From contig CAWFQK010000007.1 in assembly GCA_963817955.1 (NCBI GenBank), forward strand, positions 96,001-160,000: 64,000 bases of DNA, in the 5' to 3' direction. The first letter of the stretch is position 1, and the number at the start of each line of letters is the position of its first letter. The translations under genes and the position numbers were made by a program. The notes under the pieces are model-generated. The model was not told the origin of the DNA and ran no database searches. It saw only the letters and a list, made by a program, of their open reading frames with translations. Origin of the DNA: an uncultured Gemmatimonadaceae bacterium (GTDB taxonomy: Bacteria; Gemmatimonadota; Gemmatimonadetes; Gemmatimonadales; Gemmatimonadaceae). Below are positions 1 to 64,000 of this stretch, one piece after another.

Positions 1-22
1 GTAAACTGAGCTTGCTCGGGGA

Positions 23-67
23 AACTCCTGAAGGCGGAGGGCAACTTGCCCTCCGCCTTCAGGAGTT
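23..67. terminator. Perfect 22-bp inverted repeat hairpin, probable terminator of the upstream gene (possibly flagellin)
   Basis: aactcctgaaggcggagggcaa-c-ttgccctccgccttcaggagtt; follows a TAA at 2-4; no long U tract. Confidence 0.6.
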
Positions 68-85
68 CGAGCGATCTGCCGATAC
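58..85 (+). promoter_or_regulatory. Sigma28 (FliA)-type promoter of fliD
   Basis: TTCA-N16-GCCGATAC (or TCAG-N15); resembles TAAA-N15/16-GCCGATAA. Confidence 0.6.
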
Positions 86-123
86 TCTGAAACGGGTATT
101 GGCCATCGCATGAGGAAGGCGCA

Positions 124-2853
124 ATGACAGCTCCGATCACCAGCATTCAGGGCCTGAGCAGCGGCATCAAGTGGCAGGACCTGGTCGACCAGCTCATTGC
201 AGTCGACACGACGCAGCAGTTGACACCGGTCACCGATCAGTCGACCGCGAAGACGGCGACCATGAAAGCATGGTCGTCGTATGGTACGGCGGTGTCCACA
301 GTGCTCACGACCGTCAAAGGACTGGCCGACGGCACTGCGTTCGGCGCGGTCGGCGTCACGGCGCCCAACAGCTCCATGACGAGTCGAACGTTGCTCACCG
401 CGACGGCGACCGCGACCGCCACACCCGGTTCATATGGCGTGCAGGTCCTCAGTACCGCTGCCGCGCAGAAGCTCAGCGGAAACGTCGTATCCGACGCCAC
501 CGCGGCGGTTGGTGTCAGCGGACAGTTCATCGTTGGCGGCCAGCTCGTCACGATTGCCAATGGAGACTCGCTCAATGGCATCCGCGACAAGATCAACGCA
601 CTGAACGCCGGCACCACGGCAACACATGTGTCGGCCTCGGTTCTTCAATTGGGTGGATCGTCATCGCGTCTCGTGCTGACGAGCGACACGGGTGGCGCCT
701 CCGGCATCGATCTGCGTGACGTGCGCGCCTCGTCCGGGGCTCCGACCTTGCTCACGCAACTCGGCTTCATTGATGGGCACACGACGAACGTCGGGAGCGA
801 TGGGGCGGCGCGAAGCGCTGCGTTCGTCAGCTCGACAACAACCGTGGCGCTCCAAACACCCGGAGCGGTCGCCTATCCTGCCGCCACGACCATCAACGTC
901 AACGGGAGCGCGGTTTCCGTCGACGTGCAGCATCAGAGTCTCGCCGACATCGCCGCCAGCATCAACGCGGCGCAGCCGAATACCGCGGTGGTCGAGACAG
1001 TAACCAATGGCGGCACGACGACGTATAACCTGAAGATTTCCGGCGCCGTTTCCGCGACGTCAGATACGGCGTCCCAACCCACGCTCGACCTGCTCGGCCT
1101 TTCGCGCGGCACCACGGGAGTGGTCAAGCAGCAGCTCGCGACGTCGAACGTGCTCCAGGACGGCACGGGAAGCACGGCCACTGGGTCGACGACGCTCCTC
1201 GGCCTCCAAGTGGCCGGGGGTGTGGGCGCGCAGATTGGCGATACGTTTACGTTCGCTGGTACCAAGGCGGACGGTGTCACGCCGGTGTCGCTCACGGAGA
1301 CAGTTGACGGGTCAAAGACGATCGCCAACATGCTCACCGACCTGACTGCGGCCTTCAGCTCCACCGACCGCCACGTGACCGCAGCGCTCGTGGGAGGAAA
1401 GATCCAACTGACCGACGATGCGGGCGGCGATTCCGGCCTCTCGTTTTCTGCGTCGGCCAACAACGAAAGCGGCGTGGCCGACCCGGTACTCGGTGCGAAT
1501 GTGAGTTTCGGCAGCGTCACCACGACCGCCATCGGTCGCCAGCGCGAGCTCGTGCAGGGAAACGACGCGCGCATCCTGGTGAACGGCATTTCTGTGACGC
1601 GGTCGAGTAACACCATCACCGACGCGATTGCTGGCGTTACGCTCAATCTGCAGCAGGCCGAGGTGGGCACGACGATCCCTGTGACCGTGTCGAGTGACAC
1701 CAGCGGGGCGGTGTCAGCCATCCAGAACTTTGCGTCCGCCTACAACGCGCTGCAAACCTTCGTCTCATCGTCCATCGCCCCCGGTGGCGCGTTGGCCTTC
1801 GATACGGGCGTGCGTTCGACCTTCGACACGATCAAGAACACCCTGCTCAGCGGCGTCACGGGTCTTCCCGCCGGAAGTGCGTACGACAACGCGGCCTTGG
1901 TCGGCGTCTCCCTCGACAAGACCGGCCAACTCCAGGTCGATGCCACAGTGCTCGGCGCGGCCTTGGCGAACAGCCCGAATGCAGTGAAGTCGCTGTTCCA
2001 GACGAACGGCGTCGTAGCCGCCGCCAACTTCAGCTACCTGGGCTCGAGCGACAAGACCGCCGCCGGCTCGTACGATATCAATATCACGCGCGCGGCCACG
2101 ACCGGCTCGGTCGTCAGCACCGCCGCCAGTTTCGTCTACGCCGACGGCGGCACGCCAGATACGTTGACGATCGGCGACTCGACGTCCGGGAAGTCCGGAT
2201 CGGTCACGCTTGCGAGCGGCGATACACCCGACAGCGTCGCCACGAAGTTGAACACGCTGTTTCAGGCCCAGGGCATCCGGTTGAGCGCGTCGAACGTCGC
2301 CGGCCATCTCACGGTAAACGGGCTTGACTACGGGAGTACACCCTCATTCACGATCGGGTACACGTCGACGGACGGGACGAACGTTGCCGGGCAGCTTGGC
2401 ATTTCCGCTGGAACCGTGCGCAATGGATCGGATGTGCAAGGCACGTTCTCGAGTGGCGCCACGACCTATGCCGCGACCGGCAAGGGGCAGCTTCTCACAG
2501 GCGGGATCGGCCTGCCGGTTGAAGGGCTCATCGCGAGCTACACAGGTTCCGCCGATGTTGCGACGAGCCACATGGACTTCGCCGTCGGGATTGCCGGGCT
2601 CGCGGCCAGGGTCGCGAACCAAGTCACTGCGTCGGATGGAACCGTTGCGACGGAAACAGCGGCGCTCCAGTCGAGCATTGCCGACCTCACGACTCGCGCA
2701 ACCAGTGTCCAGGCGCGGCTCGACCAGACAAAGACGGCGCTCCTCGCACAGTTCACGGCAATGGAGACCGCACTGGCACAGATCCAGGCACAAGGGACCT
2801 GGCTCACGCAACAGATCAATGTGATGAACGGTGTTAACTCCACAGGCGGTTGA
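124..2853 (+). CDS. fliD: Flagellar filament cap protein FliD, unusually long (909 aa)
   Basis: N-term GLSSGIKWQDLVDQL; SNTITDAIAGVTLNL; C-term LLAQFTAMETALAQIQAQ; RBS gagga; next to fliS. Confidence 0.93.
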   Translation: MTAPITSIQGLSSGIKWQDLVDQLIAVDTTQQLTPVTDQSTAKTATMKAWSSYGTAVSTVLTTVKGLADGTAFGAVGVTAPNSSMTSRTLLTATATATATPGSYGVQVLSTAAAQKLSGNVVSDATAAVGVSGQFIVGGQLVTIANGDSLNGIRDKINALNAGTTATHVSASVLQLGGSSSRLVLTSDTGGASGIDLRDVRASSGAPTLLTQLGFIDGHTTNVGSDGAARSAAFVSSTTTVALQTPGAVAYPAATTINVNGSAVSVDVQHQSLADIAASINAAQPNTAVVETVTNGGTTTYNLKISGAVSATSDTASQPTLDLLGLSRGTTGVVKQQLATSNVLQDGTGSTATGSTTLLGLQVAGGVGAQIGDTFTFAGTKADGVTPVSLTETVDGSKTIANMLTDLTAAFSSTDRHVTAALVGGKIQLTDDAGGDSGLSFSASANNESGVADPVLGANVSFGSVTTTAIGRQRELVQGNDARILVNGISVTRSSNTITDAIAGVTLNLQQAEVGTTIPVTVSSDTSGAVSAIQNFASAYNALQTFVSSSIAPGGALAFDTGVRSTFDTIKNTLLSGVTGLPAGSAYDNAALVGVSLDKTGQLQVDATVLGAALANSPNAVKSLFQTNGVVAAANFSYLGSSDKTAAGSYDINITRAATTGSVVSTAASFVYADGGTPDTLTIGDSTSGKSGSVTLASGDTPDSVATKLNTLFQAQGIRLSASNVAGHLTVNGLDYGSTPSFTIGYTSTDGTNVAGQLGISAGTVRNGSDVQGTFSSGATTYAATGKGQLLTGGIGLPVEGLIASYTGSADVATSHMDFAVGIAGLAARVANQVTASDGTVATETAALQSSIADLTTRATSVQARLDQTKTALLAQFTAMETALAQIQAQGTWLTQQINVMNGVNSTGG

Positions 2854-2861
2854 GCCGATAG
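2834..2861 (+). promoter_or_regulatory. Sigma28-type promoter of fliS
   Basis: TTAA-N16-GCCGATAG ending 8 nt before ATG 2870. Confidence 0.55.
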
Positions 2862-2869
2862 TTAGGCGC

Positions 2870-3274
2870 ATGAGCTACTCAAACGCCTCCCGTGCGGCAA
2901 CAGCATATCGCCAGCGCGAAGTGCTTGCCGCGAGCCCCGCCCGCATGGTCGTCATGGTGTACGACCATACCCTGTCCAATCTTATGCGCGCCGCGGCCGC
3001 GGCAGATCCGGCCAAGCTCGAAATCAGGCTCGAGGCGCTGACGCGCGCTCGCGCCGGCATCATGGAATTATTCACTACGGTCGACACCGATAAAGGCGGC
3101 GAACTCGGAAACAATCTCCGCGGGCTATACGGCTTTGTCTTTACCCAACTCATGGACGAAGCCCGGAATCCCAATCCGACGCGTCTCAAGCGGTTGACCG
3201 CAATTGTCGCCGACCTGCGCGACGCATTCGCCACCATCGCCACGGACGGCGCGGCCCGGGTTTCGGCCGCGTAG
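2870..3274 (+). CDS. fliS: Flagellin export chaperone FliS
   Basis: AYRQREVLAASPARMVVMVYD and DKGGELGNNLRGLYGF motifs; ATG 2870 chosen over the upstream GTG. Confidence 0.9.
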   Translation: MSYSNASRAATAYRQREVLAASPARMVVMVYDHTLSNLMRAAAAADPAKLEIRLEALTRARAGIMELFTTVDTDKGGELGNNLRGLYGFVFTQLMDEARNPNPTRLKRLTAIVADLRDAFATIATDGAARVSAA

Positions 3275-3711
3275 TGTCCATGCATACCGCCAGCGCCATC
3301 GCCCTGCACGTAGAAGCCGCCAAGCGGCTCCTCGTGGAAATCGAGGAGCACGCCGCGTCGGCGCTCTTTGCGCTCGGTCGGGAGAACGGAACGGAATTCT
3401 TCGCTGCCGTCAACGAGCGCGAGCAGGTTCTGGCGCAACTCGATGAAGTGGTCGAAGCGCTGGCGCACGAGCGTGCTTCGGGCGGGCAGGGCGACGAGCC
3501 CGATGCCGCGACGGCCGTTCTGCTGGCGGAAATGGCCCAAGCCGCAGCAGCCGCCCTGGAATCGCACGAGCAGTTGCTGGCACAAACGCGGCGTGAGCGT
3601 GACCGGTTGGCCTCGGCGCTGAACCGGTCGACGCGTCCGGATTCAGTCGCGAACCACTACGCCGCGGCGGTCATCAGTTCCCGACCGCGAACATTTTCGG
3701 CTACCGGCTGA
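3274..3711 (+). CDS. Helical flagellar chaperone-like protein (FliT/FlgN-like)
   Basis: All-helical 145 aa coupled to the fliS stop, in the usual fliT position; no firm motif. Confidence 0.5.
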   Translation: MSMHTASAIALHVEAAKRLLVEIEEHAASALFALGRENGTEFFAAVNEREQVLAQLDEVVEALAHERASGGQGDEPDAATAVLLAEMAQAAAAALESHEQLLAQTRRERDRLASALNRSTRPDSVANHYAAAVISSRPRTFSATG

Positions 3712-3717
3712 TCCGCA

Positions 3718-4125
3718 ATGGTAGAGCCTCTCCTGCCACTCGACGGCGCTGGCAATGCAACGCCGATTCTACCGATCCCAGGGTCTGACCCGGCCATAAA
3801 TGCCGTGGCGGAGCCGACTATTCCGGAGCAGTACGAGCTGCTCCTGAGCAAGCTGGTGCGCGCCGAACGGGATTTGGAAGTGGACGGAGTGGTGGGCGGC
3901 CGCAGTAGCCACCTGGAAGAGGCGTCAGGTATCGTTTTCGATCTGTTGTACAGCCTTGACTACAAGCACGGGGGCGAGCTGGTGCCCCGGTTGGCGGCGC
4001 TTTACGGCTATATCGCCAATGAGCTTCTGAACGTGGGGCGCACCGGTGATCGCCTCCAATTGAGCCATTTAAGAGACATGGTCACGACACTGCGGCAGTC
4101 TTGGTTAGGTCAGGATGCAGCATAG
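3718..4125 (+). CDS. Second, divergent FliS-like protein
   Basis: IVFDLLYSLDYKHGGELVPRLAALYGYI...LRQSW resembles the FliS C-terminal half. Confidence 0.7.
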   Translation: MVEPLLPLDGAGNATPILPIPGSDPAINAVAEPTIPEQYELLLSKLVRAERDLEVDGVVGGRSSHLEEASGIVFDLLYSLDYKHGGELVPRLAALYGYIANELLNVGRTGDRLQLSHLRDMVTTLRQSWLGQDAA

Positions 4126-4190
4126 CAGTTGGAAACAGCTGTTTGTGCCGATCGCCGTGTCGATCGGGTTCTGGGCCGAAAATTTCGGCG

Positions 4191-4218
4191 TTAAAGTTCC
4201 AGTCCACTTGGTCGATAC
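4191..4218 (+). promoter_or_regulatory. Sigma28-type promoter of flgM
   Basis: TAAAGTT...GTCGATAC, TAAA-N15 spacing. Confidence 0.75.
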
Positions 4219-4236
4219 TCTGCGTCGGAGGGAATA

Positions 4237-4548
4237 ATGCACATCAATCCGAAGAACACCGGGCCCATCCGCCCGGAGACAACCCGCACTTCGCAGCCCA
4301 CCAACGGATCGGAGCGTGTTCCGATCTCGCCAACGCCCGCGCTGCCATCGAGTGCCGACCGGACTGACCGCGTCGAGATCTCGAATGCCGGCCGAGCGTT
4401 AGCGGCCCGGAACGGAAGTGTGGATTCGGCTAGCCTGGACCCCGCTCGGGCAGCAGCCATTCGCGGGCGCATTCTCAGCGGAGCGTACGATACGGTGCAG
4501 GTAGTCGACGCAGTCGCGCGCCGGCTCCTCGACTCCGGGGATCTCTAG
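4237..4548 (+). CDS. flgM: Anti-sigma28 factor FlgM
   Basis: DRVEISNAGR and RAAAIRGRILSGAY motifs; RBS ggaggg. Confidence 0.8.
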   Translation: MHINPKNTGPIRPETTRTSQPTNGSERVPISPTPALPSSADRTDRVEISNAGRALAARNGSVDSASLDPARAAAIRGRILSGAYDTVQVVDAVARRLLDSGDL

Positions 4549-4581
4549 TCTTCACCGTTTCACTCACGGACAGCCCCTCCC

Positions 4582-4959
4582 ATGAAGTTCCTCGTCGTGG
4601 ACGATTCCGTCACCATGCGCCGCATCATGGTCAATTCGCTTCAGCGCATTGGATATACCGAGATCGTGGAAGCGAGTGATGGTCAGGAAGCGCTCACGCG
4701 ATTTGACGCGAGCATCGGGTTCATCATCACTGACTGGAACATGCCGAACATGACGGGGCTGGAGTTTGCGAGGGCCCTCCGAGCGAGCGACAATGGTCGC
4801 ACCGTTCCGATTCTCATGGTGACCACCCGTGGCGCACGCGAGGACATCGTGAGTGCCGTGGAGGCCGGGGTCAATAACTACGTTCTCAAACCTTTCACGC
4901 CCCCGGTGCTCAAAGAGAAGATTGATTCGCTTCTCGCGACGCTTGGCGCGGCGGCCTAG
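4582..4959 (+). CDS. cheY: Chemotaxis response regulator CheY
   Basis: Single REC domain: VVDDS, ITDWNMPNMTG, LKPFT. Confidence 0.9.
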   Translation: MKFLVVDDSVTMRRIMVNSLQRIGYTEIVEASDGQEALTRFDASIGFIITDWNMPNMTGLEFARALRASDNGRTVPILMVTTRGAREDIVSAVEAGVNNYVLKPFTPPVLKEKIDSLLATLGAAA

Positions 4960-4967
4960 GAATACGT

Positions 4968-5675
4968 ATGCGACCGTCCGACGAACTCCTATACGATTCC
5001 GAGGCGTCGTTGCGCCTCGTGGACCATGCCATTGAGGAACTGAACGCCTCAGGCGCCGACCTCGATCGTGACGAGCACGCCTTTATCGCGCAAGTGTCTA
5101 ATCAACCGGGCGGTTTTCTGGATTTGTCGAAGACGCTGCTCCGCGCCTACACGGAGAGCGTTGGCATCGTGGCACGCATGCGCGAGACGCAGTGTGTGCT
5201 CGAGACCGCGACGATGGAAAATCTGGGCCAGATGCATGGCAAGCTCTCGGAGGTGTCGTCGGCCACAGAAATCGCTACGACCGACATCCTCAACGGGTTG
5301 GGTCGCGGCGTCGAGTTAGTCGAGCGTATCAAGGAGCTCGAGGGCGGCGCTGCCGGCGATCGCGACGAGCTATTGGCCAGCCTGCGCGAGGAGTTGTACG
5401 GCGTGATGGTGCACCTCCAGTTTCAGGACATCACGGCGCAGCAGCTCCAGCATATCGCGGCGTTGCTCGCGGAGATGAAAGAGCGTCTTTCGGACCTCGC
5501 GCACATTTTCGCGCCGTACGCCGTGAAGACGGCCCAAGTGCCCCAGATGCCCCAAACGGCCCGTGAGGTTCCCGCTGGCGCCTTCGATCCGCACGCCACC
5601 ACAAGCCATGCATCCGCGCGCCAGGCGATTGCCGATGAGGTCTTCGCGGTCCAATCGGTGCGCAAGACAGCCTAG
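4968..5675 (+). CDS. CheZ-like CheY-P phosphatase
   Basis: ATEIATTDIL and LQFQDITAQQ (DxxxQ) motifs; between cheY and cheA. Confidence 0.7.
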   Translation: MRPSDELLYDSEASLRLVDHAIEELNASGADLDRDEHAFIAQVSNQPGGFLDLSKTLLRAYTESVGIVARMRETQCVLETATMENLGQMHGKLSEVSSATEIATTDILNGLGRGVELVERIKELEGGAAGDRDELLASLREELYGVMVHLQFQDITAQQLQHIAALLAEMKERLSDLAHIFAPYAVKTAQVPQMPQTAREVPAGAFDPHATTSHASARQAIADEVFAVQSVRKTA

Positions 5676-5725
5676 CCGGCGCGTCGCGCCGGACCCGTAC
5701 CTTCACCGCTCGAGGCAGTTCGAAC

Positions 5726-7843
5726 ATGGAGTCCCGCGTGCAGATGCTCGATGATATCGCGTCGCTGGTCGTGCAGCTCGAGCCGAACGACGAAGCGGCG
5801 CTTCGCGAAATCCGCGCGGCGCTTCATTCGGCGCTCACGTCGACGGCCTACACCAGCGCGGTCAAGACGCTCATCGTCGAGGCGCTGCTGCTGTTCGACG
5901 ATCCACGCGAAGACGTAGAGGGTGGCGCGGAAAAGCTCGTCCACGGGCTACGTGCGCTCGTCGAGAGTGCGGTCAACGCGCACGAGTCGGGCACGGCGAC
6001 ACCCGCCCGACCGGCTCCGGCAGTGGAATCGCAGAGCATCGCGGTCGGAACATTCCTGGGGCCGAACGCCGATCGACCACTGCTCGCTGAGTTCATCGGA
6101 GAGTGCCGCGACTATCTCGATGGATCGGAGGCCTCGCTGCTCCGCCTCGAGGCGGATGCAAGCGACACCGAGGCAATCAACACCATCTTCCGCGCCTTCC
6201 ACACGATCAAGGGCACCTCGGCGTTCCTCGGCGTCGAGCTGGCCACCGGTCTGGCACACGAGGCCGAAACGCTGCTGAGCAAAGCGCGTGACGGCTCTAT
6301 TTCCTGCACCGGCGACGTGGCCGATGTCATCTTCCGCACCATCGATGTATTGAAAGGCGTCATGGATGGCGTGGAGCAGGCGCTCGCGGGCCAGGAGCCC
6401 ACGATACCGCCTCAATACGAAGAAACGATTCGGCAACTCCGTGCGCTGGATCGCGAACCCCCCGCAGAGTCGCCAATAGAGTCGGTGATGGCGCCGCCGA
6501 CAGAGCCATTGACGGTATCGCCGACAGAGCCGCTGACGGAGTCACCTGCGGCCGCCAGTGCATCGCCCACTGGGGCGCCATCAACGGCGCAAGTGGCTGC
6601 GGCTGCCGCGGCAGCCCGTGGACCGCGTCTCGCCGAGATGGTTCGCGTTCGGACGGATCGCCTCGATCGCATCATCGAAATGGTAGGCGAACTCGTCATC
6701 GCGCAGTCGATGTTGTCCCAGGACGCTACGGTACGCGAGCAGACGAATTATGAGCTCTCGCGCAAGGTTGGTCATGCGGAGAAGATCGTCCGCGAATTGC
6801 AGGACCTCAGCATGGGAATGCGAATGGTGCCGCTGAAGGCGCCGTTCCAGAAGGTCGCGCGATTGGCGCGCGATCTGGCGCACCGTCATCAGAAGCTGGT
6901 GGAGTTTTCGGCCGAAGGCGAAGATACCGAAATCGATCGCAATCTCGTCGACGTGCTGGCGGATCCGCTGGTGCACATGATCCGCAACGCCGTCGACCAC
7001 GGCATCGAATTGCCGGACGATCGTGAACGCGCGGGCAAGCCGCGGGCCGGCCAGCTCCGAATCACGGCGTCGCACGTCGGCGGCAACGTCGTCGTCGAGC
7101 TGCACGATGACGGCCGCGGATTGAATCGCGAGCGCATCGTTGCCAAAGCAATCGCCATGCGGATCATCGAGACGGCGGACGGGCTCACTGATACTGAGAT
7201 CTTCAATCTCATCTTCCGCCCAGGTTTCTCCACGGCCGAGAAAGTGACGGACGTTTCTGGCCGTGGCGTTGGTATGGACGTGGTGCGGCGCAATGTCGAG
7301 TCGATGCGCGGCCGCGTGGAGATCACGTCGCGTCCCGGCCAGGGCTCGACATTCACCATTCGCCTTCCGCTCACACTGGCGATCACCGACGGTATGCTCA
7401 TTCGTGTCGGTCAGGAGCGGTACCTCGTGCCAACGGAGCACATCCGCGTGAGCTTCCGACCCGAGTCGTCGCAACTGTCGACGATTGGCGGACGTCGCGA
7501 GGTGGTGATGCTCCGAGGCGAGGTCATGCCGGTCGTTCGGCTGCACCAGCTGTTCAACATTCGCGGTGCAGAGGAACGTCCCGAGGATGCCTTGCTCATG
7601 GTCATCGGCACCGGGCGTGACAGCGCTGCCGTGCTGGTCGATGAGCTGCTTGGGCAGAGCCAAGTGGTCGCGAAGTCGCTCGGCGATGGCCTGGGCCGCG
7701 TGCCTGGCGTGTCCGGCGGTGCGATCCTCGGCGACGGACGCGTCGGTCTCATTCTCGACGTTCACGAGCTGGTCGAGATCTCGCGACACAGTGGAACGGT
7801 CCGCGCTCCGTCGCCCGTCGCCGAGGCTCTTGCGGTGGCCTGA
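5726..7843 (+). CDS. cheA: Chemotaxis histidine kinase CheA
   Basis: Hpt FRAFHTIKG; HMIRNAVDHGIE; GFSTAEKVTDVSGRGVGMDVV; C-terminal CheW-like domain. Confidence 0.96.
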   Translation: MESRVQMLDDIASLVVQLEPNDEAALREIRAALHSALTSTAYTSAVKTLIVEALLLFDDPREDVEGGAEKLVHGLRALVESAVNAHESGTATPARPAPAVESQSIAVGTFLGPNADRPLLAEFIGECRDYLDGSEASLLRLEADASDTEAINTIFRAFHTIKGTSAFLGVELATGLAHEAETLLSKARDGSISCTGDVADVIFRTIDVLKGVMDGVEQALAGQEPTIPPQYEETIRQLRALDREPPAESPIESVMAPPTEPLTVSPTEPLTESPAAASASPTGAPSTAQVAAAAAAARGPRLAEMVRVRTDRLDRIIEMVGELVIAQSMLSQDATVREQTNYELSRKVGHAEKIVRELQDLSMGMRMVPLKAPFQKVARLARDLAHRHQKLVEFSAEGEDTEIDRNLVDVLADPLVHMIRNAVDHGIELPDDRERAGKPRAGQLRITASHVGGNVVVELHDDGRGLNRERIVAKAIAMRIIETADGLTDTEIFNLIFRPGFSTAEKVTDVSGRGVGMDVVRRNVESMRGRVEITSRPGQGSTFTIRLPLTLAITDGMLIRVGQERYLVPTEHIRVSFRPESSQLSTIGGRREVVMLRGEVMPVVRLHQLFNIRGAEERPEDALLMVIGTGRDSAAVLVDELLGQSQVVAKSLGDGLGRVPGVSGGAILGDGRVGLILDVHELVEISRHSGTVRAPSPVAEALAVA

Positions 7844-7860
7844 GCGGGTACGCCTGTAGC

Positions 7861-7888
7861 TCAAGTCGGCGGCCGAGTCCGTCGATAC
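7861..7888 (+). promoter_or_regulatory. Sigma28-type promoter of cheW
   Basis: TCAA-N16-GTCGATAC in the cheA-cheW gap. Confidence 0.6.
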
Positions 7889-7943
7889 TCTCCGAGAGTG
7901 GTGCCCCGAATCGGCACCGATCAATTCAATCTTGGAGCCATCA

Positions 7944-8471
7944 ATGTCCAGCGTTGCCGAGGCAGCCAACGCCCCTCGTGAATCCGCGAAAGGCGGCAAG
8001 TTTCTCTCGTTCTTTCTGGCGGGAGAAGAATACGGTCTCGAGATCCTCAAGGTGCACGAGATCATCAGCATGCTGCCGATCACGCGTGTGCCGCGGACGC
8101 CGCCGTTTGTGCGTGGCGTGGTGAATCTGCGAGGCAAGGTCATTCCGATCATGGATCTCCGCCTGAAGTTCGGGATGGACGCCGGCGGCGCGGAGAGCTG
8201 CATCATCGTGGTCCAACTGCGGGGCGTGCAGATCGGCATTGTCGTGGATCGCGTGTCCGAAGTCTTGAATATTTCTGCCTCGGATATCGAGCCGCCGCCG
8301 TCCTTCGGCGCCGACGTGCAGACGGAATACCTGCTTGGTCTGGCGAAGGGACAGGATCGCGTGCGCCTGCTGCTCGACATCGAGCGCGCGCTGTCGAGTA
8401 GCGAAGTGGAGGTTCTACGGATTACCGCCGGAGAGATCCCAGCGGCGGAGTCGCCCGCAGTGGCAGCCTGA
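7944..8471 (+). CDS. cheW: CheW adaptor
   Basis: FLSFFLAGEEYG; GVVNLRGKVIPIMDLR. Confidence 0.93.
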   Translation: MSSVAEAANAPRESAKGGKFLSFFLAGEEYGLEILKVHEIISMLPITRVPRTPPFVRGVVNLRGKVIPIMDLRLKFGMDAGGAESCIIVVQLRGVQIGIVVDRVSEVLNISASDIEPPPSFGADVQTEYLLGLAKGQDRVRLLLDIERALSSSEVEVLRITAGEIPAAESPAVAA

Positions 8472-8482
8472 TCGCGCCGGTC

Positions 8483-8510
8483 TCAACTCGGCCCGTATTC
8501 GTGCCGATGC
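8483..8510 (+). promoter_or_regulatory. Sigma28-type promoter of the MCP
   Basis: TCAA-N16-GCCGATGC. Confidence 0.55.
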
Positions 8511-8624
8511 TCTCGAATATGGGCGGTCATGGCCCAGTCCAACATCCGTGGCAATCGGTGGCCTAAATGGCCTCGACGGCAAACCACTGCGAGCGCTGAT
8601 TTCACCTCTGCAACTCACACTTCG

Positions 8625-10784
8625 ATGCTGAAGAATCTCAAGGTTGGCCCGAAGCTCGTTGGCGGTTTCTTGATCGTTGCTCTGGGGTCGGTCCTCGTTG
8701 GTGTGGTCGGCCTGGTCGGCATGTCCCGCATGGCTGGTTCGACCGCCGAGATCGCGACTGGTCAGGTTCCAGCGCTCATCGGATTGGCTGCCGTGGAGGC
8801 AGGCATCTCCGAACTCCGGCGGATCGAGACCGGGCTGTTCGACGCGCGGATGACGAAGGACGCCGCTCAGTACAGCAAGCTCCGCCCCAGCTACGACGCC
8901 GAGCTTCAAACCTTGGAAGAACGCGGCTTCAAGGTCTATGAGCCGCTGCCGCGGGAGCCGGAAGAGGACGCGGCATGGCAGGCCTTCAAGGGTAAGTACG
9001 CCGAGTTCCAGAGCCACCTCGCTCGCGCAATTCCCTTGCTGGACGCGGGCAATCTCGATTCCGTGGCTACTGGACTCATCGTCAAAGACGGCCACGACGC
9101 ATATCTCGCGACCAGCGAGCCGCTGGATAAGGTCGTCCAGATGCAGCAGAGCCAATCTGACGCGAATTGGGCGAATGCTCAGCAGGCTGCGTCGACGGCA
9201 CGATTGCTTGTCATCACGGCCGTGATCATTGCTGTACTCCTCGCCGTATTCTTTGGCGTGGTGTTGGCGCGCGGGATCTCGCGTCCGCTGGCGCTCGTCG
9301 TCGAACGCGCCGCGCAGCTCCGCGGTCTGTGTATCGCCAACTTTGCCGGGGGCGTGCAGGCGCTCGCCGCGGGAGATCTCGGATACCAGATCAAGGTGGG
9401 AACGAAACCAATCGGGAGCGATGCACGTGATGAAACCGGCGAGTTGTCGCGGAGCATCGACGGCATCATCACCGACACCCACGCGACCGTCATGGCGTTC
9501 GAGCGGGCGCGCGCCTCGCTGCAGGTGGCGATCAACGAAGCCAGCGTGTTGACGCGCGCGGCAAATGAAGGCCGGCTGAGCGAACGCGCGGATGCCGCAC
9601 GATTCGAGGGCAGCTATCGCGAGCTCGTGAGTGGCATGAATGGCATGCTCGACGCCGTGACTGCGCCGATCAACGAAGCCGCCGACGTGCTCGAGCGCAT
9701 CGCGAACCGGGATCTCACGGCACGCGTCGCCGGCGAATATCGGGGCGACCACGCGAAGATCAAGGCCGCCATCAACACGGCCGCTCAGAATCTGGACGAC
9801 GCGCTCGCCGAAGTGTCCGTCTCCAGCGATCAGGTTGCGTCGGCGTCCAATCAGATCAGCGGGGGGAGCCAAGCGCTGGCCGAAGGATCGTCCGAGCAGG
9901 CGAGCTCGCTCGAGGAGATCTCATCGAGCTTGCAGGAAATGGCGTCGATGGCGAAGCAGAGCGCCGTGAACGCGAAGGAAGCGCGCGGCTTGGCCGACCA
10001 GGCGAAGCGGGGCACGGACCGTGGCGCGGACAGCATGCAGCGCCTCACCGCGGCGATGGGCCGCATCAAGGCGTCCTCGGACTCCACGGCGAAGATCGTG
10101 AAGACGATCGACGAGATCGCATTCCAGACGAATCTGCTGGCGCTGAACGCTGCGGTCGAAGCGGCGCGTGCCGGCGACGCGGGTCGCGGGTTTGCGGTCG
10201 TGGCCGAAGAGGTTCGCAATCTGGCCATGCGGTCGGCCGAGGCGGCGAAGAACACGGCCACTCTCATCGAAGAGGCCGTCGACAACGCCGAAGGCGGCGT
10301 GGTCATCACGGACGAAGTCGTGAAGAACCTCAACGACATCAGCGCGGGCGTGACCAAGGTGAGCGAAGTCATGACCGAAATTGCGGCCGCGAGCGATCAG
10401 CAGACGCAAGGCATTGGGCAGGTCAACACAGCGGTCGATCAGATGAACAGCGTGACGCAACAGACTGCGGCGAACTCTGAGGAGTCGGCCTCGGCTGCCG
10501 AGGAGCTGTCGAGTCAGGCCGAGGCGATGAAGGAGATGGTGGGGCAATTCCAGCTCTCGGCCGTGACGGGGCGGAGCGTCAAGCCGACGTTCAGACCGGC
10601 CGCGCCGACGCCGAAAGCGTCGAAAGCGCCGAACGTGCGGCCGGCCCCCCGCCGCCCCGCCGTTGCGCCATCCTCACGTCTCCAGCCGACAAAATCACGT
10701 TTCGGATCGATCAATCCGATCAATCCCGCCGACGCGATTCCGTTTCATGACGACGGCGACGATGACACCCTGCACGACTTCTGA
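8625..10784 (+). CDS. Methyl-accepting chemotaxis protein (2 TM, 4HB-type sensor, HAMPs)
   Basis: [11 protein letters not shown] start; [20 protein letters not shown] hairpin; C-terminal pentapeptide-like TLHDF. Confidence 0.95.
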
Positions 10785-10843
10785 GAAACGGGCATGCGAC
10801 GTACGCACCACACTTCCTTCAACAATTCTGTGATCACAGACCG

Positions 10844-11680
10844 GTGTCGCTGATGGCGTTCGATTATCCTCATGAGCTGCAGCCGCTCGAAGACGAACAT
10901 TTTCGGGCGATTGGGAAAATCGTGTATCACACCGCGGGGATCAATCTTCACGCGGGGAAGGAAGGGCTGGTGCGTTCGCGCCTTGCGCACCGCTTGCGCG
11001 CGTTGCATCTGGACGGATTCGGCGAGTACTTGCAGTTCGTCGAGAAGGATGTCTCTGGCGCGGAGCTCGCGCACATGGTGGACGTGTTGACCACCAACAA
11101 GACGAGCTTCTTCCGCGAGGCCGAGCATTTCCGCTTCCTGCAGACCGACGTGCTCCCGGCGCTGGCCAGCCGGGGTGAGCCCATTCGGCTCTGGAGCGCC
11201 GGCTGCTCGAGCGGTGAAGAGCCGTTCACGCTGGCGATCGTGTTGCGCGAGCTCCTCGATCCGGCCGTGGCCAGCACGACGCGAATCCTTGCGACCGATA
11301 TTTCGGCGCGCATGCTGGGCAAGGCGCGGGCGGCCTCGTACCGCGTCGACCTGTTGGCCGATGTCCCACCAAACCTCGTTGGGCGGCATTTCATTCGCGA
11401 GCCCGACGGCGAGACCGCGCGCGTCGTCGATGCGACGCGTCAGCTCGTCAAGTTCGCGCGACTCAATCTCATGGCGTCCTGGCCGATGCGTGGCCCGTTC
11501 GACGTCATCTTCTGTCGAAATGTGATGATTTACTTCGATCGTCCGACGCAACAACGGATCGTCGAGCGGTTTTCCGAACTCCTGGCGCCTGGCGGATTCC
11601 TCTTCGTGGGCCACTCGGAGAGTCTCACTCCGCTCCAGCACTCGTTGCGATACATCCAACCTGCGGTCTACGCCAACTAA
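10844..11680 (+). CDS. cheR: Chemotaxis methyltransferase CheR
   Basis: TTNKTSFFRE; WSAGCSSGEEP; IFCRNVMIYF; GHSESL (start may be ATG 10853). Confidence 0.95.
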   Translation: MSLMAFDYPHELQPLEDEHFRAIGKIVYHTAGINLHAGKEGLVRSRLAHRLRALHLDGFGEYLQFVEKDVSGAELAHMVDVLTTNKTSFFREAEHFRFLQTDVLPALASRGEPIRLWSAGCSSGEEPFTLAIVLRELLDPAVASTTRILATDISARMLGKARAASYRVDLLADVPPNLVGRHFIREPDGETARVVDATRQLVKFARLNLMASWPMRGPFDVIFCRNVMIYFDRPTQQRIVERFSELLAPGGFLFVGHSESLTPLQHSLRYIQPAVYAN

Positions 11681-12186
11681 TGTCTTCCGTTTGCGAGACC
11701 TTCGGCGCGCGGATCGTTGTGGGGGTGGGGGCGATGGAGGTGAGTGGCGATCCGACGGCGCATCTGGTGACCTACGCGCTGGGCAGTTGCCTGGGGATAG
11801 CGGTATTCGACCCGGTCGCGTGCGTCGGCGGGCTGCTCCATGTGATGCTGCCGTCGTCGTCGCTTGGCGGTGGGGATGGATCTCCTGCTCACGCGCACCG
11901 ATATGTTGACACGGGCGTGCCGATACTATTTAGAGAATGCTACAAGTACGGCGCGACCAAGTCACGACTCATTGTTCGCGTTGCCGGTGGGAGCGCCATG
12001 TCGGGAACGGACGACTTTCAGATCGGCAAGCGCAACATCGTTGCGCTCCGGCAGTTGCTCTGGAAGAACGGTGTGCTGGTGCACAGACAGGATGTGGGCG
12101 GGCTGCAGCAGTCGCGCACCATGACGCTGGAGTTGGATACGGGACGGGTATGGATTCGAGCAGGTGGAGACATTCGAGAGCTGTAG
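11680..12186 (+). CDS. cheD: Chemoreceptor glutamine deamidase CheD
   Basis: TYALGSCLG; LLHVMLP; IGKRN; DVGG. Confidence 0.92.
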   Translation: MSSVCETFGARIVVGVGAMEVSGDPTAHLVTYALGSCLGIAVFDPVACVGGLLHVMLPSSSLGGGDGSPAHAHRYVDTGVPILFRECYKYGATKSRLIVRVAGGSAMSGTDDFQIGKRNIVALRQLLWKNGVLVHRQDVGGLQQSRTMTLELDTGRVWIRAGGDIREL

Positions 12187-12583
12187 CTCTCATGCACGGG
12201 TGAAACGATGAGCTTCAACATTCTGATCGTCGATGACAGTAGTGTGATGCGCGCCATGATCGCGCGCACGCTGGCGTTGAGCGGACTGCCGATCGGCGAG
12301 GTGCATCAAGCCGGCGACGGGGCTGCCGGCTTGGCCATGATCCGTGAGCATTGGATCGATCTTGCACTCGTCGACCTCAACATGCCCGTCCTCGGCGGCG
12401 AGGACATGATTGACCGACTTCGACAGGACCCCGACGGCACCAGGCTCCCGATCATCGTCGTGTCGTCCGACGCCAGTACGGTGCGGCACGAGCGGTTGGC
12501 TGCCAAAGGAATCGGATTCGTGCAGAAGCCCTTTGCGCCTGAACAACTCCGTGATCTCGTTCTCAACACTCTTGGAATGACCT

Positions 12584-14129
<1,546 letters not shown>

Positions 14130-14144
14130 AGTAGATTCCCGAGT

Positions 14145-15092
14145 ATGGTTGCTGACGCGTTTGGCCCCCCGAGTCAACTGCGCACGGGCACACTCACGGT
14201 CGTCATATCCGGGGCGAGTGGACTGATCGGCTCGCGCCTGACCCGCACGCTCGAGGCCAGCGGCTGTGTCATCCGTCGGCTCGTGCGGCGTCAAGCCCGC
14301 GAACCGCTCGAATTCTCGTGGGATCCGGCGCACGGGTCGATCGACCCGGCGGCGCTCGAGGGAGCTCACGCCGTCGTCAACCTCGCCGGAGAGAATCTCG
14401 CGCAACGCTGGACGCGCGACACCATGCGCCGTATCCGCGACAGCCGCGTGCAGGGCACGTCGCTCCTGGCCGGCGCGCTCGCGTCGTCGGCGCCCCCGAA
14501 GCCGCTTGTCTTCCTGAGCGGCTCGGCCATTGGCATCTACGGGAATCGCGGCGACGAAGTGCTCGACGAGTCGAGCGCACCTGGTGGCGGTTTCCTCGCG
14601 GAAGTCTGCCGGGAGTGGGAAGCCGCGACTACGCCGGCATCAGATGCCGGCGTGCGCACGGTCCACCTGCGCACCGGGCTGGTACTGGCGTCGAGCGGCG
14701 GCGCGCTGGCGAAGATGTTGTGGCCCTTCCGCCTGGGAATGGGTGGGGCGATCGGCGGCGGCCGTCAGTGGATGAGCTGGATTGCGCTCGATGATTGGGT
14801 TGCGGCGATTGCGTTGTTGCTGCGCAGCGACCAGATAGCCGGCGCGGTGAACGTCGTGGCTCCCAACCCCGTGACCAATGCCGAGTTCACGCGAACGCTC
14901 GCCCAGGTGCTCCGCAGACCGGCGGTGTTCAACGTGCCGCGATTCGCCTTGAAACTGGCCCTGGGTCAAATGGCCGACGAGACTATCCTGGCGAGTCAAC
15001 GGGTACGCCCGGCGCGTCTGATGAGCGCGCGCTTCGAGTGGGCGTACCCCGCGCTGGAGAGTGCGTTGCGCGCTACGCAATCAGCGAGCTGA
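14145..15092 (+). CDS. TIGR01777-type NAD-dependent epimerase/oxidoreductase
   Basis: ISGASGLIG; VNLAGE; GRQWMSWI; SQRVRP. Confidence 0.88.
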   Translation: MVADAFGPPSQLRTGTLTVVISGASGLIGSRLTRTLEASGCVIRRLVRRQAREPLEFSWDPAHGSIDPAALEGAHAVVNLAGENLAQRWTRDTMRRIRDSRVQGTSLLAGALASSAPPKPLVFLSGSAIGIYGNRGDEVLDESSAPGGGFLAEVCREWEAATTPASDAGVRTVHLRTGLVLASSGGALAKMLWPFRLGMGGAIGGGRQWMSWIALDDWVAAIALLLRSDQIAGAVNVVAPNPVTNAEFTRTLAQVLRRPAVFNVPRFALKLALGQMADETILASQRVRPARLMSARFEWAYPALESALRATQSAS

Positions 15093-15867
15093 GTCGTTCG
15101 CTGAATACGCGGGATGCGGTGAGCCGCGTGCCGTCACGCATGATGACGATGTATTCGCCGTGGAACCACGGTTCCAGCTCCTTGATGCGATCGATGTTGA
15201 CGATCGCTGAGCGATGAATGCGCACGAACGTCTTGGGATCGAGCTTCGCCTCCATGTTCTTCATGCTCTCACGCAGGAGATGTGCATCGCCTTTGGTGTG
15301 GATCTTCACGTAGTTGCCTGAGGCCTCGACCCAGTCGATCTCCTCGGTCCGCACGAAGAACACCCGGCCGCTCGACTTCACGATCAGGCGCTCCGGGTAC
15401 TTGCGCTCCTCGCGCAGCTCCTCGAGAAAGGAAACGAGGCTCGAATCGATCGTCTGTCCCTTCTTGCGTACGATGTGCGTACGCGCGCGCTCGAGTGCCT
15501 TCTCGAAACGGGTCTGATCAAACGGTTTGAGCAGGAAGTCGAGCGCGTGAATCTCGAAGGCGCGGATGGCGTAGGCGTCGTGCGCGGTGACGAACACGAT
15601 CGCCGGCATCCATGCGGGATCGATGTTCTCCGCTACCTCGAAGCCGTTCATACCGGGCATCTGTATGTCCAGAAAGACGAGATCCGGCTGTTCGCGATCG
15701 ATCGTCTCCAGGGCGCTGACGCCGTCGGCGCAGACGGCAACCACGGTGATGTCTGTTTGCTGATCGAGCAGCGAATGGATTCGGTCGCGGCCGAGCTCTT
15801 CGTCGTCGACGATCACGGCGCGGATCTTCGTCGATTCTGCGGAGAAAGAACTGGAGGTTGGTGTCAT
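15073..15867 (-). CDS. LytTR-family response regulator
   Basis: REC (FLDIQMPG, LLKPF) plus FVRIHRSAIVN. Confidence 0.93.
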   Translation of the reverse strand: MTPTSSSFSAESTKIRAVIVDDEELGRDRIHSLLDQQTDITVVAVCADGVSALETIDREQPDLVFLDIQMPGMNGFEVAENIDPAWMPAIVFVTAHDAYAIRAFEIHALDFLLKPFDQTRFEKALERARTHIVRKKGQTIDSSLVSFLEELREERKYPERLIVKSSGRVFFVRTEEIDWVEASGNYVKIHTKGDAHLLRESMKNMEAKLDPKTFVRIHRSAIVNIDRIKELEPWFHGEYIVIMRDGTRLTASRVFSERLSSLIA

Positions 15868-17069
15868 CAGTCTGCCGCCGTCCGCTCGAAATGGTGAAAA
15901 GGAATTGTCATGGTCACATGCACTCCCTCGCCCGGGGCGCCGCGCAGCGAAAACGAGTGCCGGTCGCCGTACAAATGCGCCAGGCGCTGCCGCGTGCTTG
16001 CCAGCCCCACGCCTTCCTTGTGGCCGGCGCGCAGGCCGCGGCCGTTATCCACGACGTCGCAACGAAGCAAATCGCCATCGCGCTTCACCGAAATGGCGAT
16101 GGAGCCCTGGCCAAGGTCGCCGAAGCCGTGACGGAACGAGTTCTCGACGAGTGGCTGAAGGAAGAGGTTGGGCACCCGCGCGTCACGCGTCTCCGGAGCG
16201 ACGTCGATCGTGACGTGCAACCGGTCGCCGAAGCGTAATGACATGATCTCGACGTAACGCTGCAGGAACTCCAGCTCGGACTGGAGCGGGACCTCCTGGG
16301 CGCCAATGTTGTGAAGCGACATCCGCAGCAGGTCACTCAATGCGGCGATCATCGTGTCTGCCCGGCGTACATCTTTGTGCATGAGCGCCGAGATGGAATG
16401 CAACGTATTGAATAGAAAGTGCGGCTGGAGTTGCATCCGCAGCATCTGGAGCTGCGCCTGTGCCAATCGGGCTTCGAGCTGAGAGGCGCGAATGGCGCGG
16501 TCTTTCGACACGCGATAATACACCACCGCATGGTGGACGATGACGATGACGCAGAAGATGAGCGCGTCAAGCACCGTCCAGGCGAGCAGAGACGCATTGA
16601 ACAGCGCCGGCATGTTGGCAACCCCGATGGCGGGGTCGAGGAGGCTCAGCGCGATGGAGTAGATCGCAATGTGGCCGACCACGAAGCAACACATCGCGCC
16701 GACTTGCACGAGCCAATTGCGCAACGATGCATTTCCCCAGACCGGAAAGCGCTTGGCCCCAACCATGACCAGCGGCGTGAGGAGCGCCCACGCGTAGGTG
16801 AAGATCAATTCGGCCGGCACCAGCTGCGCAAGCGACACGGGCGCGTCGATGACGCGATTGTACAGATATCTCTCGATCGAATACAGGAGCCCGATGACCG
16901 TGGCGACGCAGAACAGCACGAGCGTGAACCCCACGCGATGCCCCCGCACGACCGCCTGATCGGCGCCCTGCGTCAACCCAAGGATGCTGTATTCCGCCGT
17001 CTGGGCCAGCGGCTCTGCGCCGGGCGGCGTGCGCGTTGGAGCGCTGGATCGTGATTTCAGTGGCGACAA
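15867..17069 (-). CDS. LytS/YehU-family membrane histidine kinase
   Basis: About 4 TM segments; QLQPHFLFNTLH; QPLVENSFRHG; start uncertain. Confidence 0.9.
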   Translation of the reverse strand: MSPLKSRSSAPTRTPPGAEPLAQTAEYSILGLTQGADQAVVRGHRVGFTLVLFCVATVIGLLYSIERYLYNRVIDAPVSLAQLVPAELIFTYAWALLTPLVMVGAKRFPVWGNASLRNWLVQVGAMCCFVVGHIAIYSIALSLLDPAIGVANMPALFNASLLAWTVLDALIFCVIVIVHHAVVYYRVSKDRAIRASQLEARLAQAQLQMLRMQLQPHFLFNTLHSISALMHKDVRRADTMIAALSDLLRMSLHNIGAQEVPLQSELEFLQRYVEIMSLRFGDRLHVTIDVAPETRDARVPNLFLQPLVENSFRHGFGDLGQGSIAISVKRDGDLLRCDVVDNGRGLRAGHKEGVGLASTRQRLAHLYGDRHSFSLRGAPGEGVHVTMTIPFHHFERTAAD

Positions 17070-17170
17070 GAAATCGGCTTCCGCCGGTTCGGTAATTGGA
17101 ATAGTTAGCAGATTGTTGAACTACGAGTGAATCGCCAGCAATCGGTTACGCAGCTGCGAAGATCGTGGCC

Positions 17171-17235
17171 TGTCATCCTGAGCGAAGCTTGTCATCCTGA
17201 GCGAAGCTTGTCATCCTGAGCGAAGCGAAGGATCT
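17171..17235 (+). repeat. Three tandem REP-like units
   Basis: tgtcatcctgagcgaagct x2 followed by tgtcatcctgagcgaagcgaaggatct. Confidence 0.85.
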
Positions 17236-17258
17236 CTGTGACCGATAGAACCGCCTTT

Positions 17259-17565
17259 AACGCAGAGGTCGCAGAGAACTGCAAGAGAGAACTGCAGAGG
17301 ACCGGGAAGGATTGTCTCGCCTGGAAGTCTTGGCTGATGCCGTCGTGATACTCCGATGGTATCGCCCAGGTCGAGATTATCAGCGATATAGGCAGAATGA
17401 TTTTTGGACTCAGCATCCACGGTTCATTCCCCCGATACGCGCCTCCCTTTTCCGTACGCTTCCAGTTCCATTTTCCAGTTCTCTTGCAGTTCTCTTGCAG
17501 TTCTCTTTTGCAGTTCTCTTGCAGTTCTCTGCAGTTCTCTTGCAGTTCTCTGCGACCTCTGCGTT
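17259..17565. mobile_element. MITE/REPIN-like element, copy 1
   Basis: Perfect 30-bp TIR (17259-17288 / 17536-17565); internal gcagttctct-type tandem units; core shared with 22396-22671. Confidence 0.75.
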
Positions 17566-17816
17566 CAAAAGCTGTTCTACCGCTCTGCGTTCAAAAGCTG
17601 TTCCGGCCCTCGAAGTGATGCGCATGCCCTCGAGCTTCTGGCTCCTGTCCAGCACTGTTTAGGGGTGGTTGGTTGAATGCGTTGGGCACACGGCCAGTAG
17701 TCCATACCCAGAACCCAACCCGTCGGTTTCGTCCAGGCTCCGTTCCTTAGACACTTGATCGGCGAAAATGGGCACCCAGCTGTGCAAACTCGTCGAAATG
17801 CGGGGGCAAACGCGAA

Positions 17817-17842
17817 CCCTCCGGACCGCTTGATCCGGAGGG
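17817..17842 (-). terminator. Hairpin downstream of the amidase
   Basis: ccctccgga-N8-tccggaggg, about 20 nt after the stop; weak U tail. Confidence 0.5.
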
Positions 17843-17863
17843 CCTTGGAACTCCAGCGTGCCG

Positions 17864-19693
17864 TCAGGCGAATTGGGGCGGCCGCTTCTTGTGAAAATCC
17901 GTGGCCTGCTGAAACGCGTGTGCCACCAGCAAGTTCTTTTCGTCCTGAAAAATTGGGCCCATGATGTACATGCCCGTCGGAAGGGCCACTTGAGGCGCCG
18001 GCGGCGCCGGCGGCGTTGGTGGCGTCGCTGCCCGCGTCGTATCCCCACCGCGACCGCCAGCCGCCCCGCCTCCCCTCCCGCCGCGCCCGAATGCGGGCGG
18101 AATGGCGAAGCCGGTGGGGACGACGATCGATGGCGTGCCGACGACGTTGGTGACCGACGTATTCTCCTGCGGCGTGACTACCACATCGTACTTCGAGAAC
18201 AGGTCCCACATCTGATTCATTGCGGCGATGCGCACGCGGTTGGCGTTCACATAGTCCACGGCCGGAATGAATTGGGCGGCGCGGAAGGTGTTCGGCCAAC
18301 TGCTGTACGGCTCCAGCTCCTTGATCTGACTGTTGAGCGTATCGGGCTCGAACGCCGCGCCGCACTCACTGTTGAGAATGATCGAATCCAGGTATCCGTA
18401 ATTCGGTGTCGGTACCTCGATCGCCTCGAGCTTGGCACCCTGTGCTTCGAGCACTTTGAGGAAGTTCATCGCCTCCGGAATGGGCGTCGTGGTGCCGTCC
18501 TGGGCGCGCCGCTCGAAGTTCGACTTGAAGTACGCAATGCGGAGCTGTGACAGCTGGTGTGTCGCGTTCCAATTGAAGGGATACGCCTTGACCGAGTAGT
18601 CGATACCATCAGGTCCCTGGATGGCGTCGAACACGAGCGCGCAATCTTCGGCGGTTCGGCAGATTGGGCCGAGCTTGTCCGTCGTCCACGACAGTGCCAT
18701 GGCGCCGGTGCGCGGCACGCGACCGAAGGTCGGACGGAAGCCCGAGACGCCGCAGGTGCGCGACGGCGAAGTGATCGAGCCGTTCGTCTCCGAGCCGATG
18801 CTGAAGCCGACGCAGCCTGCGGCCGTTGCCGATGCAGGGCCGGCCGACGATCCGCTTGCGCCGGGCGACAGTTGCTCGGGGATCCACGGGTTTCGGGTGT
18901 ACTGTTTCCACCAACGATTACCCTGGGCGAGCGATCCAAGGGCGAGCTTGGCAACGAGGATCGCGCCCGCCTCGTCGAGCCGCTTGACGACGCTCGCATC
19001 GTAATCGAACGTCTGGTTCTGATAGAGGCCGGCGCCCCATGTCGTGGGATAGCCCTTCACGGCGATGAGATCCTTCGCGCCCCACGGGATGCCGTGCAGC
19101 GGCCCGCGATATTTGCCGCGCGAAATCTCGGCATCCATGTCTTTCGCCTGCTTGCGCGCGCGCTCTTCGGTGAGGTTCACCACGAAATGGAGCTGCGGGT
19201 CGTAGCGCTTGAGGCGCGACAGGTACATGTCGGTAAGCTCCGATGGCTTGACCTTGCGCGTGCGCACGAGCTCCGAGAGCTGGGCAACCGGCGCGTATGC
19301 AAGCTCATCGAGGCTGCCTGGGCGTGTGAGGACGGGCATCTTGCTGCGCACGACCCCCGCCTTTGTCTTCCTCGGCAACTCCTTGCCCGGCGGTACGGGG
19401 TCGAACACGATCGCAGGCAGGATGCTCTGGTCGAGCGGTTCCTTGTGGAGCGTCGCGATATTCGAGCGCATCTGCGTCAGGCTGCGCACCATGGCGGTGC
19501 GCTCCTCATCGCTGAACTTCAGACCGGAGATCTCCTCCGCCGATGCGATCATCTCCTTGGTTATCTCAGGCCCCTGCTGCTGTCCCTGCGCTTGGGACTG
19601 TCCCCAGAGCACGCCTGGGAGGAGCGTGGAGCCGAGTCCTATGGAGCTGAAGTACGCCATGAAGGCGCGGCGATCGTATTTGGTGTCTGACAT
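17864..19693 (-). CDS. Tat-exported amidase-signature family protein
   Basis: DRRAFM Tat motif; GPLHGIPWGAKD; GASGSSAG; IGSETNGSITSP; Gly/Pro-rich GGRGG insert; start MSDTKY. Confidence 0.9.
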   Translation of the reverse strand: MSDTKYDRRAFMAYFSSIGLGSTLLPGVLWGQSQAQGQQQGPEITKEMIASAEEISGLKFSDEERTAMVRSLTQMRSNIATLHKEPLDQSILPAIVFDPVPPGKELPRKTKAGVVRSKMPVLTRPGSLDELAYAPVAQLSELVRTRKVKPSELTDMYLSRLKRYDPQLHFVVNLTEERARKQAKDMDAEISRGKYRGPLHGIPWGAKDLIAVKGYPTTWGAGLYQNQTFDYDASVVKRLDEAGAILVAKLALGSLAQGNRWWKQYTRNPWIPEQLSPGASGSSAGPASATAAGCVGFSIGSETNGSITSPSRTCGVSGFRPTFGRVPRTGAMALSWTTDKLGPICRTAEDCALVFDAIQGPDGIDYSVKAYPFNWNATHQLSQLRIAYFKSNFERRAQDGTTTPIPEAMNFLKVLEAQGAKLEAIEVPTPNYGYLDSIILNSECGAAFEPDTLNSQIKELEPYSSWPNTFRAAQFIPAVDYVNANRVRIAAMNQMWDLFSKYDVVVTPQENTSVTNVVGTPSIVVPTGFAIPPAFGRGGRGGGAAGGRGGDTTRAATPPTPPAPPAPQVALPTGMYIMGPIFQDEKNLLVAHAFQQATDFHKKRPPQFA

Positions 19694-19840
19694 TATGAGT
19701 GGGCCAGAGGATCGGACGACGGGATATCTGCGGCCTAATCTTCTCCCGCGGGACCAAGAGGCCGCAAGGGATATTGGCGAAGCGACCATCCTCCACCCGG
19801 AAGGCCCGATCTCCGTCGGCACGCGTTTATCTTTCACCCC

Positions 19841-20332
19841 ATGCCGATCGTTCGATTCGAGGCGTTGCCAGACTCGGCTCGCGTGTGGGTATTCGCGAGC
19901 GACAATCCGCTGACCGGCGCCGCGGCGGATACGCTGTTGGCGTCCGTCGACCAGTTTCTGGCCGACTGGAAAGCGCACGGTCGGCCGCTGCACTGTGCGC
20001 GGGACTGGCGCGATGGACGCTTTCTGGCCATTGGCGTGGATGTGACCGAGGAAGACGCCTCCGGTTGCTCAGTCGACGGTCTGTTTCGCACCTTCCAGCA
20101 GCTCGAGCGCGTCATCGGCTCGCGTCTCGTCGGCGGTGGACGCGTCTTCTACCGAACGCAGTCAGGTGTCGAAATGGCATCGCGCGAGGAATTTTCCGAT
20201 CGTGCCAAGCGCGGCGAAGTCTTGCGCGAAACGCCGGTGTTCGACACGAGCATCACACACGCGCGCGATTGGCGTAACAATTTCGAGCAACCAGCAGGCA
20301 AGACCTGGACGGCCGGCTTCTTTCAGAATTGA
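19841..20332 (+). CDS. Conserved hypothetical protein
   Basis: LPDSARVWVF, WKAHG and ASGCSVD motifs; -10 box 7 nt upstream. Confidence 0.75.
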   Translation: MPIVRFEALPDSARVWVFASDNPLTGAAADTLLASVDQFLADWKAHGRPLHCARDWRDGRFLAIGVDVTEEDASGCSVDGLFRTFQQLERVIGSRLVGGGRVFYRTQSGVEMASREEFSDRAKRGEVLRETPVFDTSITHARDWRNNFEQPAGKTWTAGFFQN

Positions 20333-21351
20333 CCGCGGGTGACATCGGCCAGCACCCGCGTCGTGCGAGTGATTTCCTCCGCCTGCCCGCGCGATAGCGT
20401 CTCGTTTGCATCGAGACACCAGATGCCGTCCAGGAGTCCGTCTCGCCGAAGCACCTCGTGAATTCCAGGAATGCAACCGGCAAAGGCGTGCGACGCATCG
20501 AACACGGCCGCATTGGCGTCGGTGAGCGCCGCCCCCAATGAAAGCAGCGCCGGATCGATCGCACCTCGCGAGCGAGCAAGCTTGATGTGCGCCAGGAGCG
20601 CGACGGCATCTCGCGTCCATATCGCCCACTGTCCGAGCAGCCCGCCATCGATGAAGCGCGTGACGGTGGTACCGCCGGCGTTCACAGGAAACGGCGTCAG
20701 GAGATCGGCGACGATATTGTCGTCATTGCCGGTGTAGAGCGCCACGTCGTCACGGCCGGCGTCGACGACGGCACGCACGACGTCGATGGTCTGATACCGG
20801 TTGAACGGCGCGATCTTGATGGCCCACACGTCTGGAATCTCGGCGAACTCCCGCCAGAAACGATACGACAGCAGGCGTCCGCCGACCGCGGGCTGGAGAT
20901 AGAAACCGAACAGCGGCATGATCTCGGCGATGGTGCGGCAATGCACGAGGAGATCGTCCTCGGGTTCCTCGTGCCACCCGCCCAAGCTCAAGAGCGCGGC
21001 GTCGTATCCGAGCGTCGCAGCGATCTCCGCTTCCGTGGTGGCCTGTGACGTGCGGCCGACGACCCCCGCGATCATGGCAAACGCCGCGTTGTCGCGCGTG
21101 CGGCGCGCTTCGTCCATCGCCATCTCGAGCACAGGCCGATAGAGTCGGACGGAGACATCTCGAATGGCGAACTGCGTCGTGTGCACAGCGACCGCTAGAC
21201 CACCGGCACCCGACTCGATGTAGTAGCGCGTGAGTCCGCGCTGTCTTCGCTCGTCGAGCGTGCGCGCTTCCGTGAGCGCGAGCGGATGCGCGGGGATCAC
21301 CTGTCCGGCGCGCAGGTGCGCGCGCACGCTCACGCGTTCAGAATTTTCCAT
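20323..21351 (-). CDS. DHDPS/N-acetylneuraminate lyase-like aldolase
   Basis: VHTTQF; GFYLQPAVGG; IKIAPFNRY; YTGNDD. Confidence 0.82.
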   Translation of the reverse strand: MENSERVSVRAHLRAGQVIPAHPLALTEARTLDERRQRGLTRYYIESGAGGLAVAVHTTQFAIRDVSVRLYRPVLEMAMDEARRTRDNAAFAMIAGVVGRTSQATTEAEIAATLGYDAALLSLGGWHEEPEDDLLVHCRTIAEIMPLFGFYLQPAVGGRLLSYRFWREFAEIPDVWAIKIAPFNRYQTIDVVRAVVDAGRDDVALYTGNDDNIVADLLTPFPVNAGGTTVTRFIDGGLLGQWAIWTRDAVALLAHIKLARSRGAIDPALLSLGAALTDANAAVFDASHAFAGCIPGIHEVLRRDGLLDGIWCLDANETLSRGQAEEITRTTRVLADVTRGQF

Positions 21352-22342
21352 CGCGCGCCTCGAATTTGGTCGGCTTGCCGAGCAGTGCTCCTCCGGCCTC
21401 GACCCAGTCCGCTATCCACGTGAGCATCTGTTGGGTGCTCACCTCTGGTGGGGCGAACTCCGATCGCATGCGCGACGTGTTGCTGAGCAACGCGTCGGCG
21501 CGTTCCTTTCCCGTGAATGTCGCGCGCGTCGCGAAGCGCGCCGCGAACCACTCGGCGATTGCGCGCACCGATAGTTCCTCGGCGCCAGTGACGTTCACGA
21601 CGAACGGCGGTACCGCGGCCTTCGACAGACACTCGAGCGCGATGCGATTCGCATCGCCCTGCCATATGACGTTCACATACCCCATATCCACAGACACGGG
21701 GTCGCCGCGCTGCACGCGCGTGGCGATGTCCACGAGGACACCATACCGCAGGTCGATGGCGTAGTTGAGCCGCATGATAGCCACATGCGTGCCATATCGC
21801 TCGGCGTACGATTCGAACACGCGCTCACGGCCAACGCACGACGCGGCGTACTCGCCGACCGGGCCGAGTGGATCGTCTTCGCGTGAACCGCCGGCGTGCA
21901 CCGGTGCGAGAGCATACACATTGCCGGTGGAGAAAGCGACAATGCGCGAGTTGCGATATCGTTCGGCGCAGTTTGCTGGCACAATCGTGTTCATCGCCCA
22001 TGTCATTGCCGGCGCACCGCTGGTTCCGAACTTCTGCCCAGCCATGAACACCACGTTCGGTGCATCCGGTAATCGCGCGACCGCGTCACGATCGAGCAGG
22101 TCGCAGCGCACCGTTTCGACACCGGCGTCGTTCAGTGCTCGCTCGGTCTTGCTGGACGACCATCGCGACACGGCAATCACGCGGCGGTTGTCCTGGACCG
22201 CGCGCGCCGCCATGCGAGCGAGGGTCGGTCCCATCTTGCCCCCCGCTCCCAGAATGATGACGTCGCCTGGAGCTTCCTTGAGTGCCGCAACGGTCTGGGT
22301 TCGCGGCGTGGAGAGCAGGGTGTCGAGGTCGTCAGGCGACAT
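21338..22342 (-). CDS. NAD-dependent epimerase/dehydratase
   Basis: LGAGGKMG; FSTGNVY; EYAASCVGRE; the upstream ORF extension runs through repeat DNA. Confidence 0.85.
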   Translation of the reverse strand: MSPDDLDTLLSTPRTQTVAALKEAPGDVIILGAGGKMGPTLARMAARAVQDNRRVIAVSRWSSSKTERALNDAGVETVRCDLLDRDAVARLPDAPNVVFMAGQKFGTSGAPAMTWAMNTIVPANCAERYRNSRIVAFSTGNVYALAPVHAGGSREDDPLGPVGEYAASCVGRERVFESYAERYGTHVAIMRLNYAIDLRYGVLVDIATRVQRGDPVSVDMGYVNVIWQGDANRIALECLSKAAVPPFVVNVTGAEELSVRAIAEWFAARFATRATFTGKERADALLSNTSRMRSEFAPPEVSTQQMLTWIADWVEAGGALLGKPTKFEARDGKF

Positions 22343-22395
22343 GGTCAAGAGCGGCTCTTCGGGGGTTCGGGGGCGGGACGGTTTGTTTGTTTTAA

Positions 22396-22671
22396 CGCAG
22401 AGGTCGCAGAGAACTGCAAGAGAACGGCAAAGAGAACTGCAAGAGAACTCAAAAGAACTGCAAAGAGAACTGGAAGCGTACGGAAGAGGGAAGCGCGTAT
22501 CAGTGGAATGAACCGTGGATGCCGAGTCCACAATCATTCCGCCTATATCGCTGATAATCCCGACCTGGGCGATACCATCGGAGCGTCCCGACGGCATCAG
22601 CCAAGACTTCCAGGCGAGACAACCCTTCACGGTCCTCTGCCGTTCTCTTGCAGTTCTCTGCGACCTCTGCG
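22396..22671. mobile_element. MITE/REPIN-like element, copy 2 (inverted relative to copy 1)
   Basis: Perfect 34-bp TIR (22396-22429 / 22638-22671); core ~92% identical to the reverse complement of copy 1 (hand alignment). Confidence 0.75.
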
Positions 22672-22771
22672 ATAAATAGCTGTTGCGCCGTCCGCCCTAA
22701 CCAGCTTTTTCATGCCCCCACGAACCCATCAATTCGCCCACTCATTTCGGCGAAGACCCATCAAAGGTAAG

Positions 22772-22980
22772 TCTGGCGCCCATGCCGGTCATGAGTTGCG
22801 ACAGAGATCATTCGGTATGCTGAGCCTGGTCTCGGGCGGCTGCTCGTTGATTGCCGAGAACAGAATCGACAGAAATGCCGTGATCGTGGGGGATTGCCTG
22901 ATGTCGAGGTCGGCATAGAAGTACATTTTCCCGTCGCGATACTCCAGTGCCTGCGTCTTTCGTGGAGTGCCTTGAATGGC
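22772..22980 (-). pseudogene. Degraded SufE-family gene fragment
   Basis: Minus frame reads LEYRDGKMYFYADLDIRQSPTITAFLSILFSAINEQPPETRLSIPND, then shifts frame to LMTGMGAR; the N-terminal portion and catalytic Cys region are absent. Confidence 0.55.
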
Positions 22981-23017
22981 GTGCAGTCACGTAATCGATC
23001 ATCCGGGAGGGGGGAGC

Positions 23018-23446
23018 ATGCCGACACGTAATGCGACAGCGAAGTGGGAAGGTGGTCTCAAGGGGGGACGCGGTAGCTTCAGCGGACAGACGGGATTTGG
23101 CGGGCAATACAACTTCAGCTCGCGTTTCGAATCGGGTGTCGGCTCGAATCCCGAAGAGTTGCTCGCCGCCGCGGAGGCGGCGTGCTACAGCATGGCGTTG
23201 AGCGGGGCACTCGAGGCCAACGGCACACCTCCGACCAGCATCGAAACCAAGGCGGGATGCACCGTTGAGAAGGTCGGAGCGGGCTTCACGATCACGAAGA
23301 TGGTGCTTGACGTGCGTGCCGTGGTGCCGAAGGTTGACGATGCGACGTTCCAGCGTCTCGCCGCCGACACCAAGCAAAACTGTCCGGTATCGAAGGCGTT
23401 GAAGGGGAACGTGGATATTCAGGTGACCGCAACTCTCTCGTCGTGA
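23018..23446 (+). CDS. osmC: OsmC-family peroxiredoxin
   Basis: SRFESGVGSNPEELLAAAEAACYSMALS; NCPVSKAL; RBS ggag. Confidence 0.92.
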   Translation: MPTRNATAKWEGGLKGGRGSFSGQTGFGGQYNFSSRFESGVGSNPEELLAAAEAACYSMALSGALEANGTPPTSIETKAGCTVEKVGAGFTITKMVLDVRAVVPKVDDATFQRLAADTKQNCPVSKALKGNVDIQVTATLSS

Positions 23447-23619
23447 TTCGAGGCCGGGGTGGTGTCGTGGGTCCGATTATCGGCGACGCGGCTCAGCTAT
23501 TTCCTCATCATGCCGAACATCCTGCTCTCGGGCATCGATCGGGTAATGTGCCTTGATCCGCGGCCCCGATGGCCGCAGGCTTAGCGAACGTAATTCGCCA
23601 CCATTTTTCCATCGGTATC

Positions 23620-24000
23620 ATGTCATCGGCCAACGAACGCTCTGTCACCTGGTACGCCTGGGACCAACTCCCGCGCGAGACCGTGTCCCCCATGATCGAT
23701 CGCCGTCTGATCACCGGCGACAGCATGATGATCGCCCATGTCTATCTGAAGCAGGGTTGCATCGTGCCGAAGCACTCGCACGAGAACGAGCAGATCACAT
23801 ACATCCTGGAAGGTGTCTTGAAGTTCTGGATCGGGGACGACGAATCGCAGGTCGTGCTCGTCCGCGCCGGCGAGGTGCTGCACATTCCGTCCAACGTGCC
23901 GCACAAGGCCGAAGCCCTCGAAGACACGCTCGATGTCGACATTTTTGATCCACCGCGCCAGGACTGGTTGAACAAGACCGATTCGTACCTCCGGAAATAG
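23620..24000 (+). CDS. Cupin domain protein
   Basis: PKHSHENEQITYILEG; IPSNVPH; DIFDPPRQDW. Confidence 0.88.
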   Translation: MSSANERSVTWYAWDQLPRETVSPMIDRRLITGDSMMIAHVYLKQGCIVPKHSHENEQITYILEGVLKFWIGDDESQVVLVRAGEVLHIPSNVPHKAEALEDTLDVDIFDPPRQDWLNKTDSYLRK

Positions 24001-24003
24001 CCC

Positions 24004-24792
24004 ATGGATCTGGGTCTCAAAGGCAAAGTTGCGCTCGTTGGCGCGGCGAGCCGCGGGCTCGGCCGCGCCATCGCGGTCGAGCTGGCGCGGGAAGGCGCGC
24101 GCGTGGTGATCTGCGCGCGCGGCGCCGAGGCGCTCGAGGCGACTCGGAGGCAGATTGCCGCGACCGGGGCGGAGATTCACGCTGTGGCGGCCGACCTGTC
24201 GCAGCGTGATGGGATCGAGCGGGTCGCGTCGGAGGCGATGACAACGTTCGGCCGTGTGGATGTACTCGTCACGAATGCCGGCGGACCCCCGGCCGGCCCA
24301 TTTGACGCACACGATTGGAGCGCTTGGGACCGCGCAGTCAATCTCACGCTGCGGAGCGCAGTGGAGCTCACACGCGCCGTGCTGCCGGGCATGCGCGAGC
24401 GGAGATGGGGACGCATCATCAATGTGACGTCGATCGCCGTGAAGCAGCCCGTAGACAACCTCATGCTGTCGAACAGCGTGCGGTCGGCGGTGACCGGATT
24501 CGCGCGAACGCTGGCCAACGAGGTGGCGACGGACGGCGTGACGGTGAACAACATTCTTCCCGGCTACACCCGCACCGAGCGGGTCGACGCGCTCGCCGAG
24601 GCCAATGCTGCAAAGGAAGGCGTGACGAAACAGGAGGTCGTGGCCCGATTCGAGCGCGAGATTCCCATGCGCCGCCTCGGTGAGCCAGAGGAATTCGCGG
24701 CGCTCGCCGCGTTCCTCGCCTCGGAACGCGCGAGCTACATCACCGGGCAGTCCATCGCCGTGGACGGGGGTTGGATCAAGTCGTTGCTGTAA
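24004..24792 (+). CDS. SDR-family oxidoreductase
   Basis: AASRGLG; TNAGGP; VDGG. Confidence 0.9.
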   Translation: MDLGLKGKVALVGAASRGLGRAIAVELAREGARVVICARGAEALEATRRQIAATGAEIHAVAADLSQRDGIERVASEAMTTFGRVDVLVTNAGGPPAGPFDAHDWSAWDRAVNLTLRSAVELTRAVLPGMRERRWGRIINVTSIAVKQPVDNLMLSNSVRSAVTGFARTLANEVATDGVTVNNILPGYTRTERVDALAEANAAKEGVTKQEVVARFEREIPMRRLGEPEEFAALAAFLASERASYITGQSIAVDGGWIKSLL

Positions 24793-25843
24793 TGTGGCTG
24801 GGGAGTGCGAACTTCACCCGCTCGGTGCCGAAGCGACGCAACACTTCGAGATTGATCGCCTGCTGCACATTCATGTACTTCGTGTAGTCGGGATCGAGCA
24901 CGTAGTAGACCGTTTCCAGACGGATCGACCAATTTCCAAGGCTCGCCACATGACACCGGTCGAACTTGACCGGCGACTGCGCCGCGACGATCTGCTCCAC
25001 GACGGCCGGCAGTCGTGAGAGCACGTCGGGCGGCGTGTCGTACAGCAGGTCGAGATTGAACTGGACGCGCCGCTGATACATGCGGCGGTAATTCCGCAGC
25101 CGGCTCTTCAGCAGGTCGCCGTTGCCGATGATGATCTGCTCGCCCGTGACGCTGCGGAGGCGCGTCGTCTTGAGTCCGATGTGTTCGACCGTGCCGGTGA
25201 CCTGATCGACGCCGATGGTATCACCGACGTCAAACGGCTTGTCGAACACAATTGCCAGCGCGGCGAGCAGATCCCCAAGGATGTTCTGCACGGCGAGCGC
25301 GACGGCGATGCCGCTCACGCCCAGCCCGGTGATCAGTGGCGTGATGTCGATGAAGAAGACCGTCTTCATCGCCGTGAACACGATCAGGATCCAGAGGAAC
25401 ACCTTTGCCGCCACGCCGATCGCGCTGATCATCGCGATGCTCGTGCGATCGTTCGACTGTGTATGCCGCATCAGGTGGTGCTGCATCCAGAAGCCGATCG
25501 CCGCGGCGCCCCACAACGCGATCTGCCACAGCATCACCAACTTGGCGAGCGGTCCGACGTACGGGCTCGCGCGACCCAGGTCGAGGGCGTGTGTCGCGCT
25601 CAGCAGCGCAAACATCACCAGCACCCACCTCGGCGTCTGCCGGAGCAGCTCGACGATCATGTCGTCGAACTGATGCGTCGTCCGAGCGGCGAGTTGACCG
25701 AGACGCGCAATGAGCACGCGGCGGGAGATCAACAGGACGAACAACGTGACGGCAGCGGTGAGTGCCGCCGTGAGCCACGTCTGAACGGAGTTGTTCAGGA
25801 ATTGTTGACCAAGGACGTCGATGACTGGTGCGGGCACGGGCAT
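24776..25843 (-). CDS. MscS-family mechanosensitive channel
   Basis: GLGVSGIAVALAVQNILGD; DKPFDVGD; IGLKTTRLRS. Confidence 0.92.
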   Translation of the reverse strand: MPVPAPVIDVLGQQFLNNSVQTWLTAALTAAVTLFVLLISRRVLIARLGQLAARTTHQFDDMIVELLRQTPRWVLVMFALLSATHALDLGRASPYVGPLAKLVMLWQIALWGAAAIGFWMQHHLMRHTQSNDRTSIAMISAIGVAAKVFLWILIVFTAMKTVFFIDITPLITGLGVSGIAVALAVQNILGDLLAALAIVFDKPFDVGDTIGVDQVTGTVEHIGLKTTRLRSVTGEQIIIGNGDLLKSRLRNYRRMYQRRVQFNLDLLYDTPPDVLSRLPAVVEQIVAAQSPVKFDRCHVASLGNWSIRLETVYYVLDPDYTKYMNVQQAINLEVLRRFGTERVKFALPSHITATT

Positions 25844-25882
25844 TGGGGTGGAGAGGGTCGCCCAATGATAACGGAAACGACG

Positions 25883-27385
25883 TCAGCGTGCCGCCGCCTG
25901 CTCCATCTCGGGTGATCGCGCGCGCCGCCGCATGGTGGGTGTTCCATCGCACGCATCGCAGTTGCCGCATTGCCAGTCAGGTTCCACGCCCTCGCCGAAG
26001 TACTCGAGAATGAACCGTGTTCGACAGCGCGCGCTCTGGCAGTAGTTGATCATCGCGCGCAGTTTGGCGTGGTCCTGTGTACGCCGTTGCTCGTAATCAG
26101 TGAGGTCGGCACTCAGGTCGACAGACGTGAGACGGTTCTGCAGGCGCTCCCAACTGCCCCCACGATACTCGCGCACGAGGCCGTGTCGCTTGAGGAGTAC
26201 CAGGACAATCCGCGTCTTGCGCCGCGCCACACCCGCCTTGTCCGCGAGGTCCTCCAGGAGGACGGTCTCGTTGATCGCTACCTGCTCGAGCACGATCGCG
26301 ACGCGGGCCGCCTCTTCGACATCGGGGTACTTGCCGCCAAGGAAGTACGACTGCACCCGGCTGTCCTCGACGCGATAGAACAGCGTGCATGTCGCCGGCA
26401 GTCCCTCGCGGCCGGCGCGGCCGGCTTCCTGGTAATACGACTCCACGGAACCGGGGAAATGGTAGTGAATGACGAAGCGCAGATCCTGCTTGTCGATACC
26501 GAGGCCGAACGCGTTCGTCGCAATCATGGCCCTGAACCGATCGGCCATGAACTGGTCCTGCATGGTCTTCCGCTCGGCCGCCGCCATCTTTCCGTGATAC
26601 ATCCCGACGGCGTCGCGAACCTTGAGCTGCTCGTAGAGCCGCTCTGCTTCACGAACCGTGGCAACGTAGATCACGCCGACGCCATCGGTGTCGTGCAGCA
26701 TCTGGCCGAGCGCAGCATCCTTCATCGTTTCGTTGACGGTGCGCTTCACCTCGAATCGGAGATTCGGACGTGCGAAGCCGGTCACGGTGCTGTGGGGATT
26801 GCTCATGCCCAGTTGTCGCGCGATATCCGCACGAACCTCTACCGTCGCTGTGGCCGTGAGGGCAAGAATGGGGGGACGGCCGAGACGCTTCACGACCGAA
26901 CCGAGCGTGAGATAGTCGGGGCGGAAATCATGCCCCCACTGGCTGACGCAATGCGCTTCGTCGATGACGAACAGGCTCACCCGGCGCGTGAGCAACTGCT
27001 CGAAGAATTCACGATCCTTGAATCGCTCCGGCGTGAGATAGAGAATCTCGCCGCCGCCGTCACCGACGCGCGCCGAGAGATCGCGCGCCTGCGCGCCGGT
27101 GAGGTGCGAGTGCATCGCCATGGCATCCACCCCGTGCGCAGCCAGCTTGTCCTGCTGGTCCTTCATGAGCGCGATGAGCGGACTCACCACCACGGTGAGG
27201 CCCGGCAGCATGAGCGCGGGCAACTGATAGACCAGTGACTTTCCGCTGCCCGTTGGCATGACGACGAGCGCGTCCCGACCCTCGAGGACGGCGCGAATCG
27301 GCTCCCACTGGCCTCGCTGGAATTCTCGATGACCGAATCGGGCGATGAGTACGCGCCGCGCCTTGGTCCGAAGCATCTGTGGCAT
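25883..27385 (-). CDS. recQ: RecQ-family DNA helicase (no HRDC domain)
   Basis: [33 protein letters not shown]; Zn motif CR...CGNCDAC. Confidence 0.92.
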
Positions 27386-27503
27386 TGGAGATTACAGGGG
27401 CAGGAAATGGACCGCGCTCGTTGCCCTCTCCAGCTTGACTGCTCGCGAACACGCCTCCGCGCCACGCCTTATCTTCAATAACAATCTTGAACGCGAGTCT
27501 GAC

Positions 27504-28418
27504 ATGCTCATCAGGAAACCAGACGCCATCAAGTCTTCGGAGATCACGCCGGAGGAGCGCTATCTCGACAGGCGCAGTTTCCTCGCGGTAGCCGGGCTGG
27601 CAGCGGCAGGCGTGCTCGGCACCGGCCGACTTGCGTCGATGGCTGCGCCGGCCGGCCGGCAGGACGACAAGCCGAACAGCTGGGACGAGATTACCGGCTA
27701 CAACAACTACTACGAGTTCGGCACCGACAAGGAAGATCCGTCACGGAATGCGCGGAACTTCCGCACTCGCCCATGGACGGTGAAGGTGGACGGCCTGGTG
27801 AAGAAGCCCGCCACGTATCACCTCGAGGATCTCGTCAAGCCGTACAAGCTCGAGGATCGAGTGTACCGCTTTCGCTGCGTCGAAGCGTGGTCGATGGTCA
27901 TTCCATGGCAGGGAATTCCGTTGGCGGAAATGATCCAGCGCTTCGAGCCATTGCCGAGCGCAAAGTATGTACGCTTCGAAACGCTTTACGACCCGACGCA
28001 GATGCCGGGGCAGAAGGCCGCCGTCCTGCCGTGGCCGTATGTCGAGGGGCTGCGCATGGACGAAGCCACGCATCCGCTGACGCTCATGGTGACGGGGCTG
28101 TACGGGAAGACGCTGCCGAACCAGAACGGCGCGCCGCTGCGGTTGATCGTGCCGTGGAAGTACGGCTTCAAGGGAATCAAGGCGATCACGCGGATCTCAC
28201 TGGTGGCCGAACAGCCGCGGAATACCTGGCAGATCGCCAATCCCAACGAGTACGGCTTCTACGCGAACGTCAACCCCGACGTTGACCACCCACGATGGAC
28301 GCAAGCGAGCGAGCGCCGCATCGGACAATTTCGGCGTCAGAAAACGCTCATGTTCAACGGGTATGCGGATCAGGTGGCCCGTCTGTATACCGGCATGGAC
28401 CTGAGGAAGAATTTTTGA
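27504..28418 (+). CDS. msrP: Methionine sulfoxide reductase catalytic subunit MsrP
   Basis: SSEITPE; Tat [36 protein letters not shown]. Confidence 0.95.
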
Positions 28419-29059
28419 CGCGACCGGTGCCGCGTGGTGGGCGACGTGCGTGGGCCAAAGGCATGGTCTTCCTCATCGCGCTTCTTCCGCTGGCGCTGAC
28501 CGGGTGGCGTGTTGCAACCAATCGGCTTGGTGCCAATCCCATCCGCGAACTGGAGATTCAGACGGGCTTGTGGACGCTACGGCTGCTTGCGGTGACGCTG
28601 GCGCTCACGCCATTGCGCCGGAGCTTTGGCTGGAACTTTCTCGCCAGATATCGGCGGATGCTCGGCTTGTGCACATTCTTTTATGCGTGTGTGCACCTCA
28701 GCATGTGGGCCGCGGTGGACTGGTTCTTCGCCTGGGGCGACATGTGGCACGAGATCGTGAAGCACCAGTACATTTTCATCGGGATGCTCACGTGGCTGAT
28801 CCTGGTGCCGCTCGCCATCACGTCGACAAAGGGATGGGTGCGCCGGCTCGGTAAACGCTGGGTGCGACTTCACCGCCTGGTCTATGTCGCCGCGATCACG
28901 GGTACGGTGCACTATCTCTGGGCGGTGAAGAAGGACACCTTCTTTCCGCTCGTCTACCTCGCGGTTTTCGCGATGCTGCTTGCCTACCGCGTCTTCGACG
29001 CACGGCGAACGCCATTCCGCGTACCCAGGCCGGGATCTGGCGCTTCAGCGGCGGCGTAG
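28415..29059 (+). CDS. msrQ: Heme-binding membrane subunit MsrQ
   Basis: [24 protein letters not shown] start overlapping the msrP TGA. Confidence 0.92.
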
Positions 29060-29096
29060 GACCGTCGCGGGTTCGCACGGCGACTATGTTGCGTCT

Positions 29097-30260
29097 GTGA
29101 AACCTTCCACACCGCCCAATCAACTGTCGGCGTTCGCGATCACCGCGCCGGGACTCGAAGACCTCTGCGCGCGCGAGCTCGCCGCGATCGGGGTGACCGG
29201 AATGCCCGAGCCGGGGGGCGTCGCGTGGACTGGCACGCTCGATACCGTGGCCCGGGCCAACCTCTGGCTTCGGACCGCGAGTCGCGTGATCGTGCGGATC
29301 GCCGAGTTCCGCGCCAAGACGTTCTTTGAGCTGGAACGACATGCGCGTCGGATGGAGTGGGAGCGTTTCGTCTCGCCCGGCGTGCCAGTGGAGTTCCGCG
29401 TAACGTGCCGCAAGTCACGACTCTATCACAGCGGTGCGGTCGCCCAGCGCCTTGGCGATGCGGTCCAACTGCACGTGAAAGGTGCGCGGCTGGAGAGCAG
29501 CGCGAGCGATGACGATGAGGACTCTGCGTCCGGCGAGCGCCAGCTGTTCATAGTGCGCTTCGTGCATGACGCATGTACAGTGAGCGTCGACACCTCCGGT
29601 GCGCTCCTGCACCGCCGTGGATATCGGCAGCAACTTGCGAGAGCGCCGCTGCGCGAGACGTTGGCCGCGGCTGTGCTGCTCGGCGCCGGGTGGACGGGTG
29701 AGACGCCGCTCGTCGATCCGATGTGCGGCTCGGGAACGGTGCCCATCGAGGCGGCGCTCATCGCTCGCCGCATGGCGCCTGGACGCGATCGCTCGTTCGC
29801 ATTCCTGCGCTGGCCTGGGGCAGACGAGAAATCATGGAAACGACTGCTCGCCGATGCGCGCGCCGGCGAGCTGGAGCGATCGCCCATTATGATCAGTGGC
29901 TTCGATCGTGATGAGGGCGCCATCACGGCAGCTCGGGCGAACGCCGAACGCGCCGGTGTCGCGGCCGATATTTGCTTTGCCGCTCAGCCGGTGTCTGCAT
30001 TGGGCACAGCCGAGCCGCCGGGGCTCGTCGCGTCGAATCCGCCCTACGGCGTTCGGATAGGGGAAACGGCTGCGCTGCGAAATCTCTATGCGCAGCTGGG
30101 AAACGTGTTACGGCGCCATCGACCGGGTTGGACGCTGGCGTTGTTTTCGGCCGACAAGCAACTCGAGCGGCAGACGGGATTGTCGTTTGAGGAACGCTTC
30201 CGGTCGCGAAACGGCGGCATTGCCGTGCACCTCGTAGTGGCGGAGATACCAACGCGCTGA
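29097..30260 (+). CDS. THUMP-domain RNA methyltransferase (RlmL-like)
   Basis: LHRRGYR; APLRETLAA; DPMCGSGT; NPPYG; GTG start 6 nt after TATGTT. Confidence 0.9.
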   Translation: MKPSTPPNQLSAFAITAPGLEDLCARELAAIGVTGMPEPGGVAWTGTLDTVARANLWLRTASRVIVRIAEFRAKTFFELERHARRMEWERFVSPGVPVEFRVTCRKSRLYHSGAVAQRLGDAVQLHVKGARLESSASDDDEDSASGERQLFIVRFVHDACTVSVDTSGALLHRRGYRQQLARAPLRETLAAAVLLGAGWTGETPLVDPMCGSGTVPIEAALIARRMAPGRDRSFAFLRWPGADEKSWKRLLADARAGELERSPIMISGFDRDEGAITAARANAERAGVAADICFAAQPVSALGTAEPPGLVASNPPYGVRIGETAALRNLYAQLGNVLRRHRPGWTLALFSADKQLERQTGLSFEERFRSRNGGIAVHLVVAEIPTR

Positions 30261-30374
30261 ACGGTATCCCCGGCTAGGATACCTGTCATCCTTGTATCTC
30301 TGAGAATCACTAAGTCTCGCCCGTAAATTGGATGGCTGGTCGGGGTGGTAGCTCGTTCATCCTGATGACAGGCA

Positions 30375-30416
30375 TCCCGTGTCCCGTGTCCCGTCTCCCG
30401 ACTTCCGTGTCCCCGA
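30375..30416 (+). repeat. Heptamer tandem repeat (TCCCGTG-like) x6
   Basis: tcccgtg tcccgtg tcccgtc tcccgac ttccgtg tccccga; same unit as 56961-57016. Confidence 0.75.
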
Positions 30417-30468
30417 ACCTTCGCGAAGGTCATTAGCGCAGGAACCGGGCGTTTACCTGATCATGCCT

Positions 30469-31035
30469 CCACCACCTGGCTTCGAAACCCGTCCACCTGG
30501 CTTCGGCAACGGTCCACTCGACTGGGGTGAGCGTCCACTCCATTTCGGCGATCGGTTACCTCATTTCGCCGATCGGTCACGCCATTTTGGCGATCGGTTA
30601 CCTCATTTCGCCGATCGGTCACCTCATTTCGGCGATCGGTCAGCTCATTTCGGCGGTTGTCCACTCCATTTGGGCGAGCGTCCATGTGATTTGGGCGACC
30701 GTCCATGTGATTTGGGTGATCGTCCACTTGGCTTGGGTAACCGTTCACTTGGCTTGGGTAACTGCGCACTTGTACTCGGTGAGTGTCCACTTGACCGCGG
30801 CAAACGTTCAGCCGACCTCGGCAAGTGTGCACCCGACATCGGCAAGTGTTCACTCGACCGCGGGAGACGGTTACTCGACCTCGGCAAGCGTTCGGGCGGC
30901 TGCGGGATCCGGTCAGGCGACCATGGCACTCGGTCAGGCGACCGTGGGATTCGGTCAGCCGACTTCGGCATTCATCCACTTCATTTCGGTACTTGAATAC
31001 TTCATTGCGGCGTTAAGACGCGTCACTTCGGCGAC
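30469..31035. repeat. Degenerate 21-nt tandem array, ~27 units
   Basis: Units such as cggtcacctcatttcggcgat and cgtccacttggcttgggtaac stay in exact 21-nt register with no indel. Confidence 0.9.
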
Positions 31036-31133
31036 TCGATGCCGACCCGCGTTGAGTATTCTTGCCACCGCGCCGCTCCATGAGGGTCGTTAGGTCGTCC
31101 TGCGACCTGCTTCACCGCACTGCCTTTCACCGG

Positions 31134-31159
31134 AAGCGGCTGCTTACACAGCCGTTTTT
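31134..31159 (+). terminator. Intrinsic terminator-like hairpin upstream of the hybrid kinase
   Basis: aagcggctg-cttaca-cagccg-ttttt. Confidence 0.6.
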
Positions 31160-31276
31160 CTTGTGTCCGGTTCTTGCATAACTGCCCCTCGTACTCGTCC
31201 TCTGCATGCCGCATCGACCGCCCCTGGTTCATCGACGGTGGCAATCGGCTTTGTACCCTTTCGTCAGGAGTCGCCC

Positions 31277-33796
31277 ATGGGCGTCGGCGAAGGTCCAGAG
31301 GGGATCGATCGGGAAACCCCTCTATCGAGCGCACGCAGCAATGGCGGGAGTGCTCGGCGAGCGCGAAAAACCGCAACTAAGAGCGGTTCGCACTCCAAGC
31401 GAACCGATCCCGACGACGTCCGCATCACGCGTGACGAAAACATCGAGGTTCCACCCGCCGACAACGGCGAGCAATCGGTCACTGCTCCGGTGCAACAACG
31501 TCGAACCCGCCAACGCTCGCTACAACGGTTGCTCGCTGGGTTGCGTGCCGTGAACGCCGGCGACTTCTCCGTGCGCCTCACCGCCGACGGCGAGCCGCTC
31601 ATGGCGGAGATCATAGATCTCTTCAACCGCGTCGCGCAGAAGCAAGCGCGCCTCGTGGACGAGCTCGCGCGCGTGCGCACGGCCGTCGGGCGCGAAGGCA
31701 AGATGCGCGATCGCGTATGGATGGCCGGTGCCGAGGGACAATGGATCAAGGCGGTGGACTCGGTGAACAGCCTGATCACCGATCTCGTACAACCGACGTC
31801 CGAAGTCTCTCGTGTCATTCAGGCGGTTGCCGAAGGCGATCTGTCGCAGAAGATCGCCGGCGAAGCCCAGGGCGAGTTCGACGAGCTCAAGGCGAACATC
31901 AATCAGATGATTGCCAAGCTGCGCGAGACCACGGAGCGCAATCAGGAGCAGGACTGGCTCAAGACCAACCTGGCCAAGTTCAGCCGCATGATGCAGGGCC
32001 AGAAGGATCTGGCAAGCGTATCGCGCCTCATCATGAGCGAACTCACACCGTTGGTGAGCGCGCACCATGGCGCGTTCTTCATCTCCGATCAGGACGCGGG
32101 CGGTGTCGTGCTCAAGCTCGTGGCGAGCTACGCGTATCGAGCACGAAGGCAGGTCGCCAAGCAATTCGCTCCGGGAGAGGGGCTCGTCGGTCAGGCAGCG
32201 CTCGAGAAGCAGCCGATCCTGCTGCAGAACGTGCCTGGCGACTATATCCAGATCACCTCGGGCCTCGGCGAAGCACCGCCGCGCAACATCATCGTCCTGC
32301 CGATCCTGTTCGAGGGCGACGTCAAGGCGGTGATCGAGCTCGCGAGCTTCCTGCCGTTCAGTCAGATCCACCAGGCCTTTCTCGACCAGCTCGCTGAATC
32401 GCTCGGCGTAGTACTGAACATGATTCAGGCGAACATGCGGACTGAGGAGTTGCTCGAGCAATCGCAGCAATTGACCCAGGAGTTGCAGAGCCAGTCGAAG
32501 GAGCTCCAGCAACAGCAGGACGAGCTCAAGCGGTCCAACGCCGAGCTCGAGGAGAAGGCTGAACAGCTCTCACTCAGCTCCAAATACAAGAGCGAGTTCT
32601 TGGCGAACGTGTCGCACGAACTGCGTACCCCGCTCAACTCGCTGCTCATTCTCTCCAAGCTTCTCGCGGAGAACAAGGACAGCAACCTCACGAAGAAGCA
32701 GGTGGAGTTCGCGCAGACGATCTACTCGTCAGGCACGGACCTGCTCAATCTGATCAACGACATTCTCGACCTGTCGAAGGTGGAAGCTGGAAAGATGGAT
32801 GTCAGCCCGACCGACGTGTCGATGACCGAATTTCGTGCGTTTGTCGATCGCACGTTCGGGCCGGTGGCCGAACAGAAGCATCTGAGCTTCACCGTGGACA
32901 TCTCGCCTGACGTGCCGTCGCCAATCTTCACCGACGAGAGGCGCTTGCAGCAGGTGATCAAGAACCTGCTGTCCAACGCGTTCAAGTTTACGGCGCACGG
33001 TGGTGTCACGCTGTCCGTTCGCCGCGCCGAGAGCAACCGGCGCTTCGTGTCGCGGATGCTGGATCGCGTGGAAGGTGGCGTGATCGCATTCGCGGTGAAG
33101 GACACCGGTATTGGCATTCCGCAAACCAAGCAGCAGCTCATCTTCGAGGCGTTCCAACAAGCGGATGGTACGACGAGTCGCAAGTTCGGGGGGACCGGAC
33201 TTGGCTTGTCGATCAGCCGTGAGATCGCGGGGCTGTTGGGCGGCGAGATTCGCGTCGACAGCACGCCGGGTGAGGGCAGCACGTTCACGTTGTTCCTGCC
33301 GGCTCGATATGTGGAGCGTGAGGGTGCGGCGCGCGGCGCAGGCGGCGCAGGCGGCGAGGGAAGCGAAGCGACACGTTTGCCGCGGTCCGCTGGCTTCGAC
33401 GACGACCGCGACCGCGCCGTGTTTGCGGGGAAGCGCATTCTCATCGTCGACGACGATGTACGCAACGTGTATTCGCTCACGAGTGTGCTCGAACAGCATG
33501 GCATGAACGTCTCGTTTGCCGAGAACGGCAAAGACGCCGTTGCCAAGCTCGAGTCCGCGCCGAGAACCGACCTGGTGCTGATGGACGTGATGATGCCGGG
33601 CATGGACGGCTATGAAACGACGCGCGCAATTCGGGCGCGTCCGCTGTTCCGTTCGCTGCCTATCATTGCGCTCACGGCCAAGGCCATGAAGGAAGATCGG
33701 GACAAGTCCATCGCGGCCGGTGTATCGGACTATATCACGAAGCCGGTGGACAACGATCAACTGCTGAGTCTGATGCGCGTATGGCTGTACCGCTGA
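31277..33796 (+). CDS. Cytoplasmic hybrid histidine kinase HAMP-GAF-HisKA-HATPase-REC (shortened poly-HAMP type)
   Basis: RBS aggag; EQDWLKTNLAKF; SHELRTPLNS; GGTGLGLSISRE; single C-terminal REC. Confidence 0.92.
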   Translation: MGVGEGPEGIDRETPLSSARSNGGSARRARKTATKSGSHSKRTDPDDVRITRDENIEVPPADNGEQSVTAPVQQRRTRQRSLQRLLAGLRAVNAGDFSVRLTADGEPLMAEIIDLFNRVAQKQARLVDELARVRTAVGREGKMRDRVWMAGAEGQWIKAVDSVNSLITDLVQPTSEVSRVIQAVAEGDLSQKIAGEAQGEFDELKANINQMIAKLRETTERNQEQDWLKTNLAKFSRMMQGQKDLASVSRLIMSELTPLVSAHHGAFFISDQDAGGVVLKLVASYAYRARRQVAKQFAPGEGLVGQAALEKQPILLQNVPGDYIQITSGLGEAPPRNIIVLPILFEGDVKAVIELASFLPFSQIHQAFLDQLAESLGVVLNMIQANMRTEELLEQSQQLTQELQSQSKELQQQQDELKRSNAELEEKAEQLSLSSKYKSEFLANVSHELRTPLNSLLILSKLLAENKDSNLTKKQVEFAQTIYSSGTDLLNLINDILDLSKVEAGKMDVSPTDVSMTEFRAFVDRTFGPVAEQKHLSFTVDISPDVPSPIFTDERRLQQVIKNLLSNAFKFTAHGGVTLSVRRAESNRRFVSRMLDRVEGGVIAFAVKDTGIGIPQTKQQLIFEAFQQADGTTSRKFGGTGLGLSISREIAGLLGGEIRVDSTPGEGSTFTLFLPARYVEREGAARGAGGAGGEGSEATRLPRSAGFDDDRDRAVFAGKRILIVDDDVRNVYSLTSVLEQHGMNVSFAENGKDAVAKLESAPRTDLVLMDVMMPGMDGYETTRAIRARPLFRSLPIIALTAKAMKEDRDKSIAAGVSDYITKPVDNDQLLSLMRVWLYR

Positions 33797-33811
33797 AGGG
33801 CAACCGGTCCT

Positions 33812-33931
33812 TGCCTCGTCCTGTTTGGCGTTCTGGCGCTGGGGAGCCAGGAGACCTCGAGGGTTTCCCAGTACGAGCCTTGCTATCAGCACGTGCACCC
33901 GTGGGAAGATGTCTACCGCAACATCAGGTAG
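33812..33931 (+). pseudogene. 3' remnant of a cheR-type methyltransferase gene
   Basis: Startless frame CLVLFGVLALGSQETSRVSQYEPCYQHVHPWEDVYRNIR* ends 2 nt before cheB, where cheR normally sits. Confidence 0.7.
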
Positions 33932-33933
33932 TC

Positions 33934-34527
33934 GTGAGCTACGAGATCATCGTCATTGGAACGTCCTGGGGTGGATTGGCCGCGCTGCGGAAATTGACCG
34001 AAGGGTTACCGCCGTATTTCGGCATCCCCATTGTGATCGTGCAGCATCGCAACAAACAGTCGGACCATCTGTTGGCCGCACTTCTCAAGGATCGTACGAC
34101 GCTCGCCGTTCGCGATGTGGACGACAAGGCGCGCATCATGGCCGGCAGCATCTACATCGCGCCGGCCGATTATCATCTGCTCATCGAAGACGGGTGTTTC
34201 GCGCTCTCGTTGGACGAGCCGGTGAACCACAGTCGCCCCTCCATCGACGTGACATTCATTTCGGCCGCCGAGACCTACGGCGCCCGCAGTGTCGGTGTGG
34301 TTCTCACCGGTGCCAACGCCGACGGCGCGCAGGGCTTGAAGCGAATCCATGACCGTGGGGGCCTCACGCTGGTTCAGGACCCGGCTACCGCGGAGAGTCC
34401 GATCATGCCTGCCGCCGCGATCCGTTGTGTGCCACAGGCCCGCGTGTTGTCGATCGCGGACATCTGCCGAGTCCTGGCAGCGCTGCCCGCGCCGGCCGTA
34501 GATGCGCACCACCAAAGGGCGAGATGA
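33934..34527 (+). CDS. Stand-alone CheB methylesterase (no REC)
   Basis: GTSWGG; VQHR; SRPSIDV; LTGANADGA. Confidence 0.9.
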   Translation: MSYEIIVIGTSWGGLAALRKLTEGLPPYFGIPIVIVQHRNKQSDHLLAALLKDRTTLAVRDVDDKARIMAGSIYIAPADYHLLIEDGCFALSLDEPVNHSRPSIDVTFISAAETYGARSVGVVLTGANADGAQGLKRIHDRGGLTLVQDPATAESPIMPAAAIRCVPQARVLSIADICRVLAALPAPAVDAHHQRAR

Positions 34528-36251
34528 CGCAGGTTACCGATCAGGTTGATATCCTGCTGGTGGACGACCGCGCAGAAAACCTGCTCGCCCTCGAAGCCAT
34601 CCTCGAACCTCTCGACCAGCGACTCGTGCGCGCGCAATCCGGCGAAGCCGCGCTGCGTTGCCTGCTCGAGCACGACTTTGCCGTGATCCTGCTCGATGTG
34701 CAAATGCCGCACATGAATGGCTTCGAAACCGCACGGCTCATCAAGGCCCGAGCGCGCACGAAGTTCATTCCGATCATCTTTCTCACGGCGATCAGCAAGG
34801 AAGACGAGTACGTCTTCAAGGGCTACTCCGTGGGCGCCGTCGACTATGTGTTCAAACCGTTTCAGCCCGAGATTCTGCGCTCCAAGGTGAATGTCTTCGT
34901 TGAGCTGTACCGTCAGCAACGGCGCATTTCCGAGCAGGAACAGCGTCTGCGCGAAAGCCAACGGCAGGAGCTCGAGCTGCGGCACATGCGCGAGCTGCTC
35001 CAATCCGAGGCAAGGTTCCGCGAGATCTTCACCTCGGCGATGGACGCGATTGTCGTGTTCGACTCCGACGGAAACATCGCGCTCGCGAACGCCGCCGCGG
35101 AGGGGATGTTCGCGACATCCGCCGCGGAAGCCGTTGGAGGGACCATCAAGCGCTTCTTCCCCAGCGGAATCAGCGGTGATACGGTGGCGAACCTCTGCAC
35201 CACCGCCAACGAACAGCGTGGCGATCCAGGCAAGCCGGGTAGGGTCGTGGCTCCACATGCGTTCACGGGGCGACGTGCGAATGGCGAGACGTTTCCGATC
35301 GAAGCGTCGGTGTCCTGCCTCGACACGCTCGCGGGACGGACGTACACGCTGATTGTGCGCGACATCTCGGATCGGGTGCGGCATGAACAGGAACTGAAGC
35401 GCCAGGCGGATTCACTCGCCCACTCCACCTGGGAACTCAAGGAGCTCAACGAAGAGCTGCAGCGCCGTCAGTTCGAGCTGGAGCGCGCAATGACAGCGCG
35501 CAGCCGATTCTACGCGTCGATGAGCCACGAGCTTCGGACGCCGATCAACGCGGTGCTCGGCTACAGCACCCTGCTGCTCGAACGCATCTACGGCCCGCTC
35601 AATGACAAGCAAGCCGAGGGCGTCGAGCGTACGCAAAAGGCAGCGCGCCATCTGCTGGAGCTCGTCAACGACGTGCTGGACCTCTCCAAGATCGAGGCCG
35701 GCAAGATCGACCTACGGCTGCAGCCGGTGGAGTTCCCGACGCTCATCGAGGATCTGTTCGTTACCGTGCGGCCGCTCGCCGATCAGCATGGTTCTGCGTT
35801 GTCGCTCGAGCTCAGCCGCAACGCGCCGATCAAGATCGTGTCCGATCCGCGTCGCGTGCGTCAGATCCTGCTCAACTTGTTGTCCAACGCGATCAAGTTC
35901 GGGCGTGGCCAGCCCGTCCATGTGCGCTGTCTGGCCAACGAGGATGGCGGAGTGATCATCGAGGTCATCGATGGTGGAGTCGGCATCTCCGACGACGACC
36001 GCGAGCGTGTATTCCACGAATTCGTGCAGATCGGGAAGACGCAACTCCAGGACGGCACCGGCCTTGGTCTCCCCATTTCCCGTCGCCTTGCCGAGTTGCT
36101 GCATGGCTCACTCACCGTCGAGTCGACCCTGGGCGAAGGGAGCACGTTCCGGCTGCAGTTGCCGGAGAGCGTGGATCGCGCTCCTCACCAATTCACGCCG
36201 ATCGTGAATTCGGTGGCGTGCTGCGAGAACCCCGATCCCACCCCACGGTAG
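34524..36251 (+). CDS. REC-PAS-histidine kinase
   Basis: ILLVDDRAENL; LLDVQMP; PAS; SHELRTPINA; GTGLGL; ATGA coupling with cheB. Confidence 0.92.
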   Translation: MTQVTDQVDILLVDDRAENLLALEAILEPLDQRLVRAQSGEAALRCLLEHDFAVILLDVQMPHMNGFETARLIKARARTKFIPIIFLTAISKEDEYVFKGYSVGAVDYVFKPFQPEILRSKVNVFVELYRQQRRISEQEQRLRESQRQELELRHMRELLQSEARFREIFTSAMDAIVVFDSDGNIALANAAAEGMFATSAAEAVGGTIKRFFPSGISGDTVANLCTTANEQRGDPGKPGRVVAPHAFTGRRANGETFPIEASVSCLDTLAGRTYTLIVRDISDRVRHEQELKRQADSLAHSTWELKELNEELQRRQFELERAMTARSRFYASMSHELRTPINAVLGYSTLLLERIYGPLNDKQAEGVERTQKAARHLLELVNDVLDLSKIEAGKIDLRLQPVEFPTLIEDLFVTVRPLADQHGSALSLELSRNAPIKIVSDPRRVRQILLNLLSNAIKFGRGQPVHVRCLANEDGGVIIEVIDGGVGISDDDRERVFHEFVQIGKTQLQDGTGLGLPISRRLAELLHGSLTVESTLGEGSTFRLQLPESVDRAPHQFTPIVNSVACCENPDPTPR

Positions 36252-36691
36252 CGCACTTCGCCGCGGAACCCGAGGGGAATTACCGGCACGCTCAGACGCA
36301 CACCAGCCGCGACGGAAGGTGTGAGCTGACTCGTGAGCGCACCGGGGCCGCTGACCGCTTTGAACCAGCCAAGTCCGGCGCCGACATAGGGGCGCACCAG
36401 CATGGGAAGGAGCTGGTACTGAAGCTGTGCTTCGGGAATGACATACGTGCGCCGTCCGCCGCTCAACTGTTCATCGGGGCGCATGATGCCCAGGCTTCCT
36501 TCGGCTAGCAGTACGAGCAGCGGAACATCGACGCGTAGCGCGCCGAACGGAGTGGTGCCTGAGTTGGCGAGCGAATAACTCGACACGCCGCCATTGACGC
36601 TCATCAATGGAATTGGCAGCTGCGCACTCGCTAGGGACGGCGTGAGCAGTAGTGCGGCGAGCAGGCCGCTGCGGAACAGGGCGGTGCGCAT
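36185..36691 (-). CDS. Small outer-membrane beta-barrel protein
   Basis: Signal peptide ending LASA; RPYVGAGLG; terminal aromatic FTIGVNW; start uncertain. Confidence 0.7.
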   Translation of the reverse strand: MRTALFRSGLLAALLLTPSLASAQLPIPLMSVNGGVSSYSLANSGTTPFGALRVDVPLLVLLAEGSLGIMRPDEQLSGGRRTYVIPEAQLQYQLLPMLVRPYVGAGLGWFKAVSGPGALTSQLTPSVAAGVRLSVPVIPLGFRGEVRYRGVGSGFSQHATEFTIGVNW

Positions 36692-36841
36692 TACGTCGTT
36701 GGTCATAAGGAGGGCGTCGGCAGGGGACCAGTGTGAGCGAAACACTCCATCTTCGGAGCGCCAGCGGGGTCAACTGTAATATAATTGTGCACGGAGCGCG
36801 AGCCTCTCATGGCTGGGCGTTCATCGACGTATATTGCGCTG

Positions 36842-37264
36842 ATGCGAGTGTTGTGTGTCGGCCGTCATCCGTTTCTGAGCGAACACCTCGCTCACTTCTT
36901 CGAGCAGTTCGGTGTGGACACTGTACCGTGCGTCGGCATGGCCGAAGCGATGAATCAAGTGTCCACGCAACATCCAGATGCCGTCATCTGTGACTACGAT
37001 CTGCTCGCCACGATGTCCCTGACGGCTTGGGAGACCGACCCCGCGCTGTCCAGTCTGCCGTTGATCGCCGTGAGCCTGACGCGGCATCCCGGTGAGGCAC
37101 ACCTGCTGGACATCAGCGGGATCGCCGGATTCCTCTATCTGCCGACGTTGAACGCCGACGACGCGCAACGCGTCCTCGGCGCGGTGCGGCGGAGGTGCGG
37201 CGGCATCAATCCACCCAACGTGCTTCCGTGGACGGAGACGAGACCGGTCGCGCAGCATCGCTGA
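36842..37264 (+). CDS. Atypical receiver-like protein
   Basis: MRVLCVGRH...PDAVICDYDL...LIAVS...FLYLP follows REC topology but lacks the acidic pair and the KP lysine. Confidence 0.6.
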   Translation: MRVLCVGRHPFLSEHLAHFFEQFGVDTVPCVGMAEAMNQVSTQHPDAVICDYDLLATMSLTAWETDPALSSLPLIAVSLTRHPGEAHLLDISGIAGFLYLPTLNADDAQRVLGAVRRRCGGINPPNVLPWTETRPVAQHR

Positions 37265-38643
37265 CCGACGGCGGCCGGGGCGATGATGCTCGCGCCTTCT
37301 TCCCCGCCAAGGCACTGCTCGACGCGCTGCATTCCACAGGCGCCGACGGCGTGCTACGTCGAGTCGTTCTTCACGATGCGCTCCGTTTAGAGCTCGACGC
37401 CAGCATCTGTCGAACGGAGGATGGTGCGTTGCTGCTCGGACTCAACCAGCCCGTTTCCGACGCCGACAGCGACGCGTTGCGTCACCTGGCTCGGCGCATG
37501 GCCGGCGAGACCGACACCAGCGCGTTGCTCGAAATACTGTGCACGGCCGGAGCAGCGCAGTGTGGAGGGAACGGCGCGGCGGTATTGCGCGCCTTGCCCA
37601 ACGAAGGCGAACTCATTGCGGCGAGCGGCCCGCTGGTCGTCGCGCGTGGTCGCCGGTTCGCCTTGCCTGGCTCGCTCCTGCGCGAAGTACAGCGGACGCG
37701 CGACGTTGTTGCGGTATCCGATTTCAGTGGATCGACCCGTCCACTATCCGATGTGATGCCTGAAATCCGCATCGGACCGATGCTCCTTGCCCCGTTGATC
37801 GCGCACGACGTCATGCTCGGCGTGCTCGCGGTGACGCGCGACCTCGGCACACCGCCCTTTTCTCGTCGCGAAACGTCTCGGTTGCGCGTCATTGCCGACT
37901 ATGCGGCAGTCGCGTTGTGGAAAGCCGAGTTGCTGGAAGAAGCGCAGGCGGCGGACCGTGCGAAGAGCCGCTTCTTGGCCACCGTTTCGCATGAGCTGCG
38001 CACGCCGCTCACCGCACTCGCCGGGTACGAAGAGCTGCTCGTCGACCAAGTGATCGGTCCACTGTCGGAGAACCAGATCGACGTGCTCGAACGCATGCGG
38101 TCCGTCACACAACACCTTGCAACAGTCATCGAGGAGATGCTCGCCTTTTCGAGTCTGGACGAGGGACGCGAACGCGTGCGTCCCACCGACTTTCTGGCCG
38201 CTGACATTGTACACGCGGCCGCGGCGATCATCGAGCCGCTGGCGCGACAGAAGCATCTCGTGTTCAGCGTCCGCGTTCCGGATGAAGCCATCCGCGTCAC
38301 GAGCGACATCGACAAGGTGCGGCAGGTGCTCGTCAATCTGGCCGGGAACGCGGTGAAGTTTACGGATGCCGGCGACGTGCGCCTCGAACTGACTCTTGCT
38401 GACGGCATGGTACGATTCACCATTCGTGACACTGGCATTGGAATCGCGCGCGCCGATATCGAGCGGCTGTTCAAACCGTTTGCGCAACTCGACACCGGTC
38501 TGACGCGGCGACACGGCGGCACGGGGCTGGGCCTGTACATTTCCCGGGGCATCGCAAAGCTGCTGGGGGGTACCATCGAAGTGCAATCTGAGACCGGGAA
38601 GGGTTCGGCATTCACACTCGTCCTGCCGATGGACGAAGGCTAA
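37195..38643 (+). CDS. GAF sensor histidine kinase
   Basis: GAF domain; SHELRTPL; NLAGNAVKFT; GGTGLGL; start uncertain. Confidence 0.88.
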   Translation: MRRHQSTQRASVDGDETGRAASLTDGGRGDDARAFFPAKALLDALHSTGADGVLRRVVLHDALRLELDASICRTEDGALLLGLNQPVSDADSDALRHLARRMAGETDTSALLEILCTAGAAQCGGNGAAVLRALPNEGELIAASGPLVVARGRRFALPGSLLREVQRTRDVVAVSDFSGSTRPLSDVMPEIRIGPMLLAPLIAHDVMLGVLAVTRDLGTPPFSRRETSRLRVIADYAAVALWKAELLEEAQAADRAKSRFLATVSHELRTPLTALAGYEELLVDQVIGPLSENQIDVLERMRSVTQHLATVIEEMLAFSSLDEGRERVRPTDFLAADIVHAAAAIIEPLARQKHLVFSVRVPDEAIRVTSDIDKVRQVLVNLAGNAVKFTDAGDVRLELTLADGMVRFTIRDTGIGIARADIERLFKPFAQLDTGLTRRHGGTGLGLYISRGIAKLLGGTIEVQSETGKGSAFTLVLPMDEG

Positions 38644-38684
38644 CTGCACGACCTGCGCTCGGCCCGGCGTTAGATTTTTAGACT

Positions 38685-41432
38685 ATGTCCAGCAGCCTTC
38701 CCATTACGAGCGTCTTCAACGACGGGTACATCGCGGAGGCGTACGAATCGTACCGCCGCGATCCCGCGTCGGTCGACGAATCATGGCGCCAGTTTTTCCG
38801 TGTCGCCGAACGGTTCTCTGGCCCCGCAGCCGCGCCGGGTGGGTACGACGCATCGCTTCTTCGCAAGGCCGCTGGCGCGGCGTCGTTGCTCGGCGCCATT
38901 CAGCGGTACGGCCACCTCGCCGTATCACTCGATCCACTCGGCACACCGCCTCCCGGCGCCGCCGAGCTCAAGCCAGAGTTTCACGGCATCACTGAAGCCG
39001 ATCTCCTGCAGATTCCTGCCTCCGCCGTCGGCGGCGACGCCGGCACCGCTGCGGATGTCGTCCAGCGCATGCGCGAGGACTACTGTGGTGCACTGGGCTA
39101 CGAATTCGAACATCTCGGAGAAGACAACGAGCGGGAATGGTTCCGCACCATGGTCGAGTCGGGCCGGGCAACCACGCCGCTGACAGCAGATGAGAAGAAG
39201 GCATTGCTTCGGCGACTCACTGAAGTGGACGGTCTGGAACGTTTCCTCGGTCTTGCCTACGTCAGCGTCAAGCGCTTTTCCATTGAAGGCGTGGACGCGC
39301 TCGTGCCGATGATCGACGAAGCCATCGCCCGCGCCGCGGAGCTGGGCGCGCATCAGATCGTGATCGGCATGGCGCATCGCGGCAGACTCAACGTGCTCAC
39401 GCACGTCATGGGAAAGACGTATCGCGAACTGCTCGACGAGTTCGAGGGGCGCCATCCGCCGGCGAATGCCAAGGCCGACACGGGCGACGTGAAGTACCAC
39501 AAGGGATATCGCAGTACGCGCGACATCGTGGGCGCGGGATCGGTGGCGCTCGAACTGGTGCCCAACCCGAGTCATCTCGAGCTCGTGAACCCTGTCGCGG
39601 CGGGCATGGCACGCGCGTGGCAGCGCGTGCACGGGGCCGCGCCGAACACCCGCGATGAATCGAGTGTGCTGCCGATCGTCGTGCACGGCGACTCGTCGTT
39701 TCCCGGCGAGGGGGTGGTGTCGGAGACGCTCAACCTGTCGCTCCTGCGTGGATATCGCGTGGGCGGGACGCTGCACATCATCGCCAACAATCAGGTCGGT
39801 TTCACCACCGATCCGATCGACGCACGTTCCACGCATTATTCGAGTGACCTTGCGAAGGGCTTCGAGATTCCGGTGGTGCACGTGAACGCTGACGACGCGG
39901 AGGCCTGTCTGCAGGCCGTTCGACTTGCTGCCGCCTATCGCCAGCGGTTCAAGAAGGACTTTCTCATCGACCTCGTCGGCTATCGCCGTCACGGCCACAA
40001 CGAGTCGGATCAGCCGGCGTTCACGCAGCCGCTGATGTACAAGATCATCACGGAGCATCCAAGCCCGCGCGAAGTGTTCGGTGCGCGCCTGGTGCGCGAG
40101 CGCGTCATGACGGAGGACGAGGTAAAGGCGGCCGACAAGGCGCTGTCTGATCGGCTGCAGTCGATCTATCAGGAGATGAAGCAGGCCGCCGCTGCCGAGA
40201 CCCAGAGCGAGCCACCGGTGGCGGATACATCCGCGCCGCCGCCGAACACGGCGGTGCGAGCCGAGAAGCTCGTCGCACTGAACGAACAGCTGCTGAGCTG
40301 GCCCTCGACCTTCAAGCTGCACCCCACCATGCAACGCACGCTGCCGCGCCGGCGCGACACGATCAACAGTGGCGGCATCGACTGGGGGCATGCCGAAGCT
40401 CTGGCGTTCGCGTCCCTGCTCACCGAAGGCACGAGCGTGCGGCTGACCGGCCAGGATAGCGAGCGGGGCACGTTCTCGCACCGCCAGGTGGTGCTCCACG
40501 AGGTGAACACGGGCGAGACCTTCACGCCGCTTGCGAATCTGCCGCAGGCGACGGGCGCATTTGAGGTCTATAATAGCCCGCTGTCGGAGACTGCGGCGCT
40601 CGGGTTCGAGTACGGCTTCAGCGTCGCGGCGCTGGACGATCTGGTGCTCTGGGAGGCGCAGTACGGCGATTTCGCCAACGTTGCGCAGCCGGTCATCGAT
40701 CAGTTCATCTCCGCCGGCCGTGCCAAGTGGCGACAGTCGTCCGGGCTCGTCCTGCTCCTCCCGCACGGCTACGAAGGACAGGGTCCCGAGCATTCGAGCG
40801 CGCGGCTCGAGCGCTACCTGCAAATGTCGGCCGACGCGAACATGATCGTGGCGTATCCGTCCACGCCGGCGCAGTACTTTCACCTCTTGCGCCGCCAGGG
40901 CATGAACCGGCCGCGCCGGCCACTGGTGGTCATGGCGCCGAAGTCGTTGCTGCGGCTCCCCGCCGCGGCATCCAAGCTCGAGGAGCTCTCCGCTGGATCT
41001 TTCCAGCCCGTGATGGATGATCCGGCCATGACGGAGAAGCGTGATGGCGTGCAGCGTCTCGTGTTCTGTACGGGTCGCATCTATTACGATCTCATCGCCG
41101 CCGAACATGCCGCCAACGTGGCGATCGTTCGTGTCGAGGAGCTGGCGCCCTGGCCGCGCGAAATCGGCGAGATCGTCGATCAGTATCCGACGGTCGAGGA
41201 CGTGGTGTGGGTTCAGGAAGAGCCGAAGAACATGGGCGCGTGGACGTATGTGCAGCCGAGGCTCCGCGCGTCGATTGGCACCATGACGACACTTCGCTAC
41301 ATCGGTCGTCCGGAACGTGCGAGCCCGGCTGAGGGCTATCAGGATTCACACAAGACCGAACAGGCGCGCATCGTGAAAGACGCGATGACGTATACGCCTG
41401 TCTCGAAGCGAAAGGTCGGCTCGGGTCGCTGA
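38685..41432 (+). CDS. sucA: 2-oxoglutarate dehydrogenase E1
   Basis: KRFSIEG; GMAHRGRLNVL; GDVKYH; LLPHGYEGQGPEHSSARLER. Confidence 0.96.
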   Translation: MSSSLPITSVFNDGYIAEAYESYRRDPASVDESWRQFFRVAERFSGPAAAPGGYDASLLRKAAGAASLLGAIQRYGHLAVSLDPLGTPPPGAAELKPEFHGITEADLLQIPASAVGGDAGTAADVVQRMREDYCGALGYEFEHLGEDNEREWFRTMVESGRATTPLTADEKKALLRRLTEVDGLERFLGLAYVSVKRFSIEGVDALVPMIDEAIARAAELGAHQIVIGMAHRGRLNVLTHVMGKTYRELLDEFEGRHPPANAKADTGDVKYHKGYRSTRDIVGAGSVALELVPNPSHLELVNPVAAGMARAWQRVHGAAPNTRDESSVLPIVVHGDSSFPGEGVVSETLNLSLLRGYRVGGTLHIIANNQVGFTTDPIDARSTHYSSDLAKGFEIPVVHVNADDAEACLQAVRLAAAYRQRFKKDFLIDLVGYRRHGHNESDQPAFTQPLMYKIITEHPSPREVFGARLVRERVMTEDEVKAADKALSDRLQSIYQEMKQAAAAETQSEPPVADTSAPPPNTAVRAEKLVALNEQLLSWPSTFKLHPTMQRTLPRRRDTINSGGIDWGHAEALAFASLLTEGTSVRLTGQDSERGTFSHRQVVLHEVNTGETFTPLANLPQATGAFEVYNSPLSETAALGFEYGFSVAALDDLVLWEAQYGDFANVAQPVIDQFISAGRAKWRQSSGLVLLLPHGYEGQGPEHSSARLERYLQMSADANMIVAYPSTPAQYFHLLRRQGMNRPRRPLVVMAPKSLLRLPAAASKLEELSAGSFQPVMDDPAMTEKRDGVQRLVFCTGRIYYDLIAAEHAANVAIVRVEELAPWPREIGEIVDQYPTVEDVVWVQEEPKNMGAWTYVQPRLRASIGTMTTLRYIGRPERASPAEGYQDSHKTEQARIVKDAMTYTPVSKRKVGSGR

Positions 41433-41472
41433 CCTCCACGAGTTGCAGGTAGGCCTACATCGAGGATACCGA

Positions 41473-44130
41473 GTGTTGAAACGAGTATTCGTTGCTCTTG
41501 TCAGTCTACTGTTCATCGGTGCGCCGCGCCTCTCTGCTCAGGAGCGCGGCGCCGCTGCGTTGGGCGAGTTGGTGCAGGGGCTCGGGACCACGACCCGCGT
41601 GTTGATGATCGGGGCGCACCCGGACGACGAGGATACGCAGCTCATTGCATACCTCGCGAAGGGGCGGCACGTCGAGACGGCCTATCTGTCGCTCACGCGT
41701 GGGGATGGCGGGCAGAATCTCATTGGGAACGAGCTCGGCGAAGTGCTCGGAATGATTCGCACCGAGGAACTGCTCGCCGCTCGCCGCATTGACGGCGGTC
41801 GCCAGTACTTCACTCGCGCATACGACTTCGGCTTCTCCAAGACGATCGACGAGACCTATCGGCATTGGCCGAAAGATTCGATTCTGAAGGACATGGTCGC
41901 GATCGTGCGCGCCTTCCGTCCGCAGGTGATCATCTCGGTGTGGTCGGGGACGCCGGCGGATGGACACGGGCATCATCAGTACTCGGGTGTCGTTGCGCGC
42001 GAGGTGTTCGATGCCGCGGCCGACACCGTTCGCTTTCCCGCAGCGAAACTCGGCGGACTCCCGCCGTGGACACCACTCAAATTCTACCGGAGCGCCCGCC
42101 GCGGCGGCGGAACACTGACGTTCAATGTCGGCGAGTACGATCCGCTCATCGGTCGTACGTATTCGGAACTTGCCACCGAGAGCCGCTCGCAACATCGCTC
42201 GCAAGGGCAGGGCGGATTGCCCGAGCTCGGGGTGCGACTCGATGGCGTACGACTGGAGGTCTCGCGCGTGAGCGACGCAGCGGCGCCTGAGTCGGGACTG
42301 TTCACGGGGATCGACACAGGCTGGACACGGTTCAAGTCGCTGCGTCTTGTCGATTCGGCGCGCACGGGCCTGGATTCACTGACGATTGCGCAGGCGGCGG
42401 TGCTGCAGGCCACTGATCTCGTTGGCCCAGCGACCATGGTTGCGCCGCTGGCGAATTATGTGCGACTCGCGCAACGCGCGGCGAGTGGCATTCGGTGCAC
42501 CACGCTCGAGGCGATCGGGCCGGCGTCCCCGCCACCCTGTTCCGGCGCGGTGGGCGATCTGGCGCTCGCGCTCGCGGCGACGCGCGAACGTGCCAGCGCC
42601 GCGCTCCTCCTTGCCGCCGGGGTCACGGTCCAAGCCACTGCCGCTCGCGCCATCGTTGCCGAGGGCGATAGCATGCCGATTAGCGTGTCGGTATACAACG
42701 AAGGGAAGATCCCGGTCATGCTCGCGCGCGCGGCCGTCGTCGGCCAACCGGCGCTCGTTCCGTCTTCACCACGTGCGATCCTTCCCGACAGCACCGCGCG
42801 TGAAACGCTCAGCTATCACGCTGGCATTGCCCGTTCCGTTTCCTGGTGGCTCCGCCGCCCTCGTGTCGGCGATATGTTCGTCCAGAACGCGACGCAACAC
42901 GATGCGTTCGTTGCCCCGGAAATGGTCATGGGGGAAGATCGCGTTCAGGAATCAGGCGTCGACGCAGAGATCCGCATTGGCGCCGTGCAGGTGCCGGTGC
43001 AGACCGGTCCGATCGTCTACCGGTACGCGGACCCGGTGCGCGGTGAGGTGCGCCGCCCGATTGTGGTGGTGCCGGCGCTGACGGTCCTGCTTCAGCATGA
43101 AGTGGAGTACGCGCGCGCCGAGGTTCCGTTCGACCGCACGATGATGGTGTTCGTCCACTCGGCTGCGACCGTCCCGCGTGAGGTCGCAGTGTCGCTCGTG
43201 CTGCCCGAGGGACTCCGCACCGACTCTGCCATTCGTCGGCTCACGCTCGCGCCCTTCGGCGACGCACGTCTCTATTTTCGCGTTCAGGGCCGCTTGATGA
43301 CCGGCCGCCATCAGATCCTGGCGAACGCAAGGATCGGCAACGACATCTACTCGCTCGGCTTTGTGCCGATCGAGTTCGAGCATATTCCGCCGTTGCAGTA
43401 CTATCGCCCGTCCGACGTGCAACTGCAGGCGGTGAACGCGAGCTATGGCGATCTTCGCATTGGATATATCACGGGAGTGGGCGACAACGTGATGCCGATG
43501 CTCGAAGAGCTCGGGTTGCCGGTGACGGAGCTCGACCCCGCGACGCTTCCACAGCTCAATCTTTCGAAGTTCAGTGCCATCGTCGTCGGTCCACGCGCCT
43601 ATGAAGCGAGTCCGGCACTCGTGGCCAACAACCCCGTGCTCATGAACTACGTTCGCAACGGCGGCACGATGGTCACGCAGTACGGCCAGCTCAGGTACAC
43701 CGAGCCTGGCATTCTGCCGTATCCGGTGACGCTGGCGCGGCCGGTGGCCGATCGCGTGACCGATGAGGACGCGCCAGTCCGCGTGCTCGATCCGAGCTCT
43801 CGGCTCCTGCTGTCGCCGAACCGCATCACCGACAGCGACTTCGCAAACTGGGTTCAGGAGCGCGCGTCGTACATGCCGCGGACGTTCGACGCGGCATATC
43901 ATCCGCTGTTCTCCATGAACGACCCGGGCGAGCCACCGAACGCCGCGGCGGTGCTCGTCGCGTCGCTGGGGAAGGGGACGTACGTGTATACGACGCTTTC
44001 GTTCTTCCGCCAGCTGCCGGCGGGTAACCCCGGCGCGGCGCGTCTCTTCATCAACCTGCTGTCGGCTGATCAGCGGGCGATCGCACGGCCGGCGATACTG
44101 CCAGCGCCCGTGCAGCCGGAACATCAATGA
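41473..44130 (+). CDS. Secreted PIG-L/LmbE-family deacetylase, multidomain
   Basis: Signal peptide; AHPDDED; TRGDGGQN; HGHH; RBS gagga. Confidence 0.9.
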   Translation: MLKRVFVALVSLLFIGAPRLSAQERGAAALGELVQGLGTTTRVLMIGAHPDDEDTQLIAYLAKGRHVETAYLSLTRGDGGQNLIGNELGEVLGMIRTEELLAARRIDGGRQYFTRAYDFGFSKTIDETYRHWPKDSILKDMVAIVRAFRPQVIISVWSGTPADGHGHHQYSGVVAREVFDAAADTVRFPAAKLGGLPPWTPLKFYRSARRGGGTLTFNVGEYDPLIGRTYSELATESRSQHRSQGQGGLPELGVRLDGVRLEVSRVSDAAAPESGLFTGIDTGWTRFKSLRLVDSARTGLDSLTIAQAAVLQATDLVGPATMVAPLANYVRLAQRAASGIRCTTLEAIGPASPPPCSGAVGDLALALAATRERASAALLLAAGVTVQATAARAIVAEGDSMPISVSVYNEGKIPVMLARAAVVGQPALVPSSPRAILPDSTARETLSYHAGIARSVSWWLRRPRVGDMFVQNATQHDAFVAPEMVMGEDRVQESGVDAEIRIGAVQVPVQTGPIVYRYADPVRGEVRRPIVVVPALTVLLQHEVEYARAEVPFDRTMMVFVHSAATVPREVAVSLVLPEGLRTDSAIRRLTLAPFGDARLYFRVQGRLMTGRHQILANARIGNDIYSLGFVPIEFEHIPPLQYYRPSDVQLQAVNASYGDLRIGYITGVGDNVMPMLEELGLPVTELDPATLPQLNLSKFSAIVVGPRAYEASPALVANNPVLMNYVRNGGTMVTQYGQLRYTEPGILPYPVTLARPVADRVTDEDAPVRVLDPSSRLLLSPNRITDSDFANWVQERASYMPRTFDAAYHPLFSMNDPGEPPNAAAVLVASLGKGTYVYTTLSFFRQLPAGNPGAARLFINLLSADQRAIARPAILPAPVQPEHQ

Positions 44131-44240
44131 GCGAACGCGACGCGAGGCGGCGTTTTCAGCGCACCTTGGCGAGCGTGATGGCGGTGCAGGTCGTTACGCT
44201 CCTGCTCCTCTGGACGTTACAGCGCTGCTACTCGGCATGA
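44127..44240 (+). CDS. 37-aa single-TM small protein
   Basis: MSERDARRRFQRTLASVMAVQVVTLLLLWTLQRCYSA; ATGA overlap with PIG-L; below the ORF track cutoff. Confidence 0.7.
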   Translation: MSERDARRRFQRTLASVMAVQVVTLLLLWTLQRCYSA

Positions 44241-44262
44241 TCACTCACGCTCCCGAGGATCC

Positions 44263-45831
44263 GTGCATCTACTGGACTGGGTGATCGTCGTCGGATGGCT
44301 GACGTATGTCGTCAGCCATGGTCTGCGCCGATCGCGCGGCACCAAGGAAATCGAAGGCTATTTCCTTGGCCATCGCAGCATCCCCTGGTGGGCGGTCGGC
44401 CTGTCGGTCATGGCGACGCAGCTCTCCGCCGTGACAATGATCGGCACCACGGGTCAGGGCGCCACCGACGGAATGCGCTTCGTGCAGTTCTACTTCGGAT
44501 TGCCGTTGGCGATGGTCATCCTCGGCGTGACGCTCGTGCCGTTTCTTCATGGCGCGCGCGTGTACACGGCGTACGAGTATCTCGAGCGGCGCTTCGATGC
44601 GAAGACGCGCTCGCTCACTGCATTTCTCTTTCTGATCTCACGCGGCATGTCGTGCGGCACGATCATCGCCGCGCCGGCCGTCGTGTTCTCGGCGGTATTC
44701 GGCTGGAGTCTCCCTGTGTGCGTCGCCGTGATCGGCGTGCCGGCGGTGCTGTATACGATGATCGGGGGTGTCCAGGCGGTCACGTGGGTGGACGTGAAGC
44801 AGATGATGCTCATCGTCACGGCATTGGTGGCGATCATCGTGACACTGCTCATCCAGATTCCGGTGTCGCCGGCCGCCGCGCTGCACCTCGCCGGAGCGGC
44901 GGGCCGCCTCCGCGTCTTCGACTTCTCGTTCAGTCTCACGAATACCTACACGTTCTGGTCGGGTATGATCGGCGGCACGTTCCTCATGCTCTCGTACTTC
45001 GGCACCGACCAGAGCCAGGTGCAGCGCTATCTATCGGCGAGGTCCGTGGACGAGGCGCGCACGTCATTGTTGGTCAGTGCCTACTGGAAGATTCCGCTTC
45101 AGGCGCTCGTGCTGCTCGTGGGCGTGCTGGTGTTCGTGTTCTACCAGTATCACACGCCGCCGCTGTTGTTCAATCCGGCGCATGAGCGTGCCGTGCGCAC
45201 TGCTCAGCCGGCGGCGTACGCGGACCTGGAGCGGCGGTGGAACGCGACCACCGTTCCCGCGGCGCACGATACGATTCGAGCCGAGGCCTTGGCACTGGCA
45301 TCGAAGGTGACGGGCCAGCCGTCGAAGGATGTGAATTATATCATTCCGCGATTCGTGATCGACCATATGCCGATCGGACTCGCTGGGCTATTCATCGCGG
45401 CGATCATTGCCGCGGCGATGAACGCCATTTCTGGTGAGCTGAATTCGCTGTCCACCACGACGGTCATCGACTTCTATCGGCGTTGGATACATGCCGAAGC
45501 ACCCGACGCGCACCTGCTCGTTGTTTCCCGCGTTGCCACCGCGGCATGGGGGATTTTTGCATGCGTTGTGGCGACGTATGCGGTGAGTCTCGGGTCACTC
45601 ATCGAGGTGGTGAACCGCTTCGGATCCTTCTTCTACGGATCGATTCTCGGAGTATTTCTGTTGGCCATGACGCCCCGCGCGCGCGCGGCGGGCGCATTCT
45701 TCGGGCTCTTGACCGGCATGGCGGCAGTTGCGGCGGTCAACTTTGGTGCACCCTCGGTGTCGTTCCTGTGGCACAACGTCGTCGGCGCCGTTACGGTGGT
45801 GATCGTCGGATTGGCGATCAGCATGCTGTGA
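44263..45831 (+). CDS. Sodium:solute symporter
   Basis: WWAVGLSVMATQLSA; YEYLERRF; GTDQSQVQRYL. Confidence 0.92.
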   Translation: MHLLDWVIVVGWLTYVVSHGLRRSRGTKEIEGYFLGHRSIPWWAVGLSVMATQLSAVTMIGTTGQGATDGMRFVQFYFGLPLAMVILGVTLVPFLHGARVYTAYEYLERRFDAKTRSLTAFLFLISRGMSCGTIIAAPAVVFSAVFGWSLPVCVAVIGVPAVLYTMIGGVQAVTWVDVKQMMLIVTALVAIIVTLLIQIPVSPAAALHLAGAAGRLRVFDFSFSLTNTYTFWSGMIGGTFLMLSYFGTDQSQVQRYLSARSVDEARTSLLVSAYWKIPLQALVLLVGVLVFVFYQYHTPPLLFNPAHERAVRTAQPAAYADLERRWNATTVPAAHDTIRAEALALASKVTGQPSKDVNYIIPRFVIDHMPIGLAGLFIAAIIAAAMNAISGELNSLSTTTVIDFYRRWIHAEAPDAHLLVVSRVATAAWGIFACVVATYAVSLGSLIEVVNRFGSFFYGSILGVFLLAMTPRARAAGAFFGLLTGMAAVAAVNFGAPSVSFLWHNVVGAVTVVIVGLAISML

Positions 45832-45969
45832 CACGGTGTAGTATGTTCTGTTGTCCTCCGGGCAATACATCTGTTCATTGTTGCGGGCGGCTGTCGCCAT
45901 CCGTCCTGGGACGGGCCACGTAGCCACTCATTTGCCGCTTCGTCTGCACGGTCTCACCTTGGTTCTTCT

Positions 45970-47976
45970 GTGACGCAGCCCTCGGCTGGTCTCGACTTCG
46001 CACGCATCGGTATTTCCGGCGTTCGGCTGGAAGTGCTGTTCGAAGCCGTACCGCTCGCCATCGCTGTCTTTGACGGTGAATTACGGCTCGTCAACGCGAA
46101 TGCGCGCTACCGCGAACTCACCGGCGCCGCCGCGGTATCGCCGGCGAGGGTCTCTATTTACGACGCGTTTCCGAACGCGCTGGCCGACCTCACCGATCAG
46201 ATCGACGGGGCGCTCCGTGGCGCTCCCGTCGGGTTGGCGGTTCGCGTGCCGTTTCAACAGCGAAGCGGTCGCCGGCTCATCGAGACGACGTTCACCGCGC
46301 TGATTGAGGAAAACGGTGGTCGCGGCATTCTCTTCGCCGGCAATGACGTCAGCGAGCGAGAAGATCTGCGTGAGACCCTCAGCCGCAACGTCGCACAGCT
46401 CGAGTCGATCTTCGACGTTATTCCGGACTCCGTGCGCGTGTTCGACACCGAGGGACGAACCGTCCGATCGAATACGCAGGCACTGCAGGACCATCCATCC
46501 GGTCAGCCGTCCACGCTCCGGGAGCTCTGGCAACTCGATCGGCCGCGGACGATCGACGGCACGAGCCTGTTCATGCACGAGCATCCTACGGCGCGCGCGT
46601 TGCGTGGCGAGCGCGTGCGTGGTGAAACGCTGGCGGTACGGCGTGGCGCTGACGGCTCGCCCGTCATCATCGAGGTGAACTCGAACCCGCTGTACGATGA
46701 GCACGGCAAAATTCGTGGTGCCGTGACGGTTGAGCGCGACGTCACCGTCAAGACACAGCTCGCGAAAGCCCTCGAAGAAGAAGCTCGGCGTACCGCGGAG
46801 CTGTACGAACGTGTGTCGACGGAAGCGGAACGGCTCGAGCGCATGGTGCAGGAGCGTACACAGGAACTGTTGGCCCTCCAGGAAGCCCGTTCCCGCGAGC
46901 GCCGGCTCGCTGCCGTGGGGCAGCTGGCCGCCGGCGTCATGCATGATGTCAACAACGCGCTCAATCCGATCATGGCCGCAGCGTACCTGCTCGAGGCGAA
47001 CGCGGACAATCCGACGGCGGTGCGAGACTACGCGGTGCGTATAGCCAAGGCGGCGGAGACTGGCGCTGCCACTGCGGCGCGCGTTGGACGTTTCATTCGT
47101 CAGGAACCCCTTCAGGCCGAACGCGAAGAACCGGTCGACCTCTCAGCGGTCTGCGACGAAGTAGTGGCGATGACGCGGCCGCTCTGGGCGGAGCGTGCGC
47201 GAGGCGGCATGGTGCACCTCGAGCACGATCTCGCCCCAGACGCGATGATCCGCGGGATCACCGGTGAACTGCGCGAGGCGCTCCTCAACCTCGTGCAGAA
47301 CGCACTGGACGCCATGGCCGGCGGCGGCACGCTCGGTCTGCGCACATTGGTTACGGACACGGAGGTTCGTCTCGAGGTCCGCGATTCCGGCATCGGCATG
47401 TCGGCCGAGGTGCGTGATCGCGCCTTTGAGCCGTTCTTCACGACTAAAGGAAGAGCGGGAACCGGCCTCGGCTTGGCCGAGGTGTATGGTATCGTCAAGC
47501 GGCACCGTGGCTTCGCTGAAATCGAGTCGATGCCCGGTGTCGGCACGACGATTCGCCTTGTGTTTCCGAAGGCGTCCCGCGTCGCGGCCCTGGAGATCCC
47601 CGAGAGCAAAGAACCGCGAACACACGTGGCGAGAAAGGTATTGCTCGTCGAGGATCACCCGGACAGTCGCGAATTTATGCAGGCGCTCCTTGAGTCCGAC
47701 GGCCATTCGGTTGATACTGCCATCGGTGTATTGGACGCGACAGAATTATTAGAGAGGGCCTCACCAGCCTACGAGGTTCTGGTCACGGATATTGGCCTCT
47801 CCGACGGCAGTGGGTGGGATTTGATTACATTTGCAAGACAACGCTGGCCTTCGATGCGGATCGGCGTCGTTACCGGCTGGGAACCACGCGTTGGCGCAGG
47901 CGCGGATGGAGATTTCATTCTCCGCAAACCGGTCCGAACATCAGAGTTGCTCGCACAGGTCGCCGGCGAAGGTTGA
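45970..47976 (+). CDS. PAS-PAS hybrid histidine kinase with REC
   Basis: Two PAS domains; GVMHDVNN; FEPFFTTK; GTGLGL; C-terminal REC. Confidence 0.9.
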   Translation: MTQPSAGLDFARIGISGVRLEVLFEAVPLAIAVFDGELRLVNANARYRELTGAAAVSPARVSIYDAFPNALADLTDQIDGALRGAPVGLAVRVPFQQRSGRRLIETTFTALIEENGGRGILFAGNDVSEREDLRETLSRNVAQLESIFDVIPDSVRVFDTEGRTVRSNTQALQDHPSGQPSTLRELWQLDRPRTIDGTSLFMHEHPTARALRGERVRGETLAVRRGADGSPVIIEVNSNPLYDEHGKIRGAVTVERDVTVKTQLAKALEEEARRTAELYERVSTEAERLERMVQERTQELLALQEARSRERRLAAVGQLAAGVMHDVNNALNPIMAAAYLLEANADNPTAVRDYAVRIAKAAETGAATAARVGRFIRQEPLQAEREEPVDLSAVCDEVVAMTRPLWAERARGGMVHLEHDLAPDAMIRGITGELREALLNLVQNALDAMAGGGTLGLRTLVTDTEVRLEVRDSGIGMSAEVRDRAFEPFFTTKGRAGTGLGLAEVYGIVKRHRGFAEIESMPGVGTTIRLVFPKASRVAALEIPESKEPRTHVARKVLLVEDHPDSREFMQALLESDGHSVDTAIGVLDATELLERASPAYEVLVTDIGLSDGSGWDLITFARQRWPSMRIGVVTGWEPRVGAGADGDFILRKPVRTSELLAQVAGEG

Positions 47977-48028
47977 CCGCGTTTTTCACCGCTGGCGTCT
48001 ACCGCCGCGCGGGGCCAGATTCCGTAAG

Positions 48029-48649
48029 ATGACAGACTCAGTCTCGCGTATCCGTGTTCTGATTGCCGAGGACGATGACAATGCACGCTCATTGCTCATC
48101 GATCTTCTGGGGACCCTCGGCCACACTGTTGTTGCCGAGGTCTCGACTGGTCGCGAGGCTTTCGAGCGGGCGCTGGATGTCGTGCCCGATGTGGTGCTGC
48201 TCGATGTGCACATGCCCGATGGCTCGGGCATCGAGGCCGCTGAGCGCATCACGCAGGCAATCCCCGGCGTAGCTGTCGTGCTGTTCAGCGGGGATCACAC
48301 GCTGACCCTGACTGATCGCGATGTCACCGCCACGGCGGCGATCGCGTTCCTTCCAAAGCCGGCGCCGCCGCGCGTGCTCGACTCGACCATTCGTCTTGCT
48401 GCCAGGCGCGCCAAAGAACTGATGGCCGCTCGCCAGGACGCCGAGTCGGCGCGACAGGCACTCGAGAATCGCAAGACGATCGAGCGCGCAAAGGGCATTC
48501 TGATGCGACGCACAGGTTCGTCGGAGCAGGAGGCGTATCGCATTCTCCAGCGCACGAGCCAGGACCGTTCGGTGCCAATGGTCGAGATCGCGCGCGCTGT
48601 GTTGGCGAGCGAGCCGGGATTCCAGGAGACGACGAAGGAGACGAAATAG
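48029..48649 (+). CDS. REC-ANTAR RNA-binding response regulator
   Basis: LLDVHMP; LENRKTIERAKGILM...EQEAYRILQRTSQD. Confidence 0.92.
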   Translation: MTDSVSRIRVLIAEDDDNARSLLIDLLGTLGHTVVAEVSTGREAFERALDVVPDVVLLDVHMPDGSGIEAAERITQAIPGVAVVLFSGDHTLTLTDRDVTATAAIAFLPKPAPPRVLDSTIRLAARRAKELMAARQDAESARQALENRKTIERAKGILMRRTGSSEQEAYRILQRTSQDRSVPMVEIARAVLASEPGFQETTKETK

Positions 48650-48680
48650 GACGGTGGCGGTCGCCACGCTTGCGGATTGG

Positions 48681-48721
48681 AAAAGAAAAGGGGTCGTGAC
48701 GCGGTGCGTCACGACCCCTTT
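48681..48721. terminator. Bidirectional intrinsic terminator
   Basis: aaaagaaaaggggtcgtgacgc-ggt-gcgtcacgaccccttt between convergent genes. Confidence 0.88.
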
Positions 48722-48748
48722 GTCAACTTCCGCAGCCGAATCGTCGTC

Positions 48749-50779
48749 CTACTTGCTTCTCACAATCGTGAATTGGACAAGGGGACTTACTGGTAGTCCG
48801 CCGGTCGACCAATCGATCGAGACGGATGCGTTAGCCGGGACGAAGAAGCGCACGTACGCCGCGCCCCCGGCGTCGACGGATAAGTTCGCTGGTGACACAT
48901 CGGACAGAGGCACAACCGCGAGCGGATAGACGCCGAGTGGCTGGTTATTCGATCCCAGGAGTCGCGGGAAGATATTGCGCATGTTCCAGCTCGGTTCCTG
49001 GAATCGCACATCGGTGTTGCCGCTGATGTCGTCCGCGAACACCGAGGTCGCCCAGTCGCGGATCTGCGTCAGGTAATTCGATCCAAAAACGTTCACGAGG
49101 TTCTTCTGCCCCGTGGCCGTAGTGTTCACGAGCAGCGACCAGGTGTCCGCGTCCGACGAGCCGCGATGATCGGCGAGATACCGCAACAAGTTCCACGTTG
49201 CCCCGCGCGTTTCCAGCGAGTCATTGCCGGCATAGACGGATGTTTGCGACGGCTTGCCGATGAAGATCTCGAATCGGCCGAAGTTGTTGCCCTGGTAGTT
49301 GTTGAACGCGTCTGCCGCCGTCTGGCTTGCACCGAGGACGCTGGCCGTGATGTTCTGCCGCGGTGCCAGGCCCGATACGCGATAGTACAATAACTCTTCG
49401 GCAATGTGGCTCAGTCCCTCGTTGAGCCATACATCCTCGAACGCATTGGCATTGTTCACATACAGGCGCCGGCCGGCGTTGATGAGATGCTGATACTCAT
49501 GCGCCAGCGTGCCGATCGCATCATTCAAGACGGCCGTCTTTTGTCGGGCATCGCCGAAGACCCCGTTAGGATCCGGCACGAGCACGTAGAACATCTCACC
49601 GAAATTGCTCGTCGGGCAGCCTTGCAGCGTCTGCGTGCTCGTCAGCGGGAATAAGTCGCGCTCGAAAAAGAAGCCGCCGATCACGCCGCCGCTCCCGCGT
49701 GGCGTGAGCTTGTTCACCTCCTTGGTGAACAAGATGAGAATCTTGCCGTTCTTGTCGATGTCCGTCGGTTGTCCGAACGCTTGCGTGTCGAGCGGATTGA
49801 TCAGTGTGTCGAACGTGGTGGCGAACGATTGGTAGTCCGCGTCGGTAAAGCCGTTTGCCGGATTGGACGTGTCGGCGACGACGATTGCGGTGTTCGACTG
49901 AGAGACGACGCGAGCGCCGACGTTGATTGGGCTCGTACACGCCTGTATGCCATTGGCGTTGAGCGTGAGGATCTGCCCATTCGTCACAGTTGACGGAATG
50001 ACGTTGAACGCCGCCCCCCTTTGTCGCATCCATGCGCGTGCCGCCGGCATCATCGGCGTCAGCTCACGGCGCGCCGTGTTGCGCAGTTGCGCGTCGAATG
50101 CCGCCTGAAGCGTATTCACTCGCGGCGCGGCTCCGCCGACACCCGGTATTGTCTGAAGGCTCGGCGTGATATTCGCAGTCGACACTGCCGTGGCGCCGCC
50201 GTGCGATTGAACGGAGAGCGACGCGATATTGGAGCTGTCGGGGTTGCCATTGAACACCACCAGCGCGTATTCAGCGCCAGCCGCTCCCCCGCCCAGACAG
50301 ATCCCGGTGCCGGCTACGCCAGGCAGCACTCCGCCAGCCGCCGGGGTGGTAGGCGTCGCGCCCTGACAGGCAATACTCGTGGACGTCGATCCCGCGGTCA
50401 CGGTGAATGTGGCGACGAGGCCAGTGCCCGCAACGGTCGCCGTGATGGAGACGTTGCCCGGCGATGACCCGAGCGAGACCTGCGTCTGCGCCTGGCCAAG
50501 GGAGTCGGTGACGGCACTCGCCGGCACTACCGTCGCTGTGCCGCTTGTCACTGCGAACGCCACGGTCACACCTTTTTCGGCGGTCCCGCTGGATGTCACA
50601 CGCACAGTGAGCGGCACGGCCAGCGTCGTGCCAATCAGGCCGACCTGCCCGTTGCCGGAGACAATGCTCACCGCCGACGGTGTCACGATCGGGCCGTTTG
50701 GCTCGGATCCGCCCCCGCACGCTGCGATCGCGGCCATTGAAAAAAGCGACAGTGCCCCGCGAATGCGAGGAGCGAACAT
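48749..50779 (-). CDS. Lipoprotein with Ig-like domain and zinc metallopeptidase domain (M30-like)
   Basis: RBS ggagg; lipobox IAAC; LAHEYQH...WLNEGLSH. Confidence 0.8.
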   Translation of the reverse strand: MFAPRIRGALSLFSMAAIAACGGGSEPNGPIVTPSAVSIVSGNGQVGLIGTTLAVPLTVRVTSSGTAEKGVTVAFAVTSGTATVVPASAVTDSLGQAQTQVSLGSSPGNVSITATVAGTGLVATFTVTAGSTSTSIACQGATPTTPAAGGVLPGVAGTGICLGGGAAGAEYALVVFNGNPDSSNIASLSVQSHGGATAVSTANITPSLQTIPGVGGAAPRVNTLQAAFDAQLRNTARRELTPMMPAARAWMRQRGAAFNVIPSTVTNGQILTLNANGIQACTSPINVGARVVSQSNTAIVVADTSNPANGFTDADYQSFATTFDTLINPLDTQAFGQPTDIDKNGKILILFTKEVNKLTPRGSGGVIGGFFFERDLFPLTSTQTLQGCPTSNFGEMFYVLVPDPNGVFGDARQKTAVLNDAIGTLAHEYQHLINAGRRLYVNNANAFEDVWLNEGLSHIAEELLYYRVSGLAPRQNITASVLGASQTAADAFNNYQGNNFGRFEIFIGKPSQTSVYAGNDSLETRGATWNLLRYLADHRGSSDADTWSLLVNTTATGQKNLVNVFGSNYLTQIRDWATSVFADDISGNTDVRFQEPSWNMRNIFPRLLGSNNQPLGVYPLAVVPLSDVSPANLSVDAGGAAYVRFFVPANASVSIDWSTGGLPVSPLVQFTIVRSK

Positions 50780-50816
50780 TGAACCTCCTATCTGCGTTGC
50801 GGAACGCAACATTCTG

Positions 50817-52118
50817 TCAAGCCGCTGGTGCAGCCTCGGTTGCGCGCGTTGGCCTTGTGTACTCTTCCATACCCAGCCCTAGGAGAATCGTGCCAGCGAC
50901 GAGTCCGGCTGAGACGAAGAAAGGTAGTTCGGGAAACCGATCGAACGCCCATCCTGCCACGATGGGGAATATTACTCGGGCCGTACCTCCAAAGGTCTGC
51001 TGGACTCCCATATACAAACCGCGCTCGCTGCTAAGTATGACACGCGAGAGCATAGCCGTCACACATGGAAAGGTGAACGCAGTTCCGAGGGGTAGTAACG
51101 CAACCGCCAGGGCGAGCGGCAAATAGGGCAGGATGGCAATTGCCGAAACCGGCAAAATGCCACCCAGCTTGGCGGCGAACGCCGCGGGGTTGCTCATGCG
51201 GTGCATGAACGGCATAGCCGCCAACCCGAGCGCGAGCAGGGCCTGGCCCAGCCGAGACAGGCGTGCCTCGCCAAATCTGTCCACCGCCCACCCCAAGATG
51301 AGCGCTCGAGTCAGCACCGAAATGATGCCGATGTACGTATAGAAGTAGCCAATCGTGTGCGACGTCACACCAAAGCGCGCCGCGAGAAATAGCGCGAGTA
51401 CTGCGTTCAGACCCTGAAATGCGCCAATACCAATGGCGTAGATCCAGATCAATCGAGGCGCGGGCTCACGAGGGTGGGTAATGACATGCACGACGGCCTC
51501 GCGCGATCGGCCGGGCCGGTGCTTTATCAACCGTGCCTCCGTCATGTCGCGCGACTCGACGAGATAACGGCCCGCAAAGATGATATTGACGAGACACAGC
51601 ACCGCCGCCGCCAGGCCGGGGCCATGTCTGCCCAATCCCAGGAATTGCGAGCCGAGTACCGGGCCGAGTGCGACGCCGGCATTGGTCGCCGCGGAAAGCC
51701 AGCCGAGGCCCTTGGCACGCTCTTCTGGTTTGACGGCGTCGGCGACGTACGCCTGAATGACGCTCACGGTTCCGCCGCCCGATCCCTGCACCAGGCGTGA
51801 CAGGAAGAGCAGCCACAGCGAGTCTGCGTACGCAAAGATGACGTAGGCGATCGCCGAGGCCGCGAGACCTACGATGAGCGCAGGCCGACGCCCATATCGA
51901 TCCGAAAAGCGCCCCCACATCGGAGCGCTGAGCAGTTGCGCAATGGAAAAAGACGAAACGAGCAGGCCCACCACCAGCCCGTTCGCGCCAAACGACTTGG
52001 CGTAGAACGGCAGCAGCGGCAGGATCATGAGCGTCCCGACCATGTCGATGAACGCCGTGATCATCAGCACGACGAGCTTGCCGGCGCTCGACGAGGATCG
52101 CTGCTCGTCCCGAATCAT
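50817..52118 (-). CDS. MFS transporter (TetA/DHA1-like)
   Basis: WGRFSDRYGRRP motif A; ~12 TM segments. Confidence 0.9.
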   Translation of the reverse strand: MIRDEQRSSSSAGKLVVLMITAFIDMVGTLMILPLLPFYAKSFGANGLVVGLLVSSFSIAQLLSAPMWGRFSDRYGRRPALIVGLAASAIAYVIFAYADSLWLLFLSRLVQGSGGGTVSVIQAYVADAVKPEERAKGLGWLSAATNAGVALGPVLGSQFLGLGRHGPGLAAAVLCLVNIIFAGRYLVESRDMTEARLIKHRPGRSREAVVHVITHPREPAPRLIWIYAIGIGAFQGLNAVLALFLAARFGVTSHTIGYFYTYIGIISVLTRALILGWAVDRFGEARLSRLGQALLALGLAAMPFMHRMSNPAAFAAKLGGILPVSAIAILPYLPLALAVALLPLGTAFTFPCVTAMLSRVILSSERGLYMGVQQTFGGTARVIFPIVAGWAFDRFPELPFFVSAGLVAGTILLGLGMEEYTRPTRATEAAPAA

Positions 52119-52127
52119 TTTCAGACG

Positions 52128-53009
52128 CTATTCGGCGGGCCGGCCGAGTGCGGCTGGAGCCACGGTCCGTCCCACTACCCCAGCCAACGCGATGATCGTC
52201 AGCGCGTACGGGATCATCTCCACGAATTGCGACGGAATGACCTGCGCGCCCTGCAACTGGATTTGCAATGTCTCTGCTGCGGCGAACAACAGACAGGCCA
52301 GCGCTGCGCGCACTGGATCCCAGCGGCCGAAAATGGTCGCCGCGAGCGCAATGAAACCGCGGCCGGCTGTCATCTCAGCGCTGAATTGATGTTGATCGAG
52401 CGCCAGATACGCACCGCCGAGCGCCGCGAGTAAGCCAGAGAGGCCGGCCGCCGTGTAGCGCACCCGCGCTACGTCAATGCCGACCGAAGTTGCCGCGACC
52501 GGATGCTCACCGACGGCGCGAATGCGGAGCCCAAACGGCGTTCGATATAGCAGCCACGCCACGAAGGCCACAGCGAGAATCCCCATCCCAACGAGCGGAT
52601 TCGCAGCGAGCGAGGCGAATCCAGTGCCGGATTGCTCGGCGCCGAACCCCGGAACCCGAGGCGAGTTCGAGGAACTGTGAAAGCCCAAGCGTAGGAAGAA
52701 CCGCGTCAACCCGATCACCAGCAGATTGATCGCTATACCCGTTACGACTTGATCGGCGCGGAAGCGGATCGCTGTGAGCGCGTAGAGTGTTGCGAGCGCG
52801 ACACCGCCTACACCGGCACCGAGAAGTCCGATCCATGGACTGCCGCTGTAGTAACTGGCCAATGCTCCGCAGAATGCGCCGCCGAGCATGTAGCCCTCGA
52901 GGCCGAGTCCGATGAGCCCCGAGCGTTCGGAGACGACACCCCCGCTGGCCGCGAACAAATACGGAATCGCGATGCGCAAAGTCTGCGCGAGAAAGGCAAG
53001 GAGGATCAT
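52128..53009 (-). CDS. Nucleoside/sugar ABC permease 2
   Basis: SERSGLIGLGLEG; GLRIRAVGEHP; GRGFIALAA. Confidence 0.9.
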   Translation of the reverse strand: MILLAFLAQTLRIAIPYLFAASGGVVSERSGLIGLGLEGYMLGGAFCGALASYYSGSPWIGLLGAGVGGVALATLYALTAIRFRADQVVTGIAINLLVIGLTRFFLRLGFHSSSNSPRVPGFGAEQSGTGFASLAANPLVGMGILAVAFVAWLLYRTPFGLRIRAVGEHPVAATSVGIDVARVRYTAAGLSGLLAALGGAYLALDQHQFSAEMTAGRGFIALAATIFGRWDPVRAALACLLFAAAETLQIQLQGAQVIPSQFVEMIPYALTIIALAGVVGRTVAPAALGRPAE

Positions 53010-54049
53010 CGCCCCCTCCGCAGAAGCCGCCGAACCTCGGGCACCGATGCGGCGACCGCGATGATCACCACCGCCTGCAGCACATCCACCATTTGTTTGG
53101 GTACCACGGCGTTCACCGCGAGGCCCCCCTGCGACATTGTGGCGAACACCAACGCTGCCAGCACCACACCGAGCGGATGATTCCGACCGACGATGGCGAC
53201 GGCGATCCCCAGGAAGCCGGCGCCGGACGCGAATGCCTCTTCGTAGTAGTGCTTGTACCCGAGCACGAAATTCAGGCCACCGATGCCGGCGACCGCACCG
53301 GATATCGTCATCGCGCGCCACCACACCCCCGGAACATTCACACCGCCGTACTCTGCGGCTTCAGGTTGTAAGCCCGTGGCGCGCAGCTCAAAGCCGCGGC
53401 GCGTGCGGAACAGAAACCACCAGGCGACGATCGCCGCGAGCAATGCGACGAAGATCACCACGTTGGCTGCCGATCCGTGAAACGGCCCGACGTACGATGA
53501 CAGGCGTGGCAGCGCGCCGGCGTGGATCTCCGCCGTATGCAGCGTGTCCGCCACCTTGAGATGTGCCGATACGAGATAATTCAGCAGCGCGAGCACGATG
53601 AAGTTCAGCATGATCGTCGTGATCACCTCATGCGCCCCGAATCGCGCGCGCAGCACGCCGGGAATTCCGCCCACCACGCCACCGCCAATCGCCGCCGCCA
53701 CGATATACACCGGCAGCGTGAGCAGCGCGGGCATTCCGGAGGGCAGCAGCAAGCCGACCGTGGCGGCCAAGAACCCGCCTGCGGCGAGTTGGCTCTCTGC
53801 TCCGATATTGAACAATCCCGCGCGCAGTCCGATTGCGACGGCAAGCCCGGTGAACGTGAGTGTAGTCGCCTTGTACAGGACCTGGCCCAACCCATACGCG
53901 TTGCCCCACGTCCCTTCGAGAAGCAGGCGATAGACGGTGCCGGGATTCTGTCCGAAGGAAAGAATGAGAACATCGCCGACGATCGCGGCTACGAGAAGCG
54001 CGACGATGGCGGGAAGAACCGCTTCCTCGAGCGCGGCGCGGTTCGTCAT
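53006..54049 (-). CDS. Nucleoside/sugar ABC permease 1
   Basis: GLFNIGAESQ; HEVITTIMLNF; GFLGIAVA. Confidence 0.9.
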   Translation of the reverse strand: MTNRAALEEAVLPAIVALLVAAIVGDVLILSFGQNPGTVYRLLLEGTWGNAYGLGQVLYKATTLTFTGLAVAIGLRAGLFNIGAESQLAAGGFLAATVGLLLPSGMPALLTLPVYIVAAAIGGGVVGGIPGVLRARFGAHEVITTIMLNFIVLALLNYLVSAHLKVADTLHTAEIHAGALPRLSSYVGPFHGSAANVVIFVALLAAIVAWWFLFRTRRGFELRATGLQPEAAEYGGVNVPGVWWRAMTISGAVAGIGGLNFVLGYKHYYEEAFASGAGFLGIAVAIVGRNHPLGVVLAALVFATMSQGGLAVNAVVPKQMVDVLQAVVIIAVAASVPEVRRLLRRGR

Positions 54050-55617
54050 GCGGCGTGGTCCCCGGCCGCGCCCGTCATGTACGGACCGAGCACCTCCGAA
54101 TTGGCGTCCTTGCGCCGGAGAACCGTGGCGAAGCGGCCGCGGTACATCACAGCGATACGATCGGAGAGCGCCAGGATCTCCGACAGATCGGCCGAGACGA
54201 GGAGGATGGCCTTGCCCGCGTCGCGCGCTTTACGCAGTTGTTCGTGAATGAACTCGATGGCGCCCACGTCCACACCGCGCGTTGGTTGTGCTGCGAGCAA
54301 CACCTGAAATGGCCGGCCCATTTCGCGCGCAATGATGAGCTTCTGCTGGTTGCCGCCCGACAGCGTACGGGCGGCAACCAGTGGGTCAGAGGGCCGAATA
54401 TCGTAGGTCTCGATCTGCGACATCGCGTTGGCAAGAATGCGATCGTGGTCGAGGTGCACGCCCCGCGTGAACCGATGTTGCTGGCCAAGGATCAGATTCT
54501 CAGCGACGCTGTAGTCCAGAACCAACCCGCGCGCGTGACGATTCTCGGGAATGTGCGAAAGCCCGGCGTCTCCACGCTCTCTTACGGACAGCTTGGTGAT
54601 GTCGCGTTGCCCGATGTAAATGGTGCCATGCTCGACAGCGCGCAACCCGGACAGAGCCTCAAGCAGCTCCGTCTGACCATTGCCCTCCACGCCTGCGATG
54701 CCGAGGATCTCGCCCGGTGCCACGCTGAAGCTCACGCAATCCACCGCCGTGAGCCGCCGGACGCCCTTCACTTCGAGGTCATGCACATCGAGCAAAGGCG
54801 TCGACGGAATCGACACACCGCCTGCCGCGGGCGCGGTCTCTTCGACAGGATAGTTCATCGAGAGCTGCACGTCGCGGCCCACCATGGCCTTCGCGATCTC
54901 GGCCGGCGTCGTCGACGCCGTCCTCAATTGGCCGATCGTGCGGCCGTTGCGCATCACGGTGATGGTATCGGAAATCTCCATGACTTCATCGAGCTTGTGC
55001 GTAATGAGCACGATGGTCTCGCCGCGCTCGCGCATCTGCCGCAGCACCTGCCACAGGTCGTGAATCTCGGGCGGCGATAACACGGCGGTCGGCTCGTCCA
55101 GAATCAGAATCCGCGCGCCGCGATAGAGTGTCTTGAGAATCTCGACACGCTGTGCCTCGCCCACGGAGAGATCCGCCACCGTCCGTTCCGGCTGCACCGA
55201 CAAGCCGGTGGTCCGACTCAGCTCCGCCACGTCGCGCTCGGCGCGAGACCGATCGAGTTGGCCGTGCTTGGTCAGCTCGCGGCCGAGCATGACGTTTTCG
55301 GCCACCGTCAGCGTTGGCACGAGCATGAAGTGCTGATGCACCATACCGACGCCGGCATCGATCGCTTGCGCCGTGGACCAGCCGGTGACGTCCGTGCCGT
55401 CTACTTCCATGTGGCCACGGTCGGGAGCGTACATGCCGCTCAACACGCGCATGAGCGTCGACTTGCCTGCACCATTCTCACCGACCAGGGCATGGATCTC
55501 GCCGCGCGCGACCTCGAGCGATGCGCCCCGATTGGCCTGTACGGGGCCGAATGCTTTGTCGATATCGGTGAGTCGAATGGCGAGCGACGGCGACGCCGTG
55601 GGGTCCGCCATCCTCAT
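54046..55617 (-). CDS. ABC ATPase with two NBDs (CUT2 type)
   Basis: GENGAGKS; LDEPTAVL; LSGGNQQK. Confidence 0.93.
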   Translation of the reverse strand: MRMADPTASPSLAIRLTDIDKAFGPVQANRGASLEVARGEIHALVGENGAGKSTLMRVLSGMYAPDRGHMEVDGTDVTGWSTAQAIDAGVGMVHQHFMLVPTLTVAENVMLGRELTKHGQLDRSRAERDVAELSRTTGLSVQPERTVADLSVGEAQRVEILKTLYRGARILILDEPTAVLSPPEIHDLWQVLRQMRERGETIVLITHKLDEVMEISDTITVMRNGRTIGQLRTASTTPAEIAKAMVGRDVQLSMNYPVEETAPAAGGVSIPSTPLLDVHDLEVKGVRRLTAVDCVSFSVAPGEILGIAGVEGNGQTELLEALSGLRAVEHGTIYIGQRDITKLSVRERGDAGLSHIPENRHARGLVLDYSVAENLILGQQHRFTRGVHLDHDRILANAMSQIETYDIRPSDPLVAARTLSGGNQQKLIIAREMGRPFQVLLAAQPTRGVDVGAIEFIHEQLRKARDAGKAILLVSADLSEILALSDRIAVMYRGRFATVLRRKDANSEVLGPYMTGAAGDHAA

Positions 55618-56651
55618 CTCGTACTCGGCACAGTGATCTTTCCTGCGATGATCGCTGCTTTGAGTTGCTCCACGCGCGCCCGCACGCTGTCGGGGATCAG
55701 CGCGCGATTGTGCTCGTCGTACACGTAGCCGACGCCGTTCTGTGCCAGACCGAACGTGTAGATGCCGCCCTTGAAGGTGTGCTGTTTCACGCGGTTGATC
55801 ATGTCGAAGACGGCAACGTCGATGCCTTTCACCATCGACGTTACGATCCGGCCCGGTGCTTCGCTGTATTGGTCGGCATCGACGCCGATCGCGTACTTGC
55901 CCGTTTGCCGCGCGGCTTCGAACACGCCAAGGCCTGTGGAGCCCGACGCGTGATAGATGACGTTGACGCCTTGCTGGTACTGGTTGAGCGCCAGCTCCTT
56001 TCCCTTACCGGGATTGCGGAACGCCTCCGGCGTGACACCAGCGTACTGCGAGATCACGGTACAGTCGGGACAGACGGCCTTTACCCCCGCCTTGTACCCG
56101 ACCTCGAACTTCTGAATGAGCGGTACGTCCATGCCACCGACAAAGCCCACCTTCTTTGAACCGCCGACGAGTGCGGCGATCGCGCCGACGAGGAACGAGC
56201 CCTCCTCTTCCTTGAACTTGAGCGCGGCGACGTTCGGCGGTGGCGGGAGCGGATTGCCGCTCTTGTCGGTGGCGAGCGAGTAGTCCACGTCGGCGAAGCT
56301 TGTATTCGGGTATTCGTTGGCGAGCTGCGTGATATCGTCGGTGAAGATGAAGCCGACGCCAATCACAAGGTCCATGTGCTCGGCCGCGAGCAGGCGCAGG
56401 CCTGCCTCGCGGTCCGTGCCCTCACCCGGTTCGATGAGCCGGATGTGTGCCCCGAGCTCCTTTTCGGCGCGCAGGGCACCGCGGTAGGCACCGTCGTTGA
56501 AGGACTTGTCGCCAAGACCGCCCACGTCGAGAACGATGCCGACGTTCACGCCGTCGGCAGACGCAGGCTGTGCGGCGCGGGAGGGATGGACAAAGAGAAG
56601 GGCCACGTGGACCACGACGAGTGCGGCCACGAGTATGAGCAGCTTACGCAT
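55614..56651 (-). CDS. BMP-family substrate-binding protein (probably purine nucleosides)
   Basis: GGLGDKSFN; FKEEEGSFLVG; IGVDADQ; start MRKLLIL; the longer ORF extension is repeat DNA. Confidence 0.92.
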   Translation of the reverse strand: MRKLLILVAALVVVHVALLFVHPSRAAQPASADGVNVGIVLDVGGLGDKSFNDGAYRGALRAEKELGAHIRLIEPGEGTDREAGLRLLAAEHMDLVIGVGFIFTDDITQLANEYPNTSFADVDYSLATDKSGNPLPPPPNVAALKFKEEEGSFLVGAIAALVGGSKKVGFVGGMDVPLIQKFEVGYKAGVKAVCPDCTVISQYAGVTPEAFRNPGKGKELALNQYQQGVNVIYHASGSTGLGVFEAARQTGKYAIGVDADQYSEAPGRIVTSMVKGIDVAVFDMINRVKQHTFKGGIYTFGLAQNGVGYVYDEHNRALIPDSVRARVEQLKAAIIAGKITVPSTR

Positions 56652-56696
56652 CGGGAAAGATTCGTCGTTTCGCCAAGCGACGGCAAGGCCGGGATG

Positions 56697-57016
<320 letters not shown>

Positions 57017-57033
57017 AGATTAATTTCCCGGAT

Positions 57034-58542
57034 ATGCCGGATCGCATTCGCACTCGGTTTCTCGTCGTTGGCAGCGGTGTAGCCGGACTGCACACCGCCT
57101 GGCGGGCGTCGCAGTACGGCGACGTGCTGCTGCTCACGAAACGGTCGCTGTTCGACAGCGCGACGGCCTATGCCCAGGGCGGCATCGCCGCCGCACTCGG
57201 CGCAGGCGACTCGCCGGCCCTGCACCGGCAGGATACGCTCGCAGCGGGCGCTGCGCTCTGCGACGCCGCGGCGGTGCAAGTTCTGGTGGAGGAGGGACCC
57301 ACGCGAGTGCGGGACCTGCAGACGGCCGGTGCCCGCTTCGATCTCGATCCGGCGGGCAAGCTCAAGCTCGGACGCGAAGCGGCGCATTCGAAAAATCGCA
57401 TCGTCCACGCGCATGGCGACCAGACCGGTGCGGAAGTGGCGCGCACGCTCGTGGCGCGTGTGCGGGAATCGAAGCGCATCACGGTGCTCGAGCGCGCGCG
57501 CGTACTCGACCTCATCGTCCGGAACGGAGTGTGTTACGGCGTACGTGCCAGCATAAAGGGACGCGCAACGGAGATCATTGGCGACGCGACCGTACTCGCT
57601 GCCGGCGGCTGTGGTCAGATCTATCGATATACCACGAATCCGGTAGTCGCCACCGGCGACGGCTATGCGATCGCGCACCGTGCTGGCGTGACGCTGGCCG
57701 ACATGGAGTTCGTGCAGTTCCATCCCACCGCCCTCGACACATCAGAAAATCCCCTCGCCCTCATCTCCGAAGCGGTGCGGGGGGAAGGGGCGGTCCTCGT
57801 GAACAGCAAGGGCGTGCGGTTCATGAAAGCCCGCCACCGGCTCGCGGAGTTGGCGCCGCGCGACGTGGTGGCGCGCGCAATTTTTCGAGAGCAGCGCCAC
57901 GGGCCCGTCTTCCTGGACGCGCGCAAGCTCGGCCGGCGCTTCGCCAACCGCTTTCCGGGAATCTTGGCGCTCTGCCTGGCGCGCGGTATTGATCCGCGAA
58001 AGGATCTGATTCCTGTTACGCCTGCCGCGCACTACATGATGGGTGGCGTCGTCACTGATCTGTATGGCCACGCGAGTGCGAAGCGTTTGTACGCCGTCGG
58101 AGAGGTTGCGCGCACCGGTGTGCACGGCGCCAACCGTCTCGCGTCGAACTCCTTACTCGAGGGGCTCGTGTTTGCTGAACGTGTCGCGCGGGATATGGAC
58201 GAGAACAAGCGACTTACTCGTCTGCCGGCCGTCGGCAGGTGGAAAGTGCCGCCGCTGCCGGACCGTGGCGCGGCTCAGGTTGCGGCGGATGCCATTCGTG
58301 CCGTGATGTGGGAGAATGCCGGCATCGCGCGCACCGCTCGGGGCCTGCGCACCGCTCGTACGAAGCTCGAAGAGATCGGCACGCGTCTGCCGGCTGGCGC
58401 GACAGAGGAGTTGAACATGCTCCAGACCGCTCAGCTCGTCGTTGAAGCGGCACTCATGCGCAGGGAATCGCGTGGCGGCCATTACCGGGCGGATTATCCG
58501 CGCGCGAAGAAAGTGTGGCGTGGCCGGCATATCGAGCTATAG
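57034..58542 (+). CDS. nadB: L-aspartate oxidase
   Basis: GSGVAG; AQGGIAA; EFVQFHPT; HGANRLASNSLLE. Confidence 0.95.
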   Translation: MPDRIRTRFLVVGSGVAGLHTAWRASQYGDVLLLTKRSLFDSATAYAQGGIAAALGAGDSPALHRQDTLAAGAALCDAAAVQVLVEEGPTRVRDLQTAGARFDLDPAGKLKLGREAAHSKNRIVHAHGDQTGAEVARTLVARVRESKRITVLERARVLDLIVRNGVCYGVRASIKGRATEIIGDATVLAAGGCGQIYRYTTNPVVATGDGYAIAHRAGVTLADMEFVQFHPTALDTSENPLALISEAVRGEGAVLVNSKGVRFMKARHRLAELAPRDVVARAIFREQRHGPVFLDARKLGRRFANRFPGILALCLARGIDPRKDLIPVTPAAHYMMGGVVTDLYGHASAKRLYAVGEVARTGVHGANRLASNSLLEGLVFAERVARDMDENKRLTRLPAVGRWKVPPLPDRGAAQVAADAIRAVMWENAGIARTARGLRTARTKLEEIGTRLPAGATEELNMLQTAQLVVEAALMRRESRGGHYRADYPRAKKVWRGRHIEL

Positions 58543-58566
58543 GCGTCCGCCATTACGTTTCCTGGC

Positions 58567-59577
58567 ATGACTTCGCCTCTCGACCAATCTCTCCAAGCCG
58601 ACATAAAGCGCCTTGCTCGCGAACGGAACGCCGTCGTGCTGGCGCACAATTATGAGCGACCTGAGGTGCAGGACGTCGCGGACTTCGTCGGTGACTCGCT
58701 GGGGCTGTCTCGCGAAGCGGCGAACACAAACGCCGACATCATCGTCTTCTGCGGCGTCCACTTCATGGCGGAGACAGCGGCCATTCTGTCGCCGCAGAAG
58801 ACGGTGCTCTTGCCCGACCTGGCCGCTGGCTGTTCGCTCGCATCGACGATCGACGCGGATTCCTTGCGCCGATGGAAGGCCGAGCATCCGGGGGCGGTCG
58901 TGGTGTCGTACGTCAACACTTCGGCCGAGGTAAAAGCCGAGAGCGACTACTGCTGCACGTCAGGCAATGCGGTGGAGGTCGTGAACTCGATCGATGCCGA
59001 AACGGAGATCTTGTTTCTCCCCGACATGTTCCTCGGCGCCCACGTGCGCCGGATGTCGGGGCGGCAGAACATGCATGTCTGGATGGGCGAGTGTCATGTG
59101 CATGCCGGTATCGATCCCGAGAACATTCGTCTGCAACGCAGACTGCATCCTGAGGCGGAGTTCCTCATTCACCCGGAGTGCGGGTGCTCGACGAGTGTGC
59201 TCGAAGCCATGTCGGCGGGCGAGGTCGATCCCGATGGTGTCCAGATTCTGTCGACCGAGGGAATGATCAAGCGTCCGGAACTTTCTCGGGCAGAGGAGTT
59301 CATCGTCGCCACGGAAGTGGGAATTCTCCACCGCCTCCGTCGGGAGAACCCCAGCAAGCGCTTCTATGCGGCCAATGAGCGCGCTTCTTGCGCGTATATG
59401 AAGGTTACCACGCTTTCCAAGGTGCGCGCCGCGCTCATCCACAATCAACACCGTATCACCGTTCCAACGGCAGTGGCCGATCGCGCCCGCCGCGCGATCG
59501 AACGCATGGTCGCCATTGGTGGTGGCGCGGCGCAGCCCTTGTCTCCGACGGCGGATGGCGTGGATCCAGGGGAATAA
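58567..59577 (+). CDS. nadA: Quinolinate synthase
   Basis: LAHNYERPEVQ; FCGVHFMAETA; AGCSLA; HPEC. Confidence 0.95.
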   Translation: MTSPLDQSLQADIKRLARERNAVVLAHNYERPEVQDVADFVGDSLGLSREAANTNADIIVFCGVHFMAETAAILSPQKTVLLPDLAAGCSLASTIDADSLRRWKAEHPGAVVVSYVNTSAEVKAESDYCCTSGNAVEVVNSIDAETEILFLPDMFLGAHVRRMSGRQNMHVWMGECHVHAGIDPENIRLQRRLHPEAEFLIHPECGCSTSVLEAMSAGEVDPDGVQILSTEGMIKRPELSRAEEFIVATEVGILHRLRRENPSKRFYAANERASCAYMKVTTLSKVRAALIHNQHRITVPTAVADRARRAIERMVAIGGGAAQPLSPTADGVDPGE

Positions 59578-59589
59578 CGGAGGGGTTGC

Positions 59590-60528
59590 ATGGAAACACC
59601 CGAGCTGTCGCAAGCGCACAGGTCAATCCCGCGCACGATCACCCCGTCATCCAGCTCGAGGGCCACGGACGCGTCGGTGCTGCTGCGCTTTCCGTTGAAG
59701 GACCACGAGCTCGAGCACTTGGTGCGAATGGCCCTTCAGGAGGATGGTGCGTTCAATGATCTGACGACGATCGCCACCGTGGTATCCGATCGTCGTTCGC
59801 GTGCCACTCTTGTCGCGCGTCAAGCAGGCGTCATCTGCGGCGTTCCGCTTGGACTCGAGGCGTTCCGTCAGCTCGACGCCAAAGCGTCCATTCGTGTCGA
59901 GCATGAAGACGGAACGCACGTCGCGGCTGGCGAGCCGGTGCTGTTCGTCACGGGCCATGCGCACGGCCTGCTTTCCGCCGAGCGAGTGGCCTTGAATTAC
60001 ATGCAGCGCTTGTCGGGCATCGCCACGATCACCGCGCGCTACGTCGAGGCCGTGAAGGGCACCAAGGCGAAGATTCTCGATACGCGCAAGACGACGCCAG
60101 GATGGCGCTTACTGGAGAAGTACGCCGTGCGCGCCGGTGGCGGCATGAATCATCGGATGGATCTCTCCACAGGTGTGTTGATCAAGGACAACCACCTGGC
60201 GGCGCTCGATGGCGATGTGGCGAAGGCCGTCGGTCGCGCGCGCGAACTTGCGCCGAAAGACGTGAAGATCGAGGTGGAGTGTGATCGCATCGAGCAGGTA
60301 CAAAGTGCGGCGGAGGCGGGTGCCGACATCATTCTGCTCGACAATATGCCGCCGGCCAGGATGGCCGATTGCGTGAAGATGGTGAGCGGCCGCGCGATTC
60401 TCGAAGCATCGGGTGGCGTGAACCTCGGCACGGTGCGCGCGATTGCAGAGACGGGCGTCGACTGGATTTCCATTGGCGCTCTCACGCACTCCGCGCCATC
60501 AATGGACCTCGCACTCGACTTTGAGTGA
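59590..60528 (+). CDS. nadC: Quinolinate phosphoribosyltransferase
   Basis: DTRKTTPG; LIKDNH; EASGG; SIGALTHS. Confidence 0.95.
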   Translation: METPELSQAHRSIPRTITPSSSSRATDASVLLRFPLKDHELEHLVRMALQEDGAFNDLTTIATVVSDRRSRATLVARQAGVICGVPLGLEAFRQLDAKASIRVEHEDGTHVAAGEPVLFVTGHAHGLLSAERVALNYMQRLSGIATITARYVEAVKGTKAKILDTRKTTPGWRLLEKYAVRAGGGMNHRMDLSTGVLIKDNHLAALDGDVAKAVGRARELAPKDVKIEVECDRIEQVQSAAEAGADIILLDNMPPARMADCVKMVSGRAILEASGGVNLGTVRAIAETGVDWISIGALTHSAPSMDLALDFE

Positions 60529-61982
60529 CGTACCATTTCGACATGGGTGCGGCGGTCCGCCGGGTGTTGCTGGCGGCACAGTTCGAACCCGAGCTCAGTC
60601 CGGCGGCCACGCAACAACTCGACCGGATTGCCGCGCCGGCGCCCATGGACTCGGCCACCAGAGACCTGCGGACACTGCCGTGGTCGTCGATCGACAACGA
60701 CGAATCGCGCGACCTCGATCAAGTCGAGGTCGCTGAACGGACGTCCGACGGGTCCATTCGGCTCATCGTCGGCATTGCCGATGTGGACGCGCTCATTTCC
60801 AAGGGGTCGCCGCTCGATGACCATGCGCACGCCAACTGCACGTCCGTCTACACGGGCGTGGCTGTCTTTCCCATGTTGCCGGAGAAGCTCTCGACCGGCC
60901 TGACCTCCCTCAACGAACATGAGGATCGGGTAGCGATCGCTATCGAGACCGTGGTGAATGCGGACGGTGATGTGGTGTCATACGACGTGTACCGCGCCGT
61001 GGTGAGGAACCAGGCGCAGCTGGCCTACGATGAAGTTGGCGCCTGGATGGATGGCGGCGCGCCCCCGAAGAAAGTCGCCGGCAACGCGATGCTGCTCGGC
61101 CAGCTCACGTTGCAATACGAGGCGTCGAAGCGGCTCAAGGCGGAACGGCTGCGCAACGGCGCGCTGGAACTCGGCACGATCGAAGCGACACCCGTCGTGC
61201 AGAACGGCCATATCGTGAACCTCAAGGTCGTGCAGAAGAACCACGCGCGCGATCTCATTGAGGATTTCATGATCGCCAGCAACGTGGCGATCGCCAAATA
61301 TCTCGAAGCGCAAGGGCGCTCCGGCATCCGACGGGTCGTGCGTGAGCCGGAGCGCTGGGGCCGCATCGTCGAGCTGGCATCGCGCTTCGGGTTCCCACTT
61401 CCCGCCGAGCCGGACTCGCTCGCGTTGGCACAGTTCCTCGTGGCGCGTCGATCCGCCGATCCCGACCGTTTTCCCGATCTGTCGCTGTCGATCGTGAAGT
61501 TGATGGGGCCGGGCATCTACGCGCTCGACCTGCCTGGCAAGGATCCAGGCGGCCATTTCGGTCTGGCGACGCACGACTACTCGCACGCCACGGCACCCAA
61601 TCGCCGCTATGCCGACCTCGTCACGCAGCGTCTAGTCAAGTCCGCGCTCGCCAAGACGACCGCGCCGTATACCAACGAGGCACTGACCGAGATCGCGGCG
61701 CGATGCACCCAGCGCGAAGATGCCGAGAACAAGCTCGAGCGCACCGTCCGCAAGATTGCTGCGGCGCTCATCCTCAGCGATCGCATTGGCGAGACGTTCG
61801 ACGCCATCGTCACCGGAGCCAATGAGAAAGGCACGTTCGTACGCACCTTTCACCCGCCTGCCGAAGGCATGGTCGTACGCAACCACCAGGGATTTGACGT
61901 CGGCGACAAGGTACGCGTGAAGCTCGTGGCAGCCGACCCCGGCAAGGGTTTCATCGACTTCGAGGGCCAGGGCCAGCGATAG
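60525..61982 (+). CDS. RNB-domain (RNase II/R-like) exoribonuclease, short form
   Basis: SIDNDESRDLDQ; HFGLA...HATAPNRRYADL; C-terminal S1-like domain. Confidence 0.88.
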   Translation: MTYHFDMGAAVRRVLLAAQFEPELSPAATQQLDRIAAPAPMDSATRDLRTLPWSSIDNDESRDLDQVEVAERTSDGSIRLIVGIADVDALISKGSPLDDHAHANCTSVYTGVAVFPMLPEKLSTGLTSLNEHEDRVAIAIETVVNADGDVVSYDVYRAVVRNQAQLAYDEVGAWMDGGAPPKKVAGNAMLLGQLTLQYEASKRLKAERLRNGALELGTIEATPVVQNGHIVNLKVVQKNHARDLIEDFMIASNVAIAKYLEAQGRSGIRRVVREPERWGRIVELASRFGFPLPAEPDSLALAQFLVARRSADPDRFPDLSLSIVKLMGPGIYALDLPGKDPGGHFGLATHDYSHATAPNRRYADLVTQRLVKSALAKTTAPYTNEALTEIAARCTQREDAENKLERTVRKIAAALILSDRIGETFDAIVTGANEKGTFVRTFHPPAEGMVVRNHQGFDVGDKVRVKLVAADPGKGFIDFEGQGQR

Positions 61983-61983
61983 C

Positions 61984-63576
61984 TCAGGCTCGGGGCTCGC
62001 GCCACTCCACGTCGTCCTTTTCGATCAGCTCGTCGGCTTCCCGGGGACCCCAGCTGCCGGCGGCGTAGGTCGGCATACGTTTGGGCATGTGTGATTCCCA
62101 ATATTGAATGAGCGGATCGATGACACGCCACGCCGCTTCCACCTCGTCGCTGCGGGTGAACAGCGTCGCTTCGCCGATCATCACATCGAGCAAGAGTGTC
62201 TCGTACGCCGGCGCCGCCACCTCGCCGAATGCCTCGGCGTAGTTGAACTCCATGCCCACCGGCGCGATCTCCACCTTCGACGTCAGCGCCACCGCAGCGC
62301 CGGGTACCTTCACCTCGAAGTTCAGCGACACGCCCTCGTTTGGCTGCACGCGCATGACGAGCGTGTTGGGTCGCATCGACTCGCTCGTCTGCTGCCCAAA
62401 CATGAGATGCGGCGGGGTTCGGAACTGTACCGCGATCTCGGAGACCCGTCTGGCGAGCCGCTTGCCAGAGCGCAGGTAGAACGGAACACCATTCCATCGC
62501 CAGTTGTCGACGAACAATCGCACCGCGGCGAAGGTCGGCACGCTCGAGTCGGGCGAGACGTTCGGTTCTTCGACATATCCTGGCACTGCCTTGCCACCGA
62601 TCGTACCTGCGGTGTATTGCGCGCGCACGGCGTTGTGCGGAATCGTCTCCGAGGACATCCATCGAATGGATTTGAGCACCTTCACTTTCTCGTCGCGCAC
62701 CGCGTTCGCCGTCATCAGCGGCGGTGGCTCCATGGCCGTGAGACTGAGCAACTGCAGGAGATGGTTCTGGAACATGTCGCGTACGACGCCCGCTTCTTCG
62801 TAGTACTTCCCCCGCCCTTCGACGCCGACATTCTCCGCCGCCGTGATCTGGACGTGATGAATCCATTGGCGGTTCCAGATCGGCTCGAAGATCGAGTTGG
62901 CGAACCGAAGCACGAGCACGTTCTGGACGGTCTCCTTGCCCAAATAGTGATCGATGCGATACGTCTGATGCTCGGCGAACAACCCGAGTACGAGGTCGTT
63001 CAGCTCCTGCGCGCTCTCGAGGCTCCGTCCAAACGGCTTCTCGATCACGATTCGCGCCCATGGCCGTTCATCTGCCGTGCGCGTGCGCGGCGCCAACCCG
63101 CTGTTCGAGAGATTGCGCACGATCGGCGCGAAGACGCTTGGGGGCAGTGCCAGGTAGAAGAGCCGATTGCGGGCGTCTGGTTCCCGGCTCTTTTCAATTT
63201 GCTCCAGTCGCTGCCCGATCAGGTGGTACTCGTCCGGGTTGCTCAGGTCCGCCGAGACATACGCGAGGCGTTTGCAGAGGTCCTGCCAGAGTGCCTCGTC
63301 CACCCCGTGGATCTCGTCTGAATCCGCGAGCGCTTTTTGCATCATCTCGCGGAAGGTGTCGTCAGTCTCCTTTTCGCGGCCAACGCCCAACACGGCGAAC
63401 TGCTCGTTCACGAGATGCTGTTTCATCAGCTCGTAGACGGCCGGCAGCAGCTTGCGGCGACTCAGATCACCGAACGCTCCAAAGATGATCATCGTGCACG
63501 CATCGGCACGGTTGTGTACCGCCGCATGGATCGGCGTCGTCGGGCGCGGCGAAACCGTCGGGCCAGGGCCCGTCAT
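61984..63576 (-). CDS. zwf: Glucose-6-phosphate dehydrogenase
   Basis: IFGAFGDL; RIDHYLGKE; DMFQNHLLQ; start MTGPG coupled to the gnd stop. Confidence 0.95.
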   Translation of the reverse strand: MTGPGPTVSPRPTTPIHAAVHNRADACTMIIFGAFGDLSRRKLLPAVYELMKQHLVNEQFAVLGVGREKETDDTFREMMQKALADSDEIHGVDEALWQDLCKRLAYVSADLSNPDEYHLIGQRLEQIEKSREPDARNRLFYLALPPSVFAPIVRNLSNSGLAPRTRTADERPWARIVIEKPFGRSLESAQELNDLVLGLFAEHQTYRIDHYLGKETVQNVLVLRFANSIFEPIWNRQWIHHVQITAAENVGVEGRGKYYEEAGVVRDMFQNHLLQLLSLTAMEPPPLMTANAVRDEKVKVLKSIRWMSSETIPHNAVRAQYTAGTIGGKAVPGYVEEPNVSPDSSVPTFAAVRLFVDNWRWNGVPFYLRSGKRLARRVSEIAVQFRTPPHLMFGQQTSESMRPNTLVMRVQPNEGVSLNFEVKVPGAAVALTSKVEIAPVGMEFNYAEAFGEVAAPAYETLLLDVMIGEATLFTRSDEVEAAWRVIDPLIQYWESHMPKRMPTYAAGSWGPREADELIEKDDVEWREPRA

Positions 63577-64000
63577 GATTTCTTCACGGCGTGGCCGCCA
63601 AATTCGTTTCGCAGAGCGGCAATGACCTTCGCGCCGAACGAATCGGTCTGTCGCGAGCGAAACCGTGTCTGCAGCGACAGCGTGATCACCGGCGCGGGCA
63701 CGTCGAGGTCGATTGCCTCCTGCACGGTCCATCGTCCCTCGCCGGAATCCGCCACCCAGCCCTTGATGTCGTCGAGGGCTGGATCGTGCGCGAAGGCTGC
63801 GGCGGCGAGCTCGTTGAGCCACGAACGCACGACGCTGCCATGCTGCCAGACGTTCGCGATCTGCGTCATGTCGAGTTTCGGGAAGATCTTCGACGCGTGC
63901 AGGATCTCGTAGCCCTCGGCGTAGGCTTGTAGCATGCCGTATTCGATGCCGTTGTGAACCATCTTCACGTAGTGTCCCGCGCCGGTCGGCCCGACGTGCG
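63573..64000 (-). CDS. gnd: 6-phosphogluconate dehydrogenase (decarboxylating), 3' part only
   Basis: GHYVKMVHNGIEYG; DSGEGRWT; LRNEFGGH; truncated by the window edge. Confidence 0.93.
   Translation of the reverse strand, partial: HVGPTGAGHYVKMVHNGIEYGMLQAYAEGYEILHASKIFPKLDMTQIANVWQHGSVVRSWLNELAAAAFAHDPALDDIKGWVADSGEGRWTVQEAIDLDVPAPVITLSLQTRFRSRQTDSFGAKVIAALRNEFGGHAVKKS

Follow-up and report, generated by a model that had tools for sequence, protein, structure and literature searches.

In a 64,000-nucleotide stretch of DNA from an uncultured Gemmatimonadaceae bacterium (the window), two copies of a short terminal-inverted-repeat (TIR) element face opposite ways around a block of four genes, raising the question of what these elements are and whether, as the original prediction proposed, such a pair could invert or mobilise the block that it encloses. 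The explanation that we consider probable is that both are MITEs derived from a gene-bearing cassette, multiplied in a lineage-specific burst and set beside an old block, with spread driven by a nuclease being the mechanism that we propose.

Structure of the two inverted copies

Copy 1 runs from terminal repeat to terminal repeat at 17261-17563 (303 bp, + strand; C7:113261-113563) and copy 2 at 22396-22671 (276 bp, − strand; C7:118396-118671), with a gene remnant on the + strand in the former and on the − strand in the latter; both belong to subfamily A, described below. As had been predicted, the copies are inverted, their 23-nt terminal repeats are identical and their 11-nt sub-repeats are variable. 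A 33-nt stretch at 17256-17288, TTTAACGCAGAGGTCGCAGAGAACTGCAAGAGA, has the same letters at 22391-22423. An element arm combines a conserved tip, GAACAGCTTTTGAA, with two CGCAGAG words spaced 9 nt apart and an 11-nt unit, GAGAACTGCAA, repeated a variable number of times; the number of GAGAACTGCA(A) sub-repeats varies between arms and also between copies. The left arm of copy 1 (17256-17288, + strand), with the words CGCAGAGGT and CGCAGAGAA followed by 11-nt units, pairs over 33 nt at 97% with the right arm (17536-17568, − strand), which lies after about seven GCAGTTCTCT(T) units starting at about 17473. In copy 2, the arms at 22391-22432 (+ strand) and 22635-22676 (− strand) are inverted-repeat partners over 42 nt at 95%. 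The conserved tip extends about 13 nt outward (GAACAGCTTTTGAA adjoining CGCAGAGG) in three of the four arms of the two copies, and the right-arm tip of copy 1, CTCTGCGTTCAAAAGCTGTTC, is doubled (17557-17603, + strand), the two occurrences lying 26 nt apart and the outer one being a solo arm tip. A further module, GAGTGGGCGAATTG, adjoins copy 2 (22730-22743, − strand); it has 11 copies genome-wide, seven of them at most 90 nt from an element.

In the core of copy 1 (17300-17465, + strand), about 75 nt are homologous to a GxxExxY gene's leader, a remnant of that gene's first 19 codons lacks the start codon, and filler makes up about 35 nt. The interiors of the two copies match in inverted orientation (17286-17402 with 22532-22648, 117 nt, 93%; 17402-17473 with 22462-22533, 72 nt, 89%), and the one-base offset between these matches corresponds to a 1-nt indel. 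An earlier count by hand of about 13 substitutions and one indel fits the blastn result, in which the cores are 91.6% identical over 166 nt with about 14 differences. Folded as single-stranded DNA, copy 1 is predicted to form a hairpin of −76.6 kcal/mol (z = −9.95). Copies 1 and 2 are gene-less, hairpin-forming, MITE-like miniature elements.

A multi-copy family and its probable amplification in one lineage

The 23-nt end pattern has 97 matches in the genome and the same pattern read backwards has none, which places the family far beyond chance. At least 52 copies are present in the 4.5-Mb genome, 46 as TIR-bounded pairs and at least six as one-ended copies, so that the pair in the window does not stand alone and the non-autonomous, multi-copy family envisaged earlier is real. 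The core was found 48 times by blastn, with 38 of the matches at least 150 nt long, and the gene-less pairs (n = 43) span 231-398 bp without an ORF. Among the ends of the core-found copies, 64 of 76 have at most two mismatches in 23 nt and the other 12 are degenerate or missing (at least three mismatches or no match). Divergence of the core from its consensus is 6.0%, being 4.9% in the leader-like part and 7.5% in the codon remnant. The 12 most similar copy pairs (91-93.6% identical) have unrelated outer flanks, and the closest pair is only 93.6% identical, giving no sign of recent movement; one copy is interrupted by an IS3-family element. The copies examined are all intergenic. The reported absence of a target-site duplication extends to all 46 copies, none of which has a visible direct duplication; the candidates TTAA and TTNAA are inconsistent across copies, the bases next to either end reading TT(N)AA and forming no consistent direct repeat. 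Symmetry between the arm flanks over all 46 copies is not significant (8.78 within copies versus 9.07 between; 6,182 of 10,000 permutations as high).

Among 30 congeners, the end pattern has no match in 23 and 1-8 matches in the other seven. Most of these relatives are fragmented assemblies, where repeats can drop out, but G005 (3 contigs), G017 (10 contigs) and G009 (30 contigs) likewise have only 0-2 matches. Nor are the copies fixed at orthologous positions, as the element is absent from the orthologous spacers of 8/8 relatives for copy 1 and 9/9 for copy 2; since these relatives are at least 19% diverged, an empty site cannot be defined to the base. Scans of metagenomes for a strain-level empty site returned no match to a 26-nt flank of copy 2 and one to a 21-nt core word, a chance match that falls in an unrelated coding region. 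A different arm variant has 34 matches in G008 (690 contigs, 91% complete) and none in this genome, and the two PF13366 genes of G008 belong to another subfamily, with other arms or none. The expansion of the family to more than 50 copies very probably took place once this lineage had split from the sampled congeners.

The gene-bearing cassette and its GxxExxY protein

A version of the element that carries an ORF was found on another contig, where two copies hold an intact 125-aa GxxExxY gene between the same ends. These cassettes, at C2:315617-316187 (PF13366 E 1.4e-38, TIGR04256 E 4e-40) and C2:763928-764502 (PF13366 E 8.8e-38, TIGR04256 E 2.7e-39), are about 570 bp in full length, and their inverted arms enclose the PF13366 gene only. 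The two genes score 132.3 and 129.7 bits for PF13366 (cut-off 22) and 136.8 and 134.1 bits for TIGR04256 (cut-off 35), and they are the only PF13366 matches genome-wide, each with exactly the family's ends. Subfamily A of the gene-less copies retains the two arms along with the leader and the first 19 codons of the gene, while subfamily B (11 probe matches, including the probe's own locus) retains the leader and the last ~16 codons; the subfamilies keep different parts of the gene, indicating two independent internal deletions of one parent. The gene-less copies are very probably internal-deletion derivatives of the GxxExxY cassette that were amplified in this lineage; counting against this, the 130 nt that gene-less and gene-bearing forms share are only ~79% identical.

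The two GxxExxY genes differ at 22 of 378 nt, with 17 synonymous and five nonsynonymous changes. The cassette protein reads GLLERAY at the GxxExxY motif and has the D63...E73-x-K75 catalytic motif, and E23, D63, E73 and K75 are invariant in 30/30 homologues from the genus. Judged from these comparisons, the gene is under purifying selection and its predicted catalytic motif is intact. An AF2 model of the protein (pLDDT 94.1) has only PD-(D/E)XK nucleases as its top structural matches, the nearest solved structures being Cas4 SSO0001 (Z 8.1, rmsd 3.2 over 96 residues), the BpuSI nuclease domain (Z 7.8) and Hjc (Z 6.6), an assignment at superfamily level only, Z scores of 7-8 being common for unrelated models. 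A sequence search of solved structures with the protein gave no match, and Foldseek with the model returned nothing at E ≤ 0.001.

The association between GxxExxY genes and cgcagag...ctctgcg repeats, put forward in the original prediction, holds within the genus and, beyond it, across phyla. Of 30 GxxExxY loci in the genus, 18 have flanking inverted repeats (E < 1e-3), compared with 0/58 shifted and 0/30 shuffled controls; across at least 12 phyla, the figure is 46 of 78 (shuffled 0/78, mismatched arm pairs 5/78). Two or more CRCRRAG words in an arm, with a modal spacing of 9 nt, occur at 66/72 GxxExxY loci versus 6/72 far-control windows. Conservation of these words beside GxxExxY genes over such a range is hard to explain unless protein and words interact. 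The GxxExxY/PF13366 family is very large, with more than 600 loci matching just two peptide patterns in a related-loci search of one-genome-per-species data, run with 11 closer sequences.

Nested repeats

Copy 1 lies within a larger composite repeat, the 'O' unit (17105-17662), identified by a left-end probe match at C7:113105-113167 (93.7%) and having its own inverted ends, a left one reading TTAGCAGATTGTTGAAC... and a right one, partly deleted, reading ...CTCCTGTCCAGCACTGTTTAG. An arm of a hairpin repeat, 'H', lies at 17161-17236 (+ strand), with three tandem GTCATCCTGAGCGAAGC units and GAAGGATCTC at its end. A unit of about 590 bp is common to three copies at 89-93%, an element lies next to 12 of the 14 'O' left ends, and an 'O' of about 135 bp without an insert is present at about C4:1,672,075-1,672,215. 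In a search for an autonomous 'O' version, the sole solo left end was found beside AbiEi/AbiEii genes, with no transposase. The separate GAAGGATC hairpin repeat adjoins 46 of 92 element arms. The 'H' hairpin occurs in 16/31 genomes of the genus, among them genomes that have no copy of this TIR (137 matches in G009), in which it forms compact palindromes. Flank symmetry is confined to the 10 copies whose two arms have the same type of flank, 'H'; there, the 16-nt segments past the tips are near-identical between arms (1.3 edits versus 4.5 between copies; 1 of 10,000 permutations as low). The innermost element is also found outside 'O' and 'H' contexts, as in copy 2.

Genes of another family, PF05635 (four-helix bundle), lie within 118-122-nt inverted repeats in the same genome, and the arms of these cassettes are likewise dispersed as gene-less copies, from which it follows that a gene enclosed by such arms need not be the mobilising enzyme. 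The element may have spread partly as a passenger of larger repeats, and copy 1 would have come inside the composite repeat or inserted into it.

The enclosed block and alternative explanations

The genes between the copies are those given earlier: an amidase ORF (17864-19993, − strand), the first gene of the block; an ORF without a Pfam match (19841-20332, + strand), the DNA of which is conserved in relatives; a DHDPS-family gene (20323-21351, − strand); and an NAD-dependent epimerase/dehydratase gene (21338-22343, − strand). The listed epimerase ORF continues to 22630, into copy 2; its start is probably the ATG at 22343, which would place copy 2 about 53 nt upstream. The block is flanked by a histidine kinase gene on the copy-1 side (15867-17069, − strand), copy 1 lying between the amidase stop and the kinase start, and by an OsmC-like gene on the copy-2 side (22976-23446, + strand).

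That the two copies jointly move or flip the 4.8-kb block, as a composite transposon or an invertible segment, would be in keeping with their size (276-303 bp), core identity (~92%) and inverted placement, which make homologous inversion possible in principle, and with the outer ends of the pair forming a valid terminal-repeat pair. This part of the original prediction is not supported: an 8.4-kb query against the same genome (G000) matched the block once, its other matches falling only on the two element stretches, and gene order and orientation to both flanks are the same in six element-free relatives (G009, G002, G012, G006, G004 and G010). An inversion does vary within the genus, with its breakpoint at about 20,340, between the hypothetical ORF and the DHDPS gene and thus at neither copy. 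Being single-copy and colinear with relatives, the block is very probably ancestral and, in this assembly, neither mobilised nor inverted; we regard joint action of the pair as extremely improbable. Copies 1 and 2 would then have landed independently in two intergenic spacers flanking an old syntenic block, and for annotation, the pair does not turn the amidase-epimerase block into a mobile island. The intergenic positions of the copies examined, those of copy 1 and copy 2 relative to the neighbouring genes included, together with the very stable fold and the slightly better conservation of the leader-like part of the core, would also suit REP-like hairpins kept for use by the host as terminators, mRNA stabilisers, insulators or protein-binding sites, their numbers reflecting usefulness. 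We consider such a role very improbable, since the same operon spacers work element-free in every relative compared, most congeners lack the end pattern, the copies are decaying, as the degenerate ends and the IS3-split copy indicate, and the interiors are plainly gene remnants. A search of Rfam with E up to 1 found no match in 16900-23100, and a scan of 17000-17900 found no promoter-like site and one terminator-like site, within shuffle expectation.

The harder choice concerns what drives the spread. The arms may themselves be what spreads, through template switching, hairpin-primed repair at replication forks, host recombination or riding in 'O' and 'H' units, with GxxExxY carried as cargo, such as an addiction or defence nuclease favoured by its position in the loop. 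The nesting at 'O' left ends and the insert-free 'O', the occurrence of 'H' in genomes without this TIR, the arm-to-arm likeness past the tips of 'H'-flanked copies, as templated correction would give, the analogous PF05635 cassettes, and the 34 arms of G008 with no cognate gene in the assembly are all consistent with it. We nevertheless consider it unlikely, as the element also occurs in contexts without 'O' or 'H', the gene appears to be under purifying selection with its catalytic motif intact, the genome's only two GxxExxY genes both bear exactly these ends, and CRCRRAG words accompany such genes in at least 12 phyla. In the nuclease-driven explanation that we prefer, the protein from the two intact cassettes would recognise the word arrays or their hairpin or cruciform, cutting at the arms would promote copying of arm-bearing DNA, and gene-less copies would be served in trans; on the narrower claim that GxxExxY is the enzyme that moves the elements, we are evenly divided. 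More tentatively, GxxExxY proteins could be the dedicated nucleases of a pan-prokaryotic and so far undescribed class of hairpin-armed cassettes, spanning at least 12 phyla, with arms that are phased CRCRRAG arrays read by the protein, with this genome caught after a burst, its copies extending other palindromes, and with the ORF-bearing intervening sequences (IVS) of 23S rRNA and the PF05635 cassettes as sister branches. Under this broader reading, the class would occur in bacteria and archaea, the burst would have left more than 50 gene-less copies, stemming from two independent deletions, beside two intact cassettes, and insertion into other palindromic repeats would yield onion-like nested palindromes.

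The genetic argument for a role of GxxExxY is unusually clear, in that the genome's only two such genes have exactly the ends of about fifty gene-less derivatives, the parent gave rise to two independent deletion forms that each multiplied, and the amplification is lineage-specific. The spread of about fifty copies in one species points to a little-studied kind of selfish DNA. If the nuclease does drive it, the enzymes of non-autonomous mobile DNA would include a new class, and a route would be suggested by which palindromic repeats and IVS-like cassettes originate. With a protein of 125 aa, sites of 23 nt and a substrate of 300 bp, the idea lends itself to direct testing.

Comparison with known systems

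Classical bacterial MITEs are derived from IS elements by internal deletion. The family described here resembles them in its TIRs, its length of 230-400 bp without an ORF, its many copies with unrelated flanks, its origin by internal deletion, on at least two independent occasions, from a longer element that carries a gene and has the same ends, and its absence from the orthologous spacers of relatives. It differs in lacking a target-site duplication, in having a parent that encodes no known transposase family, and in its long, sub-repeated arms of variable unit number, which are more like those of eukaryotic foldback elements.

PD-(D/E)XK nucleases that take part in DNA mobility include TnsA of Tn7, PD-(D/E)XK homing endonucleases, Cas4 and archaeal Hjc. 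The GxxExxY protein has the fold and the D...E-x-K motif in common with these and differs from them in having no sequence match among solved chains, no partner transposase or intron context, and a candidate substrate only. The part cited of a survey of the PD-(D/E)XK superfamily gives the function of GxxExxY/PF13366 as unknown (PMC3424549). Outside subscription-only papers, a literature search for GxxExxY, PF13366/PDDEXK_3 and TIGR04256 found nothing on mobility, repeats or biochemistry and no published description of GxxExxY cassettes.

The IVS of 23S rRNA, for example that of Coxiella burnetii, is described as an element of about 430 nt whose complementary ends pair into a stem and whose loop contains a small ORF of unassigned function, and as long suspected of being selfish or once mobile (PMC4990558). 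Stem-forming ends and a small ORF in the loop are also the plan of the cassette here. As against that description, the present copies lie between protein-coding genes rather than in rRNA helix 25 or 45, without an Rfam match in 16900-23100, the ORF belongs to PF13366 rather than S23p/PF05635, and spread has been at the DNA level, to more than 50 copies. The PF05635 genes with 118-122-nt inverted arms elsewhere in this genome belong to the IVS ORF family.

The closest parallel in architecture is REPIN/RAYT, in which REP doublets are paired with REP-associated tyrosine transposases (Bertels & Rainey 2011; PMC3116915, PMC3337134). As outlined in the parts of those papers cited, both systems comprise dozens of short, non-autonomous, intergenic inverted-repeat units predicted to form single-stranded hairpins, inverted hairpin doublets enriched extragenically, and very few gene copies flanked by the same repeat as the presumed source of the enzyme; the likeness is one of architecture only. 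Measured against the same outline, the protein here is a 125-aa PD-(D/E)XK protein of PF13366 rather than an HUH/Y1 transposase, and a PF01797 (Y1/RAYT transposase) search of this 94% complete genome gave no match; 7-nt words recurring at intervals of 9-11 nt make up the arms, in place of a single REP palindrome, and the gene-less copies still hold recognisable pieces of the gene. Were the two intact cassettes to act in trans as proposed, the family would be analogous to the REPIN/RAYT or MITE/transposase pairs, with another enzyme fold.

Two inverted copies and their anatomy

The original observation of two inverted element copies was borne out, and each copy has its own terminal inverted repeat (TIR). 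An identical 33-nt stretch is present at window positions 17256-17288 and 22391-22423, and the interiors of copy 1 (17261-17563, + strand) and copy 2 (22396-22671, - strand) are inverted relative to one another, matching over 117 nt (93%) and 72 nt (89%) with a one-base offset. The TIR of copy 1 spans 33 nt (97%) and that of copy 2 spans 42 nt (95%), and the two cores agree at 91.6% over 166 nt. An arm is built from a pair of CGCAGAG words spaced 9 nt apart and, after them, 11-nt GAGAACTGCAA units in variable number. The single-strand hairpin of copy 1 is stable (-76.6 kcal/mol, z = -9.95), no RNA family match was found, and, as had been noted, there was no target-site duplication at the element copies. 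These two are the only copies inside the window. The gene content between them is also as described, namely an amidase gene, an ORF without a Pfam match, a DHDPS-family gene and an epimerase gene, with a histidine kinase gene and an OsmC gene in the outside flanks.

A multi-copy family in the genome

The genome (4.53 Mb, 9 contigs), in which the window corresponds to C7:96001-160000, was searched for further copies using the core and the ends. Blastn with the core gave 48 matches, 38 of them at least 150 nt long, while the 19-nt end matched 114 times at ≤3 mismatches and the 23-nt end pattern 97 times at ≤2 mismatches, compared to 0 for the reversed-reading control. Plus and minus ends no more than 2 kb apart form 46 pairs, and at least six further core-bearing copies have one degenerate end, placing the window pair within a multi-copy family, as proposed for a non-autonomous element. 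The pairs measure 231-398 bp in 43 cases, 571 and 575 bp in two and 1,795 bp in one. The 1,795-bp copy (C8:4587-6381) is a gene-less element with its core split by a ~1.44-kb IS3-family insertion containing orfA (HTH_Tnp_1) and orfB (rve), the core pieces overlapping by 2 nt. A minimal palindrome of arms only, in which the arm runs straight into its complement without a core, was also observed at C4:1517899-1517960.

The gene-bearing cassettes and their protein

An ORF-bearing version of the TIR, proposed earlier as something to look for, was found at C2:315617-316187 (571 bp) and C2:763928-764502 (575 bp). Each contains one 125-aa ORF matching PF13366 PDDEXK_3 (E = 1.4e-38 and 8.8e-38) and TIGR04256 GxxExxY (E = 4e-40 and 2.7e-39), and PF13366 has no further match in the genome. 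The nearest named homologues suggest that the organism probably belongs to the Gemmatimonadota. The two genes differ at 22 of 378 nt, with 17 synonymous and 5 non-synonymous differences, indicating purifying selection. All 30 genus homologues keep the glutamate of GxxExxY as well as the D63...E73-x-K75 motif unchanged. An AlphaFold model of the protein (pLDDT 94.1, pTM 0.87) matched only PD-(D/E)XK nucleases, at the superfamily level, including Cas4 SSO0001 (Foldseek E 5.8e-3, VIA Z 8.1), the BpuSI nuclease domain (Z 7.8) and Hjc (Z 6.6); no sequence match to any solved chain was found.

Derivation and age of the gene-less copies

The window copies and the gene-bearing copies have in common the left arm, a ~75-nt leader, the right sub-repeats and the right arm. 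The window copies retain the first 19 codons of the GxxExxY gene, with the start codon lost, and codons 20-125 are absent. The core of gene-less subfamily 'A' is present in 32 of the 43 short pairs, and in subfamily 'B' the leader is kept together with the stop and the ~16 codons before it; the 'B' probe matched 11 times, including its own locus. Types 'A' and 'B' thus arose by separate internal deletions of a single parent and were both amplified, a pattern classically seen in non-autonomous derivatives. A ~900-bp duplicated region rich in ~24-nt tandem repeats has two partial 'B' ends at its edge (C4:766500-767430 and C4:1120175-1121075).

The 'A' cores are 6.0% off their consensus with a mean pairwise identity of 89.5%. 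Among whole elements, the closest pair is 93.6% identical, and outer flanks are unrelated in the 12 closest pairs. The ends of copies located by the core alone have ≤2 mismatches per 23 nt in 64 of 76 cases and are degenerate or missing in the other 12. Given the core divergence, the identity of the closest pair and the degenerate ends, the burst was not recent. Gene-less and gene-bearing forms are only ~79% identical in their shared part.

The link between gene and arms

PF13366 is present in 31 of 31 genus genomes (1-9 matches each), and the best locus per genome was taken; for the cross-phylum sample, 80 loci were drawn from named genomes that represent 12 or more phyla and include archaea, and 2 of these loci were dropped because their flanks were short. 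The association of GxxExxY genes with cgcagag repeats, mentioned originally for other genomes, holds in both. Flanking inverted repeats (E<1e-3) are present at 18 of 30 genus loci (controls 0/58 shifted, 0/30 shuffled) and 46 of 78 cross-phylum loci (controls 0/78 shuffled, 5/78 mismatched arm pairs), 15-130 nt either side of the ORF, and the words that compose them include CGCAGAG, CACAGAG, CGCGGAG and CGCAAAG. Full flanks were available for 72 cross-phylum loci. At 66 of these, an arm contains two or more CRCRRAG words, a pattern seen in 6 of 72 far-control windows. At 38 loci the words occupy both arms in the usual orientation and at 8 they do so inside-out, with none in far controls. Neighbouring words are mostly 9 nt apart (8-10 nt overall), and forms related to the arm tip outside the words (GAACAGCTTTTGAA here) recur in congeners. 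Judged from these samples, the link between the GxxExxY gene and the arms is general.

Distribution in the genus and the enclosed block

The 23-nt end pattern, so frequent here, is absent from 23 of 30 congeners and occurs 1-8 times in the remaining 7, where the words are variant. A different arm variant has 34 matches in congener G008, 8 in G017 and none here. Contrary to fixed orthologous positions, the element is absent from both spacers in relatives: the copy-1 spacer, 829 bp here when measured from one alignment boundary to the other, is 301-513 bp and element-free in 8 of 8, and just the element-free part of the copy-2 spacer aligns in 9 of 9 colinear relatives, the inverted repeat being absent. 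These counts and alignments indicate that the family is lineage-specific and that both insertion sites were once empty; coding DNA of the relatives has diverged by 19-28%, so base-exact empty sites are undefinable. In the kinase-amidase spacer, a short block at window 17735-17790 (GTTTCGTCC...TTAGACAC) is kept in the relatives examined (loci L011-L017 and L019) while the remainder has diverged, and it may be a regulatory site. Congeners also contain gene-less hairpin elements that combine arms of related CGCAGAG type with another core, GAGCCGGGA...CTGCCGCTCGGG (L139, G039:C1:1267000-1267700; L141, G040:C25:99300-99900; L041; L044). In G003 and G033, subfamily-2 GxxExxY genes are enclosed by 129-134-nt arms that this core likewise forms.

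The suggestion that the copy pair could mobilise or invert the 4.8-kb block was not supported. An 8.4-kb query has one full match in the genome, its remaining matches there being confined to the two element stretches. The kinase, amidase, ORF, DHDPS-epimerase, OsmC and next genes have the same order and orientation in six congeners (G009, G002, G012, G006, G004 and G010), all with 0 copies of the end pattern. Seven others (G003, G005, G017, G015, G007, G011 and G001) have a second arrangement, inverted from the DHDPS gene outward, with its breakpoint near window 20,340, at neither element copy. On this copy-number and gene-order evidence, the block is very probably not mobile. The genus-level polymorphism turns the DHDPS-epimerase-OsmC-SDR segment relative to kinase-amidase-ORF and reaches beyond window 24,300, its near breakpoint lying between the tail-to-tail ORF and DHDPS gene.

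Nesting and mode of spread

The same ends are present on gene-bearing and gene-less copies. The GxxExxY protein might read the word arrays and then cut the arms or their cruciform, and such cutting could lead to copying in trans. Probable passenger spread in larger units counts against this, and many copies do sit within other repeats. A separate repeat, GTCATCCTGAGCGAAGCGAAGGATC, has GAAGGATC as its end, and 46 of 92 arms adjoin this end. The repeat is a hairpin family of its own, 'H' (GTCATCCTGAGCGAAGC(GAAGGATC)), with 81 matches here, for example at window 17161-17236, C2:806744 and C2:807128, and 16 of the 31 genus genomes contain it. In G009, where the element TIR has no match, 'H' has 137; there (loci L142-L150) it forms compact palindromes whose loops measure ~16 nt, often accompanied by tandem partial units. 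A ~590-bp 'O' unit with its own inverted ends is common to three copies. The larger unit encloses 12 of the elements, with copies at window 17105-17662, C2:676135-676725, C4:1348099-1348711 and C4:1374799-1375367. Its left ends adjoin an element in 12 of 14 cases, including window 17105-17167 (TTAGCAGATTGTTGAAC...), so that copy 1 is embedded in the composite 17105-17662. One insert-free 'O' of ~135 bp lies near C4:1672075-1672215, and a transposase-bearing version, looked for in the genome, was not found. One solo left end adjoins AbiEi/AbiEii genes. The flanks of copy 2 are unlike those of copy 1 and include a GAGTGGGCGAATTG module; the module ...GAAATGAGTGGGCGAATTG(ATGGGTTC)... at window 22722-22760 (- strand) has 11 genome copies (e.g. 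C4:652492, C7:63973); for 7 of them an element lies no more than 90 nt away, and for the other 4 it does not. We conjecture that this nesting arose as elements inserted repeatedly into other hairpin repeats or as palindromes grew around these. In 10 copies with 'H' on both sides, the 16-nt segments between 'H' and the tip are nearly identical arm-to-arm (1.3 edits within a copy vs 4.5 between copies; 1 of 10,000 permutations as low), while no arm-flank symmetry was found across all 46 copies. Arm-to-arm templated correction is a known process and could be the source of the symmetry.

The case for movement driven by the GxxExxY protein is also weakened by the lack of target duplication and of recent copies, and by G008, which has many arms and no cognate gene in its fragmented assembly. 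In addition, four-helix-bundle genes of PF05635 (23S rRNA IVS-protein family; 5 genome matches) lie between inverted repeats at 2 of 4 examined loci here (C4:1054669-1054980 and C4:1553199-1553510; arms 122 and 118 nt, 95-97%), and their arms are likewise dispersed gene-less, beside the GAAGGATC module.

Comparison with known systems

The function of PF13366 is listed as unknown in PMC3424549, and the searchable literature on GxxExxY, PF13366 and TIGR04256 yielded nothing on repeats or mobility. No Y1/RAYT gene was found in the genome. We rate the family as non-autonomous inverted-repeat elements with a presumed trans-acting enzyme of unexpected fold. It is alike in design to REPIN/RAYT pairs, as described in PMC3116915 and PMC3337134, but without a Y1 transposase, and to IS-derived MITEs, but without target duplication or a known transposase. 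In anatomy, it resembles the ORF-bearing 23S rRNA intervening sequences described in PMC4990558, although the elements here lie outside rRNA.

Follow-up and report, generated by a model that had tools for sequence, protein, structure and literature searches.

What a strictly phased array of 21-nt units is doing between two genes of an uncultured Gemmatimonadaceae bacterium is the question raised by this locus. The array lies at 30469-31035 of the window, which is the whole 64,000-nucleotide stretch of DNA that was analysed. An earlier note, made from the letters alone, had set three readings side by side, a heptad-repeat coiled-coil or solenoid microprotein, a DNA-binding array or a repetitive RNA, and had taken the array and its flanks for a self-contained module.

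Structure of the array

We found 27 units of 21 nt in a single register without an indel. The self-identity of the array was 0.70 at a lag of 21 nt, 0.65 at 42 nt and 0.61 at 63 nt, with only 0.19-0.32 at the remaining lags between 1 and 69, while lag-21 identity across 2000 shuffles averaged 0.26 and reached at most 0.33. The lag identities and shuffles confirm the strict phase and the count of about 27 units given in the earlier note. Unit-to-unit identity falls from 0.70 for neighbours to 0.49 for units nine apart, so the gradual drift described there, with neighbours most alike, is real; this decay with distance and the period of 21 nt also bear out its statement that the array is not CRISPR. 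A single column is invariant (G, in 27/27 units), and the final two units are weak, with window identity of 0.48 and then 0.36. The coordinates of the locus are collected in Table 1.

Table 1. Features of the array locus and its flanks (positions in the window).
Feature	Position	Strand	Description
Upstream neighbour, RlmL-like THUMP methyltransferase gene	28980..30260	+	PF01170, PF22020
Left stem-loop, of separate origin	30277..30377		Palindromic arms around an 82-nt piece (30283-30364)
Heptamers, of separate origin	30375..30436		7-nt tandem repeats ending in a dispersed palindrome
5' lead-in	30441..30480	+	85% identity over 40 nt with the C1 sister copy; no cassette promoter block
Array body, units 1-24	30469..30972	+	Homologous to, and broadly collinear with, the full-cassette leader array G000:C4:1266117-1266778
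Units 25-27	30973..31035	+	Common to the four gene-less copies
Tail	31036..31073	+	Aligns with the inner part of the IS1182-type right end; terminal inverted repeat lost here
Terminator-like hairpin followed by a T run	31134..31160	+	Seen as a pair; the terminator scanner made no call
Downstream neighbour, HAMP-GAF hybrid sensor kinase gene	31277..33796	+	Directly after rlmL in 5/27 congeners

An Rfam search with the window array returned nothing above the gathering threshold, the best match being c-di-GMP-II at 20 bits vs a threshold of 40. Folding z-scores against dinucleotide shuffles were -2.3 (+ strand) and -1.0 (- strand), and the excess was gone against column-permuted arrays (-0.5 and 0.1, respectively).

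Coding potential of the array

The three open frames and the heptads listed in the earlier note are all present, yet three open frames also appear in 14% of arrays in which the 21 columns were permuted (first 25 units used). Across the six frames, pN/pS between adjacent units of the window array was 0.69-1.23, and the best of the six was not below this column-permuted null (P=0.78). For comparison we used 30 arrays with at least six in-register units (12/42 were dropped). Best-frame pN/pS beat the null median in 13/30, a codon-position pattern exceeded the permuted control in 10/30 by entropy and 8/30 by GC, no 3-nt substructure was seen, and open frames were equally frequent in sense (27/30) and antisense (27/30). 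The codon-position test that the note had proposed for each frame returned neither purifying selection nor codon-position bias in any of them. The 113-nt end common to the four gene-less copies behaved alike (pN/pS 0.84-1.29).

Searches with the encoded peptides found no family or homologue. Four array ORF frames or parts of them found nothing above cut-off in Pfam, three array ORFs had no match in PHROGs, four were absent from the protein collection, the homologue search with the minus-frame ORF of the window array was empty, and its + frame reached a best Atlas similarity of only 0.81.

A multi-copy cassette with a 21-nt leader array

The genome scan for 21-nt periodicity suggested by the earlier note returned 47 intervals, a few of which are ordinary coiled-coil genes. 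In 15/47, always on one strand, a promoter-like block, a pseudoknot and a gene are all present, and this cassette runs from the promoter-like block through a 21-nt array, an H-type pseudoknot and a Shine-Dalgarno site to the gene, whose product, a basic three-helix rod, is here called the partner protein. A further 23/47 intervals have none of promoter block, pseudoknot and gene, and these include the window copy and three sisters. Viewed from the gene, the array lies directly upstream of 19/22 partner-gene loci in this genome (3/22 have none). In relatives, the top lag was 21 or 42 in 31/42 upstream regions vs 0/27 downstream regions, and the same was true, by our own count, of 17/24 further loci, mostly of a second family. 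Unit sequences differ widely between loci, and the correlation of array sequence with protein identity is weak (rho 0.19, P 0.0045, n=28). Two tandem pairs of partner genes were also seen, at G000:C1:440970-442472 and G158:C25:277682-280017.

The promoter-like block has 23 occurrences in the genome, stands at the 5' end of 22 arrays and has a 20-nt spacer, unusual for sigma-70. It was found in 1/39 relatives' loci and is largely specific to this genome. Arrays of paralogous cassettes diverge at about the synonymous rate (pN/pS 0.77-1.07) and keep a few nearly fixed positions per unit. They change by whole units: 45/108 pairwise gaps among paralogue cassettes measure 21, 42, 63 or 84 nt. Another 34/108 are of 1 nt and may be assembly errors, and with so many 1-nt indels in the assembly, some broken cassette copies may be sequencing errors. 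Near G000:C4 493000-494800, groEL and groES appear by eye to be frameshifted, which points to uncorrected assembly indels.

Rfam gave no relevant match for 13 cassette loci. As RNA, leader arrays folded no better than column-permuted controls (mean z -0.6), and single units do not fold. Literature searches, at the level of listings, returned no description of this cassette, and we regard the combination of array, pseudoknot and basic-rod gene as undescribed. The account given here as a whole, of a stranded leader from this cassette and of how the intact cassette may act, is on balance slightly more probable than not.

The window copy as a gene-less leader

Four further homologues of the window array (71-75% identity) are present in the genome, and one of them, at C4:1266036, is a full cassette with an array of the same type. 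The window array and the leader array of this cassette are 75% identical (E 1.8e-29, alignment z 30), their early and late units are similarly ordered, and the + strand of the window corresponds to the sense strand of the cassette (profile score 18.9 sense, 3.7 antisense). The window copy has no promoter block, no pseudoknot by model and no partner gene. A stretch in its last unit resembles, by eye only, the 5' half of the cassette pseudoknot and was missed by the model; a candidate pseudoknot in the tail was rejected, with a score of 10 vs the threshold of 13, no model match and an IS-derived 3' half. Comparison at the sequence level shows that the window array copies the leader of a multi-copy cassette and is itself non-coding, with neither promoter nor gene.

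The gene-less copies share an insertion sequence (IS) right end, which we take to be of IS1182 type. Two sister copies (C1:558308 and C4:1663818) retain its terminal inverted repeat in full, and the last ~40 bases of the window copy align with its inner part. The same right end stands at the start of short inverted-repeat elements that form a family, and a transposase remnant at C2:414189 terminates in it; a match to DUF772 is below cut-off. One IS end only was found in each orphan, and two of the four lack the terminal repeat; no second inverted terminal repeat was found at the orphans, the end being eroded in the window, and no intact transposase of the type was found in this genome. In carrying an IS right end and no transposase, the orphans resemble MITE-like derivatives of an IS1182-type element; they differ in having one end where two inverted repeats with a target duplication would be expected, and a cassette leader as passenger. 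An intact element with the same IS end in another genome (G086) carries no array, and it shows no significant similarity past the last 30 nt (z -0.1 to 1.0). We consider it probable that a piece of cassette leader became fused to the inner side of an IS1182-type right end and was copied to four sites, the window copy, inserted between rlmL and the sensor kinase, being a decaying relic. The copy at C6:89331 shows the first step of cassette loss, with promoter block, array and pseudoknot kept and the gene cut after seven codons.

Short elements with inverted repeats, 470-840 bp in length and bounded by ends of IS1182 type, occur as about a dozen paired copies in the genome, one of them at positions 17109-17650 of the window; TTAG or CTAA often adjoins them, and palindromic and 11-nt repeats fill them. 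At G000:C2:888485-888805, a leaderless first half of a partner gene is joined to what appears by eye to be type I methyltransferase sequence.

Flanks and insertion site

The left stem-loop, the heptamers and the right terminator, which the earlier note had read as the edges of one module, are all present as sequences, but the terminator was not called by the scanner. The module itself does not hold together: the stem-loop encloses an IS end piece, and the heptamers and their palindrome are genome-wide repeats. The enclosed 82-nt piece is 100% identical to the end of an element at C2:1122062, which we take to be IS110-like from recognition of its transposase. This element (G000:C2:1122062-1120800) sits in the same type of palindromic repeat, and the window keeps a left-end stub of it only. 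The 7-nt tandem repeats themselves occupy 30375-30413, the palindrome that closes the heptamers has at least 14 other copies in the genome, and an inverted pair of 7-nt tandem arrays with the same heptamer lies at 56696-57013 of the window.

We examined rlmL in 27 congeners. The junction of rlmL and kinase has no array in the 5/5 that are syntenic, where the highest lag-21 value was 0.47, under the cut-off; the other 22/27 have different neighbours or too little sequence at rlmL. Since the array is absent from these five congeners and the stem-loop contains the end of another IS, the block between rlmL and the kinase is, on this comparison, a lineage-specific patchwork in which the array is a leader left stranded. 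Ahead of the kinase, a short motif (31167-31178 of the window) is found again behind rlmL in many congeners, irrespective of the next gene, and is likely a native promoter element. At congener locus L074, just after rlmL, a 33-nt periodic repeat occupies the equivalent position.

Three other accounts of the array can be set against this origin. Recruitment of the window copy to serve rlmL or the sensor kinase locally, as a regulator or a terminator region, would fit an array that has kept all 27 units free of indels, where two sister copies have not, and that lies on the rlmL strand ahead of the terminator-like hairpin. The array is missing, however, from all of the syntenic congeners and from 60/60 relatives' genomes by DNA search (four pattern scans were likewise empty), and the four orphans adjoin unrelated genes in differing orientations, which leaves recruitment the least probable reading we considered. 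Nor is it at all probable that the whole family is functionless everywhere and stems from a 21-nt stretch, within the tail of an IS1182-type transposase gene, that was amplified in tandem by neutral processes. In favour are the IS origin of the 3' tail, a faint resemblance of units 25-27 to the transposase tail, and a divergence among paralogue arrays (0.15) equal to the synonymous rate of the gene; yet the intact G086 element lacks an array and significant similarity past its last 30 nt, the same array type heads a full cassette, and unrelated sequences hold the same period before the same gene in two families. Improbable too, by a lesser degree, is the microprotein of the earlier note, in the form of a translated heptad-repeat ORF whose product might serve the downstream helical protein as binding partner or toxin. 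A period of exactly seven codons in nearly all loci, the open frames of the window array and whole-unit indels that preserve the frame all speak for it, as do in-frame heptad extensions on the gene in 5/12 database proteins inspected, which gene callers would yield anyway. It fails because no reading frame is under protein constraint; moreover, neither 3-nt substructure nor a strand preference of open frames is seen, predicted peptides vary between loci, the + frame ATG is not preserved in the C1 sister copy, and the array ORFs tested have no homologue or family. For the window copy itself, a relic is thus the likeliest reading.

The partner protein

The partner protein has 215-260 residues and is encoded at 22 loci in this genome, many of them in pieces. 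Its profile matches 4480 clusters (50% identity) at E<=0.001, and the family is carried by 20/150 family genomes and 47/200 phylum genomes. The nearest Atlas clusters are unnamed and mostly from Gemmatimonadota or Acidobacteriota. In the predicted structure (pLDDT 95.5), the protein forms an elongated bundle of helices, two of which have 54-56 residues, and its tail is unstructured. The core is basic, with a median net charge of +9 and eight conserved Arg/Lys positions, and 68/151 homologues end in Ala-Ala vs 29/1451 control ORFs. Such Ala-Ala C-terminal ends act as ClpXP degrons. Recent paralogue genes are under purifying selection (pN/pS 0.14-0.36).

No family library searched, Pfam, PADLOC and PHROGs included, names the protein; 125 members share no Pfam family, and 0/125 match PADLOC. 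A fold search of the PDB and viral libraries found nothing at E<=0.001 and no solved homologue, the best match (Z 10.1, rmsd 4.0, 178 aligned) lying within the range of generic helical bundles. DUF6261 (PF19775), an Atlas lead at 0.86 only, was dropped after 0 profile matches at E<=10 in the genome and none in the 125 members.

The leader pseudoknot

An H-type pseudoknot scored at or above the threshold of 13 in 34/75 leaders vs 4/225 mononucleotide shuffles, the other 41/75 leaders falling below it. In an alignment of 26 leaders, 84% of cells pair and both sides vary in 10/16 pairs; in stem 2, one pair is A-U in 16 leaders and G-C in eight. The covariation score was reached by 0/500 shuffles; the 26 leaders were picked for showing the motif, and this selection and their relatedness inflate the result. 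A model of stem 1 only, run on genomes outside its building set, gave seven matches, of which five lie directly before a partner gene and have, by eye, a stem-2 complement. Three of these five loci have a period of 21 or 42, and two have no array at the 0.5 cut-off.

Other leader structures were seen as well. Second-family leaders L107, L109, L114, L116, L121 and L122 have a second pseudoknot geometry before the same gene, in which the loop is long and the second stem follows with hardly any linker. In five leaders of one genus (L050, L052, L053, L056 and L057), a larger structure is present, in which the same short paired motif brackets an extra hairpin.

A possible mode of action

For the intact cassette, we tentatively propose self-repression, through assembly of the basic protein on the RNA of its own leader. 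The array would be transcribed as a 5' leader, and the rod protein would be nucleated at the pseudoknot beside its own ribosome-binding site. It would then load cooperatively along the array, one footprint per 21 nt, and repress its own translation. The Ala-Ala C-terminus would make the protein short-lived, and the array would thereby serve as a counter or a sink, adjusted in length by whole units. Autoregulation through the leader RNA is favoured because the structurally conserved element is a pseudoknot between the array and the ribosome-binding site, and because the protein is basic and probably short-lived. With the array on the 5' side of the pseudoknot, the direction of loading would be away from the ribosome-binding site. 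This order speaks against the account, as do the leaders below the pseudoknot threshold, the gene loci lacking an array directly upstream and the weak correlation of array sequence with protein identity. An extension of this scheme is a good deal more doubtful: a self-limiting protein-RNA module, in which a short-lived basic rod, nucleated at the pseudoknot, polymerises on its leader, the period and not the sequence is the signal, the module spreads within genomes without a transposase of its own, and gene-less arrays may serve as trans decoys that titrate the protein.

The main rival to leader-RNA autoregulation acts on DNA, the protein binding the duplex every two helical turns on an operator or a centromere-like scaffold, with orphans that could bind in trans; we think it unlikely, though by no means negligible. 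Two helical turns are 21 bp, and the period of 21 nt is near a multiple of the helical turn. The partner protein is basic, only a few anchor positions per unit are fixed, the arrays fold no better than their column-permuted controls, and two helices of 54-56 residues are, by our own arithmetic on the predicted structure, about as long as 21 bp. Against this stand the absence of a 10-11 nt sub-period, dyad symmetry above control in only 17/30 arrays, a partner without a known DNA-binding fold or family, and the covarying pseudoknot at the 3' end of the array, which DNA binding leaves unexplained. A DNA-binding array and a repetitive RNA, both named in the earlier note, remain candidates for the intact cassette, and the covarying pseudoknot tilts the choice towards RNA. 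Much less probable than either is that the cassette functions like a toxin-antitoxin system of type III, in which repeat RNA neutralises the downstream protein. Multi-copy spread and purifying selection fit an addiction module, but the partner has no ToxN-like or defence family match, the element between array and gene is a pseudoknot without a U run, and a degron is more usual in an antitoxin than in a toxin. The order of promoter, tandem repeats, structured element and gene is the same in type III loci (PMC3401426), where toxIN, cptIN and tenpIN are described with two to six near-identical repeats of 31-62 nt, each a pseudoknot, then a terminator and an RNase toxin. A pseudoknot is involved in both systems (PMC3401426), and tandem repeats lie behind a promoter and upstream of a single gene in both, which is true of the intact cassette and not of the window copy. 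The cassette differs in its degenerate, drifting 21-nt units, which do not fold singly, and in the one pseudoknot after the array; its protein is all-helical in the model and of no known family, with the proviso that absence from a fold list does not exclude a family.

Comparison with other array systems

The operator of T4 gene 32 has a pseudoknot, then repeats of 4-5 nt, then the ribosome-binding site, and its product is an ssDNA-binding protein (PMC535899). The likeness lies in a leader pseudoknot with short repeats, for which nucleation and cooperative loading of the gene's own product have been proposed there (PMC535899). In the cassette, by contrast, an array of 200-1000 nt comes first and the pseudoknot lies 3' of it. 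Units of plasmid iterons and centromere-like arrays likewise span about two helical turns and adjoin a gene whose product is the presumed binder. The cassette differs from them in having no recognised Rep or Par gene, the partner protein having no family match, and in its chromosomal multi-copy distribution, its fixed anchor bases, of which there are only a few, and its covarying RNA structure.

CRISPR, TIGR and VIPR arrays share with the cassette a strictly periodic non-coding array next to one protein gene. They have periods of 60-79, 18 and 5 nt and independent variable segments, according to a survey of periodic intergenic arrays (10.64898/2026.10.21.760802). The cassette has a period of 21 nt and neighbouring units that are most alike, as from local duplication. 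In searches bearing on an effector of Cas, Tas or Vipr type, its partner gave no family match and no specific fold match. In the section considered here, the survey also gives periods of 10, 8 and 7 nt and names no 21-nt class, some multiple-of-three periods having been removed (10.64898/2026.10.21.760802). The accessible text of a further preprint mentions neither 21-nt repeats nor Gemmatimonad genomes (10.64898/2026.09.22.753630).

Significance

The novelty of this locus attaches to the cassette and not to the window copy. The partner family is large, unnamed and under purifying selection, and an exact period of 21 nt is kept in front of it while the letters turn over. With the covarying pseudoknot and the Ala-Ala tail, a puzzling repeat becomes a small testable system of one protein and one leader RNA. 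If the period alone is read, this would be an unusual mode of nucleic-acid recognition.
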